A stretch of DNA of 63,945 nt, the filler included, from Guillardia theta CCMP2712 (lineage: Eukaryota > Protista > Cryptophyta): the NCBI RefSeq assembly GCF_000315625.1. It is 5 parts of 5 records of this genome, joined end to end, with 100 filler letters (N's around TTAATTAATTAA, not from the genome) between each part and the next. Parts side by side here need not be neighbours in the genome. Positions count along the whole stretch, not along the records: positions 37,598 to 53,898 come from NW_005434327.1; 4 more parts are not named here. One strand, written 5' to 3'. Shown one piece after another: positions 1 to 63,945 of the stretch. The notes under the pieces are model-generated. The model worked only from the letters and a program-made list of their open reading frames with translations, made no database searches and had not been told where the DNA came from. Each line of letters opens with the position of its first letter. Positions within the stretch are counted from its first letter, which is position 1. The translations under genes and the position numbers were made by a program.

Positions 1-3649
<3,649 letters not shown>

Positions 3650-4247
3650 AGGTGGCACTGAGCTATCATGGACGAGGAGGAGGAGGAAGGTAGAAGGATG
3701 ATGATGATGAAGAAGAAGAGAGGGAGAGGGAGAGGGAGAGGGAGAGGGAGAGGGAGAGGGAGAGGGAGAGGGAGAGGGAGAGGGAGAGGGAGAGGGAGAG
3801 GGAGAGGGAGGAAGATGAGGGTGACAGCGGATCAGGGGAATGCGGGGCTCAGTTACAACGGGGATGTGCGATTATTTCGAATAGAACCAGAAACATGGAC
3901 GAAAAACGTTGCAAGGAAGAGGACGAAGCTAAGGAAAATCAAACACGGAGGAAGGAAATGCAAGCGAGGGCAAGAAGGAGGCGAAGGAACAAAGAGGGCA
4001 GGAGGAGTGGAAGAGGAGGGACGGGAGGATAGAGGTCGATGCAACAGGGGGCAGGATGAGGAGAAGGAAGAAGGAAGGCCCGAAGAGGAGCGGGTGGGGA
4101 AGAGGAGGAAGAGGAGGAGGGGAGGGGGGAGGAGGAGGGGAAGGGGAAGGAGGAGAAGAAGGAAGAGGAGGAGGGGAGGGGGAAGGAGGAGGGGAAGGGG
4201 AAGGAGGAGAAGAAGGGGAGGAGGAGGGGAAGGGGAAGGGGAGTCCT

Positions 4248-5090
4248 TCACTTGTCGTGGTCGAAGTTGATCTTGATGTCTGTGACGATCTTCTCCTTGG
4301 AGGACTGCAGGAGCCAACCTATAGTGGCTGAGGGAACGAAACTGAGGAAGGGAAGGGCTTCCTCCACCAGCCCAGAGACTGCAAGGATGCACTTGTATGT
4401 GAAGGGCTGATCGCCGAACCTGTACACGGCTAGTCAGCGAGGACAGCAGGAGCAGGAGCGGGAAGGGTAAGGAAGAGAGAGTGGGGAAAGATGAAGAGGA
4501 AGAAGCAGGGGGAGGAGGAAGAGGAGGAACGGGGGATGAGGAGGTAGCAGTACGTCTGGAAGAGGAGGAAGGCGTAGACGGGGGACCACAGCAGGTCGAT
4601 GGACTCTCCCACAGGTCCGGGAAGGAGAAGCTCAGGGGAGGAGCCGACGATGTCGAGGAGGAGACACAGGAAGAGCCGCTGCAGCTGGGAGGGGGAGAGA
4701 GTGGCGAGACGCGTTGCGCTCGCAGCCACGAGCTCCCGAGGGTTCAGGTTACCTCCTCCTGCTGCGGAGCTTCGGGCGAGGAGACCGAGGGAGAGAACAG
4801 AGAGGGAGCATGCTCCTGCTGTAAAGACGGCTCGGAAGGTTTCGCGGAAGCCGTCGAGGTCGAGAGCGACAACAGATCTTGCTCCTGCTTTCTTCATCCT
4901 GACACTCATGCTCCTGCTCGCGGGAACGAGCGAGTTCCTAGCGCCGGTCAGGATGGGGGGGCTAGAGGTGGGCTGGAGAGAAGCTCAGAGTAGTGAAAGG
5001 AGTTTGAGACGTCACCTGGAGCGGGAGGGGGACTAGAAACGCGTGGAGGATGGAAGTGAGGGTGAAGAGGACCAGCAGACGCTGAGGTAG
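4248..5090 (-). CDS. Small membrane protein of unknown function with a probable bipartite plastid leader; start codon unresolved
   Basis: Spliced reading gives ...LCLLLDIVGSSPELLLPGPVGESIDLLWSPVYAFLLFQT|FGDQPFTYKCILAVSGLVEEALPFLSFVPSATIGWLLQ...DK* (stop 4248-4250). An upstream exon reads RLLVLFTLTSILHA-FLVPLP. The D..G / GE..D..W.P / EE.LPF..(F)VP.ATI.W pattern resembles small membrane proteins I recall from bacteria and algae. Confidence 0.65.
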
Positions 5091-5588
5091 ACTGTCAGGA
5101 TACCAGCCTCCTCGTCAGCTCTATCAACGTCTCTTCATTAACATCTTTCTTGTTCGCTTCATAATATCTTTTGCTTGAACTTGTAAATCTTTCACATCCC
5201 TTCCAGTTTCATACATTCTCATCTCCTATCTCCTTCATTCATGTTTTGACCTCCCTCTCCCTTCAACTCCTCTTCTCTCCTCTCCCTTCCCCTCTCTCTG
5301 TCCTCCTCCTCCTCCTCCTCTTCTCCCCGCTCTTTCTCTCACCATCTCGGCCCTGCATTTTGCCATAGCTCCTTTCCTTACATCTGCCCTTTGACCCCTA
5401 CCCCTACTCCTTGCTATTTTCCCACCCTACCTATCAACTACGACAATACGACTAGTGATTTCAAATTCAATTTCCATTTTATTTGAACTCTGATAATTAT
5501 TTTTCAAAATTGAGCTGGTAAGTCCGTGCAATCTCGAAATATGGCCTGATCCGCCTCATTGCCCTAAAGTATACGCCCGGCGGAAGAA

Positions 5589-7495
5589 ATGGCGAAGCGT
5601 GTTACGACAATGGCGGCGATGGCGGCGATGGCGGCGATGGCGTCAGCGATCCACCTTCCTTCATCACATGAGCTCTCTCCTCCCAGTCTCCTCCCCCTCT
5701 CTCCTTCCTCTGCACTCTCTGCTTCTGTTCAGCACAGGAGGATCGCGCGTTCCTTGTGCACAAGCACGCGCATGCGCAGTGGGCGACTGGTGGAGGCTGG
5801 TACGGAGGAAGGGATCCTCAACATGAGAGGAGGGAAACCTTCAGCTGAAGAGAATCTTGCTGGCCAGGGGAGCCCCTGCGGTCTCACTTGGCCCATCACA
5901 ACATGCTGGATGTACTTCATGTCCATCGCCCTCTGTGCCCCCGCGCTACCGTCCATGGCGAACAAGATCGCTCGATCGGACGGGAAGGGAACAGTCAGTG
6001 CTGAAGGCGTGAGGCTGTATGGCACCCTCACCAGCATCGACCAGGCCTTCACAGTGCTCTTCACAAAGCTCTGGGGCTCGTACTCCGACGTCATCGGCCG
6101 AAAGCCCCTCATGCTCTTCTCAGCCGCAGGTCTTGCGGTAGGATGGGCCACCGTGGTGAAGGCGGCAGAGAACAAGAACATGGCTCTGCTCTACTTCGGT
6201 CGCATGCTCGACGGCATCACATCGTGCATGCAGCCGATCTGTCAGTCAGCGGTCCAAGATGTGTCGGCACCCGAGCAGCTGAAGGTGAAGGAGGGAGAGG
6301 CTGAACCTGCAAGGCTGAAAGTGTTGGCAGGCGAACTTCGGCATCCTCCTTGGCCTTGCTGTGGGAGGAGCCTTCATCCTTGGAGCGATGATGGGAGGCA
6401 TCATCACCTCCATCAAGGGCCCGGAGCTGGTCATGGCAACAGCCTCCCTTGTCTCAGCTGTCAACTTCTTTGTCACGCTCTTCTTCGCCCCCGAGACTCT
6501 CCCACCTCATAAGAGGATGGCAAAGGTGCAGTGGAAGGAGGCGAACCCCTTCGGCGCCATGGAGATCCTCACGTTCGATCCCCAGCTCCCTCCTCCTTCT
6601 CCTCTCACCTCCCACTGCAGGCGCGATCTCGTCACGGCGGGAGCAGCTGCCTCCTACCTCCTCATCTGGACAGCGTTGAACGGACAGCAGGTCAGTTCCT
6701 CCTCCTCTCTCAACACTCTCCGTGAGTTCGTCGTTAGACGAACTTGTTCTCCTACGTCGAGTACCGATACGGATGGGACCGCACAAGAGGCGCCATGCTC
6801 CAGGTCCCCGCGCTCACCATCCATGACCTAATCCTCCTCATCTCCTCTTCCTCTCCAGGCCCAGGTTGGACTTGTCCTCGCCCTCAGCCAGAGTCTCGCC
6901 CCCAAGTACCTCAGCCCCTACCTCAGCACCTCCAACATCATTCAGCTTGGCCTCTTCCTCTACCTCGTCTCCGGCAGTGAGTCCCACTGCCCTCCCGTGC
7001 CCCCACCCCTTGCTGACCGTCTTCAGTCATCATGGGACTGGCTCCTAACGGGCTCGTCTTCACGGGAGGAGCGCTCCTCTCAGCCGTTGGCTGCATGGCG
7101 ATCCCTGTCCTCATGTCCGTCGTGGCGTCTCGAGCGCCGCCAGGAAAGTCCGGAGCGATGCTCTCGGCGCTAGAGACAGGTGCGCTACCTCCTCGCTCCC
7201 TCTCTCCCTTCCCTCTCAGCCTCCTTTCCTCCCTGACTCCCGTCCCTCTCCCCTCTCTTCTTCATTTCACTGAGAATGGACTCAGGCCTCACGCTTGATC
7301 GCGTGCTCGCATTCAAGTCCATGGCCTCGCTGTTCGCCTGGGTGCGGCCGAGAGGAGGGAGGGAGTTCGCATCTGACGTCTCCTGCGCAGGGAATGAAGA
7401 AGTCGATCCCTGGCGTGTTCCACTACGTCGGCTCCACATGCTGCCTGCTGGCTATGCTGGTGATGACGATGATCTCGAAGGAGGTGGACAGATGA
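5589..7495 (+). CDS. Major facilitator superfamily transporter (TetA/DHA1/MFSD14-like) with an N-terminal targeting extension
   Basis: MFS motif A (WGSYSDVIGRKP), LYFGRMLDG, FFAPETLP and ANPFGA motifs, and many hydrophobic helices. Introns are ~46-nt GT-AG (e.g. 6285-6330). Stop at 7493-7495. Confidence 0.9.
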
Positions 7496-7827
7496 AGTGA
7501 ACGAGCAAGAGACTTGGTCGTCTACCCTGCTGGGGTTACATTACAGCCATGGCGGCACCTAGCGAGCAAACTTGTGCTTGCGCCCTTCCTCCTGCCCCTC
7601 GTGAATTCTCTTCATCCCGCAGCGCTCGTGCCTCTGCCGCTGCTTTTCTAGTGATAAAACCTGATGGATGACATAAACTGATTGTACTGGAGGAGGGAAT
7701 AGCGGGATGGATGGACACGGGATGGATGGACGGACGGACGCCGAGGGGGAAAGCGGTGAGAGGGGAGGGAGGGAGGAGGAGGGGAGGAGGGAGGGGGGGG
7801 GGGCGGGGGCGGGGCGAGTAAGGAAGG

Positions 7828-7927
7828 NNNNNNNNNNNNNNNNNNNNNNNNNNNNNNNNNNNNNNNNNNNNNNNNNNNNNNNNNNNNNNNNNNNNNNNNN
7901 NNNNNNNNNNNNNNNNNNNNNNNNNNN
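7828..7927. other. Assembly gap (100 N)
   Basis: N run. Confidence 1.
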
Positions 7928-10798
7928 ACCTACTCTTTTCCTCCTCCTCCTCCCTGGGGGGGGGGGGGGGGGAGGAGGAGGAGGAGGAGCAGCAGCAGCA
8001 GGAGGAGGAGCAGGAGGAGGAGGAGCAGGAGGAGGAGCAGGAAGAGGGAGGGCGAGAGGTGGAGGAAGTTAGGAAGCTGCTTCGCGCCACCTGAGTTGCT
8101 CGATGGCTCCTCTCGCCTTCTCCTCGGAGCTTCTAACGTCAACTGCCACAGTAAGTGAGCGAGGAGGCGTCAGTCCCCTTTGCATCTCACGCTGAAGATC
8201 CTCGATCGTGCCCTTCCCGTCCTCCGAGCAGCAAGGATGAGCCGCAGCTCCTTGTTGCCCGGAACTCGCCACTGCATGATGGGAGGCTGGAAGTTCGGGA
8301 CCTCCTTGCAAAGAGCAAGCTGAGGGGCAGCAGGCTGCCTCTGAGTTGAAATTCCCGTTGCTGTTCCGGTTCTCAGTATCGTCTTGATGGAGACAGCATG
8401 GAAGGAATCTCATCTCTCAGAGCTCTATCATTAGTGTTGATAGGCTATCAAACGATAAATTCCTGTTGGATTTCTTGTCGCCTGTTACCCGAAGATTAGC
8501 ATAACAACCAAACAAGGCAAGACAAGCATCTTGATTCCCTTTCCCTTCCTCTTCCTCCCCATCCTTTCTCTCCCTTCCTCTTCCCCTTCCTTTCCTCACT
8601 ATCCCCTACACGTCCCTCCCCTCCCCTCCCCTGCCACGCCCTCAGTGCATTTGATCTTCTGCTTTTTCAAAAGTTTCGAAACTTTGGGAGTTTGAGACTT
8701 ACAGTTGCATCGAAACTTACAGGGACTACAAACTTTCTGAGAACTTTCGAAAGTTCCAGAATGGGCAGAACAATGGTTCAAACCAAAAAGGATCAAATAA
8801 ATCAAGCATGAACCGAATCAAACCTGAGGTCGTCCGAGTTGAGGAAAGGTTTTGTAAAGTCGGGGCAATAATAATACTAAGTCGGGGGCAATACTAAAAA
8901 TCAGTAAAATGGAGGAACAAGAAGAAGTCTCTACACACATCGTTTGAGTTCTGAGTGATCCGCAACACCCGGTTCCATTTCGTTGAAGGAAGGGGTGGAG
9001 TGGTGCCACCATTTGCTATGACGGGGTCCTATACTGCTACATCGGAATAGAACCTTTCTACAAGCGTCCTCCCTTAGGCCTAAAGAGAGGTAGAGGCCCA
9101 CTTCCCTAAACATTGAGGGTCCTAGGATTCTGATAGGTTGATAAGACCCCACTCTGAATTGTCCAAGGGACTCGTGGGCTGCGGCCTGCGCATGCTTGTA
9201 AGGCTGCTAAACGAGCTCTCCATGGGTGTGGCAGGCGTTTAGCATAACCCCTACCCCCCTCTTTCCCATAAAACAATAGCCAAAGAGGTGGGTGTGAAAG
9301 GAACTTCTCTCAACGCTGTCGTTGACGCGCCATCTTCAGCGGTTTTCAGGTACAACTAGAGCACCCCCACCCCCCAAGCTCTGATTCTGTAACCTCCGAT
9401 GTACCCCTACCAGGCAATCTTTGATGACCTCACGTCATCGCCCCACCCCTACACCCCCCTACCCCTCTCACCGGAATCGTTTTGTTCCATATTCCCCAAG
9501 TTCTGGCATGGAGCATCCCCACCCCTGTAAGTTTGTCCCCAACTTTTCACTACCGGTGGTCTTTGAATCAACACCACACAGGACCAGTTGTTTTCCCTGC
9601 AAAAGTCAGTGGAATGGCAAGATAACTGGTAGGGTAAACCAACCCCTGGGTACTCTTGAGAAGCCCACCACCTCCTGCAATCTAACCTCTTCCTTCCCCA
9701 AGTTCTATTTCTAGACCCCTGTTGTCTCGTACTACACCCCCTTGATAATACCAGCAAAGTACCCCTAATTTTGCCTGCCATTAAAGAACCTACCCCTCAT
9801 ATCATGACTTCTCTTCTTCCCCCGTTTCATTTCTCTTCCCCCAGTTCATGACCCCACCCCCGAAAAGTGGGATCGGACTGCCCACCCTGTTTCCTCACAC
9901 TACCCTACCTACTCCACTGGTCCATCTGAAAATCTCCTTGCCATGGATCCTTTGTTACACCACTTTGTGACACACTACCCTACCCCGTCGTTGGTGACCA
10001 CCCCAAGAAGAATGAACAGACCTACCCCGGTAAAAGCTCCTTGCATCGGCTACCCAAGTTTTTCCTGCATAAATACATACCCAGGGGGGTACATTTGAAC
10101 ATCTCAGGACATCCCACCCGTTGCAAACATGGTACCCACCTCCGCCATTTGATCAATAGAGCCACTACCCCACCTCATATAAGAATCCACCCCTACCCCC
10201 TCAACAAACATTCTCGTGAGTTACCACCCACCCCAGGAGGTGGGGTCATTCAGAGATTTCACCTCTTCCCTCCCCTTACAAGGCAGAACCCACCCCACTT
10301 GGTTCCTTATGGATGTTTTCATGAGAACCCTCTTCTATCACCACCCACCCCGAACATGGAGAATGACCAGAAATGGAGGGGTTCAATTCAATCATCACAG
10401 CAGTTCCCAGGACTTTCTAGCGCAGTACGATAGGTATCAATGATTTACCTATGAACACATTCGGTAAATCGAAGACCCTTGTTTAGTCTTCTTTGCTCTA
10501 CATTAGGAGTCCAATGGAACAGACACCCCCCACCCCTGCAAACAAACCCCACCTCGTAAATCTCCAAAAACTTGGATGACCCTACCCCTCCTGAAAAATA
10601 ATTTTCGCGAGTACCCACCCAGGGTTATGTGACATCTCCCCACATTGTTTTTTTATGACCTACTCCACTCCTGCTTCCCTTAAGCCATCCTCCCTCTCCC
10701 ACTCTCCTCCTCCTTCTCCTCCTCCACCTGCTCCTCCCCCCTCTTCCTCCTTGTTCTTCGTGAACACTCTACTCCCAAAAACTTAGCCTCATCCTCTG

Positions 10799-12031
10799 AT
10801 GGGTAAAGGCTGGACCACGCAATGCTCAGAAACAGACAAGAGAAGTAATTTACTCAACGCAGCCACCTTCCTGGTGGTTTTCGTCGTCCTGCTTCAGGAT
10901 GGCTCCGCCTTCCACATGGGAGCGGTTGGACCTTCCCTGGGACGATCAAGGATAACAACAAGCAACCTGGTTCGCCTGAGACACATGACGAGAGTTCCCC
11001 TGCGACGCCAGCCTCTATCTGAACCGGCGAGCTATGACAACCTGAAGAGCCTGTCGGGTTTGAAGAAGAGGACCGGGGTTGCTGTGAGGTTCAAGCAGTC
11101 TCTGGCGGATGCAGCAACTTTCAGCACAGACCAGCTGGATCTCTCCGCCTACATCAACAAGATCAGCAATGGCGTATCGGAGAAGATGATCGGAGGTACC
11201 CTCGCCATCGTCGCCTTGATCCAGCTGTCGAAAGGCCTCGTGCTCTTCAGCCCTCCAGGAACCAACCTGATGGCGCATGCTGTCGCTGGGGCACTTGGGG
11301 GGATTGTTGCTCTCTCAGTCGGCTACCCTTTGGAGGCTGTGGAGAGAGGACAGAAGAAGATGGGAGAGTTCGGCTCCATCTTCAACCGAATGCAGAATGT
11401 CTTCCGCAGCCGAGTCACGGACCTTTACAAGGGCTTCCGAAAGTCAATGGTGGTCACGGCGATCACGAGGGCGGTCAATGCTGGCACGTACGCATACTTG
11501 AAGGGGACTCTCTCCCTCTCCTCCATCTCCGGGGGGCTCGGGGTTGTAGCTGTGGCAGCGTTCGGGACAGGTATCATGTCGACCTTGATCTCGCTGTTGT
11601 TCGACCCAGCGAGCTCCGAGCGCAAGATGAACTTGGCTCACAAGCTCATGGATGCGGGGAAGCGATGCCTCTCGAACATCGTGGGGTTCGAAGTGTTCTT
11701 CCTCTCCTATACAGCCCTGTGCGTGATGAACCCTATCCTGAGCATCAGCCTGGGAGGAGCAGCGATCTCGGGCGCTCTGTGTGGGTCTGCTTCCTATGTT
11801 GCTAGCGCTTCCTTGGAGGGAGTCATGGACGGAAAGGGTGTTGTCCCGCACAATGGAGTGAGGAGACGCGGGGGAGTTGTGGATTCCATCAAGTTTGCGT
11901 TGAAGAGGACCGGTTCAGTCTTGCAGGAGACCATCTCGCACTGCAGGAGATCTGACGTTTGCTCGTTAGTGGCACTCTCGAATGCGGTATTGTTTGTAGT
12001 TTATCAGGCGGTTTACGAGATTTTAGTGTGA
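10799..12031 (+). CDS. Intronless divergent mitochondrial-carrier-family-like membrane protein with a signal peptide + GSA-F leader
   Basis: 410-aa ORF. Contains AGALGGIVALSVGYPLEAVER (Px[DE]xx[KR]-like) followed by LYKGF, plus further Gly/Ala-rich helices. The N-terminus LVVFVVLLQDGSA-F is followed by an R/S-rich stretch. Confidence 0.7.
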   Translation: MGKGWTTQCSETDKRSNLLNAATFLVVFVVLLQDGSAFHMGAVGPSLGRSRITTSNLVRLRHMTRVPLRRQPLSEPASYDNLKSLSGLKKRTGVAVRFKQSLADAATFSTDQLDLSAYINKISNGVSEKMIGGTLAIVALIQLSKGLVLFSPPGTNLMAHAVAGALGGIVALSVGYPLEAVERGQKKMGEFGSIFNRMQNVFRSRVTDLYKGFRKSMVVTAITRAVNAGTYAYLKGTLSLSSISGGLGVVAVAAFGTGIMSTLISLLFDPASSERKMNLAHKLMDAGKRCLSNIVGFEVFFLSYTALCVMNPILSISLGGAAISGALCGSASYVASASLEGVMDGKGVVPHNGVRRRGGVVDSIKFALKRTGSVLQETISHCRRSDVCSLVALSNAVLFVVYQAVYEILV

Positions 12032-12531
12032 GTTTTGCAGAAAACGTGTATGTGCTTTAGACTATTTTTTCCTTGTTTATTCAAAATTTTGTAGTTGTAA
12101 ATAAAGCAAAAGTTTCCAAAATTTTCACGTTGAGAGTCGTTCTGTGAGTGTTTGTGTGTGTTGAAATTTCTTAATTTCCACTGTACTTGTTGAATCTTCC
12201 TTGGCTTCCACAGTTTTTGAAAGGTAATGAGCATGCGTGCCGGCACTCAATATTTCCTTGTTACATGCTATGCAATCTCGTGATGAAGAAACTTTGCAGA
12301 AGCGCATTTAAAAATGACTCCCTACAGGTGTTGTTAGGATAGCATGCCAAGGTCTAAGATTAAAGTTTAATCACTATTTTATTTGACAACAAAACCATTG
12401 GCTCAAAAATCTACACAGTGGCCGTGAGTTTTTTTCGTGTACAGACCTTCCTTCATGATACATATATATCACAAAAACATGAAAGGAGGAAACAAGCTTC
12501 AAACTTTCCGATGAAAGTTGATAACGGATCT

Positions 12532-12947
12532 TCAAAAGAAGGAACGATGATAAGAGATTTTTGAAAGGCTCAAATGCCTTTCAGTCGCCTGGGGCTGAGA
12601 TTGACGCAGACTTTTGCCAAATATCCTTCTAGAAAATGAATCTGGCAAAACGAGTTGGATCTGAATTGCGGTAACAAAAGGAGAATGGAAACGGCATATT
12701 AGCCTTGCCTCAGCCTCGCCTGCTGGATGCTTTGCAGAAGAAAATCTTCTCCTAGAGGATTGTTTCCTCTCTCTCTCTGACCATGAGGGAACTTGTCCAT
12801 GCACTGCAGCTGAGCCGCCGTGAGCTTCAAGGATGCTCTCCGGGTGAGAGATGGATAAGAAAACTTAACTGTTGACTCCACAATGTCAATGCTACGATTG
12901 TTGAAATGTTTTACAGCAGTCTGAGAAATGACCCTGGATCTTCCCAT
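12532..12947 (-). CDS. Small orphan protein, family member A (probable GC-AG intron 12719-12661)
   Basis: MGRSRV...NRSIDIVES...RRASLKLTAAQLQCM...EDFLLQSIQQ| aligns with the ORFs at 15867 and 17198. Confidence 0.55.
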
Positions 12948-12983
12948 GACCAAACAAATGGTGTCTTTCCTTTCCAAGACAAC

Positions 12984-13034
12984 CTTGCCTTGCCTTGCCT
13001 TGCCTTGCCTTGCCCTGCCTTGCCTTGCCTTGCC
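12984..13034. repeat. (CTTGC)n microsatellite
   Basis: Directly visible. Confidence 0.9.
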
Positions 13035-15866
13035 TCTTCGTTTCCTGTCTCGTGTCGTGTCGCGTCCTGTTTCTCTTGTTCTCGCGTCTTCCAAACCCTC
13101 CTTTTCTAGACGTCTTCACTTCAAGTCCCCCTGCAAGATTGGGGGGACACACGTCGGACCCGAGGCTGAAACCTCTCGTTTTCGTAAATCATGACGATCA
13201 GAGAAGGTTCGACCTCTTCCAAGAAGTCGAAGTGCTGACTCGTTTGCTGACTCAGTTGCAATCCTTCAACAGCCCACCCCCCAGGACCCCCTTATTCCCC
13301 CGATGCAACAGGTGATGTCGACTCCCGGGGTACTTAGAGGCTCATGTCGCCCAACGACTGTATGGGGCTGCCAATGGGTCAGACTCGTCAGCCGCCTGTA
13401 GAGCCTTGAGACATGATCAAGAGATCTAGTTCTTAAGGGAGTCGCAACCCGTTCGCCCTGCACCTCGACCTTTACAACAGTCATCTTAGCGAAGTAGTCA
13501 CGGTCCTTGTCTGGTACTGTACGCCCCTTGCCGCCACCAGTCACGTTTTGCGATATATCTCGAATCCGTTCTCTGCTGGTCTAGAAGTCATCCGCACCAT
13601 CCGCCCGCACTCGGATTTTCAACGTAACTTTGAGTCACAGTAAAGAAGCCCTGACTACACTTTTTAGCAGCACTGTCCGATCCAGTCCGGACGGTCGGTC
13701 TCACAGGCCGCCGGGACCATGCCGCAGTGCGCGGCGCCGGCGCGGCGCCACCCGGCCGGCGCCGCAACGCCAGTGAGTGACTGGGCCGGAAGTTCGCCGC
13801 GCGGCCCGGGCGACTAAGTTGATCGGTGATGATCGGCCCAGAGGATCAGACTCCCCGGCGGCATATCATTCAGGGATGATCATCATCGCCGAGTCAGAAT
13901 AATACTAAGTTATTCAATGATGATAGTAGTAGTATAAGTGACTCTCAAAGTGAACACTTTGCCAGGAGTAAAGACTCAAAGTGAAAGTTCACTGCACAGG
14001 TGAAGCCTGGGGAACTTAGTTGATTCCCGTCCGACGACGGTCTACCGTCCGGCGCACCCGGGACCGGCGATGATACGCCGATCCGTTCCGATGGTTCACC
14101 GGGTCAATATCAGGCGCTGGCAACTTGTCAGAGCCTTAATAAGTCGGATTGGAAACTGAAATTCTAAACATCCTTTATTCAATTATTCATCTCAGTCCTC
14201 GACCTTTCAGAATTTGTCAACAATGATGTCTGAGTCATCCTCTCCTCAGCCGCAAGAGGGAAACCGGATCGGACTCGTTCATTTCATTGTATTCATACAG
14301 AGTCCAGGTCAACGTGTCACTTGCCAGGTAGGATCTTTGAGGTCTTGAGGTCCCGTTGTTCCCTGCAAGCTTGCATCGTCTCTTACTACAACAAGCTTCG
14401 TGTCAGCCCTTGTATGAGAAAGTTTGTGTGCTCGGGGCCCTTACACACCCGGCGGCTCACGTTTCTTCAACCATCACAGTTATTCTGCTCTTTCGGATTT
14501 GTCGAGCCTGTTCAACTGCTTCGAGAAGAAAGTTTGGTCCTAACACGTTGCGAACTCTCTTGTCAGTCTCGTCCCGCATTCCTTTGACGTACTCTTCTTG
14601 GGACACCGACAGTCAGGACAAATTTCTTAGTGTGGCCCTTGTGAGTAGAACTTGTGTACAAGGCGAAGGATGACTCAACAATTCGAATCCCAAAGGATTT
14701 TATCGCCATTGCGGTCTTGTACAGAATATAATGATAACACAAAACGACCAAGTCTTCTGCGACAATGCAGAACTTATTGTGATGATATTTCCCCAAGGTT
14801 GACTTGAGTCAAGTACGAATTTTACATCGAACTCGAATCACTACACCGAGATAAAATGATTGTTGCAGGAGTCAAAGACAGGGAGGAAGGGAGGGAGACA
14901 GGGATGAAGGGAGGGGAGGGGAGGGGACTGAGGGGAGGGGAGGGGAGGGAGGTAGAAAGCGCTTGCTAACAGCGTCGGGAGGGGACTCAATTGTAGTTAC
15001 ACGAACATGGAGGATATGACTATAAAAGGGGTGGGGTGGGAATGGTCGGAAGAGTCGGTGCTTTCGAGGGTGCAAGTACAGAGGTAGGGGGATTTAATTA
15101 ATAGCTCTATTGAGAAATTTCTTCTCTTGGGGCCATCAGATATTCCCTTCGTGAACACTCGTATCCATCACTGCCACGTGTCGGAATCCCTGCAGTCAGA
15201 TTGGAACTCTTGACATTCAAATTTGAAATTTAGGAGCAGTACTTCAAAACTGCTCACTATGTTTACAACAGATTCACAACTTTTACAAGCATTGCCTTCT
15301 TCGGAGTCATCGACCGACAGGGAAATAGTTCGAACCACCACCCACCATCCCCCAGTACTATTATTCAATGGGGTAGTGAGGGTACTGTACGGGCCCCGGA
15401 CGTTAGATCGTGTATCTGGTGGTCTTCTAGAAGACTCCGTGTTTTGACCACGGTCAAACCCTTGCAGGGAGTGGGTATCTCAAGATTGCACTGCGACCCT
15501 ACACACGAAAAACAAACAACGTTTCAGACAAGCTCCGGAGAAAACAATGGAACAAACAACGTTTCGTCTAATACGTTATTTTTATCTTCGACTTTTTCGA
15601 GCGAAAATCTCCCCGGCCTCCCCCCGCCCTTGATCTCTTTCCCCAACTCCCTCTTCCTCCATTTCAGCCTCCCCTCTCACCAGCCCCCCGCCCCGTTCCT
15701 CTGCTCCAGCCCCCCCGCACCTCCGAACTTTTTGCACCGCCAATCCTCCCCCAGCCAGCCAGCTTCTATCCTTGTCATCATCTGATAGTGCATTTTCTGC
15801 GCTCGAGCAAGCTCTGATCCTACACCCACGTGCCTGTCTGTGAACTCCTCGAGGTCATCTGAATCC

Positions 15867-16117
15867 ATGGATCCACAAGCAACAAAGGACTTCTCCATTG
15901 AGCTGCTGAATTTCTCATTCGAAAGGCCCAGAACTTTACCGAAGAGAGCATTCAAACTTTCTGATTCGCAACGAGCCTATCTAGACTCCTCGCGCCATGT
16001 GTCACAATCGAAAGGATCTGTGACGATGTCAGATGCAGATTGTCTGCTCGCCAGTATAAATCAGGTTAGGGGGCGGTACATGGATCTTTCTTGAAGCAGA
16101 TGCAGTCTCTTTCATAA
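15867..16117 (+). CDS. Small orphan protein, family member B (~70 aa)
   Basis: MDPQATKDFSIELL...KRAFKLSDSQRAYL...ADCLLASINQ| then a GT intron at 16065 and a short last exon ending TAA 16115-16117. Confidence 0.6.
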
Positions 16118-17197
16118 ACTGTATCATAGTCGTTTGTATATTGTAATGAATTCCGAACAAGGTTGATCTACATATCTCAGAATACGAAAGAACATTATGT
16201 TCGTTCCTCCTTTTGTCAGATTATTTCAAAAAATTGAGCTTTTCCATGCACAATGCTTTTGCTTAGCCACTAGATATTGTGGCTCAGTTTTTCTTGTTTT
16301 ATTTCTCAACAATGCAAGCTCATAACTTTCGTAGAGGAACGCGGTGCGGCACTGAAAGGAGTTCGAACCCGCAGTTGAACTATTTTATATCAAATCACGT
16401 AGTGATCGATTCATAGATGTCAACGTTATATTCTTCTCATGTGGGAGTTACCTACTGTTGTCAGGCTAGATCATCTCTCTTTGCTAATAACAGCATCACA
16501 AACCTCATGTAGGAATTCGGCTTTCTTTGCTCCATAAGCCATCACGAGTCGGTGAGTGATGGTAGTGGAAGTTTCAGTGACCGGGCGTCTCAACGATTCG
16601 TCTTTTCCCCGGGCCCGTTTGCCGCCGGGGCCCGAGCCAGTCAACTGGTAACGTGACATGACGGAATAGGAGGGATTTCGAAACCTGTGCCGGCCTCCGG
16701 ATCCGCAATCCGAAGAAGTTTTGAGGAATCTATCGCACGGAGGCCGGAAGAGAGACTGAAATGGGCTATTTTGAAGGTTATTCGGGGCTTACAGCTTACC
16801 TCGACGGAGGAGTCCGGGAGCAGGGTTGCAGGGTCTCGAGATTTCCTTGATATTAGGTTTTGACTCGAAGACGGTTTAGCGCCCTCTACGGCTCTTCTAT
16901 CTTCGGCAATAGAACACCCCTTCGCCACTTCCCCGCTATAAGTCAAATATAAGGGTCACTTTACAATATTTTTATATCGCAGCACACCCTTTCGACCCCT
17001 GCAGCACGTAACCTCCGCATCTCCAGATCCCCTGGCTCTCCGTATTTGTACAACCATACGCATCTCTACGTACATCCTCCTCATCCTCTTCCCCAACTCC
17101 CTTGCTCCCCTCCCCTCTGCTCCCCTCTGCTCTCCCTCCCTCCTCCTCCATTCTTCTTCGCTCTGGTTTCCTCGACCACCTCACCTGATCCCAAATC

Positions 17198-17520
17198 ATG
17201 ACAACTACAGAAACTTGTGCAAACAGATCCATCTTGTTCGTAGAATCCTCCCTTGTATTGTACACCAAGTCTTCCCGACCAAGAGTCTTCAAGCTTTCTC
17301 CCTCCCAGCAAGCCTACATGAGAAGTCTGCAACAGAAGGAAACTACTGCGAGAAACGGCAAGAGAATTGGGGACAATTTTGTATTTGACAGCGTAGGAGA
17401 GGTCAGGGCACGACTGATGGAAGTCAGCTCACTGGAACGGATTGTTAGAACTACCCATGTCTGATTCAGCTGAATTGCTTTATCCCTTCCATTTTTTTCA
17501 TATATTCTTTAAAAAATTAG
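17198..17520 (+). CDS. Small orphan protein, family member C
   Basis: MTTTETCANRSILFVES...RPRVFKLSPSQQAYM...DNFVFDSVGE| then a GT intron at 17402. The 3' end is tentative. Confidence 0.6.
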
Positions 17521-17572
17521 ATGAACAACTGTAAACAAATAAAAATTTCTTTCCCACGAGATGGCTTTCCGG

Positions 17573-19330
17573 TTACTTCTCCCACATTCTCTTCTGAAGG
17601 ATGTGGTCAATTTCACAAGTTGTCTTCTGCACAAGTGTAAGTGCGATCATGAGCAACACTTAGAGGACCCTCACATTATTGTGAGGCACGAAGAAGCCGT
17701 AGTGAGCCATGAGCTCCATGTTGCACTTGTCACCTGTCACATGACCTTGAGACATGAGCTAGGGCCCATACACCTTCACCGTATGTGATGCAGACCTCCT
17801 CGCCAGCAGCGAGATTTCTTCCTGCGTAGATGACGATCGCACCACCCTCGGATATTCCAACCTGCAGCAGGAGCAAAGGTTGACAACAGACATGGGAGGG
17901 AGGGGAGAGATTAAAGGGGAGGAGGAGGATAGTAGAGAGGGGATGTTGGTAGGGGAAGGGCGAGGGCGAGGAGAGAAGGAGGAAGGAGAGTAGGAGGGGC
18001 AGCAAGTGGGTGGGGAAGAGCTGGAGGGGGTTGAGACCTTGCGAGCCTTGGCGTCATGGTTGACCATGTCGGCGAGAGGAACTAGGATGTGCATCTTGTC
18101 GTTTCCTGCGCGCTCGGCCTTCTGCTGCAGGGACAACATGAGGGGAAGAGAGATGTGGGGGCGGTAGGAACTAGGAGGAGGGAGAGGGAGATGGAGGAGG
18201 AGAGATAACAGAAGGGAGGGGAAAGGTGAGGAGGGGGGAGGGGAAGGGGAGGAGGCAGACAGGGAGGGGGAAAGAAGAAGATGAATGAAGATGAGATGAT
18301 AAAGCGGTCGCGTAGCAGCAGCAGCACTTGGGAGGAGGAGGAGGAGGAGGAGGAGGAGGAGAGTACCATGAGTAAGCTTGTCTTTGGAATCTTCACCCCC
18401 CATGAGCGCGACATTATGATGGCGCTCGCCCACATCCATTCCCTCACGTCTGCTCCTACCGTGAGAGGTAGGGAGTGAGATGCAGTACCTGCCGGTACCG
18501 ATAGGAGAAGGGAAGAGTCCTGGGTTTCTGTGAAGAGAGGGTTCAGCAGAAGGGAGGGAGAGGGAACGTGGAGGGTATCACTCGGCGAAGAATTTCTGAG
18601 CGCGGGAGAAACTGTCGCGAAACATCTGTGTGCGTTGCAATGTGAGAAGTTTCTATATGAGGGACGATGGAGACAGATAAAGCTGAAGGAGGGAGGGAGA
18701 AAGTTAAGTGGGGGCAGGGGGCGGAGAAGGAGGGGGAGGAAGAAGAGGGAAGGAGGACAGAGGAAGGAGGAGGATAACGAAGGTGGAAGCCACAAGGAGA
18801 AGGGAAGAATTTCTCCATAGTTGTCACACCTTGCCGATTGTCCATATGGTGTTCAAATATCGGCTGTTGTTTGCAAACATTCCATTCTTGAAAGTTTCTG
18901 CAGCCCTCGTAAGGCCCAGCAGTGATAGTCTGAAAGAAAAGACCTCTTGCTTCCAACGTTGGGAGGGGAACGTATCGTGGAAGGGAGCACAGGAAGGGGC
19001 GGAAAAGAGAGGAGACATTCTTCGCCTCATACAAGAGAAATCTTGAACTTGCTGTCAGCAACTCTGCGAGATCGGAAGGTTGAGGTTAACACACATGGCA
19101 AGTCCTTCGAACTCGTGCAGGTTCCCCTTGCGGTACTCGTGGAGCAGAGGAGGGCCTGACGTGTGTCATGCGGCGGCAGCGGCAGCGGCATCAGAGCAGG
19201 AGCGGGAGCGGGAGCGGGAGCAGGAGCAGGAGCAGGAGCAGGAGGGAAACCTAGAAGCTCATGCTCGACTGCTCGGTGAAGACTCAGAGAGAGGTTCCCT
19301 GGGATGGCGAGAACAACTTGACCATCCTGT
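17573..19330 (-). CDS. SET-domain lysine methyltransferase, Rubisco-LSMT/SETD3-like; 5' truncated by a linker
   Basis: Exons give FRPFLCSLP, WMWASAIIMSRSWG, LVPLADMVNHD, GEEVCITYG and NMELMAHYGF. Stop at 17573-17575. Confidence 0.88.
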
Positions 19331-19361
19331 TGTTGACAGTGAGGAGCAGGAGCTGGAGCTG

Positions 19362-19402
<41 letters not shown>

Positions 19403-19417
19403 GGAGCAGGAGCAGGA

Positions 19418-19517
19418 NNNNNNNNNNNNNNNNNNNNNNNNNNNNNNNNNNNNNNNNNNNNTTAATTAATTAANNNNNNNNNNNNNNNNNNNNNNNNNNN
19501 NNNNNNNNNNNNNNNNN
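19418..19517. other. Artificial contig linker N-TTAATTAATTAA-N
   Basis: TTAATTAATTAA at 19462-19473 gives stops in all six frames. The block is 100 nt. Confidence 0.97.
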
Positions 19518-19752
19518 AGATTGCAGCAACAGTCCCCAAAAGCTCTTTAACACGCTCTCCCCCATCCGTAACATGCCCCATAACAATCTCTAAACAAAAC
19601 TCCCGGATAATATCAAGGCAAATGCATATAACACTCTTATCTTCATCTGATAACCCTCTCATCTGTTTCTTCAAACGATTCAGCTCACTCTGCGCTTTCA
19701 ACACAAGAGAACTAGTATCCTCACGGTATCGGTTCTTAATCCAATCACTCAT
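19518..19752 (-). CDS. Hypothetical protein in the AT-rich island, 3' truncated
   Basis: ORF MSDWIKNRYRED... runs open into the linker. Confidence 0.5.
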
Positions 19753-19868
19753 AATTCCACTCTCTCACAAATACAACCTTTCCACACAATCAGTTTATTA
19801 ATATACCAAAAAGCAATTGATAAAAATCAAACTCCAAAAACACCAAAGCTAAAGTCATCACAAAAATT

Positions 19869-20582
19869 TTAATTCCGCCGAAAACAACACAGACCTTCAT
19901 ACGCACCTGCCCATTCCCCATAGAACTCAGGAACAAAACCAAGCGTCCGAAAAAGATTATTCAGAGTATGCTGCTCCCCATACTCAATGCCAATCAGCGA
20001 TGAATCCTTCTCAATCAGATCATTCACCCCAATCCGTTGCCATTCACCACGCTTCAGCAAAATAAGACGGTTCAAAAAAGTCCACCCATAACGCTGATTC
20101 ACAGTAATCTTCGTAATACCAAGAAATCCATTCAGTTGCAACTTCATCTCACCACCATCCATTATACTCCCTTCCAACACACTCTCGTCACGCTCCAACT
20201 CAACCAATCCAAACCATTGGCAAAGCTCCAAAAACATCCAAAAAGTACGGTTCTTGTTCTTCATACGTTGGCTCTTCAAATATCGCTCTCGAAGGAACCG
20301 CCGGCTCACTTCATCCATACCAAAAACCTTCAAACTCTGCACTTCATTGAAGTTCTCCAAAATGCTCCGATACGACTTCTTCCAAATAGTCTGCCCTGCT
20401 CGAGCTCGCACTTGTTTGCTCCCAACTCCCGAAATACAAACAAGACTCTCAATCACAATCTTATCAGACTCGGAAACCACACTTTCATTCACCACACCCA
20501 CACCAATCAAACTCTCCGCAAGCTCGCTCATCGCAATCCCACACAAAAAAACCCTTCCCACCTCGAGTCCTTTTATAAACAC
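19869..20582 (-). CDS. Hypothetical protein (up to 237 aa; probable start MSELAES)
   Basis: Long intronless ORF in AT-rich DNA with globular-looking composition. Confidence 0.65.
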   Translation of the reverse strand: MFIKGLEVGRVFLCGIAMSELAESLIGVGVVNESVVSESDKIVIESLVCISGVGSKQVRARAGQTIWKKSYRSILENFNEVQSLKVFGMDEVSRRFLRERYLKSQRMKNKNRTFWMFLELCQWFGLVELERDESVLEGSIMDGGEMKLQLNGFLGITKITVNQRYGWTFLNRLILLKRGEWQRIGVNDLIEKDSSLIGIEYGEQHTLNNLFRTLGFVPEFYGEWAGAYEGLCCFRRN

Positions 20583-21139
20583 AAGCTAGGAAAGTCGTTA
20601 TATGTCCGTTATGAATAACGAACGTTACGGAAGTTACAAAACCGTTAAAAATCAAATACACGTTATTGGTGACAAAATGATTTTTGTAAAGTATATAAAG
20701 CAAACACTGTACACACATCAATTTTTCAATGACAACATGAAAAAGAAGAAAAACACACCGATTTTAGTCCATAGCAATGGCAAACAGCTGATGGCTAATA
20801 TCACCAACGCTATCATTAAAAACGAAAACAAACTCTGCAATTTAGATCATATTTTTCAAAAACAATACAATAAATCAAACATAAAATAATCTAATAGAAT
20901 AAATCTAAACATAAACAAAAATAAGTTGTTATTGTAATATATAATAAACTTGACATAAACTACATATTCTTATTGTAATATACAACAAAACTAACATAAA
21001 ATACATGATTTCCCGATATCACACATAAGCAACAAACAAATCTGACAGTCCATCCCGAAAAACACACATAAAACAACAACATTCTCCGATTCGTACTCCA
21101 ATACATATAAATTATTAACCACACAACACTACCATCATC

Positions 21140-21751
21140 ATGCCCACATCACAATCTGAACAAAATACACAAGCAAAAACCAACAAATCAAAATACAATA
21201 CTATAATACTATACATACTATTCTTTCTATTCTGGCTAACAGCAATCACTGCTTGGTACTACAAACCAGCACCCATAAATAACATAAACAAAAGAAGACA
21301 GGATTCACAGGATAAACTCAATATGCCATTCCTATTACATTGGTTCCTCTCAAACATTATCATCGCAATATTCTTCCTCGCTCTGCCTTTAATTCTATCT
21401 CTCTATTCTTCCAAAATAATATCCTTATCAAAATTCCAACTTCTCCTCCCAATAACTGTAACATCATTGGTTGCAATAATGGCCTGGTTGCTCTTCGATC
21501 CTTTTACAGATAAAAAATCTTCACAACCATATACACAAAACGAACTACTGATTGTCTCAATCGGTGGTATTTTCATTATCGCTTGTTTCATTTTCATCCT
21601 ATCATGCATATTACTCTGTACTACACAACAACACTCTGACATACAACAAACTCAAATACAAACAGCCACATCCGAATCTAAATACATCCGTTATCAACCT
21701 TTAGTAACATTCCCTCTTGATAAATACCCATACATCCATGCATTTCAATAA
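21140..21751 (+). CDS. Hypothetical membrane protein, 203 aa, about 4 transmembrane helices
   Basis: Intronless ORF with four hydrophobic stretches and a good ATG context. Confidence 0.7.
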   Translation: MPTSQSEQNTQAKTNKSKYNTIILYILFFLFWLTAITAWYYKPAPINNINKRRQDSQDKLNMPFLLHWFLSNIIIAIFFLALPLILSLYSSKIISLSKFQLLLPITVTSLVAIMAWLLFDPFTDKKSSQPYTQNELLIVSIGGIFIIACFIFILSCILLCTTQQHSDIQQTQIQTATSESKYIRYQPLVTFPLDKYPYIHAFQ

Positions 21752-22396
21752 AAAATATTCAATTGCTGCACTTTTTACTGTTCTCCTTTTTCAAAAAATC
21801 TATTCAAAAATCTGTAACATTTGCTGTTTTCAAGTGCTCAATTTCAACCATTCTCAACGCCTCATTTTTTCCTCTTAAGTTGAAATTTTCATTATCAGTA
21901 AACTTCCAAAAATTCACTTAAAGACCACCACGAGAACGTCGAAAAGGACGAATTAACTCCAATTTTAATCACATTTCCGGAATGCGTCAAAACTAGCGTC
22001 AAAAGACCTACCAGGGGGGGGGGTTTTTTACATATATATAATTTTTTGTATACCCCCTTCCCCGGCGTTAGGGGAGACACGACCGGTCCTGTCGGTGGGG
22101 GCCGAGCGGACGTGACTCATCGGGGTCACTGCTGGCAGAAATGCACTGAGGCGGGTCTGCTAAGAGTTCTGCCCTCAGGCCACTGAGCTTTCCGCCTATG
22201 TCAATCTGCTGCCCCCAAGGTACGGTTTTGACGGAGACTCTGAATTTCATTGTCCTCGTACTGATTTTTTACTTACTAACTTTGAGTAAAGGACTGAGCC
22301 AGTGGTGCCCGTCTCGGCAGATGATCAAACACAGACCGTACGCAAAACGCGGATTTCACCCGTTGAACCAACATATGCTTTACTAGTGTACAAACA

Positions 22397-25300
22397 TCAT
22401 GTCTCTTTCACAAAACCAAGCTTCTTCGCCTTCTCAAACTCTTGAAGAAGCTCATTCGCTGTCTGCTGTGCCTGCGTCATGCCCGACCCTCCCTGCCAGC
22501 ACCGTCAGGCACCCTCCCCCTCCTCCTCCCGAGTCCCCCTCCCGCCTCCTCCTCTCGCTTCTCTCTCCCCTCTCCTACCTCTCCTTTCTCGTAGCTCTTG
22601 GCCAAGTTGATGTCCCTGTCGATCTTGTTGCGGAACTCGATGTGCTGCAGTCACAGCAAGACAGCAGCAGCGTCAGCAGGCGGGCACAGGCCTCGCACAA
22701 GAGACTCACATGGAGCTCGGAGTTTCTCCTTCTGTTGTGCATCTTGGCTGACTCCATCTTAAGCTCGTCTGCCATGCGCTGATACCGATCCCTTCTGCTC
22801 TCGAGCTTCGGCTCTGACGCGAGATGATTGTCAGTACACTTATGCCAACGAAAAAACTTGCTTAGCATGGATAAAACGGAAAGGGACAGGCAGGCAAGCC
22901 AACAGACACCCAGAAGAAAGCAACACAATCAATCTGGATAAGTCTGTCCAATCAAATACCATCATTTCCTCCTGAGGCGAAATGTAAAAAACTGCCTCTC
23001 TCTTCTCTCGCAGCGTTCATCCCCTCCTCTTCCACCTCACGTCTCTGACTCTTGTCCACCTCCTACCAACCAACTAGCCTCACTGACCTGTGGGTGGAAC
23101 AGGTTTGAAATCCGCAGATGGCGGCAGCGGGTATTCTTTCGGCCCCAATGGATTTGAAAGGGGAAACGTGATCGACCTGCCGAACAAGTCAATGCGTTCT
23201 TCTTCTACGCGCAATTTCCTACGGATCGCGACCAGCTTCAACCGATTCAGAAATATCTTCCATCTGCTCAGATGCAGAGTACCGTCTTGTGAAACCATCA
23301 TCGATCATCCCCTTCAGCTGATCTTGTAGCGCCCACCCGTCCATCAGCGTCGTCGAGAAAGTTCGCAGGCTCGACTGCAGACTCTCCGTCACAGCCTCAC
23401 TCACACTCCCGCGCCTCACCGTCTCTATCATGCTTCTCATCTTTGCTTTCTTTTCACGTTGTAATGTAGGGAACATCCGGCAGACCTTGCAGCCCTCCAC
23501 GCAGTCAAGCTCGTACAGCGCCCTCGCAAGGTGCTCGAACTCCTCCTGCCCTCGCCGTCACTTCCTCCTCTCCCTCCTCCGCTCGTCTCTCTGGTCTCTC
23601 ACCAGGTCGATCTGCTCGTCCCCGTCCACGTCCGTCTGCTCGATGAAGCTGTCCAGTGTCTCATCCGAGATCTCCTTCCCCATCTTGCGGAAAGCATCCT
23701 GGATCTCGTTCCTGCTCCCCGTCAGCCCCTCGCGCCCCGCTGCGTGTGCTACTCTACCGGTCGATCTTGCCGCTCTTGTCCGCGTCCATCACGTCATAGA
23801 TCTCTCTGAGCTTGGCAGAGAACTGCAACACCCCAGGTCAGGGAGGAAGGAGGTAGGAGCGAGGGCGCAGACAAGGAGGGAGGAGAGGGACCGGGAGAGC
23901 AAGAGGTAAGGAGGGAGGGAAAGAAGGTAGTAGGGGATCAGTCAATGTCAATACCTCCATCCCGCTCAACCCGCTCAGGGAGCCGAAGAGGGTGGCGTTG
24001 GTCGCTTTCAAGGAGGGCACGCGAGTCAGCAGGGACCCAACTTGACTCAGTACGTCCTTGATCCTCGAGCTGGTTGGAGAATCTACAGCAACCACCTTCT
24101 CATCTACAACGTGTTCCGATCTGCCAGTACTGCCCCCATGTGAGACTGTCGACGTCGCTTCCGCCTCCTTCGGCCTGTGATCAAGCATCGTGTGTTCCAA
24201 CTGCTCCACGAGCTGCTTCAGCATCACCCCAGCTCGCTTCAGATGGCTCTGCTTCAGCTGCGAGCACGTGCACGCCCCGCAAGCGATCAGGTCGTGCGGT
24301 CGGGGCCTGTGCTCTAGGATCTCCTGCGACCCGAAGTGATCCCCTCGGCTGTGCATGGAGAGCTTGACGTTGTTCTTCCGCTTCTCCACCCGCCCGCGGA
24401 GGATGAAGATGATGGACTCCGTGAGGCTGCCGCTCTTGGAGATTCTGTTGCCGTCGCTGAAGGTCACGATCTCCATGAAGGGCTCGATCGTCTTGAAGTC
24501 GAAGTCTGCGTCCTGCGCTTTGATGTAGATCGCTGCGAGGTTGCACACTGGCTCTATGACTTCTTTCATCAGCTGAGCGTAGTTGAGCCTTCGCTTCTCC
24601 TCCGCAGCCTTGTCGTCGTCCACGTCCTTCTCCGGTGACCGCTTGCATACCGGACAGGTGGCCGGGCAGCGGTACTTGTTCACCTTGCAAGCGATGTGAC
24701 AAAACTCCTCCTGCAACACACACCTCTCAGTCGTCCCTCTGCCTTCCTCCAGGCTCCCTCCTCCCCACCATGTCCAGCTCCCCGTTCCCGTCCGAGTCGC
24801 AGCTCGCTATCCACTTGTCCAGGCTCTCGCTCGACATGGCATGCCCCATCCGAGCAAACGCGCTATGCAGCTCCGACCTACGCCAGTCACTCCCTCCCTC
24901 TCACCGGCAGGTCGGATGGTACCGAGAGAGCGAGTTGGACCCGTCGACGTCGATGGACTTGAACAAGTCTTGCACCTTCTGCGCGAACTGCAACCCAAGG
25001 GGCTCAGCGTCTGCCCCTGAGAGAAGAGCCGCCCACCTTCTCTGGCGACAGGCCGCTCAGCCTTCCGAAGAAAACTGAGCTTGCTTGCTCCAGGACGCTG
25101 AGGGCAGGAAAGGAATGAGCGAGCACAGACAGCATCGCAGAGGGCTTATAGAGAGAGGCTGTGAACAAGGAGAGAGAGAGACTGTAAAGGAGAGAGGGAG
25201 GGAGCAGATTCGGGAGTACTATGACCTACCTGCTTCCTGTCGAGAGCGTCCGCGATATCGAGATCTCTTGGCTCGAAATTGTGTGCTCTAATCGTTTCAC

Positions 25301-26141
25301 GCGATTCTGCAAAGAATCATCGTTTTCGTCTTCGCCGAGAAATTTTGAGTTCCGACGAGCTAAGGCCAAAGTGTTTCGCCTTCGTGGGTCGTGAGAAAAT
25401 CCTCCAGGACTAGAGGAAACTCTTGAGATAGGAGTGAGACCATTCGCAAGAGTCCCAGGGCTGGAGGTCGACGATGAGGGAGCCAGCGGGCAGCTACACT
25501 CATGCTCTGCTACCTGCCTTACCGTCCCCGTGAAACCGCAATCGTACTTGCAAACCACCGACGGACTTCGTACGCTCGTGTCGGATGTTCCCGGCCTGCT
25601 GCTCGGAGACGAGAACATCTTCTTACATTGTCGACAGTCGGGCTTGCAAGGGATCTTGAGCTTGACCCGCACCATGTGCTCAAACTCCCCCTGCCACCCA
25701 TGCAGTCCCATCAGCTTCTCCCCCCTCTCGCAGCGTCCATGGCAAGCACCGAGTCGATGTGATCGTCCCGGTTGGTGTCGTAGATGTCCATCAACGCCTC
25801 GATCTCCTCCGTGCTCACCCGCTTCCCCATGAACGCAAACGCCCTCGCCAGGTCATTCCTGGATCTCGTCAGCTCGCTGCGTCAGACAGTAGCGGAGTGG
25901 CGATACCTCGTGAGGAAGCCGCCTTGATCGGAGTCGAAGCGCTTGAAGGTGAAGGCGATCTTGGATGACAACTGGGGGAGGGAGCGCGAGGAGTCAAGAG
26001 CGAGGAGGACAGCGAGCGGGAGGACAAGGAGAGGAGGAGGGGGTCAGTCACGGTGAAGAGTGGACGGGGAGGAGAGGAAGAGGAGACGTACCTCGTCTGT
26101 CGGGACGGTAGCGAAATATTTGATGACTGTTTGCTCTGCAT
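22397..26141 (-). CDS. Multi-EF-hand protein: three EF-hand pairs each followed by H-x9-C-x3-C-x2-C, a zinc-finger-like segment and a cyclic-nucleotide-binding domain
   Basis: Spliced EF loops: DSDQGGFLTRND, DTNRDDHIDSGE, DVDGSNSLSRSE, DSDGNGELDMEE, DADKSGKIDRNE, DVDGDEQIDLEE. cNMP signature FILRGRVE...GDHFGSQEIL...PRPHDLIA. Last exon ends KLGFVKET* at 22397. Confidence 0.85.
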
Positions 26142-28037
26142 CTTCCAAGATTCTGCAGAGGTTTTGTTGGTTGTAGATCAATTTAATTGCGACCATTGGT
26201 GACTCACTGCTTGGATCCAGACAACGTACGCGTTACGACTGCTAAGTCACTCGAAAGGCCAGCTTGGAGCTTCTTAAGCCTTTCCAAGTTACTCTGTCCA
26301 AGTGAAGGATTTCAGAACGTAAGAAGCTTTGTTGATATAATGCTGGTACCGCTTGCATTTGTGGAATTCAGACAAGAGTAGATACCTTGAAATCCCAGAT
26401 TTACAAAGGTCTGGAAAAGCAGTAATGTGCCAAAAGAAGATTATCACCAGGCTCGGGTTAGAACTCATCTCTTTCAAGTCTAGAACTATCACCACTCTCT
26501 CGATTCATCACATTTCTTGATGCCTTCAAACCTCTCCAAGTTCACACACTGATAATTCACAAGTCCCTTTGAGGCTCCTTCAACGCCACTCTCCTGCCAT
26601 CCTCCCGGCGCTCCCCAGCCCCCATCCCTGCTTTGCTTCCTACCATGCTCCCCTCCACCCCAACCTCATCATCCTCCCCTTCTCCTCTCTTCTTCCTCGC
26701 TGTTTGCTCTATGGCCCCGCCCCCAGCGCCGCATTCTGCTTCACTCAAAACTTGATTGCTGACCCCACCCCTGTACACCCCACACCCAACATCCCACTAC
26801 CTCTCCCAGTACCTACCCCCATATAACCCATCGATTACCCCCTACTTCATAGGGGTAGTTGCCTACTGTTTGCACTCAGTGAGTACAAGTCCGGAGTCCG
26901 GACCCCACCCTCCTGTACGACCGATGTGCCTCCCAATGACCCACACCCCACCTCGAAAAACTATCCATCTGGTCTCTACATTTCCATTAGGAAAGGAGGG
27001 GTGGAAAGGCACCAAGACACCCTGCAACCTACCACCTACCCCCACCGGCCCAATCGCTACGTCCAGTCCATCGGGACCGGTTCAGAGGTTGACTACCCCC
27101 CTTTTGTCGGTCAAGTGGACTGGTAGCCAGATATTCACATTACAAAATGATGACCCCTACCCATCCTTTGAGCCAGAACCACATGGGAAAGTCAAGGGGG
27201 GTCATGCTACCTGCCGGCGGTCACAACTCTCTTTCAGAAGGCTCTCGATAATGCATGTCATCGTTTGGAATTGAACAGCGGAGATTAGAGGCAAAACAAG
27301 ATGAAGCTTTCCGATCTGACACAAAAAAGGTAGGGGTGATATACACCTTGACCAGCCGCCGAGTTATCAGCGACTTGATCCAACTAGTATATATACCCTT
27401 CTGCAAATTTCTGTCACGTTCTTGCCACCATTTATGGACAGAATTATGTAGTAAAGATGTACCTCCTCCTCTGCTGTGATTTTAGGGGTTGGGGTCCGTG
27501 CCATAGTGGGTAGGGGTACCAACTGTTCTGGCAACGTGGGTAGTTGACAATAGAATTCTGTTGGAAATGATGGGTAGGGTACTATTTGAAGGGGTAGTTG
27601 AGATCATATTTGGATTCGTTTGTGCACACCTGCCCAACACCCCTACCCCCTCGCTTCCGTTTCACAGACCGCTAGAAAATGACTGCAAGGTGGGTACCCC
27701 CTCAGACAAGGGAGGGGGTGGGGGATAAAGATAAAAATGACTTTTATGTGTCTTGTCCCATCCCTTTTGCATTCCTCCAGTCCTCCTCTCCTCCTCTGTC
27801 AAGCTCTATCTGTATCGAGACCCCCCTCTCACTCCCCCTCACCTTCACACAGCCTATCTGTACATCATCTGTCCTCCTATCTTCCGCTTTCCCCCTCGCT
27901 TCTGTTATCGAGCCATTCGTTCGGGGCTGCTGGGATTCGAAAGGACATCGTTGTTTGCGCCAAGAGTGTTGTTTGATAGCAAGATGCCAACCAACTAGCA
28001 GCTGGATAGTCAGTCAAGACTAAGGTACACAATAGAT

Positions 28038-29292
28038 ATGCCACGATTTGAGGTGGTGCTTCAGGCAGCATGCATTCCTGTCATCAAGGTTTTGTTGATA
28101 GCATTTGTCGGAGCTTTCTGTGCCAGGAAAAACGGCAAAATTCTCAAGGAGAGTTCAATCATGGGAATATCGAGATTGATTTACAACATCTTCCTTCCTG
28201 CCTTCATCTTCACCAAGCTTACAAAAACCGTCGACCTTCAAATCATCTCCCAGTGGTGGCCTATCCCTGTTTTTGTCGGCTTGAACTTTGCTGCCGGGCT
28301 GCTCTGTGGCATTATTCTTCTCAAGTTGTTTCCACAGAAATCGGAGAAGTTTAAAGGCTTAGTTCTTGCCTCATGCGCACTAGGGAACGTCGGCCAGATC
28401 CCCCTCGCACTGGTCCCTTCCGCCTGCAACAGCCAGATCCCCAAGTACCAGAACCACGGAGCGAACTGTCTGGCAGACGCACAGGGGATGGTGGCGTTCG
28501 GGCTATGGGTTGGGACTATCATGATCTGGACTGTAGGCAAATACTTGATGACCGAATCATTCCTATCGCAGAAACAACCCAAGCAGTACGTGGAGTTCGA
28601 TCCAGAGAAAGGTGGCAGCGGCGTAGCAGACCTGGAAGTCTCGCTTCAAGCGCAAACTTGTCTCCCGACACGGAGCACGAGAATGCGCAAGAGCTTGAGG
28701 CGAGTCTCTCTTGCCAAGGAGTTTCTCGCAAGGATACCCAACCCTCCCTTCGTTGCCACCGTTCTCGGACTTCTGTGTGGTGGCGTCGGATTCTTGAAGT
28801 ACGGGCTCAGCAACCCCAACTCTGTGCTCGCTCCGGCGTTCGACGTCCTGGAGCAGCTGGGAAGCACCTACATCCCGCTCATGATCCTCCTGCTGGGAGC
28901 CAACATGAACGCAGGGGCAGGTGAGAAGGAGGAGGACATCGAGATGCTGCACCCGTTCATGGTGGCTTCAATCATCGCCGTGAGGTTGCTGCTGCTTCCT
29001 CTGGTGGGGGTGGGGCTGGTGTACAGCTTCAAGCAGACTGTTGCCCCCTCCTTAGATCCTCTCATCGAATTTGTTATTCTTTTGCAATTCTCTGTTCCAA
29101 CTGCTGCAAACCTGAGCACCCTTGCCATCATGACGGGGACTTGGCCTGCAAGCGTATCGCGGCTAGCACTGTGAGTGTTGTGCCTGCGTGTTTGCATGAT
29201 CACTAACATCTCATCTTTACAGGAGCCAGTATCTGGTGGCAGTACCTTGCTTGACTATTGCTATCATGGCGTACATCACCTACACCATCTGA
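28038..29292 (+). CDS. Auxin efflux carrier (AEC) family / PIN-LIKES (PILS)-type transporter
   Basis: IYNIFLPAFIF, GNVGQIPLALV, PLMILLLGANM, RLLLLPLVG and DPLIEFVILLQFSVPTAANL motifs. Intron 29171-29222, then SQYLVAVPCLT...*. Confidence 0.9.
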
Positions 29293-30077
29293 TTCTTTCT
29301 TGTAGACTAGGAGTATTATCTTGTGAAATGCTATCACTGTCAAAGACTCGGAATCGATACACCTCTCCCCAAACTCAGCTTCTCCTACTATCTTTCATGT
29401 ACAACTGTTTCCATCGCGGAGCATGAGCGACGGAGCTCGTCTGTTCTTCTCTCCTCTCCTCTGCTCTCTCCTGCTCTCGCGTTGCTCCTTTCGCTCGCAT
29501 GTGCTGCCCCTGCTTTGTTTCCCTTGCTTTTCGAGAACGGACGGTGAACGTGGGTGGGTCCATCTAGGAACCTTCATTCTAAACCCCCTTAGCTCAAATA
29601 TTTATTGGATGAGACAATAGTGAATTAAGGTATAGTCTGCACATGACCTTGGGAAGGGCAGGGGTAGTAGTCCAATAGGGTGGGGGGTGGAGGAGGACAG
29701 TGGCAGGGGCTGAGCGCCTGCGAGGGAGAGCGACGACGAGACGACGAGCAGGAGGAGGAGGAGGAGCTCTAGGAAGACAGCTCTTGTTGCTAGCAGGTGA
29801 TGATACCGATCTCACCTGCACGTGTGTTGAGATCCCCGGAAGAGACGTTGGAGGAGGAGAGTGTTGTGTGCGAAGATCTGCAGAGATCGGAGGGTGAGTC
29901 AAGATGAGGAAGAACACCAAGGATTCGATAGACAGGGCAGGAGGAGAGGCACTTTTCTTCACCTCATCTCAGTGCCTACACCTGCTCTTTGTGTCTGTCA
30001 GAACGCTGATGCTCTCCTTTGTTCTCACAGCATTGTTTTCCGGAGCTCCTTGCGCCTTTGCCAGTTCTCCGGACCAG

Positions 30078-31698
30078 ATGTCGTCCGAGGTGTTTGTCAC
30101 TCACAACCGACCGCCATGCCCTGAAGTCTTGACATCTTTCCGTGAAGATTCTTTCTACCATCGTCGTCCCTGCCTACAAGGAGAAGCCGAACATTCGGCC
30201 ATTGACACAGCGGCTATTGGATGTGAGCCGGCTGGGAGGGAGGGGAGGCATGTTGGATGACTTGGTTACAAGGCCCTTCGCTCTCATGGGATGGACAAGA
30301 GCACAGAAATTCTCATCGTCGATGACAACTCTCAGGATGGTAGCGAGGAGGCGGTGAACGAGCTTCAGAAGGAGGTGAAGACTTCCCCACCACCTCCTCC
30401 TCCCCCTCCCCCTCCCCCTCTTTCTCCTGCTCCCTCACCCGGGAGCATGCAGGGCTTCCCGATCAGAATCTTTGTCCGCAAGACCGAGCGAGGGCTCTCG
30501 AGTGCGGTCCTTCGAGGCTTCCAGGAAGCCAAGGGGGAGAAACTGGTGGGCATCAGCCGAGGGCCCTCCGACCCCTCCGCTGACACCCTGCACTTCAGAT
30601 ATGTATGGACGGAGATCTTCAACACCCGCCAGAGAGGGTTCCCCAGCTCCTCAAGGCACCGACGTCACCCTTCCTGTCTCTCTGCGCCCTAACACATCTG
30701 ACAGGCTCTCGACAAAGCTGACTTCGTGCTCGGGACTCGGTGAGAGACTTGTGTCCCGATCGACCTCTGTCGTGATTCTGATTATGTTGCACAGCTACGG
30801 GGACGGCTTTGCCGTTGATCCCTCGTGGCCATGGTAGGAGAGGACGGGCCATGGCGGCTCTTGCTGACGCGACGCAGGTACAGGGTTGTCATTTCTAAGG
30901 GCGCGAGGCTTCTTGCTAGACCCCTTACTCCCCTGAGGTGAGAAGCAAGTCACTCCTGCTCTTTTCCTTGCTCCTCCTCTATCTGTAGCTCGATCTCCTA
31001 AACTTTCGGTGATTGATTTTCCTCGCAGCGACCCGATGAGTGGATTCTTTGGAATAACAAAAACAGCCTTGAAGGTGCGACATCATGTCTTTTCTCGTTC
31101 TTCTCCATTCCTGTTTTTCCTTCCCCCCCTCCCTCCCTCTTTTCCTTTCCCTCAATGTGCTTGCCGTTGCCGCTTGCTCTATAGTCCTCGAACTCTCTCT
31201 CGTAACTTCTCAGTCTTTCCTCTCCTCTCCTCATTGCCTCCTTTTGTCTCCAGCGTGGTGCTGGGAAGATTAATCCTGTCGGATTCAAGATCGCGCTCGA
31301 GCTCTACGTCAAGGTGAGAATCAGCTTCTGCTGTATCCCCCGACAGCAGCTGACGGTTATCAGTGCGGGTCCAGCAGCCATGAGGAGGTGAGCATCTTCT
31401 TCGGCAAGCGGGAGGCAGGCACCTCGAAGCTCACGGGCAAGGTTGGTCATGAAAGCCAGCAGGTCGAAGACAGCGAGGGCTGAGCGTGGCTGCAGGTCAT
31501 GTTGTACTACTTGGTGCATCTCTTCCAGTTGTACAGGTCAAGTTCGAGAGCATGCTCGTCTCTGGTCTGATGGCAGATGATGGCAGGTACCAGTACCCGA
31601 TGCTCATCCCAGCTCTGCTGGTTCTCGTCCTCGCCTTCTTGTGGCTTCTTGTCTCCACGTTGTTGGGATGGAATTCAAACAAGGCGAAGTTGTCATGA
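30078..31698 (+). CDS. DPM1: Dolichol-phosphate mannosyltransferase (GT2) with a C-terminal transmembrane helix
   Basis: IVVPAYKE, ILIVDDNSQDGS, ERGLSSAV, MDGDLQHPPE, DPMSGFFG and GFKIALEL across about 11 short introns. Hydrophobic tail LIPALLVLVLAFLWLLV. Confidence 0.88.
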
Positions 31699-31849
31699 AT
31701 AAAACAAAACTGATGACAAACTATGCAAACACCTCAAACCGTATCAAAAGTGAAATCTCAACAGACGCGTTGCTCTTGTCCCATCGCACACTCATAGCGG
31801 GATATGAGCTGATACACAGTTGAGAACCTTCCCTGCCTGCCCCGAAGCC

Positions 31850-33326
31850 TCCTCGTCCCCTTGCTGGCACCTTGACCGTCAGCCCGCAGGAGAGAAGAGA
31901 AGCAAAGAGACCTCTAGGAACGAGCGCAACATGCCGATCAACTTCTCGTCCTTGGCGATGGCTTCATGCAGTTGTCTGCCGTGAAAGTCAGCTCCCCGCA
32001 GCATTGCTCTCAGTCAAACACGATTTGCTGCCCATGACAATGACAAGGAAGAAGAAGGGAAGAGGAAAGATACGGCACAGGTAAGGGGGCGACGAGCAAC
32101 GAGCGGGGAGATGTAAGGGAGAGAACCTGTTTCCTGATACGATGCCCCCTAGCACTCTGCATGCTTGCGTGATACACTTCTGATCTTTGTCCTCGTACGC
32201 CTGTTGCAGGACTTCCCTGCGCGCAACTTGAATCTGAAGTCGATGATAACTCCCTCAACAGACCTAATCGCTTCGAGGACCCCCGGGACGTTGGCAAGAG
32301 CAACCTTGTTCTCATTGTTCCTGAAAGCAATCTTGAACGTGTCACATACACCTCTTGCGTTCTGGGTCAGAGAGATCACTTGAGATGCAGCTCGACACGC
32401 CTCAAACCTGCAAATGTGAATCACAACACAGCCAGCATGTTGACGGGAACTTCTCACCGAGCTTGCGCCGAACCTCTTCTCATCACATTCACCAAGTCTT
32501 CAAAGATCCCTTCCACCTGATTCATACTCCTTGTCACCACCAGACATGGTCAATCGAATCTTCGCCCGCACCTTTCCGATGACGACTCTGTTGTCTATAC
32601 AACTCCTTGAGTGCATTACGGCCACCCTCCTGGCATGCTTGTCTGCTTTCGCTCCCTCCTGTCACCTGGTGAGGCAAACAGTCTAGACAACCTGCCGTGC
32701 TACCTCAGTTGAGTCCTCCATCAGCATGAATCCGTCTCCCATCATGTACCTCCTGCCGTCAACATGTACAGGCCCATTTTGCTCTGCCTCGTTCTCGCCC
32801 TGCCAACCACAATCCTCATTCCCCACCCTCGCTCTCGGCAACTCCAACGAACTACCGTTGATGAAGATTCTTTCCCCAGGAAGACAGCCTTGTCATAATC
32901 CGTCATGGCGTTGTGGTTATCGATGGAGACGCCAGAGGTGAAGGAAGTCATGTGGTACAGACTCTCCGCCGCCATGCACATCTGGGAGCAGGACGTCACA
33001 GTACGAGAGCAAGGTCTTCAGCTCACGTCTTCGTCGTTGTCGCTCTTCAACTTCTCCGTCGCCTCCTTGATCATCCGCTGCTGCTCCTCTGGCTCCAGAT
33101 CTCCCTGCACATAGCGCATGTGGCGAGGGATGGGCATGTTCCAAGTGACTGCAGGGCAACACGTGTCACTGAGGCGTGAGGGAGAACGATCGGCATAATC
33201 AGCATTTGCGATCTAGTGCAGAAGCAAACAACAGGATCGAGACGCCTCCAGCATGTTGATCTGCTTCCTGAGATCTCATACAATGGAGGGATCTACACGG
33301 TTGCCGCGTGGTCTCTCATCCTTCAT
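31850..33326 (-). CDS. Hypothetical multi-exon protein, possibly ARM-like helical; boundaries approximate
   Basis: Coding-like exons flanked by GT/AG, e.g. DLEPEEQQRMIKEATEKLKSDNDED and IAFRNNENKVALANVPGVLEAI. Confidence 0.45.
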
Positions 33327-33949
33327 TATGAGCCTTGACCGAGTCCTCCTCCCCTTACCCCCCCCCCCCCCCTCTCCTCCTCCTCCTTGTCCTCGTCCTC
33401 TTCGTCCTCCTCATTCTCATTCTCATCCTCATCCTCCTCCTCTCCGTCGTCGTCGTCATCATCATCACCATCCTCATCCTTATCCTCATCATCCCTGCGT
33501 CCTCGCTCTCCCGCTCTCCACCTGACCCTCCCACCCCCCCTCCCAGGTCTCCCGCCATTTGCAGAAGTATCCGGGTGCAACTCTTGTTGGAATTCGACAA
33601 TGTTTTCGAATGGCAATATTTTGGGTCAAATTTGATTAATATTATCATTTCTAGTAAACTTTCCGAACAATCCCATCCGAGAAGTAAACTGAAATTCCCT
33701 AATTGTAACCGGCGCAATCCCAGCGTAACCGCCGGTACCGGCTTTCAACGGGCCCGTCGGATTTGACAAGCCGCACTCCGTACCGTCAGGCATGCGAGGG
33801 AGGGAGGAAGGAGCGAAGGAGCGAGAAAGAGAGGAGGAGGAGAGGAGGAGAAAGAGACTCCTCAGGGACTGACTAGTAGGAGGAGTGAATCGCTGGGGCA
33901 GCTTCAGAAGCATCACAGTGGTCCCCTGGTTGACTTCAGGCAGGGAGGG

Positions 33950-35789
33950 ATGAACGAGCATGCGCAGGAGCAGGGCTCAGACGAGGTGCAGTACTTCCTC
34001 GAGGAGATGGAGAGCATGCATCAGCACCTGGCGACATGGCACCATCGCAACGTGGTCGGCATCGACAATGCGGTCAGGAGCCTGCAGGTGCAGCTGAGCG
34101 AGGAGACGGCGAGGAGGAGAGAGGTAGAGACTCTGCTGAGAGCTGAGCAGCGAAGATGCGAGAAGCTGCGGCTGAAGAACAGCATCTATGAGCTGGACAT
34201 CAGCAGGCTGGAGAGTTTGCTGTGGAATGAGAGAGAAAACAACCTTAGTGCTATGGAGATGTTCCGACGATTCAACGACGAGCTTGCAAGTGTGGAAAGT
34301 CTCGCGCTCAACGTGGAGAAGGAGCTGCAGGCAGGGCTGCTCCTGGCGTCTTCCTGCCCTGCCGGTAGAGGAACTTTGGATGCAGTAGAGCCACCAACTG
34401 CCGCTACCGGTGCTGTTCGACCGCCAGAGTGGTCGTCGGGAGGGCTGGGCGGGGTGGTCGTCGGGAGTACTGAGTGTCTCCTAGCTCCCCCATCCCCTCC
34501 TCCGGGGATGGAGCATGTAGATGTGGAAAAGAGAGGACGAGGAAGCGAGACGGAGCCGAAGGAAAGAGGGACGTTGAAGGGAGAGGGAGGCGTCAATAGG
34601 CAAGGAGCTACTGGAGGGGCGACAGGCCCAGCTGAGCGCGAAGTCCAAGAAGATGACCGTAGCTCATCGACGAGTGCAACGCCCTCGCTGAAAGGAATCT
34701 ACAAGAGCGACGGCAGCAGCTCACGGGAGTCACCGTCTGCGAGGCAGCATGAGAAGAGAGTGACGCTGGGAGGGGCTGACGTGCGAGTCTTTCACGATCT
34801 GAACCATTCCTCCTCTACCCCAGCGATCCATGGCACAGGTCCTTTCCCGCTCCTCCCGCTCCTCCCCCTGCTCCCCATACTCCCTTGCTCCCCTTGCTCC
34901 TCCTGCTCCTGCACCTCTGACTTGCTCATGCTTAGCAGCTCAGTCCCCGGAGAAGCAGAGATTCATCAAGATGAGTGACCTCAGGGTGGCGTCGGAGGAG
35001 ACGAGGAGCGATCGGTCAGATCTCTGCCGCCTCCTGCGTCAGTCGTGACCTGCTGTTTGCAGCACGTTCATGCTGAACGCCGTCAAGAGGAACGGGCTCG
35101 CGCTGCAGTACGCGAGCAGCAGGCTGCAGGGCGACAGGTGGGGCTCCCGTGCTTGTGCTCCTTGTGACGTGATGGACAAGGGACGTGGTGCTAGCTGCCG
35201 TCTCCATGAACGGCCTCGCCCTCCAGTACGCGAGCGACGAGCTGAGAAACGACAGGTGAGAAGAGGGAGCGCGTGCTTGTCGTGACGTAGCGGCAGAGAC
35301 GTTGTCATGTCCGCCGTGAAGTCTTGGGGATATGCGTTGGAGTACGCGAGCGATGAGTTGAGGTGAGAAAATCCCTGCCCCTCCTGTCTTTCCCTGTCCA
35401 GCACCTCCCTTCCCCTCTTCCCTCCCTTATCGCTGCCTGAAAAAACTCTCCTATCCTCCTCCTCCCCTTCCTTCTGCTCCCTCCCCGCCCATTTCTCCCC
35501 CACCCTCTTCTCCTTCCACATGATCACCACCAGTGTTGCTGTCATCGTTCATGTCGTGACATGGGAAACTTTCATAACTTGCTGCGACCAGAGGAGATCG
35601 CGACGTTGTCTCAGCTGCTGTCCAGCAGAACTCCGCTGCTTTCTTATTCGCATGCGCGTCCATCAGGTGGGAGGGGAGGAGCGGGAAAGAGGATGACGCT
35701 GGCCTGGCAGGAACGACCAAGAGTTCATACATTCCCTTGTGGAGCGCGACAGCCACCTCCTCGGCCTCGTCGACTCCTCGCTCTTGTGA
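33950..35789 (+). CDS. Coiled-coil protein with C-terminal DUF4116-type repeats
   Basis: N-terminal heptads. Repeats AVKRNGLALQYASSRLQGD, AVSMNGLALQYASDELRND and AVKSWGYALEYASDELR each sit on their own exon. Confidence 0.8.
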
Positions 35790-36129
35790 GCATGCTTGTT
35801 CTTCCAGGTTCCAAGGAAGAGATCGAAAAGTGAGAGAGGAGGGAGCAGGGAAGGGGAAGGGGGAGGAGGGAGGAGGGAGGAGAGACTGCAAGGGGATGAC
35901 GGGAGGGAGCTGGAGGGGGAGGAGAAGAAGGAGAGATATAAAAGACATGGAAGAAAGAGCCAACGTGAAAGTAGTGAGGTATCAATGAGAAACAAAGTCA
36001 ATGAATAGGAACAAGATAAGTATGAAATGAATGAAGTGAAAGACAAACGAGCACATCATGGATGTTCGTCGTATCAAACGTGTATGTCATCCATGAATAT
36101 CAACATTGGGCTTGTCCTGCTCCGTTACA

Positions 36130-37250
36130 AGATACCACAGCAGTCTTCGAACCATCCTGCAAGAAACTTCAGCTGACTTGTGGGCTGACGGATGAGCGAC
36201 CGGCGGACTGACGGACAGACTTGTACATCATCTTGGTCTGTAGACGAAGTGAGAAGGGCAGAAAAGCGAGGTAGTACATGTCTCAAGGGGAGGGAAGGTG
36301 AGGTCAGATGCGATGCGATGCGTGGAGAGGAGAGGAGAGGAGAGGAGAGGAGAGGAGAGGAGAGGAGAGGAGAGGAGAGGAGAGGACTAGACGTATACCT
36401 GGAGGGATAGTTTGTTCGACTGCAGGACAAGATCTTCAAGTTTTTGTCCCCTGGCAGCGCAAGGCACGGAAACGAAACAAGGAGGAGGAGGAGGAGGAGG
36501 AGGAGGAGCAAGACAGTCAAACATCATTCGCCTTACTCGCAATCTTTACCTCTCTAGCAGTGCGTCAATAGATTTCTGCAAGATCTGAAAGAGATTGTCA
36601 TGAATTTTTCTCTCTTTCCAAACCTCCATCATCTTCCCCCACCTCCCGGCCCCCGCTACTCCCCCACGTTCCCTTGCTGCCTCCCCTCCCTTGCTTCCCG
36701 ACTCCTCCTTTCATCGTCTATCTCCAGTCGCTCTTCCCTCTCCCTCAGCATCCACCACAGCTTACGTGCTTCGTTTCATCTATCTCTCGCTTTAGTCTTT
36801 CAATCTTGTCTGTTGCCGCTGGGTCCTGTTACAGAAAGAAAATGATATTATCATCGTCATCCTCCTCCTCATCATCATCATCATCGTCATCTTCTTCTCC
36901 ATCATCATCATCCTCTCCATCATCATCATCGTCATCATGATCGTCATCATCAACCTGGTACTTCGATAGCATGTCTTCCAATTCCTGCATCGACCAGTCA
37001 GCGCCGATAATCAAACTTTCCCTCCTCAACACAGCGACTTCATTCCTCACCGGAAATTCCATGCAACCATCTCTTGACGACTGAGAAATGCTGTCTTCTG
37101 TGTACTGAGACTGAAACTCCTCCTGTATCTCCATTAGCCACCTGCCAACGGAGCAGCAGCAGCGATCGCGGACCAGGATCGACTCAACTAGATTGATGGC
37201 AACCCGCTGGGGATATTCCTAGACAACACTTGCTTCACTCGCACATCAGC
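36130..37250 (-). CDS. Hypothetical multi-exon protein; boundaries approximate
   Basis: Exon ...WSMQELEDMLSKYQ|GT, followed by DPAATDKIERLKREIDETK after a microsatellite intron. Confidence 0.35.
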
Positions 37251-37497
37251 TCCACCACCATCCTCTCACAGAGTCTGTTATCAGCGTGCTTGCCAGCCCA
37301 CTGTGCTGGCTGTAGACGTAACCTGCCCGTTGAATCATCGCCCCCCCCCCCCTTTTACCTCCCCTCCCCTTACTCACAGTAACAAACTTTGCCATGTATG
37401 GTCGGGGTCCAACCCCTGGGGGCCATCAGAACCAGTCACTGACCCATCGCAGACAGGACATCATCGGTCACTGGTGGAAGTCTCCTGCCCCCCGTCT

Positions 37498-37597
37498 NNN
37501 NNNNNNNNNNNNNNNNNNNNNNNNNNNNNNNNNNNNNNNNNTTAATTAATTAANNNNNNNNNNNNNNNNNNNNNNNNNNNNNNNNNNNNNNNNNNNN
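37498..37597. other. Artificial contig linker N-TTAATTAATTAA-N
   Basis: Core at 37542-37553. The dynein gene does not resume on the other side. Confidence 0.97.
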
Positions 37598-40500
37598 TCC
37601 TCCCTCCTCCTCCTCCTCCTCCCTCCCTCCCTCCTCCTCCTCCTCCTCCCTCCCTCCTCCTCCCCCTCCCCTCTCCCCCTCCCCTCCCCTCCCCTCTTTT
37701 TTCTTCTCCTGTCCTCCTCTACCTTAGCAAGGTCGCGTAGATTGAAGGTGTAATGAGATTTCAGCGGAGTAGGAAGGAGCTCCTTGGAGACAGTCGTGAA
37801 GACTTCCAGAGTAGCCTGGGATGGGAACGATGAGCATGGAAAGTAAGACGAAGAAGAAAGGGGAGGAGGGCAGAGGAGAGCAGAAGAGAGCAGAGCAGGG
37901 AGAAGCGAAGAGAGGAGGAGCAAGACGCACGGAGCAGGGAGCAGGGGAGCAGGGGAGCAGGGGAGCAGGGGGGCAGGGGAGCAGGGGAGCAGGGGAGCAG
38001 GGGAGCAGGGAGCAGGGAGCAGGGAGCAGGGAGCAGGGAGCAGGGAGCAGGGAGTTACCTGGACCACAGGGTTCACCACGGCCCCGGCAGAGATGGAGGG
38101 GAACTGCTGCATGAACCAGTTGAGGATCGTACTGAAGATCCTACTCATCCCCTCCTCGTCGATTGGAGTGACGCTGATGATGTTGTACCACCTCGTGTAC
38201 CTGCAAGTTATGTGCGTCCTCCCTCCTCCCGGCAGCCCCATGCAGGAGACAAACACCATGTCTATCAAGGTCCTCCACTCTATCTCCTTCCTGTCCCACC
38301 AGCCTCCCCAGTGCATCCATTGCCGCAGGATCTCGATAGGAGGCTGAGCGCCGTACGTCTCCTTGGCCGGCATGTTGAGGTCGTCGACGAAGACGACCAT
38401 TTTCTTGCCCAGGGGAGGTCCAAACACTCCCTTCCTCCTCTTGTCCACCTTGCCATCGATGATGTCCTGAGTTTGATTGGCCTTGGTCTGAGCTGAGAAG
38501 TTCATGAAATGAGGGACTAACTTTTCTCCCATCCCCCTCATCAGCTTGTCTTTCACCATGACTGACTTGCCCGTCCCCGTGTCCCCGACGAACAGGCAGT
38601 GGTAGTCGTTGCTCAGCAGCGTCGTCATGATGCTTGTGTACCTGACTGTGTCCATCGTAGGGACGAGGATGTCTTGGAACTCAGTCCCTGCGGGTATCGA
38701 GTAGGAAGGGATCGTCTCCAGCCAGCCCAACCACCGTCCCTTGTGCTGGTCGAAGCACCAGTCGTACATGGACCCCTTGTCGGGGAGAGGAGCAGTCAGC
38801 TTCGGGGCCTCGGGGGAGGAGAGGAGGGTTCTTAGCGTCTCAGTCATCGACATCCTCCCCTTGAGGTCTGTACTGCATCCTACTGACCAGATCAGTGAGA
38901 ACAAGAAACCTCCGTCCACTCGCTTCGCCGCGTCCCCGGGCCCGATCTTGCCGGCTTCCTCCGGGTCGTAGAAGGAGTCCAGCATGCACTTGAACAGCTT
39001 GAAGAGGCTCATCACCAGCTCAGTATCCTTGGTCACCACCGGCTCCTTGCACTCCCTGCGGAGGAGGCGGAGGAGGGGAGGGACGAAGTGGTCTAGGAGC
39101 TTGCTGATCTGCGCCTTGCTCCCTTCCAGGCTCGGGGGGAGCGTCTCGAACCAAGAGTCTCGCAGCTCCTGCCACTGGAACATATGCGGCTCCATGAGCA
39201 CCATGCCGTTCCTCGAGACGGTGGCGGGGGAGGCGGCAGCGAGGTCCTCGGGCTCGAAGACCATGGTCATAGTGCTGGTGAGTTTGATGATCTCCCCTGA
39301 GTTGAGGCAGAGCTTCTTGTTGTCATCCATGACAGTGTTCATGTTCTCGATCCAGATCGCGTCCACGGGCCCATCAAACATGATCCACTTCCTCTTCACC
39401 TTGAGCTCAGCGCTCGTCTCCATCTGTGCACACTTGCGCACTAGCGACGCTCCGATGCCCTCGATCCACTCGCGCGACACAGGGTCGAAGTTGCCGTAGA
39501 TCTGGTCGATGGTGATGGACTTGGGGTTCAGGCTGTACATGAGCACGTCTTCGAACTTGCTCTTGTCCTCTACGTTGCACATACCGTGCTGAAGGACCTT
39601 GAACACGCTCGTCTTCATCGACATTGTGAGCCCTACCACCATCAGGCTGTGCCGCACTGTGATAGTCTCGTACAGCTGGATGCACTTCTTGAGCAGGTTC
39701 GCCGTCGGCTGGACATTAGCAAACCCGTGCGTCTCTGGGCTCTTCTTGGTCAGCTCCCCGCACGCCTGCTGCATCCCCTCCATGAGGATCGAGTAGTCGG
39801 GAGAGGGGATCTTCAGCCCAAGGAACAGGTCGGAGGTGATCCCTTCAAACAGCGGCAGGTCTGCGTCGACGAACTTGGGAAGGTTCACATCGTTGATAGC
39901 TCGCAGTACAAGCACATCCTCCCTCTCCTCCAGGTACTTGAGCTTCAGCAGCCCAGCAGCCGTCAGGATCGACTTGACAGCCCTCATGCCGAAGTCGTAG
40001 TGGACCTGTCAAACGCGTCAGCAGCTGCGAGACCCTCCAACTCCAGCAGGCACCTGGGACGAGAGCTGCTCCGAGGAGATCTGGAGGCTCTTGACTAGCT
40101 TGCGGGCGAGGTCGCGGGCCTCGGAGAAGCCGTAGGAGTAGAGGCAGATTTCAGATATCATGGCGTAGTCAGGCACCATCATCGCACAAGGGCGGAAGAG
40201 AGCCTTGAGGTTGTCGGGGAGCTCGGAGCGACCGGCATACCCGGGGTTCATGGTGATGAAGGACGAGTAGCCCTTGATGCAGACTATGTCGCTGCCCTCG
40301 AAGAGCAGGCGGGGGAGGCCGCGGCGGATCGCGTCGTTGAGAGAGAGGATCTGCTGTGCGATCACAGAAAGTACCTCCAGGTCGATCCTGTTGAACTCGT
40401 CGAAGCAGGCCCAGGCCCCGCAGCTCGCAAGCCCCTTGAAGAACTTCGCCATGGCAAGGTAGTCAAGCCCGTCACTGCAGTTGAAGACGATGCACTGCTT

Positions 40501-43500
40501 CGCAATCGCCTTGGCAAGATCCTTCACCGTCTCAGTCTTCCCGGTCCCGGCCGGGCCCTCCGGGGCTCCTCCCAGGGAGAGGTGGAGGGCGCCGAAGAGG
40601 GTGCGGTAGCAGCGGTCAGTCAGCGGGGTGACAACTAGCCGCATGCTGTTGCCAAGGTACTCGTAGCCGTAAGCGAGGGACGCATTCATCATCCTAGTCA
40701 TCACCACCTCCTCCCCCTTCCTGTGCCATGGCGCGTCGTAGCTGGCGACCTGCAGGTAGTACCTCAGCTGGGAGTTCCAGTCGAACTCCTCGGGGGCAGA
40801 GCAGTTGTTGCGGATGAGCAGAGTGACGACGTCCTTGTTGTGCACGTCCAGGACAACCATGGCCCCGAGGATCAGTCGCACCTGCTTCCCTATCGAACCT
40901 CGCACGAGCTGCACGATGTCAGCCAGCTCTGCCTGCATCCGTTCCTCCACCGCTGTCACCCCCCGCACTCCTCCCTTCCTCAGCGCCTCCTCCACGTCCT
41001 TGGTCCAGAACAGACAGTCCGCAGCCAGCACAATCATCCCCGTCCACTCCTGCACGAACTGAGTCCTGGCCGTGTGCTTGTACGCCTCGAAGGCTCTCTG
41101 TCCGATATCCTTGAGCGTGTCTCGCATCGAAGTCTCCATCTCCAGCAGCCATCGCTCGACACTCCCTCTGTTTCTCTCAGCATCCGGCTCCACCGCCGTT
41201 GCCAGGGGAACAACCTCTCCCTCCCCGCTGACCATGGCCAGGATGTCAAGGTTCTTCTCGCCGCTCTGCAGCTCCTGCGGCGTCTTGCCCCGGAACTGAA
41301 CGTCGTTGATCGCCTCGAAGCACTTGGAGAGATGGGGCACCACCCGGCGGGGGTCCTTTGTCTCCGAGAGGATATCGAGGAGCTCGTCGTTGGAGAGGAA
41401 GTAGAACCTTGGGAAGGAGCTCCTTTTCGTCTCGAGGTAGTCGTTCAGTCCCTTCTGTACCACGTCAAGCATCTTGTTGCACTCGACGAAGTTCGCCTTC
41501 AGGTTCTCGATCGCCATGACCTGCAGCACCTGCGGCGCCTGGCTGGCCGCGTCCATGGTGGCCCTCCAGATCTGGTCCACCTTCTGAAACCTGCGGCCCT
41601 CAGTCGGCATCTGCCGCATGATGTCCGGGGAGGCGAAGATGGGCTCGAGGTAGAGCCAGGTCTTCTGCAGCTTCAGCCACTCGTCCAGTACTTCCTGCAT
41701 GTAGAACAGCCGGTGGTTCCACTCCAGCACCACGTTCTCCAGCGCCTTGGCGTACGGCGACCCTCTCATGGCCTGCACCTTGACGATCTGGTCGTCCAGC
41801 AGGGTTATGATGTCATCAACAGCCCGCACGACGAACGTCCCTGTGTCCTTGTAGGGCTGCAGCTCGAAGGTCAGGTCCCGCCAGTCTTGCTTCATCCTCT
41901 CCAGGTTCCTCTCGAACGAGTACTCCTTGCTTGCCACCTCGGAGATCTCCGTGATCACGTCCCCGTACTTCTCGATCCCAAGCTCCAGCATGTACTTGAG
42001 CGTCAGCGACACGTCCGGTTTTATCTCCACCCCGACCGTGGTTGACAGCTGGGCCCAGTGCCGGTCGCGCATGCCGGGGGTGCGGAGGCCCTGGATGATG
42101 GGGAGGTAGGGCTTGAACTGGTCCAGCTTCTCCTTGAGGATCTTGGCGACCTGCTGCGGCTCCTTCTTGCCCTCGAACGTTCTCTCAGCCTTGAAGGCGT
42201 ACTTCCACCACTGCATCACGTTCTGCTCGATCGTCTCGGCGTCCAGGGAGGTGAAGGGCCCGTACATCCAGTTGGGGAAGGAGCTGTTGAAGGCCGCGGC
42301 GATGGTCCAGAGGTTGGCGTACGGCTCGAAGTCCTTGGAGATCCTGTCAATGTCTTCAAAGTCCGTCACCTCCAGGTTGAACAGTTTCTCCCTGGAGTTG
42401 ACCAGCACCGCCTTGTCCTTGGCCTCTTTGAGCCTCATCTGGAGCAGCTGCACGTTGCCGGCGTACTCCTCCGCCGAGTCGAAGTCGGAGTAGGTATAAA
42501 GCTTCTCGATCTCCACCTCCACAGAGGACAGCTCTTGCTTGAACTCCACCGTGCTCTCGTGCAGCTCCTGCATGAACTTCATCCTCTCCTCTTCCTGCCT
42601 CTCCTGCGACTCGGCCCTGATCCTGATCACGTTGGACGGCTGCCCAAAGACCTCCCAGAACACTCCAACGTCGTGCTGGCTGATCTCAAACTGGAAATCG
42701 TTGAGCAGCTCAACATCCTTGCCGATGTCGGCGATCTCGATCTCCAGCTCGTTCACTTCCACGTGCAGCCCAGCGATGTACTCCTGCAGCTCTGAGAGCT
42801 CCTCCGCGGACCTCGGGATCTTCTTGATACGAGCGACGATGCCGTCGAAGTGTTCCTTGGTCGAGCTGCTCCTCTCAACCATCTGCCTGGAGACGCTGAG
42901 CAGGATCCGCTGGCTGACGTCGTTGACCTTCCCCTGCACGTCCTGCTTGAACTGCTTCAGCGCGATCTGGTGCATCCTCAGAGGGACTGAGTGCGGGAAC
43001 AGATCTTGGATCTTGTCCATGGAGCTCTTGAACCGCAGGATCTCAGCCCTGACGTCGGAGAGCGGGTGTGCGTTCTCCTGGAACTCGAGCATGTACTTGT
43101 CCGTGTCTGTCGTCACCAGGAACATGTGCGGGTCCAGCAGGTGGAGGAGAGCTCGGGGCGCGAAGAAGCTGTCGGCAATGCTGGCCTGGACGGAGTGGAT
43201 GCAGTCAACGAAGAAAGGGTCCTGGGGGTTGAGGAAGACTAGTTTCTTCTGGTCGGGGATGGCGTCGATGACGTCGATGGAAAAGGGAGGGAGGTCGTTG
43301 AGCTTGGCGAGCATGGAGTGAATCACGTCGGCAACTCGCGCCTGGATCGTCTCCTCCTGCGGGAGGAAGCCGACGGCCAGCTCGTCCGACGAGTAGGTGA
43401 CGGACAGGTTGAAGATAGGCGGCCACTGACAGAGGGTCCCGTAGACCAGGTTCGCAGGAAGCTGCTCCTGTTCCCCCCAGAAGTTTCCCTTGGCGTCCTG

Positions 43501-45525
43501 GCCGTCGGCAGGGCGGGGAAGTCGGTTGAAGGACTTGAAGTGCAGGGTGAACTTCTCGACGTCTCGCATCACCGCAGACCGCAGGATGTCCGCTAGCATC
43601 TTGTTCGCAAGCACGCAGAGACGCATGTACTTGACCCGGCTTGACGCCTGCATCGTGTGCTCAGGCCCGAACAGGTTCTCCTCCTCCGAGTAGGCGCTCA
43701 GCACGGCGTCGCTCATGGAGTCCATGACAACTTCCATCATGTGGTTGATGCTGCTGGTGAACGCTGAAGTGTGCAGCTCAACAAACTCGTCGATGGTGAC
43801 GGTCCTGCTCATGGTCCACAGGAAGTCGCACTTGTATATGCTCATGGCATGCTTCCGGATCGTCTGCAAGGCCTTGAGCATGAATCTCGAGGACCACGAC
43901 AGGTTGTTCTCCACAGACCCGCGCGAAGATCGGAAGTTGCCCTTGACCTCAGTCAGCGTGTCATGGATGGCAGAGACTGACAGGTCCTCGGGGAAAGGCC
44001 TGACGAAGCAGGCCCCGAATCCAGGCAGCCGGATGTTGCGGGGGGGGAGGCGGCGTTCTCCCTCCACAAAGATCGGGTCGACCATGTGCCGAGGGTCGTC
44101 GGCAGGGTAGGAAACTCTGTGGTAGACCAGGTTCATCGTCCTTGCATACTGGTGCAGCACTTCCTCTACCAGCAGCTGCTGCCCCTTCACGCGCTCTTGC
44201 CACACCTTGGACGCCCCAAGCCGCTGCACCACAGCATGGAACTGCTGGGGGAGGAGCTGCTGAGCCTGTACAGTCGACATCTTGTCGACGATGCGCTCGT
44301 AGCGAAAGATCTCCTCACATCGCTTTCTGTTGTCCAGCGCCTGCAGCCGGCGCCTTGTCACGTGGTCCACTGACTCGAAAGGGTGGAAGCAGATATTCAG
44401 CCTGCTGACCCACTTCTGCTTATCGTTGCACAGCCACTGTATGAGAAACGAGGCATCCTCCGTCCTATGGTCGAGGACCCTGCACGGCTGCCAAGAGGAG
44501 GTCCCGTCGTTGTAATGCCACAGGGACAGAGCTACCTTATCGCTCTCCTCCTCCTGGTCTGAGAACTGCACGAAAGCATCGGTCTCAAACGTGTGATCGT
44601 CGAAGTAGTCCAGCGGGAAGAAAGAAGGAGTCTGGAGCTTGGAGTCCTCTGAGTCCTTGTCTTGCAGCATCATGTTCAGATCATGCTCTTCCTTCTCCCT
44701 CGCAACTGCCTTCACAATCTCGTTCAAGTCCGTCGTCGTTTTCTGTGTCCACTTTGTTTGCGCGAAAGAGCGGTTCTTGGTCTTGTCAAGCCGCACGGTG
44801 TCGGTGGAGCCGATCAAGCTCTGGAGACCATGCAGCGACCGCTTGCTCAGGGTGTGTCTTGGAACATCGACCTCGCGCTTCTTGCTCCCGATGCTGGGCG
44901 GTTTGTACGTGTGCTTGACGATGCTTCTATCGTTCTCCTCGAACTCCACGAAGCTTTCTAATGCTCCGTCCTTCTCATCTGCTCGGGCGTCTACATCGGG
45001 CCCGCGCGTCTTGGCACTCGCAAAGGGAAATTTCTTGACGGTGTCCTTGACTAGGTACGTTGGCTCCTTCAGTTTCTATCAACATGGTCAGAGTGCTGAC
45101 GTGCCTTCCAACGAGCTGCCAGTGCCCTACCTTCATCTCCATCTCCACCTTGCTCGGGAGCTCCCTGGCGAGTGTGACCCTGGCTGCTGGTTGAGAAGAG
45201 GAGGGGAACAGCATCAAGATCGACCTCCACTCGCCCACTTTGGGCTGTTTGGTGACCATGGAATGCTTCGTTGCAACGAATCCTGTTAGTCCACGAGTCA
45301 GCCAGCTAGCAGCGGTGATGGAGGAGGGGGAGGAGGATTGATCACCCTTGTCCGTTGGGATAGACTGATCCTTGTCAGACTTGGCATCCTCGAACTGTCC
45401 GGTTACGAGCAGTCATATAGAGCGTTGAAGACCAATGCGAATTCAACCTTGATGAATCGATGGAAAGCATCTTCAGTCCTCTTCGGCCTGTCTTCAGGGA
45501 TGGCGCCTTGCTCCGTCTCGCTCAT
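37598..45525 (-). CDS. Axonemal inner-arm dynein heavy chain, DNAH1-like; truncated after AAA3 by a linker
   Basis: Linker motifs WLYLEPIF and FPRFYFLSNDELL. AAA1 GPAGTGKT, CFDEFNRI, FITMNPGYAGRSELPDNLK. AAA2 [25 protein letters not shown]. AAA3 GDTGTGKS. The N-terminal WVSRLNICF...LDNRKRCEEIFRY segment resembles DNAH1. Confidence 0.97.
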
Positions 45526-46024
45526 TGTTGTTCCTCGTCTTTCATACCTGGTCCAAGCACAAAGGTCACAGCCCTTCAACTTGTAACATGACCTAGCAGC
45601 AGCGATCTAGGAATCGATCATCACTTTCCATCCTCCTGGCCCTTATGTGTTCTTGATCCAGCTACATCACCAGTAAGCCTCCTCCTCTCCCCATGTTCCT
45701 CGGATCGAATTGTCGTATCCTACACAGTCTGCTCCTCCTCTCTTTCCTTCTGCTCCTTCTCTCTTTCCTTCTCTTCCCCATTTTAACCGCAGCCGTTGAC
45801 TAGTTTTTCAACCCGCGCCTCGCTGACCATGGGTGACCCCTACTTCTGTACACCCCACCTATCCAAAGAAGGGAAACAATATACCAAATGACCCGTACTG
45901 ATGGCCTACCCTACCCCGATGAAATTTGTCAAACCTTGTCACTAAAACATACTGCCCGGTACCGTGACACAACATGGACCGGGCCCCGGGCCCGTGGGCG
46001 ATAGTCACTGAGTACTAGGAGATC

Positions 46025-46340
46025 AGCGAGAGAGCGAGAGAAGCGGCGGAGATGGTAACTATCTACTTCTGTAGTACTTGCTAGGTGCTTAGATGAGACT
46101 ACTAACAGTGTGCTTAGAGGAGATGGTGAGTATTCTACTTTCTGAGTGCTTAGAGGAGATGGTATCTACTTTCTGAGTGCTTAGAGGAGATGGTGACTAT
46201 TCTACTTTCTCAGTGCTTAGAGGAGATGGTGACTATCTCTCTTTACTCAAAGTTAAGTTAAAAATCTGTAGTACTTGCTAGGTGCTTAGATGAGACTACC
46301 AACTGTGCTTAGAGGAGATGGTGACTATTCTACTTTCTAA
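46025..46340. repeat. Degenerate minisatellite, core GTGCTTAGAGGAGATGGTGACTATTCTACTTTCT, with a duplicated ~65-nt block
   Basis: About 6 imperfect copies; blocks at ~46068 and ~46265 are near-identical. Confidence 0.85.
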
Positions 46341-46492
46341 GTTCCATCTCTCCGAGTCAGTCTCTGAGTGCTGGTTCTTGAAGCGAGGCTCGATGAACTT
46401 GTTAGGAGAGACGTCCAATCACATTCATTGCAACAATAATTGCATTGCTATCTTGAAACTGTCTGTACCGGCCCAGAACGCCGGCTCGATTA

Positions 46493-49400
46493 TTATCGCA
46501 GCATCTCGAGAACTTGCGTCATGGTGGGTCTGTCGCTGCTGTTGTGGCAGAGACATCTGGCCATGAGGTCGGAGATCTTCCTCGTTGACGTGCTAGGGAT
46601 TTCAAGTTTCTTCTGTCGGATGCAGACGGCGGTGATGACCTGCATGGCACGTCAAGGCTCGATCAAGGCATGTACTCATGACCTCAATCGCGTTTGTGCA
46701 TTCAGAGTGAGGAATGAATGCGGTTTCAATCTGGCAAACAGGCGATATCACAACTTCGCAAACAAAGTGCAGCAAAAACCTCCCACAACACAACCCCAAA
46801 GCTGTACACATCTGCTCTGATGTAATCTTCCGGCTGAGTGACGACGTCAGATGAGAAGAAGGCAAGCAGCGAAGTAGTCTCGTTTGCTGACTCACATTTT
46901 GACACTCTCCTTTCAAGATCTCAGGTGCTGACCATGCAGGAGTACCGATGCTTGCTCCTGCTGTCGTCGTGACGCTTCCTATTTCTTTTGACAACCCAAA
47001 ATCACAAATCTTGCAAGCATTCTCTGTCGTCAAGAGAACATTCAAGCTCTTGAAGTCCCTATGTGCAATCTGCAAACCTGATCACTCCTTTCTGTTTCAA
47101 TCAACAGTTTGATCTCACCTCTTTTGCATGAAGGTATTCGAGACCGAAAGCAAGCTCCGTCATGATTCTAACACGTTCTGCCTCAGCCGGGACTCCGTAC
47201 GTGTCGAGGTGATCCCGCAAATCTCCTCCCTGCCTCCTTGTCAGCATCATCCGACTCACAAGCACTTGACCTGTACACACCTGGGCTAGTTCGGTCACTA
47301 GGATCGGACTAGTAGGGTCGTCGGTACAGATCCCGAACATGCGAAGGACGTAGGGGTGAGACAGGCGGCAGAGCAGGTCCATCTCTCTGGAGAAATTGTC
47401 CTGAGCTTTGCGCATCTGAGTCATGTTGTATCCTCGCATGTCAAAAACTTTGGCGCAAACTGCCTGGTTGGAGTAGGTTGCACGATACATCAAGCAAGAC
47501 CCTCCCTTAGCAAATGGCTCTGCCTCCAGCTGTAGCTGCGAGGCAGGGATGGAGAAGCGCTCGAGGTTGGAGGATCGCCGCTTCAAGGACGCTTCTTTCC
47601 CGCTGAGACGGGTTGCTTGCTCCAACACCTTGTTCACATCACTCCGCAGACTCTGGATCTCACCTGGGACAAGCATCACAACTATCTAATGAAGCTTATC
47701 CATCACCTCCCAGACTCTGCAGCTGTTCCAACACAGGTCAGCTGCCTATCCATCTGAGGAAGCAGTGAAGAGCGATGCAGGATCTGGTTGACTTCTATGC
47801 GCGTGTCTGCCTGCAGTCGGCGCATGAGGTTGCTTGTCACGAGCTCCAACTGAGCTTGCACTTCCTTGGACTGGGTCTGTCTCGTCATGTTCAGCAAAGT
47901 TGAAGTCTCAGACTCATCACGTCTCACAAGGAAATTCTTCGAGGTCCAGAAGGCTAACAAGCTGCCGGCAACCCCCCGCGACTTTTCATGGCGAGATGTG
48001 ATCAGGTCGCGATATTGCTTAAGCTTGTGCAGAACTTGGTCAAGCAGCTGCTTCGTGATGCCATCCAGTCCCTTCACTTGCTCAGCAAGCCTGGCAAGGC
48101 TGACCATCACCCCGGAGCACCAGGCGGACATTCTTTGACACTCTTGCTCGGCAGCCCTGTAGATGTCAACATGCCTCTTGATTTCACTGAGGACCTCGAA
48201 GATGCTTCCAAAGATCGGAGCTGCTTTGCCAATACTTAACACACAGTTTGCAACGCTTCCAGCTACATCTTGCACCCAAGGTGTTCCTGTAAAGACCATG
48301 TCTTCAAGGTCTGAGGTCTTGTCATCCAAGGATGACAGGTCAGACATCAAGTTAGCTTCTTTGCTTTCCTTAGGGTTGGATGAAGAGCTTGATAATTTTG
48401 CCCGTTGTCTTCGTCTTCTGTAAAAATAAACACCAGAGGTGACGATGACAACAGCTGCTGCTCCGCCAATTATCGCTCCAATAATAGCGACGCTCGGAGA
48501 GGATGACTGTGCTGTTGAAAAACTAGTATCACAATCATGACCAAGATGTTTGTCAAAATCAATGGATCGGCAGGGAGGAACGCAAAAAACACAATTGTTC
48601 TCACAAAGAATATGAATTCGAAATACTTTGAGTGGATGCGGCGGCAGCAGCAGGAGGAGTTAAACTTATTTGCGACGTGTTAGGCGCTGACAGAAGAGAT
48701 CAACTAAAGCAGAAGAGGTCGAGAAAGGGATAAAAATAATGCAACAATCATTCGTGTGTGATATTCTGAAACAAGCCTACCCGGCATTGACAAGGTTGTG
48801 GGTGCCGCGGTTGTTGTCGCTGGTATAAACAGATCAGATCATGAGAAGCACAACGACAACCTTGGAGGTGAAAACGAAAGAACATGGTCAAACAACAAAA
48901 CTTCTTGGAGTAACCTTGTGGTTGGACGGATGGAGTGATTGCCAATGAGTAAGTCGTATCCGAGGTACAAACACAATCGCATGGTCCTGAGATGCTTGGA
49001 TACTCGCATGCTATTCCAGTCTCAACCAAACAAGGGCATAGAGAACAAGTTTGGTCTAAAAGAATTTTTCGAACTGAACTTTGAACTGAGGAGTTTGCAT
49101 CCAAGACGTACAACCATGGAGTGGCATCCGACATTGCTAACTTGGCTGGATAATAGAAAGTTGCTGTTGATGCTCCCCCATCTTGCGAGCCTACTTGACC
49201 CGAACCAGCCAGCCTGTAGGTAGTTCCGTCTTGGATGGACACTTTTCTTACCTGACTGTTGAATCCATCAGCAACATAGAGCCACAGCCCGTCCTTTGAC
49301 ACGGCGATGTCGAAACCGTACACGAGCGACACGGGCGGCATGACGGGAGGAGCGACCAAATTCCAAACGTCAACACCAGGCAAGGCAGTGACTTTCCCAT

Positions 49401-50304
49401 CAAGGAGAGAAACCTTTTTGATTCGAAAAGTGCTGTAATCGGCGACGTACAAGAAATCGTTGCTCGGAGACACAGCCACATTTTGCGGAAAATTCAAGTT
49501 GACGGAGTTCAAGGTGTGCACGACACAACTGTTAGGCGATGCGAATATATCAGAGATAGCAGGGTTGTAGACGATCACCCGGACTGCATGGTTCTGTGTG
49601 TCGGCCACGTAAAGGCATTCTTGTACTGCAGGGCAAGGATCCACGCATGTAGCAGTGTAGAAAGCATCCCTGCGGCACGTTCCCGTAGCCATCCCAGTGG
49701 GATAGTTGAAAGCTGAATCTTTGCACGTCCCGTCCAGGTATCCGGGCTGGAGACGACTACTAGCAAAGATAATCGTTTGTGAACTCACGATTAAACCGCC
49801 TGTGGTAGTGTTCAAGAACAATCTCATTATCTGATGCATCCCCGTGTCTGAAATGAAGATATTCTCTGCATTCACTGCAAGTCTACATCTTGGAGGTCGT
49901 CCGGCTGCGGTCTCTTCAAATGCAGGAGACTGATAAATCATCGTTCCCTGCATTCCTTCTTGAAAAGCAGTGACCTGCCAGATAGATCCGTCCATTCCAA
50001 ACAGATACAATGATTCTCCGTCGTGCGAGGTCGCAAGGTCAGCGTCACACAAAACCGAAGAGTGTATTGACGTTGTATGAGAGCGAACGACACTCTCAGC
50101 CACCGACCCGCTAGCCTGGCTCTGGCATGTTGAAACACATGTTGAGTGCCATACGTTGGTGCAAGTTCCCCCTCCTGGCCATGGTATCACTTCAGAGCTG
50201 TAGACCGAAGGTGCCTGGCGCCAGACGAGCAGGAGAGCTACTCGGATGCGCGACAGCAGCATGGGCCTGCCATGGCGTTGCTTCAGTCTTGGGCGGGTGG
50301 ACAT
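46493..50304 (-). CDS. Single-pass receptor-like TKL kinase: signal peptide, NHL-repeat ectodomain, TM helix, MLKL/MCAfunc-like helical domain, kinase
   Basis: NHL repeats FNYPTGMA, LYVADTQNHAVR, LNFPQNVAV, LYVADGFNSQVRK. TM VAIIGAIIGGAAAVVIVTSGVYFY-RRRR at 48420-48491 is in frame with the 47703-48350 ORF. Kinase motifs VCAK, IAHRDFKSLNVLL, DFG, GTPAWSAPE, DVYSFGVVLWE. Stop at 46493. Confidence 0.88.
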
Positions 50305-50495
50305 GCCCCCGGTAACTCGATGCTGGAACCTGGCTGGAACCTGGTTGGAAATTTCATGGGCAAAAAATCCAAACAGATTTCAAAAGCTGTGTCAGAAATA
50401 TTAAGGCTAGCAACAATAATTTGAAAACATGTGAACAAATATAGAACGTAATGAGATACAGTAAATAGGCCCGGGACTTACAAATCACATTTAGG

Positions 50496-50837
50496 GAATG
50501 ACTCACCAGCAGGAATGACCCGCAGGAATGACCAGCAGGAATGACCAGCAGGAATGACCAGCAGGAATGACCAGCAGGAATGACCAGCAGGAATGACCAG
50601 CAGGAATGACCAGCAGGAATGACCAGCACGCGGCAGGAATGACCAGCAGGAATGACCAGCAGGAATGACCGTACCAGCAGGAATGACCAGCAGGAATGAC
50701 CAGCAGGAATGACCAGCAGGAATGACCAGCAGGAATGACCAGCAGGAATGACCAGCAGGAATGACCAGCCTGGCAGCAGGAATGACCAGCAGGAATGACC
50801 AGCAGGAATGACCAGCAGGAATGACCAGCAGGAATGC
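50496..50837. repeat. 13-bp tandem repeat (AGGAATGACCAGC)n, about 25 copies
   Basis: Directly visible, with a few short interruptions and no unique spacers. Confidence 0.97.
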
Positions 50838-51497
50838 CATGATGACGCCACTGGGCCACTGGCCAGGACTGATGACCCTGGCAGCAGGCCTGACCCCCGG
50901 GGCCGCCGAAATGGGGCCCGGCCAGTCCGATCCGACCTGGCACCGCCGGGTTTCGTCCAATGCCAAAGCCTGACGAGCACAATGAATGAGAAACAGTGTC
51001 ACACCGTTCAAATTTCTAAGCCTACCGGCACAACAGTCGGCTCTCAGGCCGGAGGCTCGCCGTTTGGCCTGTGCGACAGTCACTGAGTGTCCGATCAGGG
51101 ACTTGATTTTTAACTTAACGGAAGTTTGACGGTAAAGGATCACCGATTCTACCGTGAGTCTACAAGTGGAACTGATTTGCCACTGGCTGGAATTTCTTGA
51201 CTCCCGGCCCGGCCCCGGCCCGGTCACCCGGGTTCCGGGCCAGGCCGGGGGTCAGGGCCCCGGTGACCGTAAGTCACTGAGCCTCCGCGCCCGGCATGGG
51301 ACCGCCCGGTCGGCCCCCCGGGCCTGATGAGAAAGCAGATGAGGCTAGCGTGAATGGAGGATGCTGCCTGAGGAGAGGAGAGAGGAGAGAGGAGAGAGGA
51401 GAGGAGAGAAGAGAGAGGAGAGAGGAGAGAGGAGAGAGGAGAGAGGAGAGAGGAGTGAGAAGAGACAAAATATCGTATGACATTGTATTTCTTCTAG

Positions 51498-52720
51498 ATG
51501 GTGCGGCAGGCTCGGTTGTTGCCCATGCTCTTCATCCCAGCCGTTCACTCCTTCTCCATCTCTCTCCATGGCTGCAGGTAGCATGCACACGTCTCTTCTC
51601 CTGTTCCTCACCCTCAAGCCAGGATGCTCTCACTCCGCTCTGCCCTGTCAAGGCGAGGAGAGGAAGGGTCCTTGCTCAAGGCGCTCACCCTGATGTCAGG
51701 ACGCACGCTCGACACTTGTCAACTCAGAGGATGTGCGATGGTACCTCCTCTCCTTGCGCTGACCCTCCTCTACTTGCGCTGACCCTCCTCTCCTTGCGCT
51801 GACCCTCCTCTACTTGCGCTGACCCTCCTCTCCTTGCGCTGACCCTCCTCTCCTTGCGCTGACCCTCCTCTCCTTGCGCTGACCNNNNNNNNNNNNNNNN
51901 NNNNNNNNNNNNNNNNNNNNNNNNNNNNNNNNNNNNNNNNNNNNNNNNNNNNNNNNNNNNNNNNNNNNNNNNNNNNNNNNNNNNTACTTGCGCTGACCCT
52001 CCTCTCCTTGCGCTGACCCTCCTCTACTTGCGCTGACCCTCCTCTCCTTGCGCTGACCCTCCTCTACTTGCGCTGACCCTCCTCTCCTTGCGCTGACCCT
52101 CCTCTCTGACCCCACGTGCAGCATCGGCGGAGCAGCGAGTGAGTGTTACCGGTAAGGACGTAACGTGGCGGCTAGTGCTGAAAAAACGGACATGCTCGCA
52201 GGATCAGTGTACGAGGGGCCTCCGGAGTCTCCCAGGGTCACCTTGTTCACCAAGGCTGACTGCACTCTCTGCGATAAGGTTGCTGCTTGTCTCGGGTTGA
52301 GCGGTGCCATGTCGAAACTTCTCCTCCTTCCTTTCCCACCTGCCTGCCCTCCTGCCCTCCTGCCCTCTGCCCTCCTGCCCTCCTGCCTGCCTCCCCTTCC
52401 CTCTTGGCTGCCTGCCCCACTGCCTTCCCTGCTTGCCTGCTGCCATCCTCTATCCCTCCCTCCCTCATGTCGCTTCTGAGTGTGAGGACAGGTGAAGGTT
52501 GTGCTGAAGGACTGCAAGGAGAGTCATCCCCACAGTCTGTCGCAGGTGAGCGAGAGGAGAAGAGCAAGTACAACAAAGTTGCGTGATAGGCATGAGGAGA
52601 CTGATTGCAAGTGGTCATTGAGATGATGGAGATGATGATGATGGAGATGATGATGATGGAGATGATGATGGAGATGATGATGATGGAGATGGAGATGATG
52701 ATGATGGAGATGATGATGGA

Positions 52721-52761
<41 letters not shown>

Positions 52762-52969
52762 CGGAGATGATGATGATGGAGATGATGATGGAGATGATAG
52801 TGGAGATGATGATGATGGAGATGGAGATGATAAATTCGAGATGATGGAGATGATGATGGAGGAGATGATGATGGAGATGATGGAAGAGATGATGATGGAG
52901 ATGGAGGAGATGATGATGATGATGGAGATGGAGGAGATGATGATAGAGGAGATGATGATGGAGATGAGA

Positions 52970-53033
<64 letters not shown>

Positions 53034-53742
53034 ATGATGATGATGATGGAGATGATGATGGAGACGATGCTGGAGATGGAGGAGATGATAGTGGAGATGA
53101 TGATGATAGTGGAGATGATGGAGATAGAGATGGAGATGATGGTAGGAATGGAGATGAAGACAATGAGGAGGAGGAGCATTCATACTCGACTGACTATAAA
53201 TTGCATCATCAAAGATTGACATCACGGATCCGGAGCATGAAGACTGGTGGAAGCGGTCTTGACAATCTCGATTGGAAGTTGATCGGTGACGTTGCTTGCA
53301 GTTACAAGTACGACATCCCTGTACTTCACCTCAACGGACTCTACTGGACGAAGCACAAGTTGGACATGGCGGCAGGTTTGAGGTGTTTGGAGGAGCAGGT
53401 AAAGTTTTTTGACGACGCAACAGCGGGGGAGGCGTTGGAAGCAGCAAGAAAGTGAGTGAAGGGCTGCGGCAGTGATAGCTTGTTGTAGAGTGTGGATAGA
53501 TATTCTACGGCGCACATTGCGCATGTTTGTGGTGATTCTTTGGTTTGGATTTATTGATAAGATTCTTGTCCTTCAGTTGTTTTGATTTGTCGATGGTTCT
53601 TGATCTTCTTGTTCTTGTTCTTGTTCTTGTTCTTGTTTTCTTCTTGTTTTCTTCTCTTGCTTGTCTTTCCACCTCACGTTCTCTCAGCGGATCTTTCAAG
53701 CAGCAACGAGGCGAGCCTGACGCTTCTCGTTTGGAACATTAA
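51498..53742 (+). CDS. Glutaredoxin-like (DUF836-type) protein with a probable bipartite leader
   Basis: VTLFTKADCTLCDK | VKVVLKDCKESHPHSLSQ | IDITDPEHEDW | YKYDIPVLHLNG | ...GEPDASRLEH*. N-terminus MVRQARLLPMLFIPAVHS-F. Confidence 0.82.
51745..52106. repeat. 20-bp tandem repeat (TTGCGCTGACCCTCCTCT[C/A]C)n, intronic, containing a 100-N gap
   Basis: Directly visible on both sides of the gap 51885-51984. Confidence 0.95.
52620..53165. repeat. (ATG)/(GAG)-rich microsatellite, intronic
   Basis: Directly visible between glutaredoxin-like exons. Confidence 0.95.
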
Positions 53743-53898
53743 AAATGTGACAAGGCAACCAAGATTGAAACATGCCGAGAGAAGGAGGGAGGGAGGGAGG
53801 GAGGGAGGGAGGGAGGGAGGAGGAGGAGGAAGAGAGAGGAGGGAGAGGAGGGAGAGGAGGGAGAGGAGGAGGAGGAGGGAGAAGAGAGGAGGGGGGGA

Positions 53899-53998
53899 NN
53901 NNNNNNNNNNNNNNNNNNNNNNNNNNNNNNNNNNNNNNNNNNTTAATTAATTAANNNNNNNNNNNNNNNNNNNNNNNNNNNNNNNNNNNNNNNNNNNN
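53899..53998. other. Artificial contig linker N-TTAATTAATTAA-N
   Basis: Core at 53943-53954. Confidence 0.97.
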
Positions 53999-54280
53999 GG
54001 AGGGCGGAGGCTGCGGCTGAGGTCCTCGCACAGCACGTGACCTCCGTCCTCGTGTATGCGAAAGATTCCTCGAGCTCGTCGGCTCCCATGCTGATCCCGC
54101 AGTAGGCCATCACCGTGTTGAGATCCTCCCGGTCCAGTTGCCTCGTTCCCCTCGAGATGTGCGACATCGCTCGCTCCAGCCCCCGCAGCCCCGACGCTCC
54201 TCGACGATACAGCAGCCGCTGCCCACCCGTCAGACGCAGCACAGGCAGAGCAGCAGACAAGAAGAGTGAAGAGGAGCAGT

Positions 54281-54339
<59 letters not shown>

Positions 54340-56290
54340 GAGGAGCAGGAGGTTTACCTGTAGGTTGGCATGCGCGGCTTCGTATCCTCCTCCTTCTCGT
54401 CGCGAGCTCGCGGGGTCAAACGCCTGAGGCTCTCGCTGCTGCACAATCAGAGACGATGAACCTCACTATATTGAGATACCAGTCAATAAGTTCCGTGATA
54501 CCTTCCTTATGAATTACTGTAGCACAGTTGATAAATCACAAGGTGAAACTCTATCCTCTCTCAGCATCGCCTCGTAGTCCACCAGCTGATCGCCAGCTGA
54601 GAACCGCCGGCTCAGCGTGTGCAGCTCGTGGTCGTTCAGCCCAGTGCAGAGCAGCCTGCACTTTGTCCATAAGGTTGTGGGCGTTTAGCTTGCGATGCCC
54701 GCTGTCTCGTAACTCGCCCCGCCCGCTGACCTCTGCTATTTCCATCCGCTTGGCCATCTTGTTGAAAAGAAACACTCTGTTCACTCTCAGCAGGAGCAGT
54801 GGGAGACAATGCCACAAGCTCCGGATAATCTTCGCTTCCTCGCAATGCAGGCCCGGGTAACCGTACAGCAGGTCTAGCGTAAACTGTAGCGCACTCTTCC
54901 GCTCATCAATCGTCTGGCGGTTGGGGCGTTTGATGGTTGAGTTCCGGACTTGAAGTTGATGTGGACCCTGTTGAGCGAAGAGAGGGAGAGCTCTGTGCCT
55001 TTCATGTGGACCTGTTGAGCGAAGAGAGGGAGAGCTCTGTGCCTTTCATGTGGACCTGTTGAGCGAAGAGAGGGAGAGCTCTGTGCCTTTCATGTACACC
55101 TGTTGAGCGAAGAGAGGGAGAGCTCTGTGCCTTTCATGTGGACCTGTTGAGCGAAGAGAGGGAGAGCTCTGTGCCTTTCATGTGGACCTGTTGAGCGAAG
55201 AGAGGGAGAGCTCTGTGCCTTTCATGTGGACCTGTTGAGCGAAGAGAGGGAGAGCTCTGTGCCTTTCATGTGGACCTGTTGAGCGAAGAGAGGGAGAGCT
55301 CTGTGCCTTTCATGTGGACCTGTTGAGCGAAGAGAGGGAGAGCTCTGTGCCTTTCATGTACACCTGTTGAGCGAAGAGAGGGAGAGCTCTGTGCCTTTCA
55401 TGTGGACCTGTTGAGCGAAGAGAGGGAGAGCTCTGTGTGTAGGCTGATGGTAGGGGTGTGGGATCGACTGTAGGGGTGATGGTAGGGGTGGGGGATCGAC
55501 TGTAGGCTGATGGTAGGGGGTGGGGGATCGACTGTAGGCTGATGGTGGGGGTGGGGGATCGACTGTAGGCTGATGGTGGGGGGTGGGGGATCGACCGATG
55601 AGTAATGTCTGCTTTTGGCGATCAATGTCAACCTGCGGGTAGGGGTGTGGGGATCGACTGTAGGCTGATGGTAGGGGTGGGGGATCGACTGTAGGCTGAT
55701 GGTGGGGGTGTGGGATCGACTGTAGGGTGATGGTAGGGGTGGGGGATCGACTGTAGGGTGATGGTGGGGGTGTGGGATCGACTGTAGGGTGATGGTGGGG
55801 GTGTGGGATCGACTGTAGGGTGATGGTGGGGGTGGGGGATCGACTGTAGGCTGATGGTAGGGGTGTGGGATCGACTGTAGGGTGATGGTGGGGGTGTGGG
55901 ATCGACTGTAGGGTGATGGTGGGGGTGGGGGATCGACTGTAGGGTGATGGTAGGGGTGGGGGATCGACTGTAGGGTGATGGTGGGGGTGGGGGATCGACT
56001 GTAGGCTGATGGTAGGGGTGGGGGATCGACTGTAGGCTGATGGTAGGGGTGGGGGATCGACTGTAGGGTGATGGTGGGGGTGGGGGATCGACTGTAGGGT
56101 GATGGTAGGGGTGGGGGATCGACTGTAGGGTGATGGTAGGGGTGTGGGATCGACTGTAGGCTGATGGTAGGGGTGGGGGATCGGTCGATGAAGTCATGCC
56201 TGCTTTGGCAATCAAATGTCAACCTGCGGAAGAGAAGCTGCAGAGAGAGATTGTCCCCCCAGCATGTCAGGGGCTAGAAGAGTTTCCTGC
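53999..56290 (-). CDS. Multi-exon protein with a degenerate calcyphosin-like EF-hand segment; 3' truncated
   Basis: LLYRRGASGLRGLERAMSHISRGTRQLDREDL...GISMGADELEESF resembles the calcyphosin RGASGIxGL helix-EF start. Upstream exons at ~54950-54560 and ~56290-56223. Confidence 0.5.
54960..55437. repeat. 44-bp tandem repeat, about 11 copies (TGTGGACCTGTTGAGCGAAGAGAGGGAGAGCTCTGTGCCTTTCA)
   Basis: Directly visible head-to-tail copies. Confidence 0.97.
55438..56182. repeat. ~31-bp G-rich tandem repeat (TCGACTGTAGG[G/C]TGATGGT[A/G]GGGGTG[G/T]GGGA)n
   Basis: Directly visible; more than 20 copies with one interruption at ~55590-55637. Confidence 0.97.
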
Positions 56291-56712
56291 TGCGACTCGA
56301 GTCAGAGGAGCCTCAAGGCCTGTGTGAGGATAGTGGGACGACGAGCCCGGCGTGCCAGTCAGTAGAGGATCAACAACAGAACTGTAAGGACGGAGGACGG
56401 CAGTTCGCTTGTGCCGCGCCATGCGGTCTCACAGTGAGGATGGAAGTGAGAGCGGATCTTCACGCATTCCTTGTTGCTGTTCCCTCGCTCTCGCTGTCAC
56501 AACCGAAGTGAAGATGGCGAGTAGGCGCATTTCTCCTTACACTCCTTTCCACTGCTTGAGAGCCAACGAGCATCGGTACCTGAGCAGACTAGTCCCGTCA
56601 ATCATTCTACGTTTTAGTATTTTATTCACCTTCCAGTCTCTATGATGAGGTGTTAAAAATAAACACACAACAGCGACATTCAATTGAAGCCTGCATCAGG
56701 TTCGACAAAGAG

Positions 56713-57927
56713 TCACTTGAGCTTTTTGTTGAGAAGCTCCAGTACGAGACCCATCGTAACATTCAAAGCAGATACGCCGCTCTTCAACTCGGATACGTCG
56801 CTCTTCAACTCGGATACGTCGCTCTTCAACTCGGATACGTCGCTCTTCAACTCGGTTACGTCGCTCTGCAACGCGGTTACGTTGCTCTGCAGTTCATTGA
56901 ACCTCGTGTCCACATCCTCCTTCAGTTCATTGAACCTCGTGTCCACATCCTCCTTCAGTTCATCGAACCTCCTGTCCACATTCTCCTTCAGATCTTGCAC
57001 AGCACCATAAATATTCCTGTACGGAGTGTAAATCAAAACAAACGGTATGCTTCCAGGATCCACAAACGACGTCAATTCATGGTGATCAGAGGCCAGAGAG
57101 AAGAACCTGCTCAAACATCCACTGACCACCTCAAAGTCCTCTCTGTTGCCATTCGTCAACAAACCTATCGCCGCAATCTTGGAGTCTTCGCCAATCATCT
57201 CACCCTTCAATACATTGTACAGCCGATTGACCTGAAACAGCTTTTCAAAGATTTTGCCAGGCGTCTCCGTGATTTCAAAGCAGATGTACTCCTCCTTCAT
57301 GACTTGGAGGTCCTCATATGAGACTCCATGCTTTCCGAATATCCTTACATCCTGAGCGGGGTTGACGACCACGTCCTTGAAGATGGTTTGAAGATCGATG
57401 TCATTGTCAAAGGTCAAGCACATGTCCGCTTGATATTCCGATATTGTAGCGAGGTCAATATCTTTAGTATCATCCATCCGACTGATCGTCAAAGGATCAA
57501 TCTGTCTTGTGGCGCACTCTTTGTAATACTCTTCGCACGCGGCGAACACCACTTGGTTAACTCTTTCAGCGTATCCTTTAGTGAGAATGCCACTATCTTT
57601 GAGCTTTCTCCTCGTCTCCTCGTCCGCTGGGAGTTTCTCCCGTCGATGAAAGCCTATACTTGCACATCTGCTGAAGATCGAGCCTTCGAAATTTGATTGC
57701 ATGTTCCCCGGGAGGTTGGCGGGAGAATCGATGTAGTAGCAGGTAGCCTTGCCCTGCCGCATGATTCCTGGCCGCGCCAGCATTTGCGGCGAGGTCTGTC
57801 TGCGATGAGACCTCAGCTGCAAGCTCTGCCTGTGGTAGCATGTCGAGAAAGATTGGAAGTAGCCGCCCACATGCTCTGGCGAGAACACGAGCACGAGCGC
57901 CAGCACGAGCCCTCGTGTCGCAAGCAT
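56713..57927 (-). CDS. Intronless 404-aa protein: signal/transit-like leader, possible PD-(D/E)xK-like domain, C-terminal coiled-coil repeats
   Basis: Long clean ORF with hydrophobic N-terminus. EYQADMCL...ICFEITE...KLFQVNR in the core. ELKEDVDTRFN-type 11-mers and ELKSDVS heptads at the C-terminus. Confidence 0.8.
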   Translation of the reverse strand: MLATRGLVLALVLVFSPEHVGGYFQSFSTCYHRQSLQLRSHRRQTSPQMLARPGIMRQGKATCYYIDSPANLPGNMQSNFEGSIFSRCASIGFHRREKLPADEETRRKLKDSGILTKGYAERVNQVVFAACEEYYKECATRQIDPLTISRMDDTKDIDLATISEYQADMCLTFDNDIDLQTIFKDVVVNPAQDVRIFGKHGVSYEDLQVMKEEYICFEITETPGKIFEKLFQVNRLYNVLKGEMIGEDSKIAAIGLLTNGNREDFEVVSGCLSRFFSLASDHHELTSFVDPGSIPFVLIYTPYRNIYGAVQDLKENVDRRFDELKEDVDTRFNELKEDVDTRFNELQSNVTALQSDVTELKSDVSELKSDVSELKSDVSELKSGVSALNVTMGLVLELLNKKLK

Positions 57928-59061
57928 GTGGGATGATACAACAAAGTTAGGTCAGAACAAACAATGAATTATTTGGATAATAATACTTCATTGTAAAGAG
58001 TATGAGAATATCTGTTTTGGTACTAACTTTCCATCACATTCGGCATTTACAAACAGTTATTGCTGAAGTACCGTACTAGCACGACCCCGTACAAAGTGCT
58101 GAGCTTGGTACCGTAGTACTACTTTCCCGCCAACAAACTTCTGACGCCGCGCCGCCATGGGGCCGACCAGCTCGGAAGCCCGCCCCAGCAACATGCCCGG
58201 TAGTACAGTGTCAGTGTTATGATGCCTTGTGACGGACTCGGATGGTAATAGGCTGGCCGGGTCCACCGGCCCGGGGGGGTCACCGGGGGAAAGGGGCCGG
58301 GCCTCACAGGCTCAGTTATTGATGGAAGATTGCGGCGCCGGGTTGACAAAACTCTCCTGTAAACCCAGACGAACCTGATTCTGTGTTTCAGGACGGCGAT
58401 GTACTACGGTAGCACGCGTGATGATTTTCACCTCCCCCAGACGAACCTGACTCTGATGTGTTTCAGGACGGCGATGTAGCACGCGTCACCGTCAGTAACA
58501 GTGAAGAGGAGGCCTTCCTAGCCGTCTTGCTCCTAAGGTCTTCTCATGTCTGGATGCTAGCCTGGGCCTCACTGGCATACAGTTGTCTATCTCTCATAGG
58601 CTCCTCAATTCTGGTTTCGTGTGCATTCAACTCGGTCTTGAGCAAACGTGTGACCGGACTGTCTTGTTGCAATTAAGGTTGACATGATATCTGTATTACT
58701 TTGACTCAGTACAAGTCTGACAAACTTCAACGGTAGTCCGTCGGTTATACCCGGCCCGAAATGAGCCCCTTCCATGGTGATGACTTATCCCGACCACTAC
58801 CCTACCCCCCCCCTACTATGATGACCCCAGCAGTACCAAGGGCCTGTGGGTAGGTGAGAGATTTGAGGTGGTAGGGGTACTCGTTTACAGAAGTTGCTAG
58901 CTAAAGAGGGGGATAATATCAGGTAAAGAGGGGGTACATTTGTACAAGGGGTGTTACAATAGGGAAAGGGGTGATGGAAGTTATTTTTCTCGGGTGGAGA
59001 CGACCCTCTGCAGGTGGGGTAGGGGGTACTTTGACAGATCAGTCGCTTGACGCCGGTCACG

Positions 59062-62264
<3,203 letters not shown>

Positions 62265-62319
62265 ATCCCCACGTGGCTCGAAGAAGTTCCACGAGCTCCT
62301 GCAAGGTAAGTCAGTGAGG

Positions 62320-62485
62320 ACAGCACCAGCACCAGCACCAGCACCAGCACCAGCACCAGCACCAGCACCAGCACCAGCACCAGCACCAGCACCAGCACCA
62401 GCACCAGCACCAGCACCAGCACCAGCACCAGCACCAGCACCAGCACCAGCACCAGCACCAGCACCAGCACCAGCACCAGCACCAC
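62320..62485. repeat. (CACCAG)n hexanucleotide microsatellite, probably in an intron of a minus-strand gene fragment
   Basis: Directly visible; follows the minus-strand exon ...VAGYQLNDE|GT. Confidence 0.95.
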
Positions 62486-62640
62486 CACCACCACCACCAG
62501 GGAGGAGGGAGAGGGAGAGGGAACCTCGTCGTTAAGTTGGTATCCAGCCACCACATCAGCGTAATAGAGGAGAAGGTCCTTGACCATGACAGCTCCTCTA
62601 ACCTCCTCCATCGCATCTTCAAGATCCCTGGGATACTGTC

Positions 62641-62740
62641 NNNNNNNNNNNNNNNNNNNNNNNNNNNNNNNNNNNNNNNNNNNNTTAATTAATTAANNNN
62701 NNNNNNNNNNNNNNNNNNNNNNNNNNNNNNNNNNNNNNNN
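62641..62740. other. Artificial contig linker N-TTAATTAATTAA-N
   Basis: Core at 62685-62696. Confidence 0.97.
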
Positions 62741-63108
62741 TTTCAGTCCCTAGGCCGAGTGCGACTCCCCATCGAAGACCACACATTGAAGTTCACGCCT
62801 CTCTTCCAAGCTTCATTGGTGACAGCTAAAAAAATATCCTTTCCATCTTTGGAACACAAACTTTTATGGGCAAAGCCGATGTAAACAGGCGCAGGAGGCA
62901 TATGCTTTTGTCCACGATGCTGATAGAAATGTCCATCCGAGAAGCAGACTACTGATCGGAGCTATACTCTCACCTCAGACAATGCCAAGCAGTTGATGTG
63001 TGCTGGAAGGTATTCATGGAGAGGACAGTAACCGCTTGTAGCCGCTAGAGCTACTACACGTGTGCGGCCGCTACTACAAGCTCTCCACTCTATCAGCCTA
63101 CATCAACG

Positions 63109-63945
63109 TCACAGATTCCAGTCCCTCATCCTCTGTGGTGTCGCCTCATCGCCTCCCTCCAGTTGCTCTTCACTCTGAGACCGTGCCTTGTCTACGAGCT
63201 GGATGCTGATCTCCGCTCCCTTTAGCCATGCCACGTCTTTCTTGGACAAGAACATCGCGTGCTGAGTAACGTTTTCCATCTGCTGCTTCTCCATCTCACT
63301 TGCTGTCTTGTCGTTGGTGAAAACCTGAGCTCCTCTCCAACGTGCTTTCCCCTCAAGCTCTGAGGGTAGAACAAACACAAGGCACACCCTCTCAAACTTG
63401 TTCTTGGCTCGTAGAGCTGTCAACATCCTACACAGTGGTCCAAGCTTGATCGGGTGTTTTCCTGCTATCGTCATCTGGAACATGTAGAGGACCTCCTGAT
63501 CTGACAATAAAAGCGCATCCACACAAGGGAAGTTCGATGCCTTGGGCTTGCAATATGTGTTCTCCATGATCTTCCACTCGTTGAGTCCTGTTGTAGAGAA
63601 CTCAAACTATGCCTGCGACTTCTTCATACGCAAATCTATCTCTTCCCTTGCCCCTTCATCATCCTCACCCGACCCTAGACTGCGCAATCTGTATCTCCCT
63701 CCTTTCTTCAGCACCTCATGTGCCAAGCATTCAAAAACTAGAGCTGCCGCCCCATATCACCCAGAATCAGAGCCTGAGAAGGCAAGGTCTACAAGCCTAT
63801 CCCGGTCTGTTTTGACAAGTCGGGCAAAGATCTTCTCCGCGGCTTTCTGCGAGCATGCTCGAGCGCTGATAGTCTTGTAGTCTGAGCTTGGGACCAGGTG
63901 AATCAGTCTCGATGGGCCATTCCCAGGTCCTTCGGTTTCACTGCT
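63109..63945 (-). pseudogene. Crinkler/RHS-type NTPase-REase C-terminal region, disrupted
   Basis: SRLIHL, LVFECLAH, YCKPKASNFPCVDA, LYMFQMTIAGKHPI and LVFVLP motifs. Frameshift near 63757 and in-frame TAG at 63607-63609. Confidence 0.7.

What the first reader, a model, noticed from the sequence alone, without database searches (positions are those of the whole stretch)
23470..25975. Thrice-repeated EF-hand pair + H-x9-C-x3-C-x2-C module flanking a cNMP-binding domain
Seen after manual splicing: each of three EF-hand pairs runs directly into a motif with identical spacing: EFEH-MVRVKLKIP-CKPDCRQC (~25690-25630), EFCH-IACKVNKYR-CPATCPVC (~24710-24645) and EFEH-LARALYELD-CVEGCKVC (~23545-23480). 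The residues between the ligands have diverged almost completely, but His + 3 Cys are invariant. A separate CKYDCGFTG..VAEHECSC finger follows repeat 1, and a cNMP-binding domain lies between repeats 2 and 3. Inference: a Zn (or other metal/redox) site is built on the exit helix of an EF-hand, making a Ca2+/metal/cyclic-nucleotide integrator with no catalytic domain. I know no named domain with this layout.
Basis: partly seen in the sequence, partly recalled or inferred. Interest (0 to 1): 0.75.

Follow-up and report, generated by a model that had tools for sequence, protein, structure and literature searches.

The report
EF-hand pair with conserved His-Cys3 tail
A spliced gene of a freshwater eukaryote carries three copies of a calcium-binding EF-hand pair that ends in an invariant His-x9-Cys-x3-Cys-x2-Cys motif, and this unit is a conserved, unnamed domain in about 17 other uncharacterised proteins from metagenomes, most likely a calcium sensor with a built-in zinc site.

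Summary
On the minus strand lies a GT-AG spliced gene (about 13 exons, about 785 codons). It holds three copies of one module: an N-terminal helix, an FGxLSG motif, two EF-hands, then EFxH-x9-C-x3-C-x2-C. The 65 and 109 nt exons recur three times and a 61 nt exon twice.

The DNA pattern occurs three times in the window and never in 100 shuffles. A 95%-identical metagenome contig keeps the exons free of indels and almost free of amino-acid change.

The module is not private to this gene. A pattern scan followed by protein searches found about 17 intron-less "hypothetical proteins" in which His and the three Cys are invariant. Two degenerate members lost His together with Cys.

Pfam recognises only the EF-hands, and no solved structure covers the tail. 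An AlphaFold model (pLDDT 82) places the Cys stretch as an ordered loop after a short exit helix, but no coordinates were available, so ligand geometry is untested.

The cNMP-binding domain is real, but its phosphate-binding cassette is partly degenerate.

Best reading: a Cys3His zinc knuckle capping a calmodulin-like lobe, in a sensor protein with no catalytic domain. This is a new variant of a known kind. The metal is inferred, not shown.

The parts
26386..26468 (-). Tentative first exon with an ATG (E0). This exon is speculative.
   Evidence: Open frame from the ATG. A GT donor at 26385 in phase 2 fits the acceptor before 26291. No homology support.
26208..26291 (-). Exon E1a: the N-terminal helix of module 1 (..LERLKKLQAGL..).
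   Evidence: Weak profile match to the family's N-terminal helix (4.7 bits). The spacing from LQAGL to [WY]F[GA] is 27 residues, the same as in the family. The intron has the same phase and lies at the same residue as intron 4 of module 2.
26092..26152 (-). Exon E1b (61 nt): end of the N-helix plus YFA, the counterpart of FGxLSG in module 1.
   Evidence: Same size as E5, AG acceptor and GTACGT donor.
25907..25971 (-). Exon E2 (65 nt): first EF-hand of module 1.
   Evidence: (profile positions 43-72, 12.9 bits).
25750..25858 (-). Exon E3 (109 nt): second EF-hand loop of module 1.
   Evidence: profile positions 70-106, 13.3 bits.
25230..25690 (-). Exon E4: exit helix plus His-Cys3 motif 1 (25625-25687), a TRAF/Sina-like C-x3-C-x11-H-x3-C finger (25490-25552), a Ser/Thr-rich linker, and the N-helix of module 2.
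   Evidence: (profile positions 108-131, 19.0 bits, E 3.6e-5). Sina_ZnF scores 18.5 bits, below its cut-off of 32.
25037..25097 (-). Exon E5 (61 nt): FFGRLSGLS motif of module 2.
   Evidence: Matches the family's WFGSLSG motif.
24923..24987 (-). Exon E6 (65 nt): first EF-hand of module 2.
   Evidence: (100% identical in L001).
24769..24877 (-). Exon E7 (109 nt): second EF-hand loop of module 2.
   Evidence: 15.3 bits.
23955..24710 (-). Exon E8: exit helix plus His-Cys3 motif 2 (24645-24707), the cNMP-binding domain (about 24234-24467), a linker, and the N-helix with FGSLSGLS of module 3.
   Evidence: (PF00027, E 1.3e-8).
23758..23822 (-). Exon E9 (65 nt): first EF-hand of module 3.
   Evidence: (11.4 bits).
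23603..23711 (-). Exon E10 (109 nt): second EF-hand loop of module 3.
   Evidence: 17.5 bits.
23219..23545 (-). Exon E11: exit helix plus His-Cys3 motif 3 (23480-23542), the C-terminal tail and the stop codon (23219-23221).
   Evidence: (9.8 bits).

Best explanation
The region is part of one spliced gene on the minus strand for a protein of about 780 residues with no catalytic domain.

The protein holds three copies of a composite domain. Each copy is a calmodulin-like EF-hand pair, preceded by a helix and an FGxLSG turn. The exit helix of the pair carries a His three residues after the Ca-binding Glu-12. A loop with C-x3-C-x2-C follows that helix.

I infer that the His and the three Cys bind one Zn2+ (a Cys3His site). 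The last C-x2-C would act as a zinc knuckle that folds back onto the outer face of the exit helix, at the position of calmodulin Gln143. This would leave the hydrophobic target cleft free.

The metal site would fix, or through zinc or redox state modulate, the helix that moves when Ca2+ binds. Each module would then be a Ca2+ sensor whose output depends on an intact Cys3His cap.

Besides the three modules, the window protein has a TRAF/Sina-like C2HC finger and one cNMP-binding-fold domain with a partly degenerate cassette. It probably acts as a Ca2+-dependent adaptor or scaffold.

Shown: the gene model, the triplication, the domain family, the invariance of the four residues and their loss together.
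Inferred: metal binding, the identity of the metal, coupling to Ca2+, and the adaptor role.
For: Gene model and triplication:
- GT-AG introns, and a repeating 61/65/109 nt exon pattern.
- a close relative keeps the exons intact.
- a profile from unrelated proteins hits the nine exons in colinear order.

Motif:
- 3 hits against 0 expected.
- the motif is invariant against a background of about 27% identity.

Family:
- The pattern scan gave 81 loci. Two of them carry an in-frame EF-hand loop and WFGSLSG.
- Protein searches from those two found P0091-P0101 and P0126-P0130.
- H111, C121, C125 and C128 are invariant in alignment A4, and the window exons align in register.

Loss together:
- P0132 has H to E and lacks Cys 2 and Cys 3. 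P0130 has H to T and Cys 3 is deleted.
- Among the family sequences outside the window that keep this stretch, the only two that lack His are the only two that lack Cys 3 (roughly 1 chance in 100-170, ignoring shared ancestry).

Chemistry and structure:
- The last two Cys read CPVC, CQPC or CKTC, which are typical zinc-knuckle sequences.
- The AlphaFold model has mean pLDDT 81.6. The exit helix spans residues 80-91 and the Cys loop has pLDDT 74-80, so it is ordered.
- Five of the six EF loops have canonical ligand positions.
- Profile position 111 aligns with calmodulin residue 144 of the 149-residue chain.
Against: - No metal was observed or modelled. The structure tool gave no coordinates, so convergence of His and the three Cys is untested.
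- C-x3-C-x2-C is best known as a three-Cys ligand set for a [4Fe-4S] cluster, not for zinc.
- His lies 10 residues before the first Cys, so the loop must fold back.
- The marine relatives have a further invariant Cys (in ECG) and an invariant Asn that the window copies lack. The ligand set may therefore differ between lineages.
- RNA reads did not confirm any splice junction.
- The cNMP cassette lacks the usual Glu and Ser/Thr-Ala.
Confidence: 0.5

Rival explanations
1. The His-Cys3 motif binds an iron-sulfur cluster, or acts as a redox-switch thiol cluster, rather than structural zinc. The candidates are a 3Cys-1His [2Fe-2S] cluster of the mitoNEET kind or a [4Fe-4S] cluster. The module would then be a Ca2+/redox integrator, analogous in logic to algal calredoxin.
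For: C-x3-C-x2-C is the classic three-Cys spacing of cluster ligands; several chance hits of the pattern scan were radical-SAM-like ORFs. 3Cys-1His ligation of Fe-S clusters is established chemistry (own knowledge). A green-algal EF-hand protein fused to a redox domain exists and appears among the fold matches (5e37, Z 9.4).
Against: There is no radical-SAM barrel or any other cluster-binding fold around the motif; Pfam finds only EF-hands. The C-P-x-C and C-x-P-C sequences of the last pair look like zinc knuckles. The spacing and ligand order differ from the CDGSH motif. The site sits on a small, solvent-exposed loop.
Confidence: 0.17
2. The Cys cluster is not a metal site. It could be a site of S-acylation that tethers the sensor to a membrane, or a conserved surface for binding another protein, with the His conserved for packing or for tuning Ca2+ binding.
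For: Basic residues precede the first Cys in most members (KKPC, KKAC), as in some palmitoylated Cys clusters (own knowledge). There is no direct evidence for a metal.
Against: The spacing is exactly fixed across copies that are about 27% identical, and His is lost together with Cys. Both fit a coordinated ligand set better than acylation sites, which tolerate variable spacing. The loop is predicted to be ordered.
Confidence: 0.12
3. The gene model is wrong, or the locus is a pseudogene, so the motifs are never joined to EF-hands in a real protein.
For: No spliced RNA read was obtained. The genome's own full-length protein was not found in the protein databases.
Against: The frames are continuous across 12 GT-AG introns, with exon sizes repeating. 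Substitutions against L001 are mostly synonymous in the modules, and indels occur only in introns. Intron-less relatives encode the same unit in one ORF.
Confidence: 0.04

Closest known systems
Zinc-binding S100 proteins (S100A2, A3, A7, A12, B)
   Same: These are small EF-hand pairs with an extra Zn2+ site. The sites come in types with and without Cys, involve the C-terminal helix IV, and change conformation and Ca2+ behaviour when zinc binds (PMC2686732). S100A8 and S100A9 with Ca and Zn are among the fold matches that extend into the tail, though at high rmsd.
   Different: S100 sites lie at a dimer interface and have no H-x9-C-x3-C-x2-C motif. S100 proteins have an N-terminal 14-residue pseudo EF-hand, whereas both loops here are canonical 12-residue loops. 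There is no sequence relationship beyond the EF-hand.
Calmodulin lobes and calcyphosine
   Same: These are the best fold and profile matches for the EF-hand pair (calcyphosine Z 13.0; calmodulin lobes at rmsd 1.4-2.9 over about 70 residues).
   Different: They end at, or soon after, the exit helix. None has the FGxLSG lead-in or the His-Cys3 tail, and PDB matches stop near profile position 114-120.
Calredoxin (Chlamydomonas EF-hand-thioredoxin protein, PDB 5e37)
   Same: It is an algal protein that joins EF-hands to a Cys-based module and so links Ca2+ to thiol chemistry. It appears in the fold list.
   Different: Its Cys module is a whole thioredoxin domain with a two-Cys (C-x2-C) active site (own knowledge), not an 8-residue loop on the exit helix.
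Cyclic-nucleotide-binding domains of apicomplexan cGMP-dependent protein kinase
   Same: These are the best solved-structure matches for the window's cNMP domain (E 2e-14 to 2e-13).
   Different: There is no kinase domain here. The cassette reads FGSQEIL...PRPH where PKG has FGERALL...PRTA, so the ribose-binding Glu and the Thr/Ser-Ala after the Arg are replaced.
Diacylglycerol kinase alpha and RasGRP (an EF-hand pair followed directly by C1 zinc fingers); from memory, not tested here
   Same: An EF-hand pair runs directly into a His/Cys zinc module.
   Different: C1 is an independent domain of about 50 residues that binds two zinc ions (H-x12-C-x2-C...). Here the ligands are few and the first one lies on the EF-hand helix itself.

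Membership tests
EF-hand pair (PF13499 and related) | Two helix-loop-helix units with 12-residue loops: Asp at position 1, Asp/Asn/Ser at 3 and 5, a hydrophobic residue at 8, Glu at 12. | tested here: met
   Single exons score 18-22 bits, below the cut-off of 30 because the domain is split by introns. The loop positions are invariant. Intron-less relatives score E 1e-10 to 1e-13. Five of six loops are canonical; loop 1 of module 1 has Gly at position 5 and Asp at position 12.
cNMP_binding (PF00027) | Sequence match to the beta-roll domain above the curated cut-off. | tested here: met
   35.1 bits against a cut-off of 27.5, E 1.3e-8. PDB matches to PKG and PKA regulatory domains.
cNMP_binding (PF00027) | A ligand-competent phosphate-binding cassette: F-G-E...R-[ST/A]-A. 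| tested here: inconclusive
   The Arg is kept. Glu is replaced by Ser, and the residues after the Arg are Pro-His (alignment). Binding cannot be decided from sequence.
TRAF/Sina-type C2HC zinc finger | C-x2-6-C-x11-12-H-x3-7-C spacing and a profile match. | tested here: inconclusive
   The spacing C-x3-C-x11-H-x3-C is present at 25490-25552. Sina_ZnF scores only 18.5 bits against a cut-off of 32, and zf-TRAF gives no hit.
Radical SAM enzymes | C-x3-C-x2-C inside a partial TIM barrel with SAM-binding motifs. | tested here: not met
   The Cys spacing is present, but there is no Radical_SAM Pfam hit and no sequence room for a barrel. The motif follows an EF-hand helix directly.
S100 family | An N-terminal 14-residue pseudo EF-hand plus a canonical C-terminal EF-hand in a protein of about 100 residues. 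| tested here: not met
   Both loops are 12-residue canonical loops. S100 chains match only at rmsd 5.7-7.8 Å.
CDGSH (mitoNEET) 3Cys-1His [2Fe-2S] domain | C-x-C-x2-[ST]-x3-P-x-C-D-G-[SAT]-H. | tested here: not met
   The ligand order here is His first, and the spacing differs. There is no Pfam hit.
New family defined here (FGxLSG, EF-hand pair, EFxH-x9-C-x3-C-x2-C) | Colinear match to the profile of P0091-P0101 and L078, including His and the three Cys. | tested here: met
   Each of the three window modules matches in three successive exons and aligns in register.
IQ motif (PF00612), for the AAS.LQ motif downstream in the relatives | Pfam IQ profile match. | tested here: not met
   No IQ hit, even at E up to 10.

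The most novel reading that the evidence does not exclude
The module is a previously unrecognised composite Ca2+/Zn2+ (or Ca2+/redox) sensor domain of protists, possibly of the green lineage. Occupancy or oxidation of a Cys3His site on the EF-hand exit helix gates the Ca2+-induced opening of the lobe. The window protein strings three such gates together with a cyclic-nucleotide-type domain and so computes on several second messengers without any enzyme domain.
Probability: 0.25. Interest if true: 0.75.

Novelty: new variant of a known kind. Interest (0 to 1): 0.55.

Why it matters
EF-hand sensors are among the best-studied signalling domains. Even so, this conserved His-Cys3 extension has no family name and no solved structure.

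If it binds zinc or senses redox state, it would be a compact, genetically encodable link between Ca2+ signalling and metal or redox status. It would be a monomeric counterpart to the interface zinc sites of S100 proteins.

The family is small, easy to express (about 120 residues) and has natural loss-of-ligand variants. The hypothesis is therefore directly testable. The finding also gives a name and boundaries to a domain in about 17 currently 'hypothetical' proteins.

Tried and rejected
- **RNA evidence.** One 2026 RNA-seq run and three possible RNA runs gave 7 reads and no junctions over 22200-26600. Splicing therefore stays untested by reads.
- **Orthologues through the cNMP exon.** The word search found only a 94% relative. 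The full HMMER search of 1.84 billion proteins found 89 further cNMP-domain proteins, none with C-x3-C-x2-C. The search for related loci in the JGI metagenomes found nothing.
- **Pattern scan.** 79 of the 81 metagenome loci were chance hits: radical-SAM-like, thioredoxin-like WCPPC, and a bacterial Cys-rich family. The 4 viral-contig hits were not followed up.
- **ESM Atlas.** Searches by features and by shape returned only generic EF-hand clusters.
- **Fold searches.** Foldseek and VIA gave only EF-hand folds.
- **PDB sequence searches.** Searches with the tail alone gave nothing meaningful.
- **IQ-motif idea.** The conserved AAS.LQ motif gave no Pfam IQ hit.
- **Source organism.** It could not be named because run labels are coded. 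A neighbouring PIN-LIKES gene points weakly to the green lineage.
- **Joined protein.** All searches were made exon by exon, by reference, and the joined-protein search and fold were left out.
Full report
**What is there**

Reading the minus strand of 23300-26200 and its three frames shows short GT-AG introns and a run of exons. My exon model, in window coordinates (high to low, minus strand), is:

| Exon | Coordinates | Status |
|---|---|---|
| E0 | 26468-26386 | tentative |
| E1a | 26291-26208 | |
| E1b | 26152-26092 | |
| E2 | 25971-25907 | |
| E3 | 25858-25750 | |
| E4 | 25690-25230 | |
| E5 | 25097-25037 | |
| E6 | 24987-24923 | |
| E7 | 24877-24769 | |
| E8 | 24710-23955 | |
| E9 | 23822-23758 | |
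| E10 | 23711-23603 | |
| E11 | 23545-23219 | includes the stop codon |

All introns are GT-AG and 45-132 nt long. The frame is continuous over 785 codons. The 65 and 109 nt exons recur three times, and a 61 nt exon precedes them in modules 1 and 2. I checked phases exon by exon.

**Check of the observation**

- The back-translated motif EFxH-x9-C-x3-C-x2-C occurs exactly three times, at 25625-25687, 24645-24707 and 23480-23542 on the minus strand. It occurs in none of 100 shuffles.
- The three copies were aligned exon by exon. They are only 24-33% identical.
- The invariant columns are the Ca-ligand and core positions of two EF-hands, plus E, F, H, C, C, C in the third exon.
- His and the three Cys are therefore as conserved as the calcium ligands.
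- The cNMP-binding domain in E8 passes Pfam's cut-off (35.1 against 27.5 bits).
- The extra finger after copy 1 has the spacing C-x3-C-x11-H-x3-C. It gives only a sub-threshold Sina_ZnF match (18.5 against 32 bits).

**Independent support for the gene model**

- A word search with E8 found one relative, P0001, at 94% identity on a 2 kb ENA metagenome contig, L001.
- L001 aligns to 25161-23298 at 94.9% identity.
- Exons are 95.6-100% identical and have no indels. Four of the seven compared introns carry indels, and five of them are only 87-93% identical.
- In the EF and motif exons, almost all codon differences are synonymous. Amino-acid changes cluster in the linkers.
- RNA evidence failed: only 7 reads and no junctions.
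- The DNA also occurs in coded organism runs and in freshwater and lake metagenomes.

**Is the module private to this gene?**

The exhaustive HMMER search with E8 found no orthologue beyond P0001. The other 89 hits share only the cNMP domain, and none has C-x3-C-x2-C.

I then scanned the metagenome contigs for the DNA pattern of EEFxH-x9-C-x3-C-x2-C. This gave 81 loci, about the number expected by chance. Only two of them, L009 and L078, have an in-frame EF-hand loop directly upstream. Both also carry the WFGSLSG motif that precedes the window's modules 2 and 3.

Protein searches from these two loci found a family:
- Members are P0091-P0101 and P0126-P0130, 176-780 residues long.
- Every member that carries a source name is called 'hypothetical protein'.
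- They come from JGI, ENA and Logan assemblies, and one is also held by NCBI.
- They sit in long intron-less ORFs.
- Pfam finds only EF-hands in them.

In the family alignment, W-F-G-x-L-S-G-P-A-L, the EF-hand positions, H111, M112, C121, C125, C128 and N135 are invariant.

A profile built from this family alone was run against every stop-to-stop fragment of the piece. It scores above 5 bits only on the nine exons of the three modules. The hits are colinear: profile positions 43-72, then 69-106, then 106-133. This ties the window's copies to the family and confirms the exon borders.

The same comparison exposed the upstream exon E1a. Its LERLKKLQAGL matches the family's N-terminal helix, with the same 27-residue spacing to the [WY]F[GA] turn. 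Its intron lies in the same phase and at the same residue as intron 4 of module 2.

**Evidence that His and the Cys work together**

Two degenerate relatives keep the EF-hands but lose the motif:
- P0132 has Glu in place of His and lacks Cys 2 and Cys 3.
- P0130 has Thr in place of His and Cys 3 is deleted.

Among the family sequences outside the window that keep this stretch, the only two without His are also the only two without Cys 3. P0132 also carries a C-terminal cNMP-binding domain (E 2.2e-12). The pairing of EF module and cNMP domain therefore recurs in the family.

**Structure**

- An AlphaFold model of a 173-residue family segment was weak, with mean pLDDT 61.7.
- A tighter 120-residue construct used a 22-row alignment that included the window's exons as separate fragment rows. 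It reached mean pLDDT 81.6 and pTM 0.77.
- In that model the exit helix spans residues 80-91, so His85 is mid-helix. Residues 92-110, which hold the Cys, form an ordered loop with pLDDT 74-80.
- The tool returns no coordinates, so I could not measure whether the four side chains converge. This remains the main gap.
- Fold searches return calmodulin lobes, calcyphosine, S100 proteins (at high rmsd) and algal calredoxin. All are EF-hand folds, and none has this tail.
- Sequence searches of the PDB with the family profile stop near profile position 114-120. Searches with the tail alone find nothing.
- The profile aligns His111 with calmodulin residue 144 of the 149-residue chain, which is Gln143 in mature numbering. 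From general knowledge of calmodulin, that residue lies on the outer face of the last helix, away from the target cleft.

**Mechanism, and how sure I am**

The last two Cys read C-P-V-C, C-Q-P-C or C-K-T-C, which are typical zinc-knuckle sequences. Together with the preceding Cys and the helix His they make a Cys3His set.

I think a single structural or regulatory Zn2+ is the most likely ligand (about 50%). It would pin the C-terminal loop to the exit helix of the second EF-hand, three residues after the bidentate Glu. That helix moves on Ca2+ binding, so the site could set or modulate the Ca2+ response.

Rival readings:
- An Fe-S or redox-switch site (about 17%). The C-x3-C-x2-C spacing favours it. 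The absence of any cluster-binding fold and the knuckle-like sequences argue against it.
- A non-metal role such as S-acylation (about 12%).
- A wrong gene model (about 4%).

The cNMP domain's cassette reads FGSQEIL...PRPH where PKG has FGERALL...PRTA. The phosphate-binding Arg is kept. The ribose-binding Glu and the residues after the Arg are not. I would not assume that it binds a cyclic nucleotide.

No catalytic domain was found in any exon. The protein is best described as a multi-sensor adaptor.

**Comparison with what is known**

In how it would work, the module is closest to the zinc-binding S100 proteins. These have zinc sites with or without Cys that involve helix IV and change conformation and Ca2+ behaviour (PMC2686732). 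In logic it resembles algal calredoxin.

It is not a member of either family. It has two canonical 12-residue loops, no pseudo EF-hand and no thioredoxin domain. It is also not radical SAM, CDGSH or an IQ motif (see the membership tests).

It belongs to the EF-hand superfamily, as a distinct and so far unnamed subfamily with a fixed N-terminal lead-in and a His-Cys3 tail.

**Verdict**

- Novelty: a new variant of a known kind.
- Interest: moderate to good. This is a conserved, testable, unnamed composite domain, but there is no direct evidence yet for the metal or for a biological role.

Noticed in passing
window 28038-29174 (+): An intact 378-residue ORF for a membrane transport protein (PF03547, E 6e-45). 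Its nearest ESM Atlas clusters are plant PIN-LIKES auxin-carrier-like proteins. This is a weak hint that the source is a freshwater member of the green lineage.
   Followed up: partly
window 30291-30692 (+): An exon-like ORF that starts with a glycosyltransferase family 2 motif, resembling dolichol-phosphate mannosyltransferase, followed by a proline run.
   Followed up: no
window 19518-21800: This stretch is AT-rich (GC 0.32-0.42 against about 0.55 elsewhere) and strongly strand-skewed (GC skew -0.4 to -0.5). It has long ORFs without Pfam matches and a 41-nt tandem repeat at 20929-21006. Its composition is unlike the rest of the piece.
   Followed up: no
window 22400-22840 (-): Downstream of the gene's stop codon, three short open stretches with GT-AG-like borders encode charged, coiled-coil-like peptides that end in a stop near 22400. 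It is not decided whether they form a separate small gene or further 3' exons.
   Followed up: no
window 26560-27300: A C-rich plus strand (G-rich on the minus strand) of low complexity lies upstream of the gene. No convincing coding frame is visible. The true 5' end and promoter of the gene were not located.
   Followed up: no
P0091-P0101, P0126-P0128, P0132 (family proteins); for example P0128 residues 120-230: A conserved AAS[TK]LQ motif lies 24-30 residues after the last Cys in the members checked; it is present in most members, including the degenerate P0132, and is repeated three times in P0128. It looks IQ-like by eye but gives no Pfam IQ hit. The window protein has no clear counterpart.
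   Followed up: partly
L083 (JGI contig Ga0620987_04627), around 10001-11326: The 57 kb contig that carries family member P0118 also carries Copia-type reverse transcriptase and integrase genes. This confirms a eukaryotic nuclear context for the intron-less relatives.
   Followed up: no

Follow-up and report, generated by a model that had tools for sequence, protein, structure and literature searches.

[quoted passage not shown] Bundles of the MLKL type are cytosolic executioners in animals, immune components in plants and heads of NLR proteins in fungi, and a separate sensor activates them in all three groups. Plant MLKLs likewise carry the bundle ahead of the kinase, the order given for wheat Pm13 (PMC10951266). 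These plant proteins are cytosolic and have no signal peptide, ectodomain or transmembrane (TM) helix ahead of the bundle. A gene of Guillardia theta probably belongs to a small family of single-pass receptor kinases with an MLKL_N-type bundle, and is interrupted in the sequenced strain by a break of two nucleotides. Like the single-pass receptor kinases of plants, animals and protists, the family has a signal peptide, a variable ectodomain, one TM helix with a basic stop-transfer sequence, and a cytosolic kinase of the TKL type closest to CTR1, MLK and DLK; it differs from them in that the juxtamembrane segment is an MLKL_N-like bundle of about 150 residues followed by a coiled-coil helix of about 50. 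A literature search found no paper on a receptor with such a bundle and kinase architecture.

The window analysed is a stretch of 63,945 nucleotides of G. theta CCMP2712 DNA, filler included. The gene lies on its (-) strand between an ATG at 50304 and the stop TAA of the kinase frame at 46495-46493, in agreement with the interval 46493-50304 of the preliminary description. It comprises 11 exons and ten GT-AG introns, as determined from spliced contigs of three RNA assemblies from three studies (X1, X2 and X4). The start codon chosen is the first ATG in the 5′-most open frame; the RNA contigs extend to 50307-50309. The features of the gene are listed in Table 1.

Table 1. Layout of the G. theta receptor-like gene, in order of transcription (positions are those of the window).
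Feature	Position	Strand	Remarks
Start codon and predicted signal peptide	50200..50304	(-)	residues 1-35, MSTRPRLKQRHGRPMLLSRIRVALLLVW...
Cys-rich NHL beta-propeller ectodomain	48916..50199	(-)	rest of exon 1, residues 36-463
Intron 1	48820..48914	(-)	95 nt, GT-AG
S/T/P/A-rich stalk	48627..48819	(-)	ATTTAAPTTLSMPAPNTSQISLTPPAAAAASTQ; exons 2 and 3, intron 2 between
Exon 2	48819-48781	(-)	
Intron 2	48780-48687	(-)	
Exon 3	48686-48627	(-)	
Intron 3	48512..48626	(-)	115 nt, GT-AG
TM helix	48426..48494	(-)	SVAIIGAIIGGAAAVVIVTSGVY; residues 503-525; top Kyte-Doolittle window of the protein
RRRR stop-transfer	about 48422-48411	(-)	directly after TM helix
Juxtamembrane linker	48234..48410	(-)	residues 531-589, about 60 residues
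MLKL_N-like helical bundle	47736..48233	(-)	residues 590-738; exons 4 and 5, split by intron 4
Intron 4	47927-47877	(-)	51 nt, GT-AG; between exon 4 (ends at 47928) and exon 5 (starts at 47876)
Frame break	47725..47736	(-)	CTGACCTGTGT--TGGAAC vs CTGACTAGCATCGTGGATC (L001); alignment puts gap between 47731 and 47730
Out-of-frame coiled-coil linker and TKL kinase	46493..47735	(-)	315 codons open, exons 5-11
Intron 5	47706-47664	(-)	
Exon 6	47663-47281	(-)	
TGA stop of 748-aa ORF	47660..47662	(-)	first full codon of exon 6
Kinase G-loop (AKGGSC)	47514-47494	(-)	
Kinase VCAK	47460-47446	(-)	
Exon 7	47229-47119	(-)	
Exon 8	47069-46896	(-)	
Kinase HRD (HRDFKSLN)	47063-47040	(-)	
Kinase DFG	47003-46995	(-)	
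Kinase APE	46928-46920	(-)	
Exon 9	46833-46780	(-)	
Exon 10	46730-46683	(-)	
Exon 11	from 46639	(-)	

The outer part of the protein is as the preliminary description had it: a signal peptide, a Cys-rich NHL ectodomain, an S/T-rich stalk and one TM helix followed by RRRR. The signal peptide was called by eye from a hydrophobic stretch, without a predictor. An NHL repeat in the ectodomain scores 42.1 bits against Pfam (cut-off 20), and phmmer against PDB aligns the ectodomain to the SOQ1 and NHLRC2 NHL propellers with E-values of 1e-15 to 7e-14, which places it among the NHL-repeat beta-propellers. The TM helix was identified by its Kyte-Doolittle hydropathy and is the sole strongly hydrophobic segment. 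The juxtamembrane linker begins with a Ser-rich acidic stretch and continues with two low-confidence helices bearing a family motif, F.GT...

The region that follows the TM helix and linker had been described as all-helical, which the AF2 model upholds (pLDDT 82); the stretch first described as helical, however, contains intron 4, and splicing removes VRRDESETSTLLNMTRQ. In the numbering of residues 78-274 of the MMETSP ORF P0001, the helices of the model are 44-61, 68-90, 96-122, 127-134 and 137-158, with a brace-like helix at 163-177. Before the intron was removed, a Pfam search of the exon gave no MLKL_N match and phmmer found no matches to the helical region in PDB; the spliced domain matches Pfam MLKL_N (PF22215) over profile positions 3-129 of 142 with 18.5 bits and an E-value of 0.0015, under the gathering cut-off of 27. 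Seven of the 37 family members match MLKL_N, all in the same register (profile positions about 3-125), the best being P0013 with 26.1 bits (E 6.6e-6), also below the cut-off; no other Pfam family is matched by more than one of the 37. A family HMM searched against PDB matched seven distinct MLKL sequences, with an alignment to MLKL residues 11-130 and an E-value of about 0.03; among natural proteins, no second family came near this E-value. In structural comparisons with VIA, the AF2 model matched the MLKL N-terminal domain 6ux8 with a Z-score of 9.8 (rmsd 3.3 over 132 residues), a level that generic bundles also reach, and 4btf with 9.3. In the AlphaFold and Foldseek check proposed beforehand, Foldseek found nothing in PDB at E <= 1e-3, its top entry by TM being 2msv (TMt 0.56, prob 0.96, E 0.29). 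By ESM language-model features, the nearest named clusters are MLKL_N, MCAfunc (PF19584) and RPW8 (PF05659), along with SesA. Atlas shape searches returned generic helical proteins only, and word-based protein searches returned family members alone, with no bridge to annotated MLKL_N proteins. The net charge of the bundle in the family is about neutral (median +1), not clearly basic. Four tests, namely Pfam, the family profile, the match of the AF2 model and the ESM neighbours, are individually weak and below formal significance but concordant, and together they suggest that the predicted domain belongs to the MLKL_N group, in line with the MLKL-like character first proposed for it.

It is possible, if somewhat unlikely, that the bundle is instead a generic one serving regulation or dimerisation next to the membrane, of the THATCH, Cbl-4H or HAMP kind, and resembles MLKL at the level of the fold only; it would then tune the kinase without acting on membranes, and the family would consist of ordinary receptor kinases. 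The THATCH cores of HIP1R and Sla2 score slightly above MLKL in VIA (Z 10.4 and 10.1) and the four-helix domain of the Cbl TKB region reaches 7.6, yet no member of the family has a sequence-level signal for any of these: matches to I_LWEQ, Cbl_N and HAMP number 0 of 37, against seven in one register for MLKL_N, and among natural proteins the profile search of PDB finds MLKL alone. In one relative (P0062/P0015) the domain stands just before a Cbl_N2 EF-hand-like domain (38 bits), as in Cbl TKB, and the apparently active kinase, unlike that of animal MLKL, would also suit a regulatory bundle. So would the internal position of the domain: its start lies near residue 590, behind the TM helix and the linker of about 60 residues, and the soluble relatives P0062 and P0027 likewise have it inside the chain, whereas MLKL, plant CC domains and HeLo domains have a free N-terminus. 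On the other side, MLKL_N, MCAfunc and RPW8 are the ESM neighbours, and the domain stands at the head of soluble proteins with several domains (WW, bundle, helicase) as well, in the manner of a portable effector module. The assignment to the MLKL_N group is preferred here.

Three exon translations match the Pfam families Pkinase and PK_Tyr_Ser-Thr, and the nearest solved kinases are TNNI3K and MLKL for the N-lobe and CTR1, MLK and DLK for the relative P0059, which puts the domain in the TKL group. VCAK, HRDFKSLN, DFG and APE are kept and the Gly loop alone is degenerate, so that the TKL kinase with intact K, HRD and DFG and an AKGGSC loop seen earlier is confirmed and the pseudokinase character of animal MLKL is absent. 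Across the family the kinases keep K, HRD or HKD, the catalytic N, and DFG or DFN.

Compared with animal MLKL, the family has the same order of helical bundle, brace-like helices and kinase fold, and the model can be superposed on the MLKL N-terminal domain over residues 1-140, a stretch that includes the short extra helix between the third and last helices of the bundle. It differs in that its members are membrane-anchored receptors bearing an ectodomain, the bundle lies behind a TM helix and linker, the kinase retains its catalytic residues and, to judge from these, is probably active, no partner of the RIPK3 type is implied, and the similarity in sequence is sub-threshold.

The family has so far been seen only in cryptophytes and metagenome contigs. 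Its members share a plan of variable ectodomain, TM helix, linker, divergent MLKL_N-type bundle, brace-like helix, long coiled-coil helix and TKL kinase with catalytic residues kept, to which some add a C-terminal WW domain. The ectodomain is of the fasciclin type in P0007 and ephrin-receptor-like in P0043. Bundle, linker and kinase are in one frame in P0078, P0079, P0059, P0025 and L002, and in P0078 and P0079 bundle and kinase lie within one ORF. L002 encodes an ectodomain, a TM helix and part of the bundle, then, after an in-frame GT-AG intron of 131 nt, what remains of the bundle, followed by the kinase and a WW domain; if this single intron is accepted, it has all parts of the receptor kinase. 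An AF2 model of the whole cytosolic region of P0078 (pTM 0.41) is poor in the kinase C-lobe and the packing of its domains is not readable. Relatives with the full order and swapped ectodomains, for which a search had been recommended, therefore exist, and since they carry this order in one frame, the architecture is, by their sequences, real in the family.

The G. theta copy itself is different. Its exon 5 carries a gap of two nucleotides relative to the nearest relative, the ortholog contig L001, which reads the matching exon in one frame. In the spliced mRNA, the ORF that starts with the ATG finishes with ...TCVGTAAESGR* after 748 amino acids, just past the junction of exons 5 and 6, and P0001 stops at the identical TGA; the kinase is in a different frame, which opens just 11 codons upstream of that junction. 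An assembly error was considered and rejected, as the genome, the three RNA assemblies and the MMETSP ORF all agree at the break; raw reads of a further run, X15, reach only the 3′ end (46300-46860), so that the break is outside their span, and a search of the assemblies for an exact match of P0001 found none. The claim that sensor, bundle and kinase form one polypeptide thus fails for this copy: bundle, linker and kinase do not share a reading frame, and the polypeptide with signal peptide, ectodomain and TM helix ends behind the bundle. The transcripts of the sequenced strain encode a protein of at most 748 residues, which has the NHL ectodomain, the TM helix and the bundle but lacks the kinase. 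When the break is read through as X, the translation aligns as one HSP to P0059, P0005 and P0014, and the dN/dS values relative to L001 are 0.08 (bundle) and 0.09-0.14 (kinase); L001 itself carries a TAG within the kinase N-lobe. The frame break looks recent, as the exons of the kinase continue to be spliced and contain no stops.

It is very unlikely that the full receptor-bundle-kinase protein is still produced from this copy. Two routes would bring back the kinase frame on paper. In one, splicing would run from a minor alternative donor near 47735 (ACCT|GTGTTGG) to the usual acceptor and give ...QMDRQLTCEIQSL...; in the other, the ribosome would shift by +1 at the AGG-TGA-G stop. The exons of the kinase have stayed intact and are joined correctly, and contigs omit rare variants, so that a minor isoform would stay hidden; but the contigs of the three runs contain no such joint, and L001 has no GT at that site and reads through in one frame. 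Moreover, in the kinase frame the 11 codons that follow the break remain similar to those of the relative, which one would expect if the mutation is recent but not if the site were adapted for recoding. A product cut after the bundle is the better account of this copy.

That the NHL part belongs to one gene or transcript and the TM-bundle-kinase part to another is scarcely credible and was rejected, for although the X1 and X2 contigs that cover exon 1 read through intron 1 and terminate at 48781, and P0001 begins at a Met within exon 2, GT-AG joints connect exons 1-2 in X4 and exons 2-3 and 3-4 in X1, X2 and X4, the spliced frame is unbroken from the ATG through the stalk and TM helix, and ectodomain, TM helix and bundle share one ORF in P0007, P0037, P0043 and P0070. 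Spliced contigs thus join the NHL exon to the exons for the TM helix, helical region and kinase in one transcription unit, the point of the single-transcript check suggested in the preliminary description. Removal of intron 1 is seen in a single contig of a single run (X4); two of the three RNA assemblies (X1 and X2) keep it, and its retention shifts the frame to a stop in exon 3, upstream of the TM segment. The product would be a secreted fragment with the NHL part only. With the kinase out of frame and intron 1 mostly retained, this locus may make no receptor at all in the sequenced strain.

For the intact members of the family, a putative course of activation and output may be sketched. Binding of an outside ligand would cluster the receptor through its coiled-coil linker, and the kinase would then autophosphorylate and so release the bundle on the cytosolic side of the plasma membrane. 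Once released, the bundle might disturb the membrane and cause ion flux or death, as MLKL does, or else recruit partners. It is a rather improbable proposal that the intact members are one-protein devices that both sense and execute, in which the protein's own active kinase releases a membrane-tethered MLKL-type bundle to cause ion flux or cell suicide when a virus, bacterium or non-self cell makes contact. The swapped ectodomains and conserved inner part suggest a recognition family, and frequent null alleles, such as the frameshift described here and the TAG in L001, would agree with the turnover that is usual among immune receptors. The copy in the window is a natural kinase-less truncation, useful for comparison, yet it weakens the claim for this locus.

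In this family the same type of module appears to have been placed between a membrane anchor and an apparently active kinase, in a protist lineage distant from animals, plants and fungi. Should the bundle act on membranes, no route from an extracellular signal to an MLKL-like output shorter than that of this family would be known, and the pairing of bundle and kinase would predate, or have arisen independently of, the animal and plant versions.

The Guillardia theta gene lies on the minus strand, with its ATG at 50304 and the stop codon of the kinase frame at 46495-46493, as the preliminary description had placed it. Its introns were taken from spliced Logan contigs of three RNA runs, each from a different study (X1, X2 and X4); all ten are GT-AG once the contig cut shifts are applied, and the RNA contigs showed neither base differences nor indels relative to the genome. 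Intron 4 (51 nt) falls within the helical region as that region was originally drawn.

Introns of the receptor gene, in window coordinates
Feature	Coordinates	Strand	Evidence
Intron 1	48914-48820	minus	spliced RNA contigs
Intron 2	48780-48687	minus	spliced RNA contigs
Intron 3	48626-48512	minus	spliced RNA contigs
Intron 4	47927-47877	minus	spliced RNA contigs
Intron 5	47706-47664	minus	spliced RNA contigs
Intron 6	47280-47230	minus	spliced RNA contigs
Intron 7	47118-47070	minus	spliced RNA contigs
Intron 8	46895-46834	minus	spliced RNA contigs
Intron 9	46779-46731	minus	spliced RNA contigs
Intron 10	46682-46640	minus	spliced RNA contigs

Spliced joints connect exons 1 to 11, and the NHL part and the part encoding the transmembrane helix, bundle and kinase are one transcription unit. 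The joints of exons 2-3, 3-4 and 4 through 11 were seen in X1, X2 and X4, but the exon 1-2 joint was seen in one X4 contig only; the single transcript first proposed stands, with the full-length reading thinly supported by RNA in the sequenced strain. In X1 and X2 the exon 1 contig reads through intron 1, which is thus retained in two of the three RNA data sets; retention shifts the frame to a stop in exon 3, and an NHL-only, secreted product would result. For the same reason the sole close database protein of this gene, the MMETSP orf P0001 (UniRef A0A7S4JTG6_GUITH), begins at a methionine in exon 2.

The domains outside the helical region are as initially described. The exon 1 product has a hydrophobic N-terminus, followed by a Cys-rich NHL propeller (Pfam 42.1 bits, cut-off 20) matched by the NHL domains of SOQ1 and NHLRC2 at E ~1e-15, and exons 2-4 encode a stalk rich in Ser, Thr, Pro and Ala. 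Residues 503-525 (48494-48426, minus strand) are the only strongly hydrophobic segment; after them come RRRR, a Ser-rich linker and, at about residues 590-738, the helical domain. A TKL kinase with intact Lys, HRD and DFG and a degenerate Gly loop (motifs AKGGSC, VCAK, HRDFKSLN, DFG and APE) is encoded by the 3′ exons; among solved kinases its N-lobe is closest to TNNI3K and MLKL, and the kinase of a relative to CTR1, MLK and DLK.

Tandem arrays flank the gene: a 13-nt unit repeated 26 times at 50505-50836, some 200 nt ahead of the ATG; a 36-nt unit repeated 3.9 times at 46110-46244, downstream of the kinase-frame stop; and, further upstream, a long GAT-rich array of 12-21-nt units at 52622-53141. 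The downstream neighbour (37598-44949, minus strand) consists of two very long orfs (1643 and 813 aa) that by eye resemble successive segments of a dynein heavy chain and include a P-loop (GPAGTGKTET) and sequence of the linker/AAA type.

The claim that sensor, bundle and kinase form one polypeptide fails at this locus. On the spliced mRNA the frame is unbroken from the ATG across the transmembrane helix and bundle, translating to ...LLPQMDRQLTCVGTAAESGR followed by TGA at 47662-47660 (an orf of 748 aa), and P0001 terminates at the identical ESGR stop; the kinase lies in a different frame, open from PVLEQLQSLGGEIQSL... onwards. The ortholog on L001, a marine metagenome contig with 78% nucleotide identity across the cytosolic exons, reads the corresponding exon in a single frame (...QMDKQLTSIVDQLQDLGGE, P0021), and a 2-nt gap lies in exon 5 of the window gene relative to this ortholog, placed between 47731 and 47730. 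When the window gene was read through with X at the break, single HSPs spanned the break to P0059 (582-1053), P0005, P0014 and other relatives; therefore the ancestral gene was in one frame, and that frame is disrupted in the window copy. Sequence comparison suggests a recent break, because the kinase frame is stop-free for 315 codons over six exons and dN/dS relative to L001 is low (bundle 0.08, kinase exon 6 0.09, exons 7-11 0.14). L001 has TAG (2429-2431) in place of the window's TTT, two codons past the catalytic Lys, so the two closest copies are kinase-disabled by different lesions although dN/dS is ~0.1.

The architecture of ectodomain, transmembrane helix, bundle and kinase is real in relatives, among which the anticipated swapped ectodomains were found. 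An exhaustive phmmer search of 1.84 billion representatives gave only 49 relatives at E <= 1e-3; the named sources are Guillardia theta and Baffinella frigidus CCMP2293, and the others are metagenomes. On L002, a 7.1-kb contig, one orf encodes a Cys-rich ectodomain, a transmembrane helix and the N-terminal half of the bundle, and a putative in-frame GT-AG intron of 131 nt precedes the remaining bundle, the full kinase and a WW domain. Linker, bundle and kinase occupy single orfs in P0079 (690 aa), P0078 (515 aa), P0059, P0060 and P0025. The ectodomains include NHL in the window, two fasciclin domains in P0007 and five ephrin-receptor-like repeats in P0043; others are unnamed. Upstream of the transmembrane helix, L001 has a 218-aa open frame (555-1208) with no Pfam match, and this stretch does not align at all with the NHL part of the window gene, which could reflect an ectodomain swap or very rapid divergence. 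Throughout the family the Gly loop is degenerate; HKD or HMD and DFN occur in some members, and some receptors carry a WW domain after the kinase (L002:3780-3884, P0079:656-686). A full-text literature search of incomplete coverage found no description of a transmembrane receptor that combines an MLKL_N-like bundle with a kinase, nor any paper on such proteins in cryptophytes.

The helical domain, originally called MLKL-like, is probably a divergent member of the MLKL_N group: four tests are concordant, each weak alone. Pfam MLKL_N (PF22215) matches the intron-free domain at E 0.0015 (18.5 bits, cut-off 27; profile positions 3-129 of 142) and matches in the same register in seven of the 37 family members of alignment A1 (best 26.1 bits), among which no other Pfam family recurs. 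When the A1 profile was searched against all PDB sequences, two de novo designs ranked first, followed by seven different sequences of MLKL (E 0.03-0.34; profile positions 43-164 aligned with MLKL residues 11-130); all other natural families scored lower, the proteasome subunit RPN7 coming next (E ~0.8). An AF2 model of the domain built with A1 (pLDDT 82, pTM 0.78) found nothing in Foldseek at E <= 1e-3, in a list topped by TM score by the MLKL N-terminal domain 2msv (0.56, prob 0.96). In an unfiltered VIA search, HIP1R THATCH (Z 10.4) and Sla2 (Z 10.1) stood above MLKL (6ux8, Z 9.8, rmsd 3.3, 132 of 152 residues; 4btf, Z 9.3), values that helical bundles can reach by arrangement alone, and plant CC domains were lower (Rx 8.3, NRG1 7.3, MLA13 6.9). 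Language-model neighbours among named clusters were MLKL_N, MCAfunc, RPW8 and SesA, with nine of the ten best named matches coming from the same family or clan as the top one.

The domain order is conserved in the family. In the proposed mechanism, ligand would cluster the receptor by way of the long linker helix (54 residues in the predicted model of P0078) and so activate the kinase, and the kinase would release the bundle for action at the inner leaflet or for partner binding. Two features speak against a simple pore of the MLKL type: the bundle does not lie at the N-terminus, and its charge is approximately neutral. The first helix of the bundle and the preceding conserved G.AAP.vG.vF.lL stretch rank second in hydrophobicity within the protein; this feature and the occurrence of the bundle in soluble proteins would favour a role as a portable effector. 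In P0062 and P0015, soluble JGI metagenome proteins, a Cbl_N2 EF-hand-like domain (38 bits, above cut-off) comes after the bundle, an arrangement reminiscent of the Cbl TKB domain, in which an EF-hand follows a four-helix bundle; no Cbl_N match was found. P0027 and P0045 are soluble too. P0027 of B. frigidus consists of a WW domain, the bundle, ~600 residues in common with P0045 and the start of a DEAD/ResIII helicase. In P0045 (ENA metagenome) the bundle lies close to the N-terminus and the shared region comes next. An effector-like domain placed before a possible sensor of nucleic acids is reminiscent of immune architectures.
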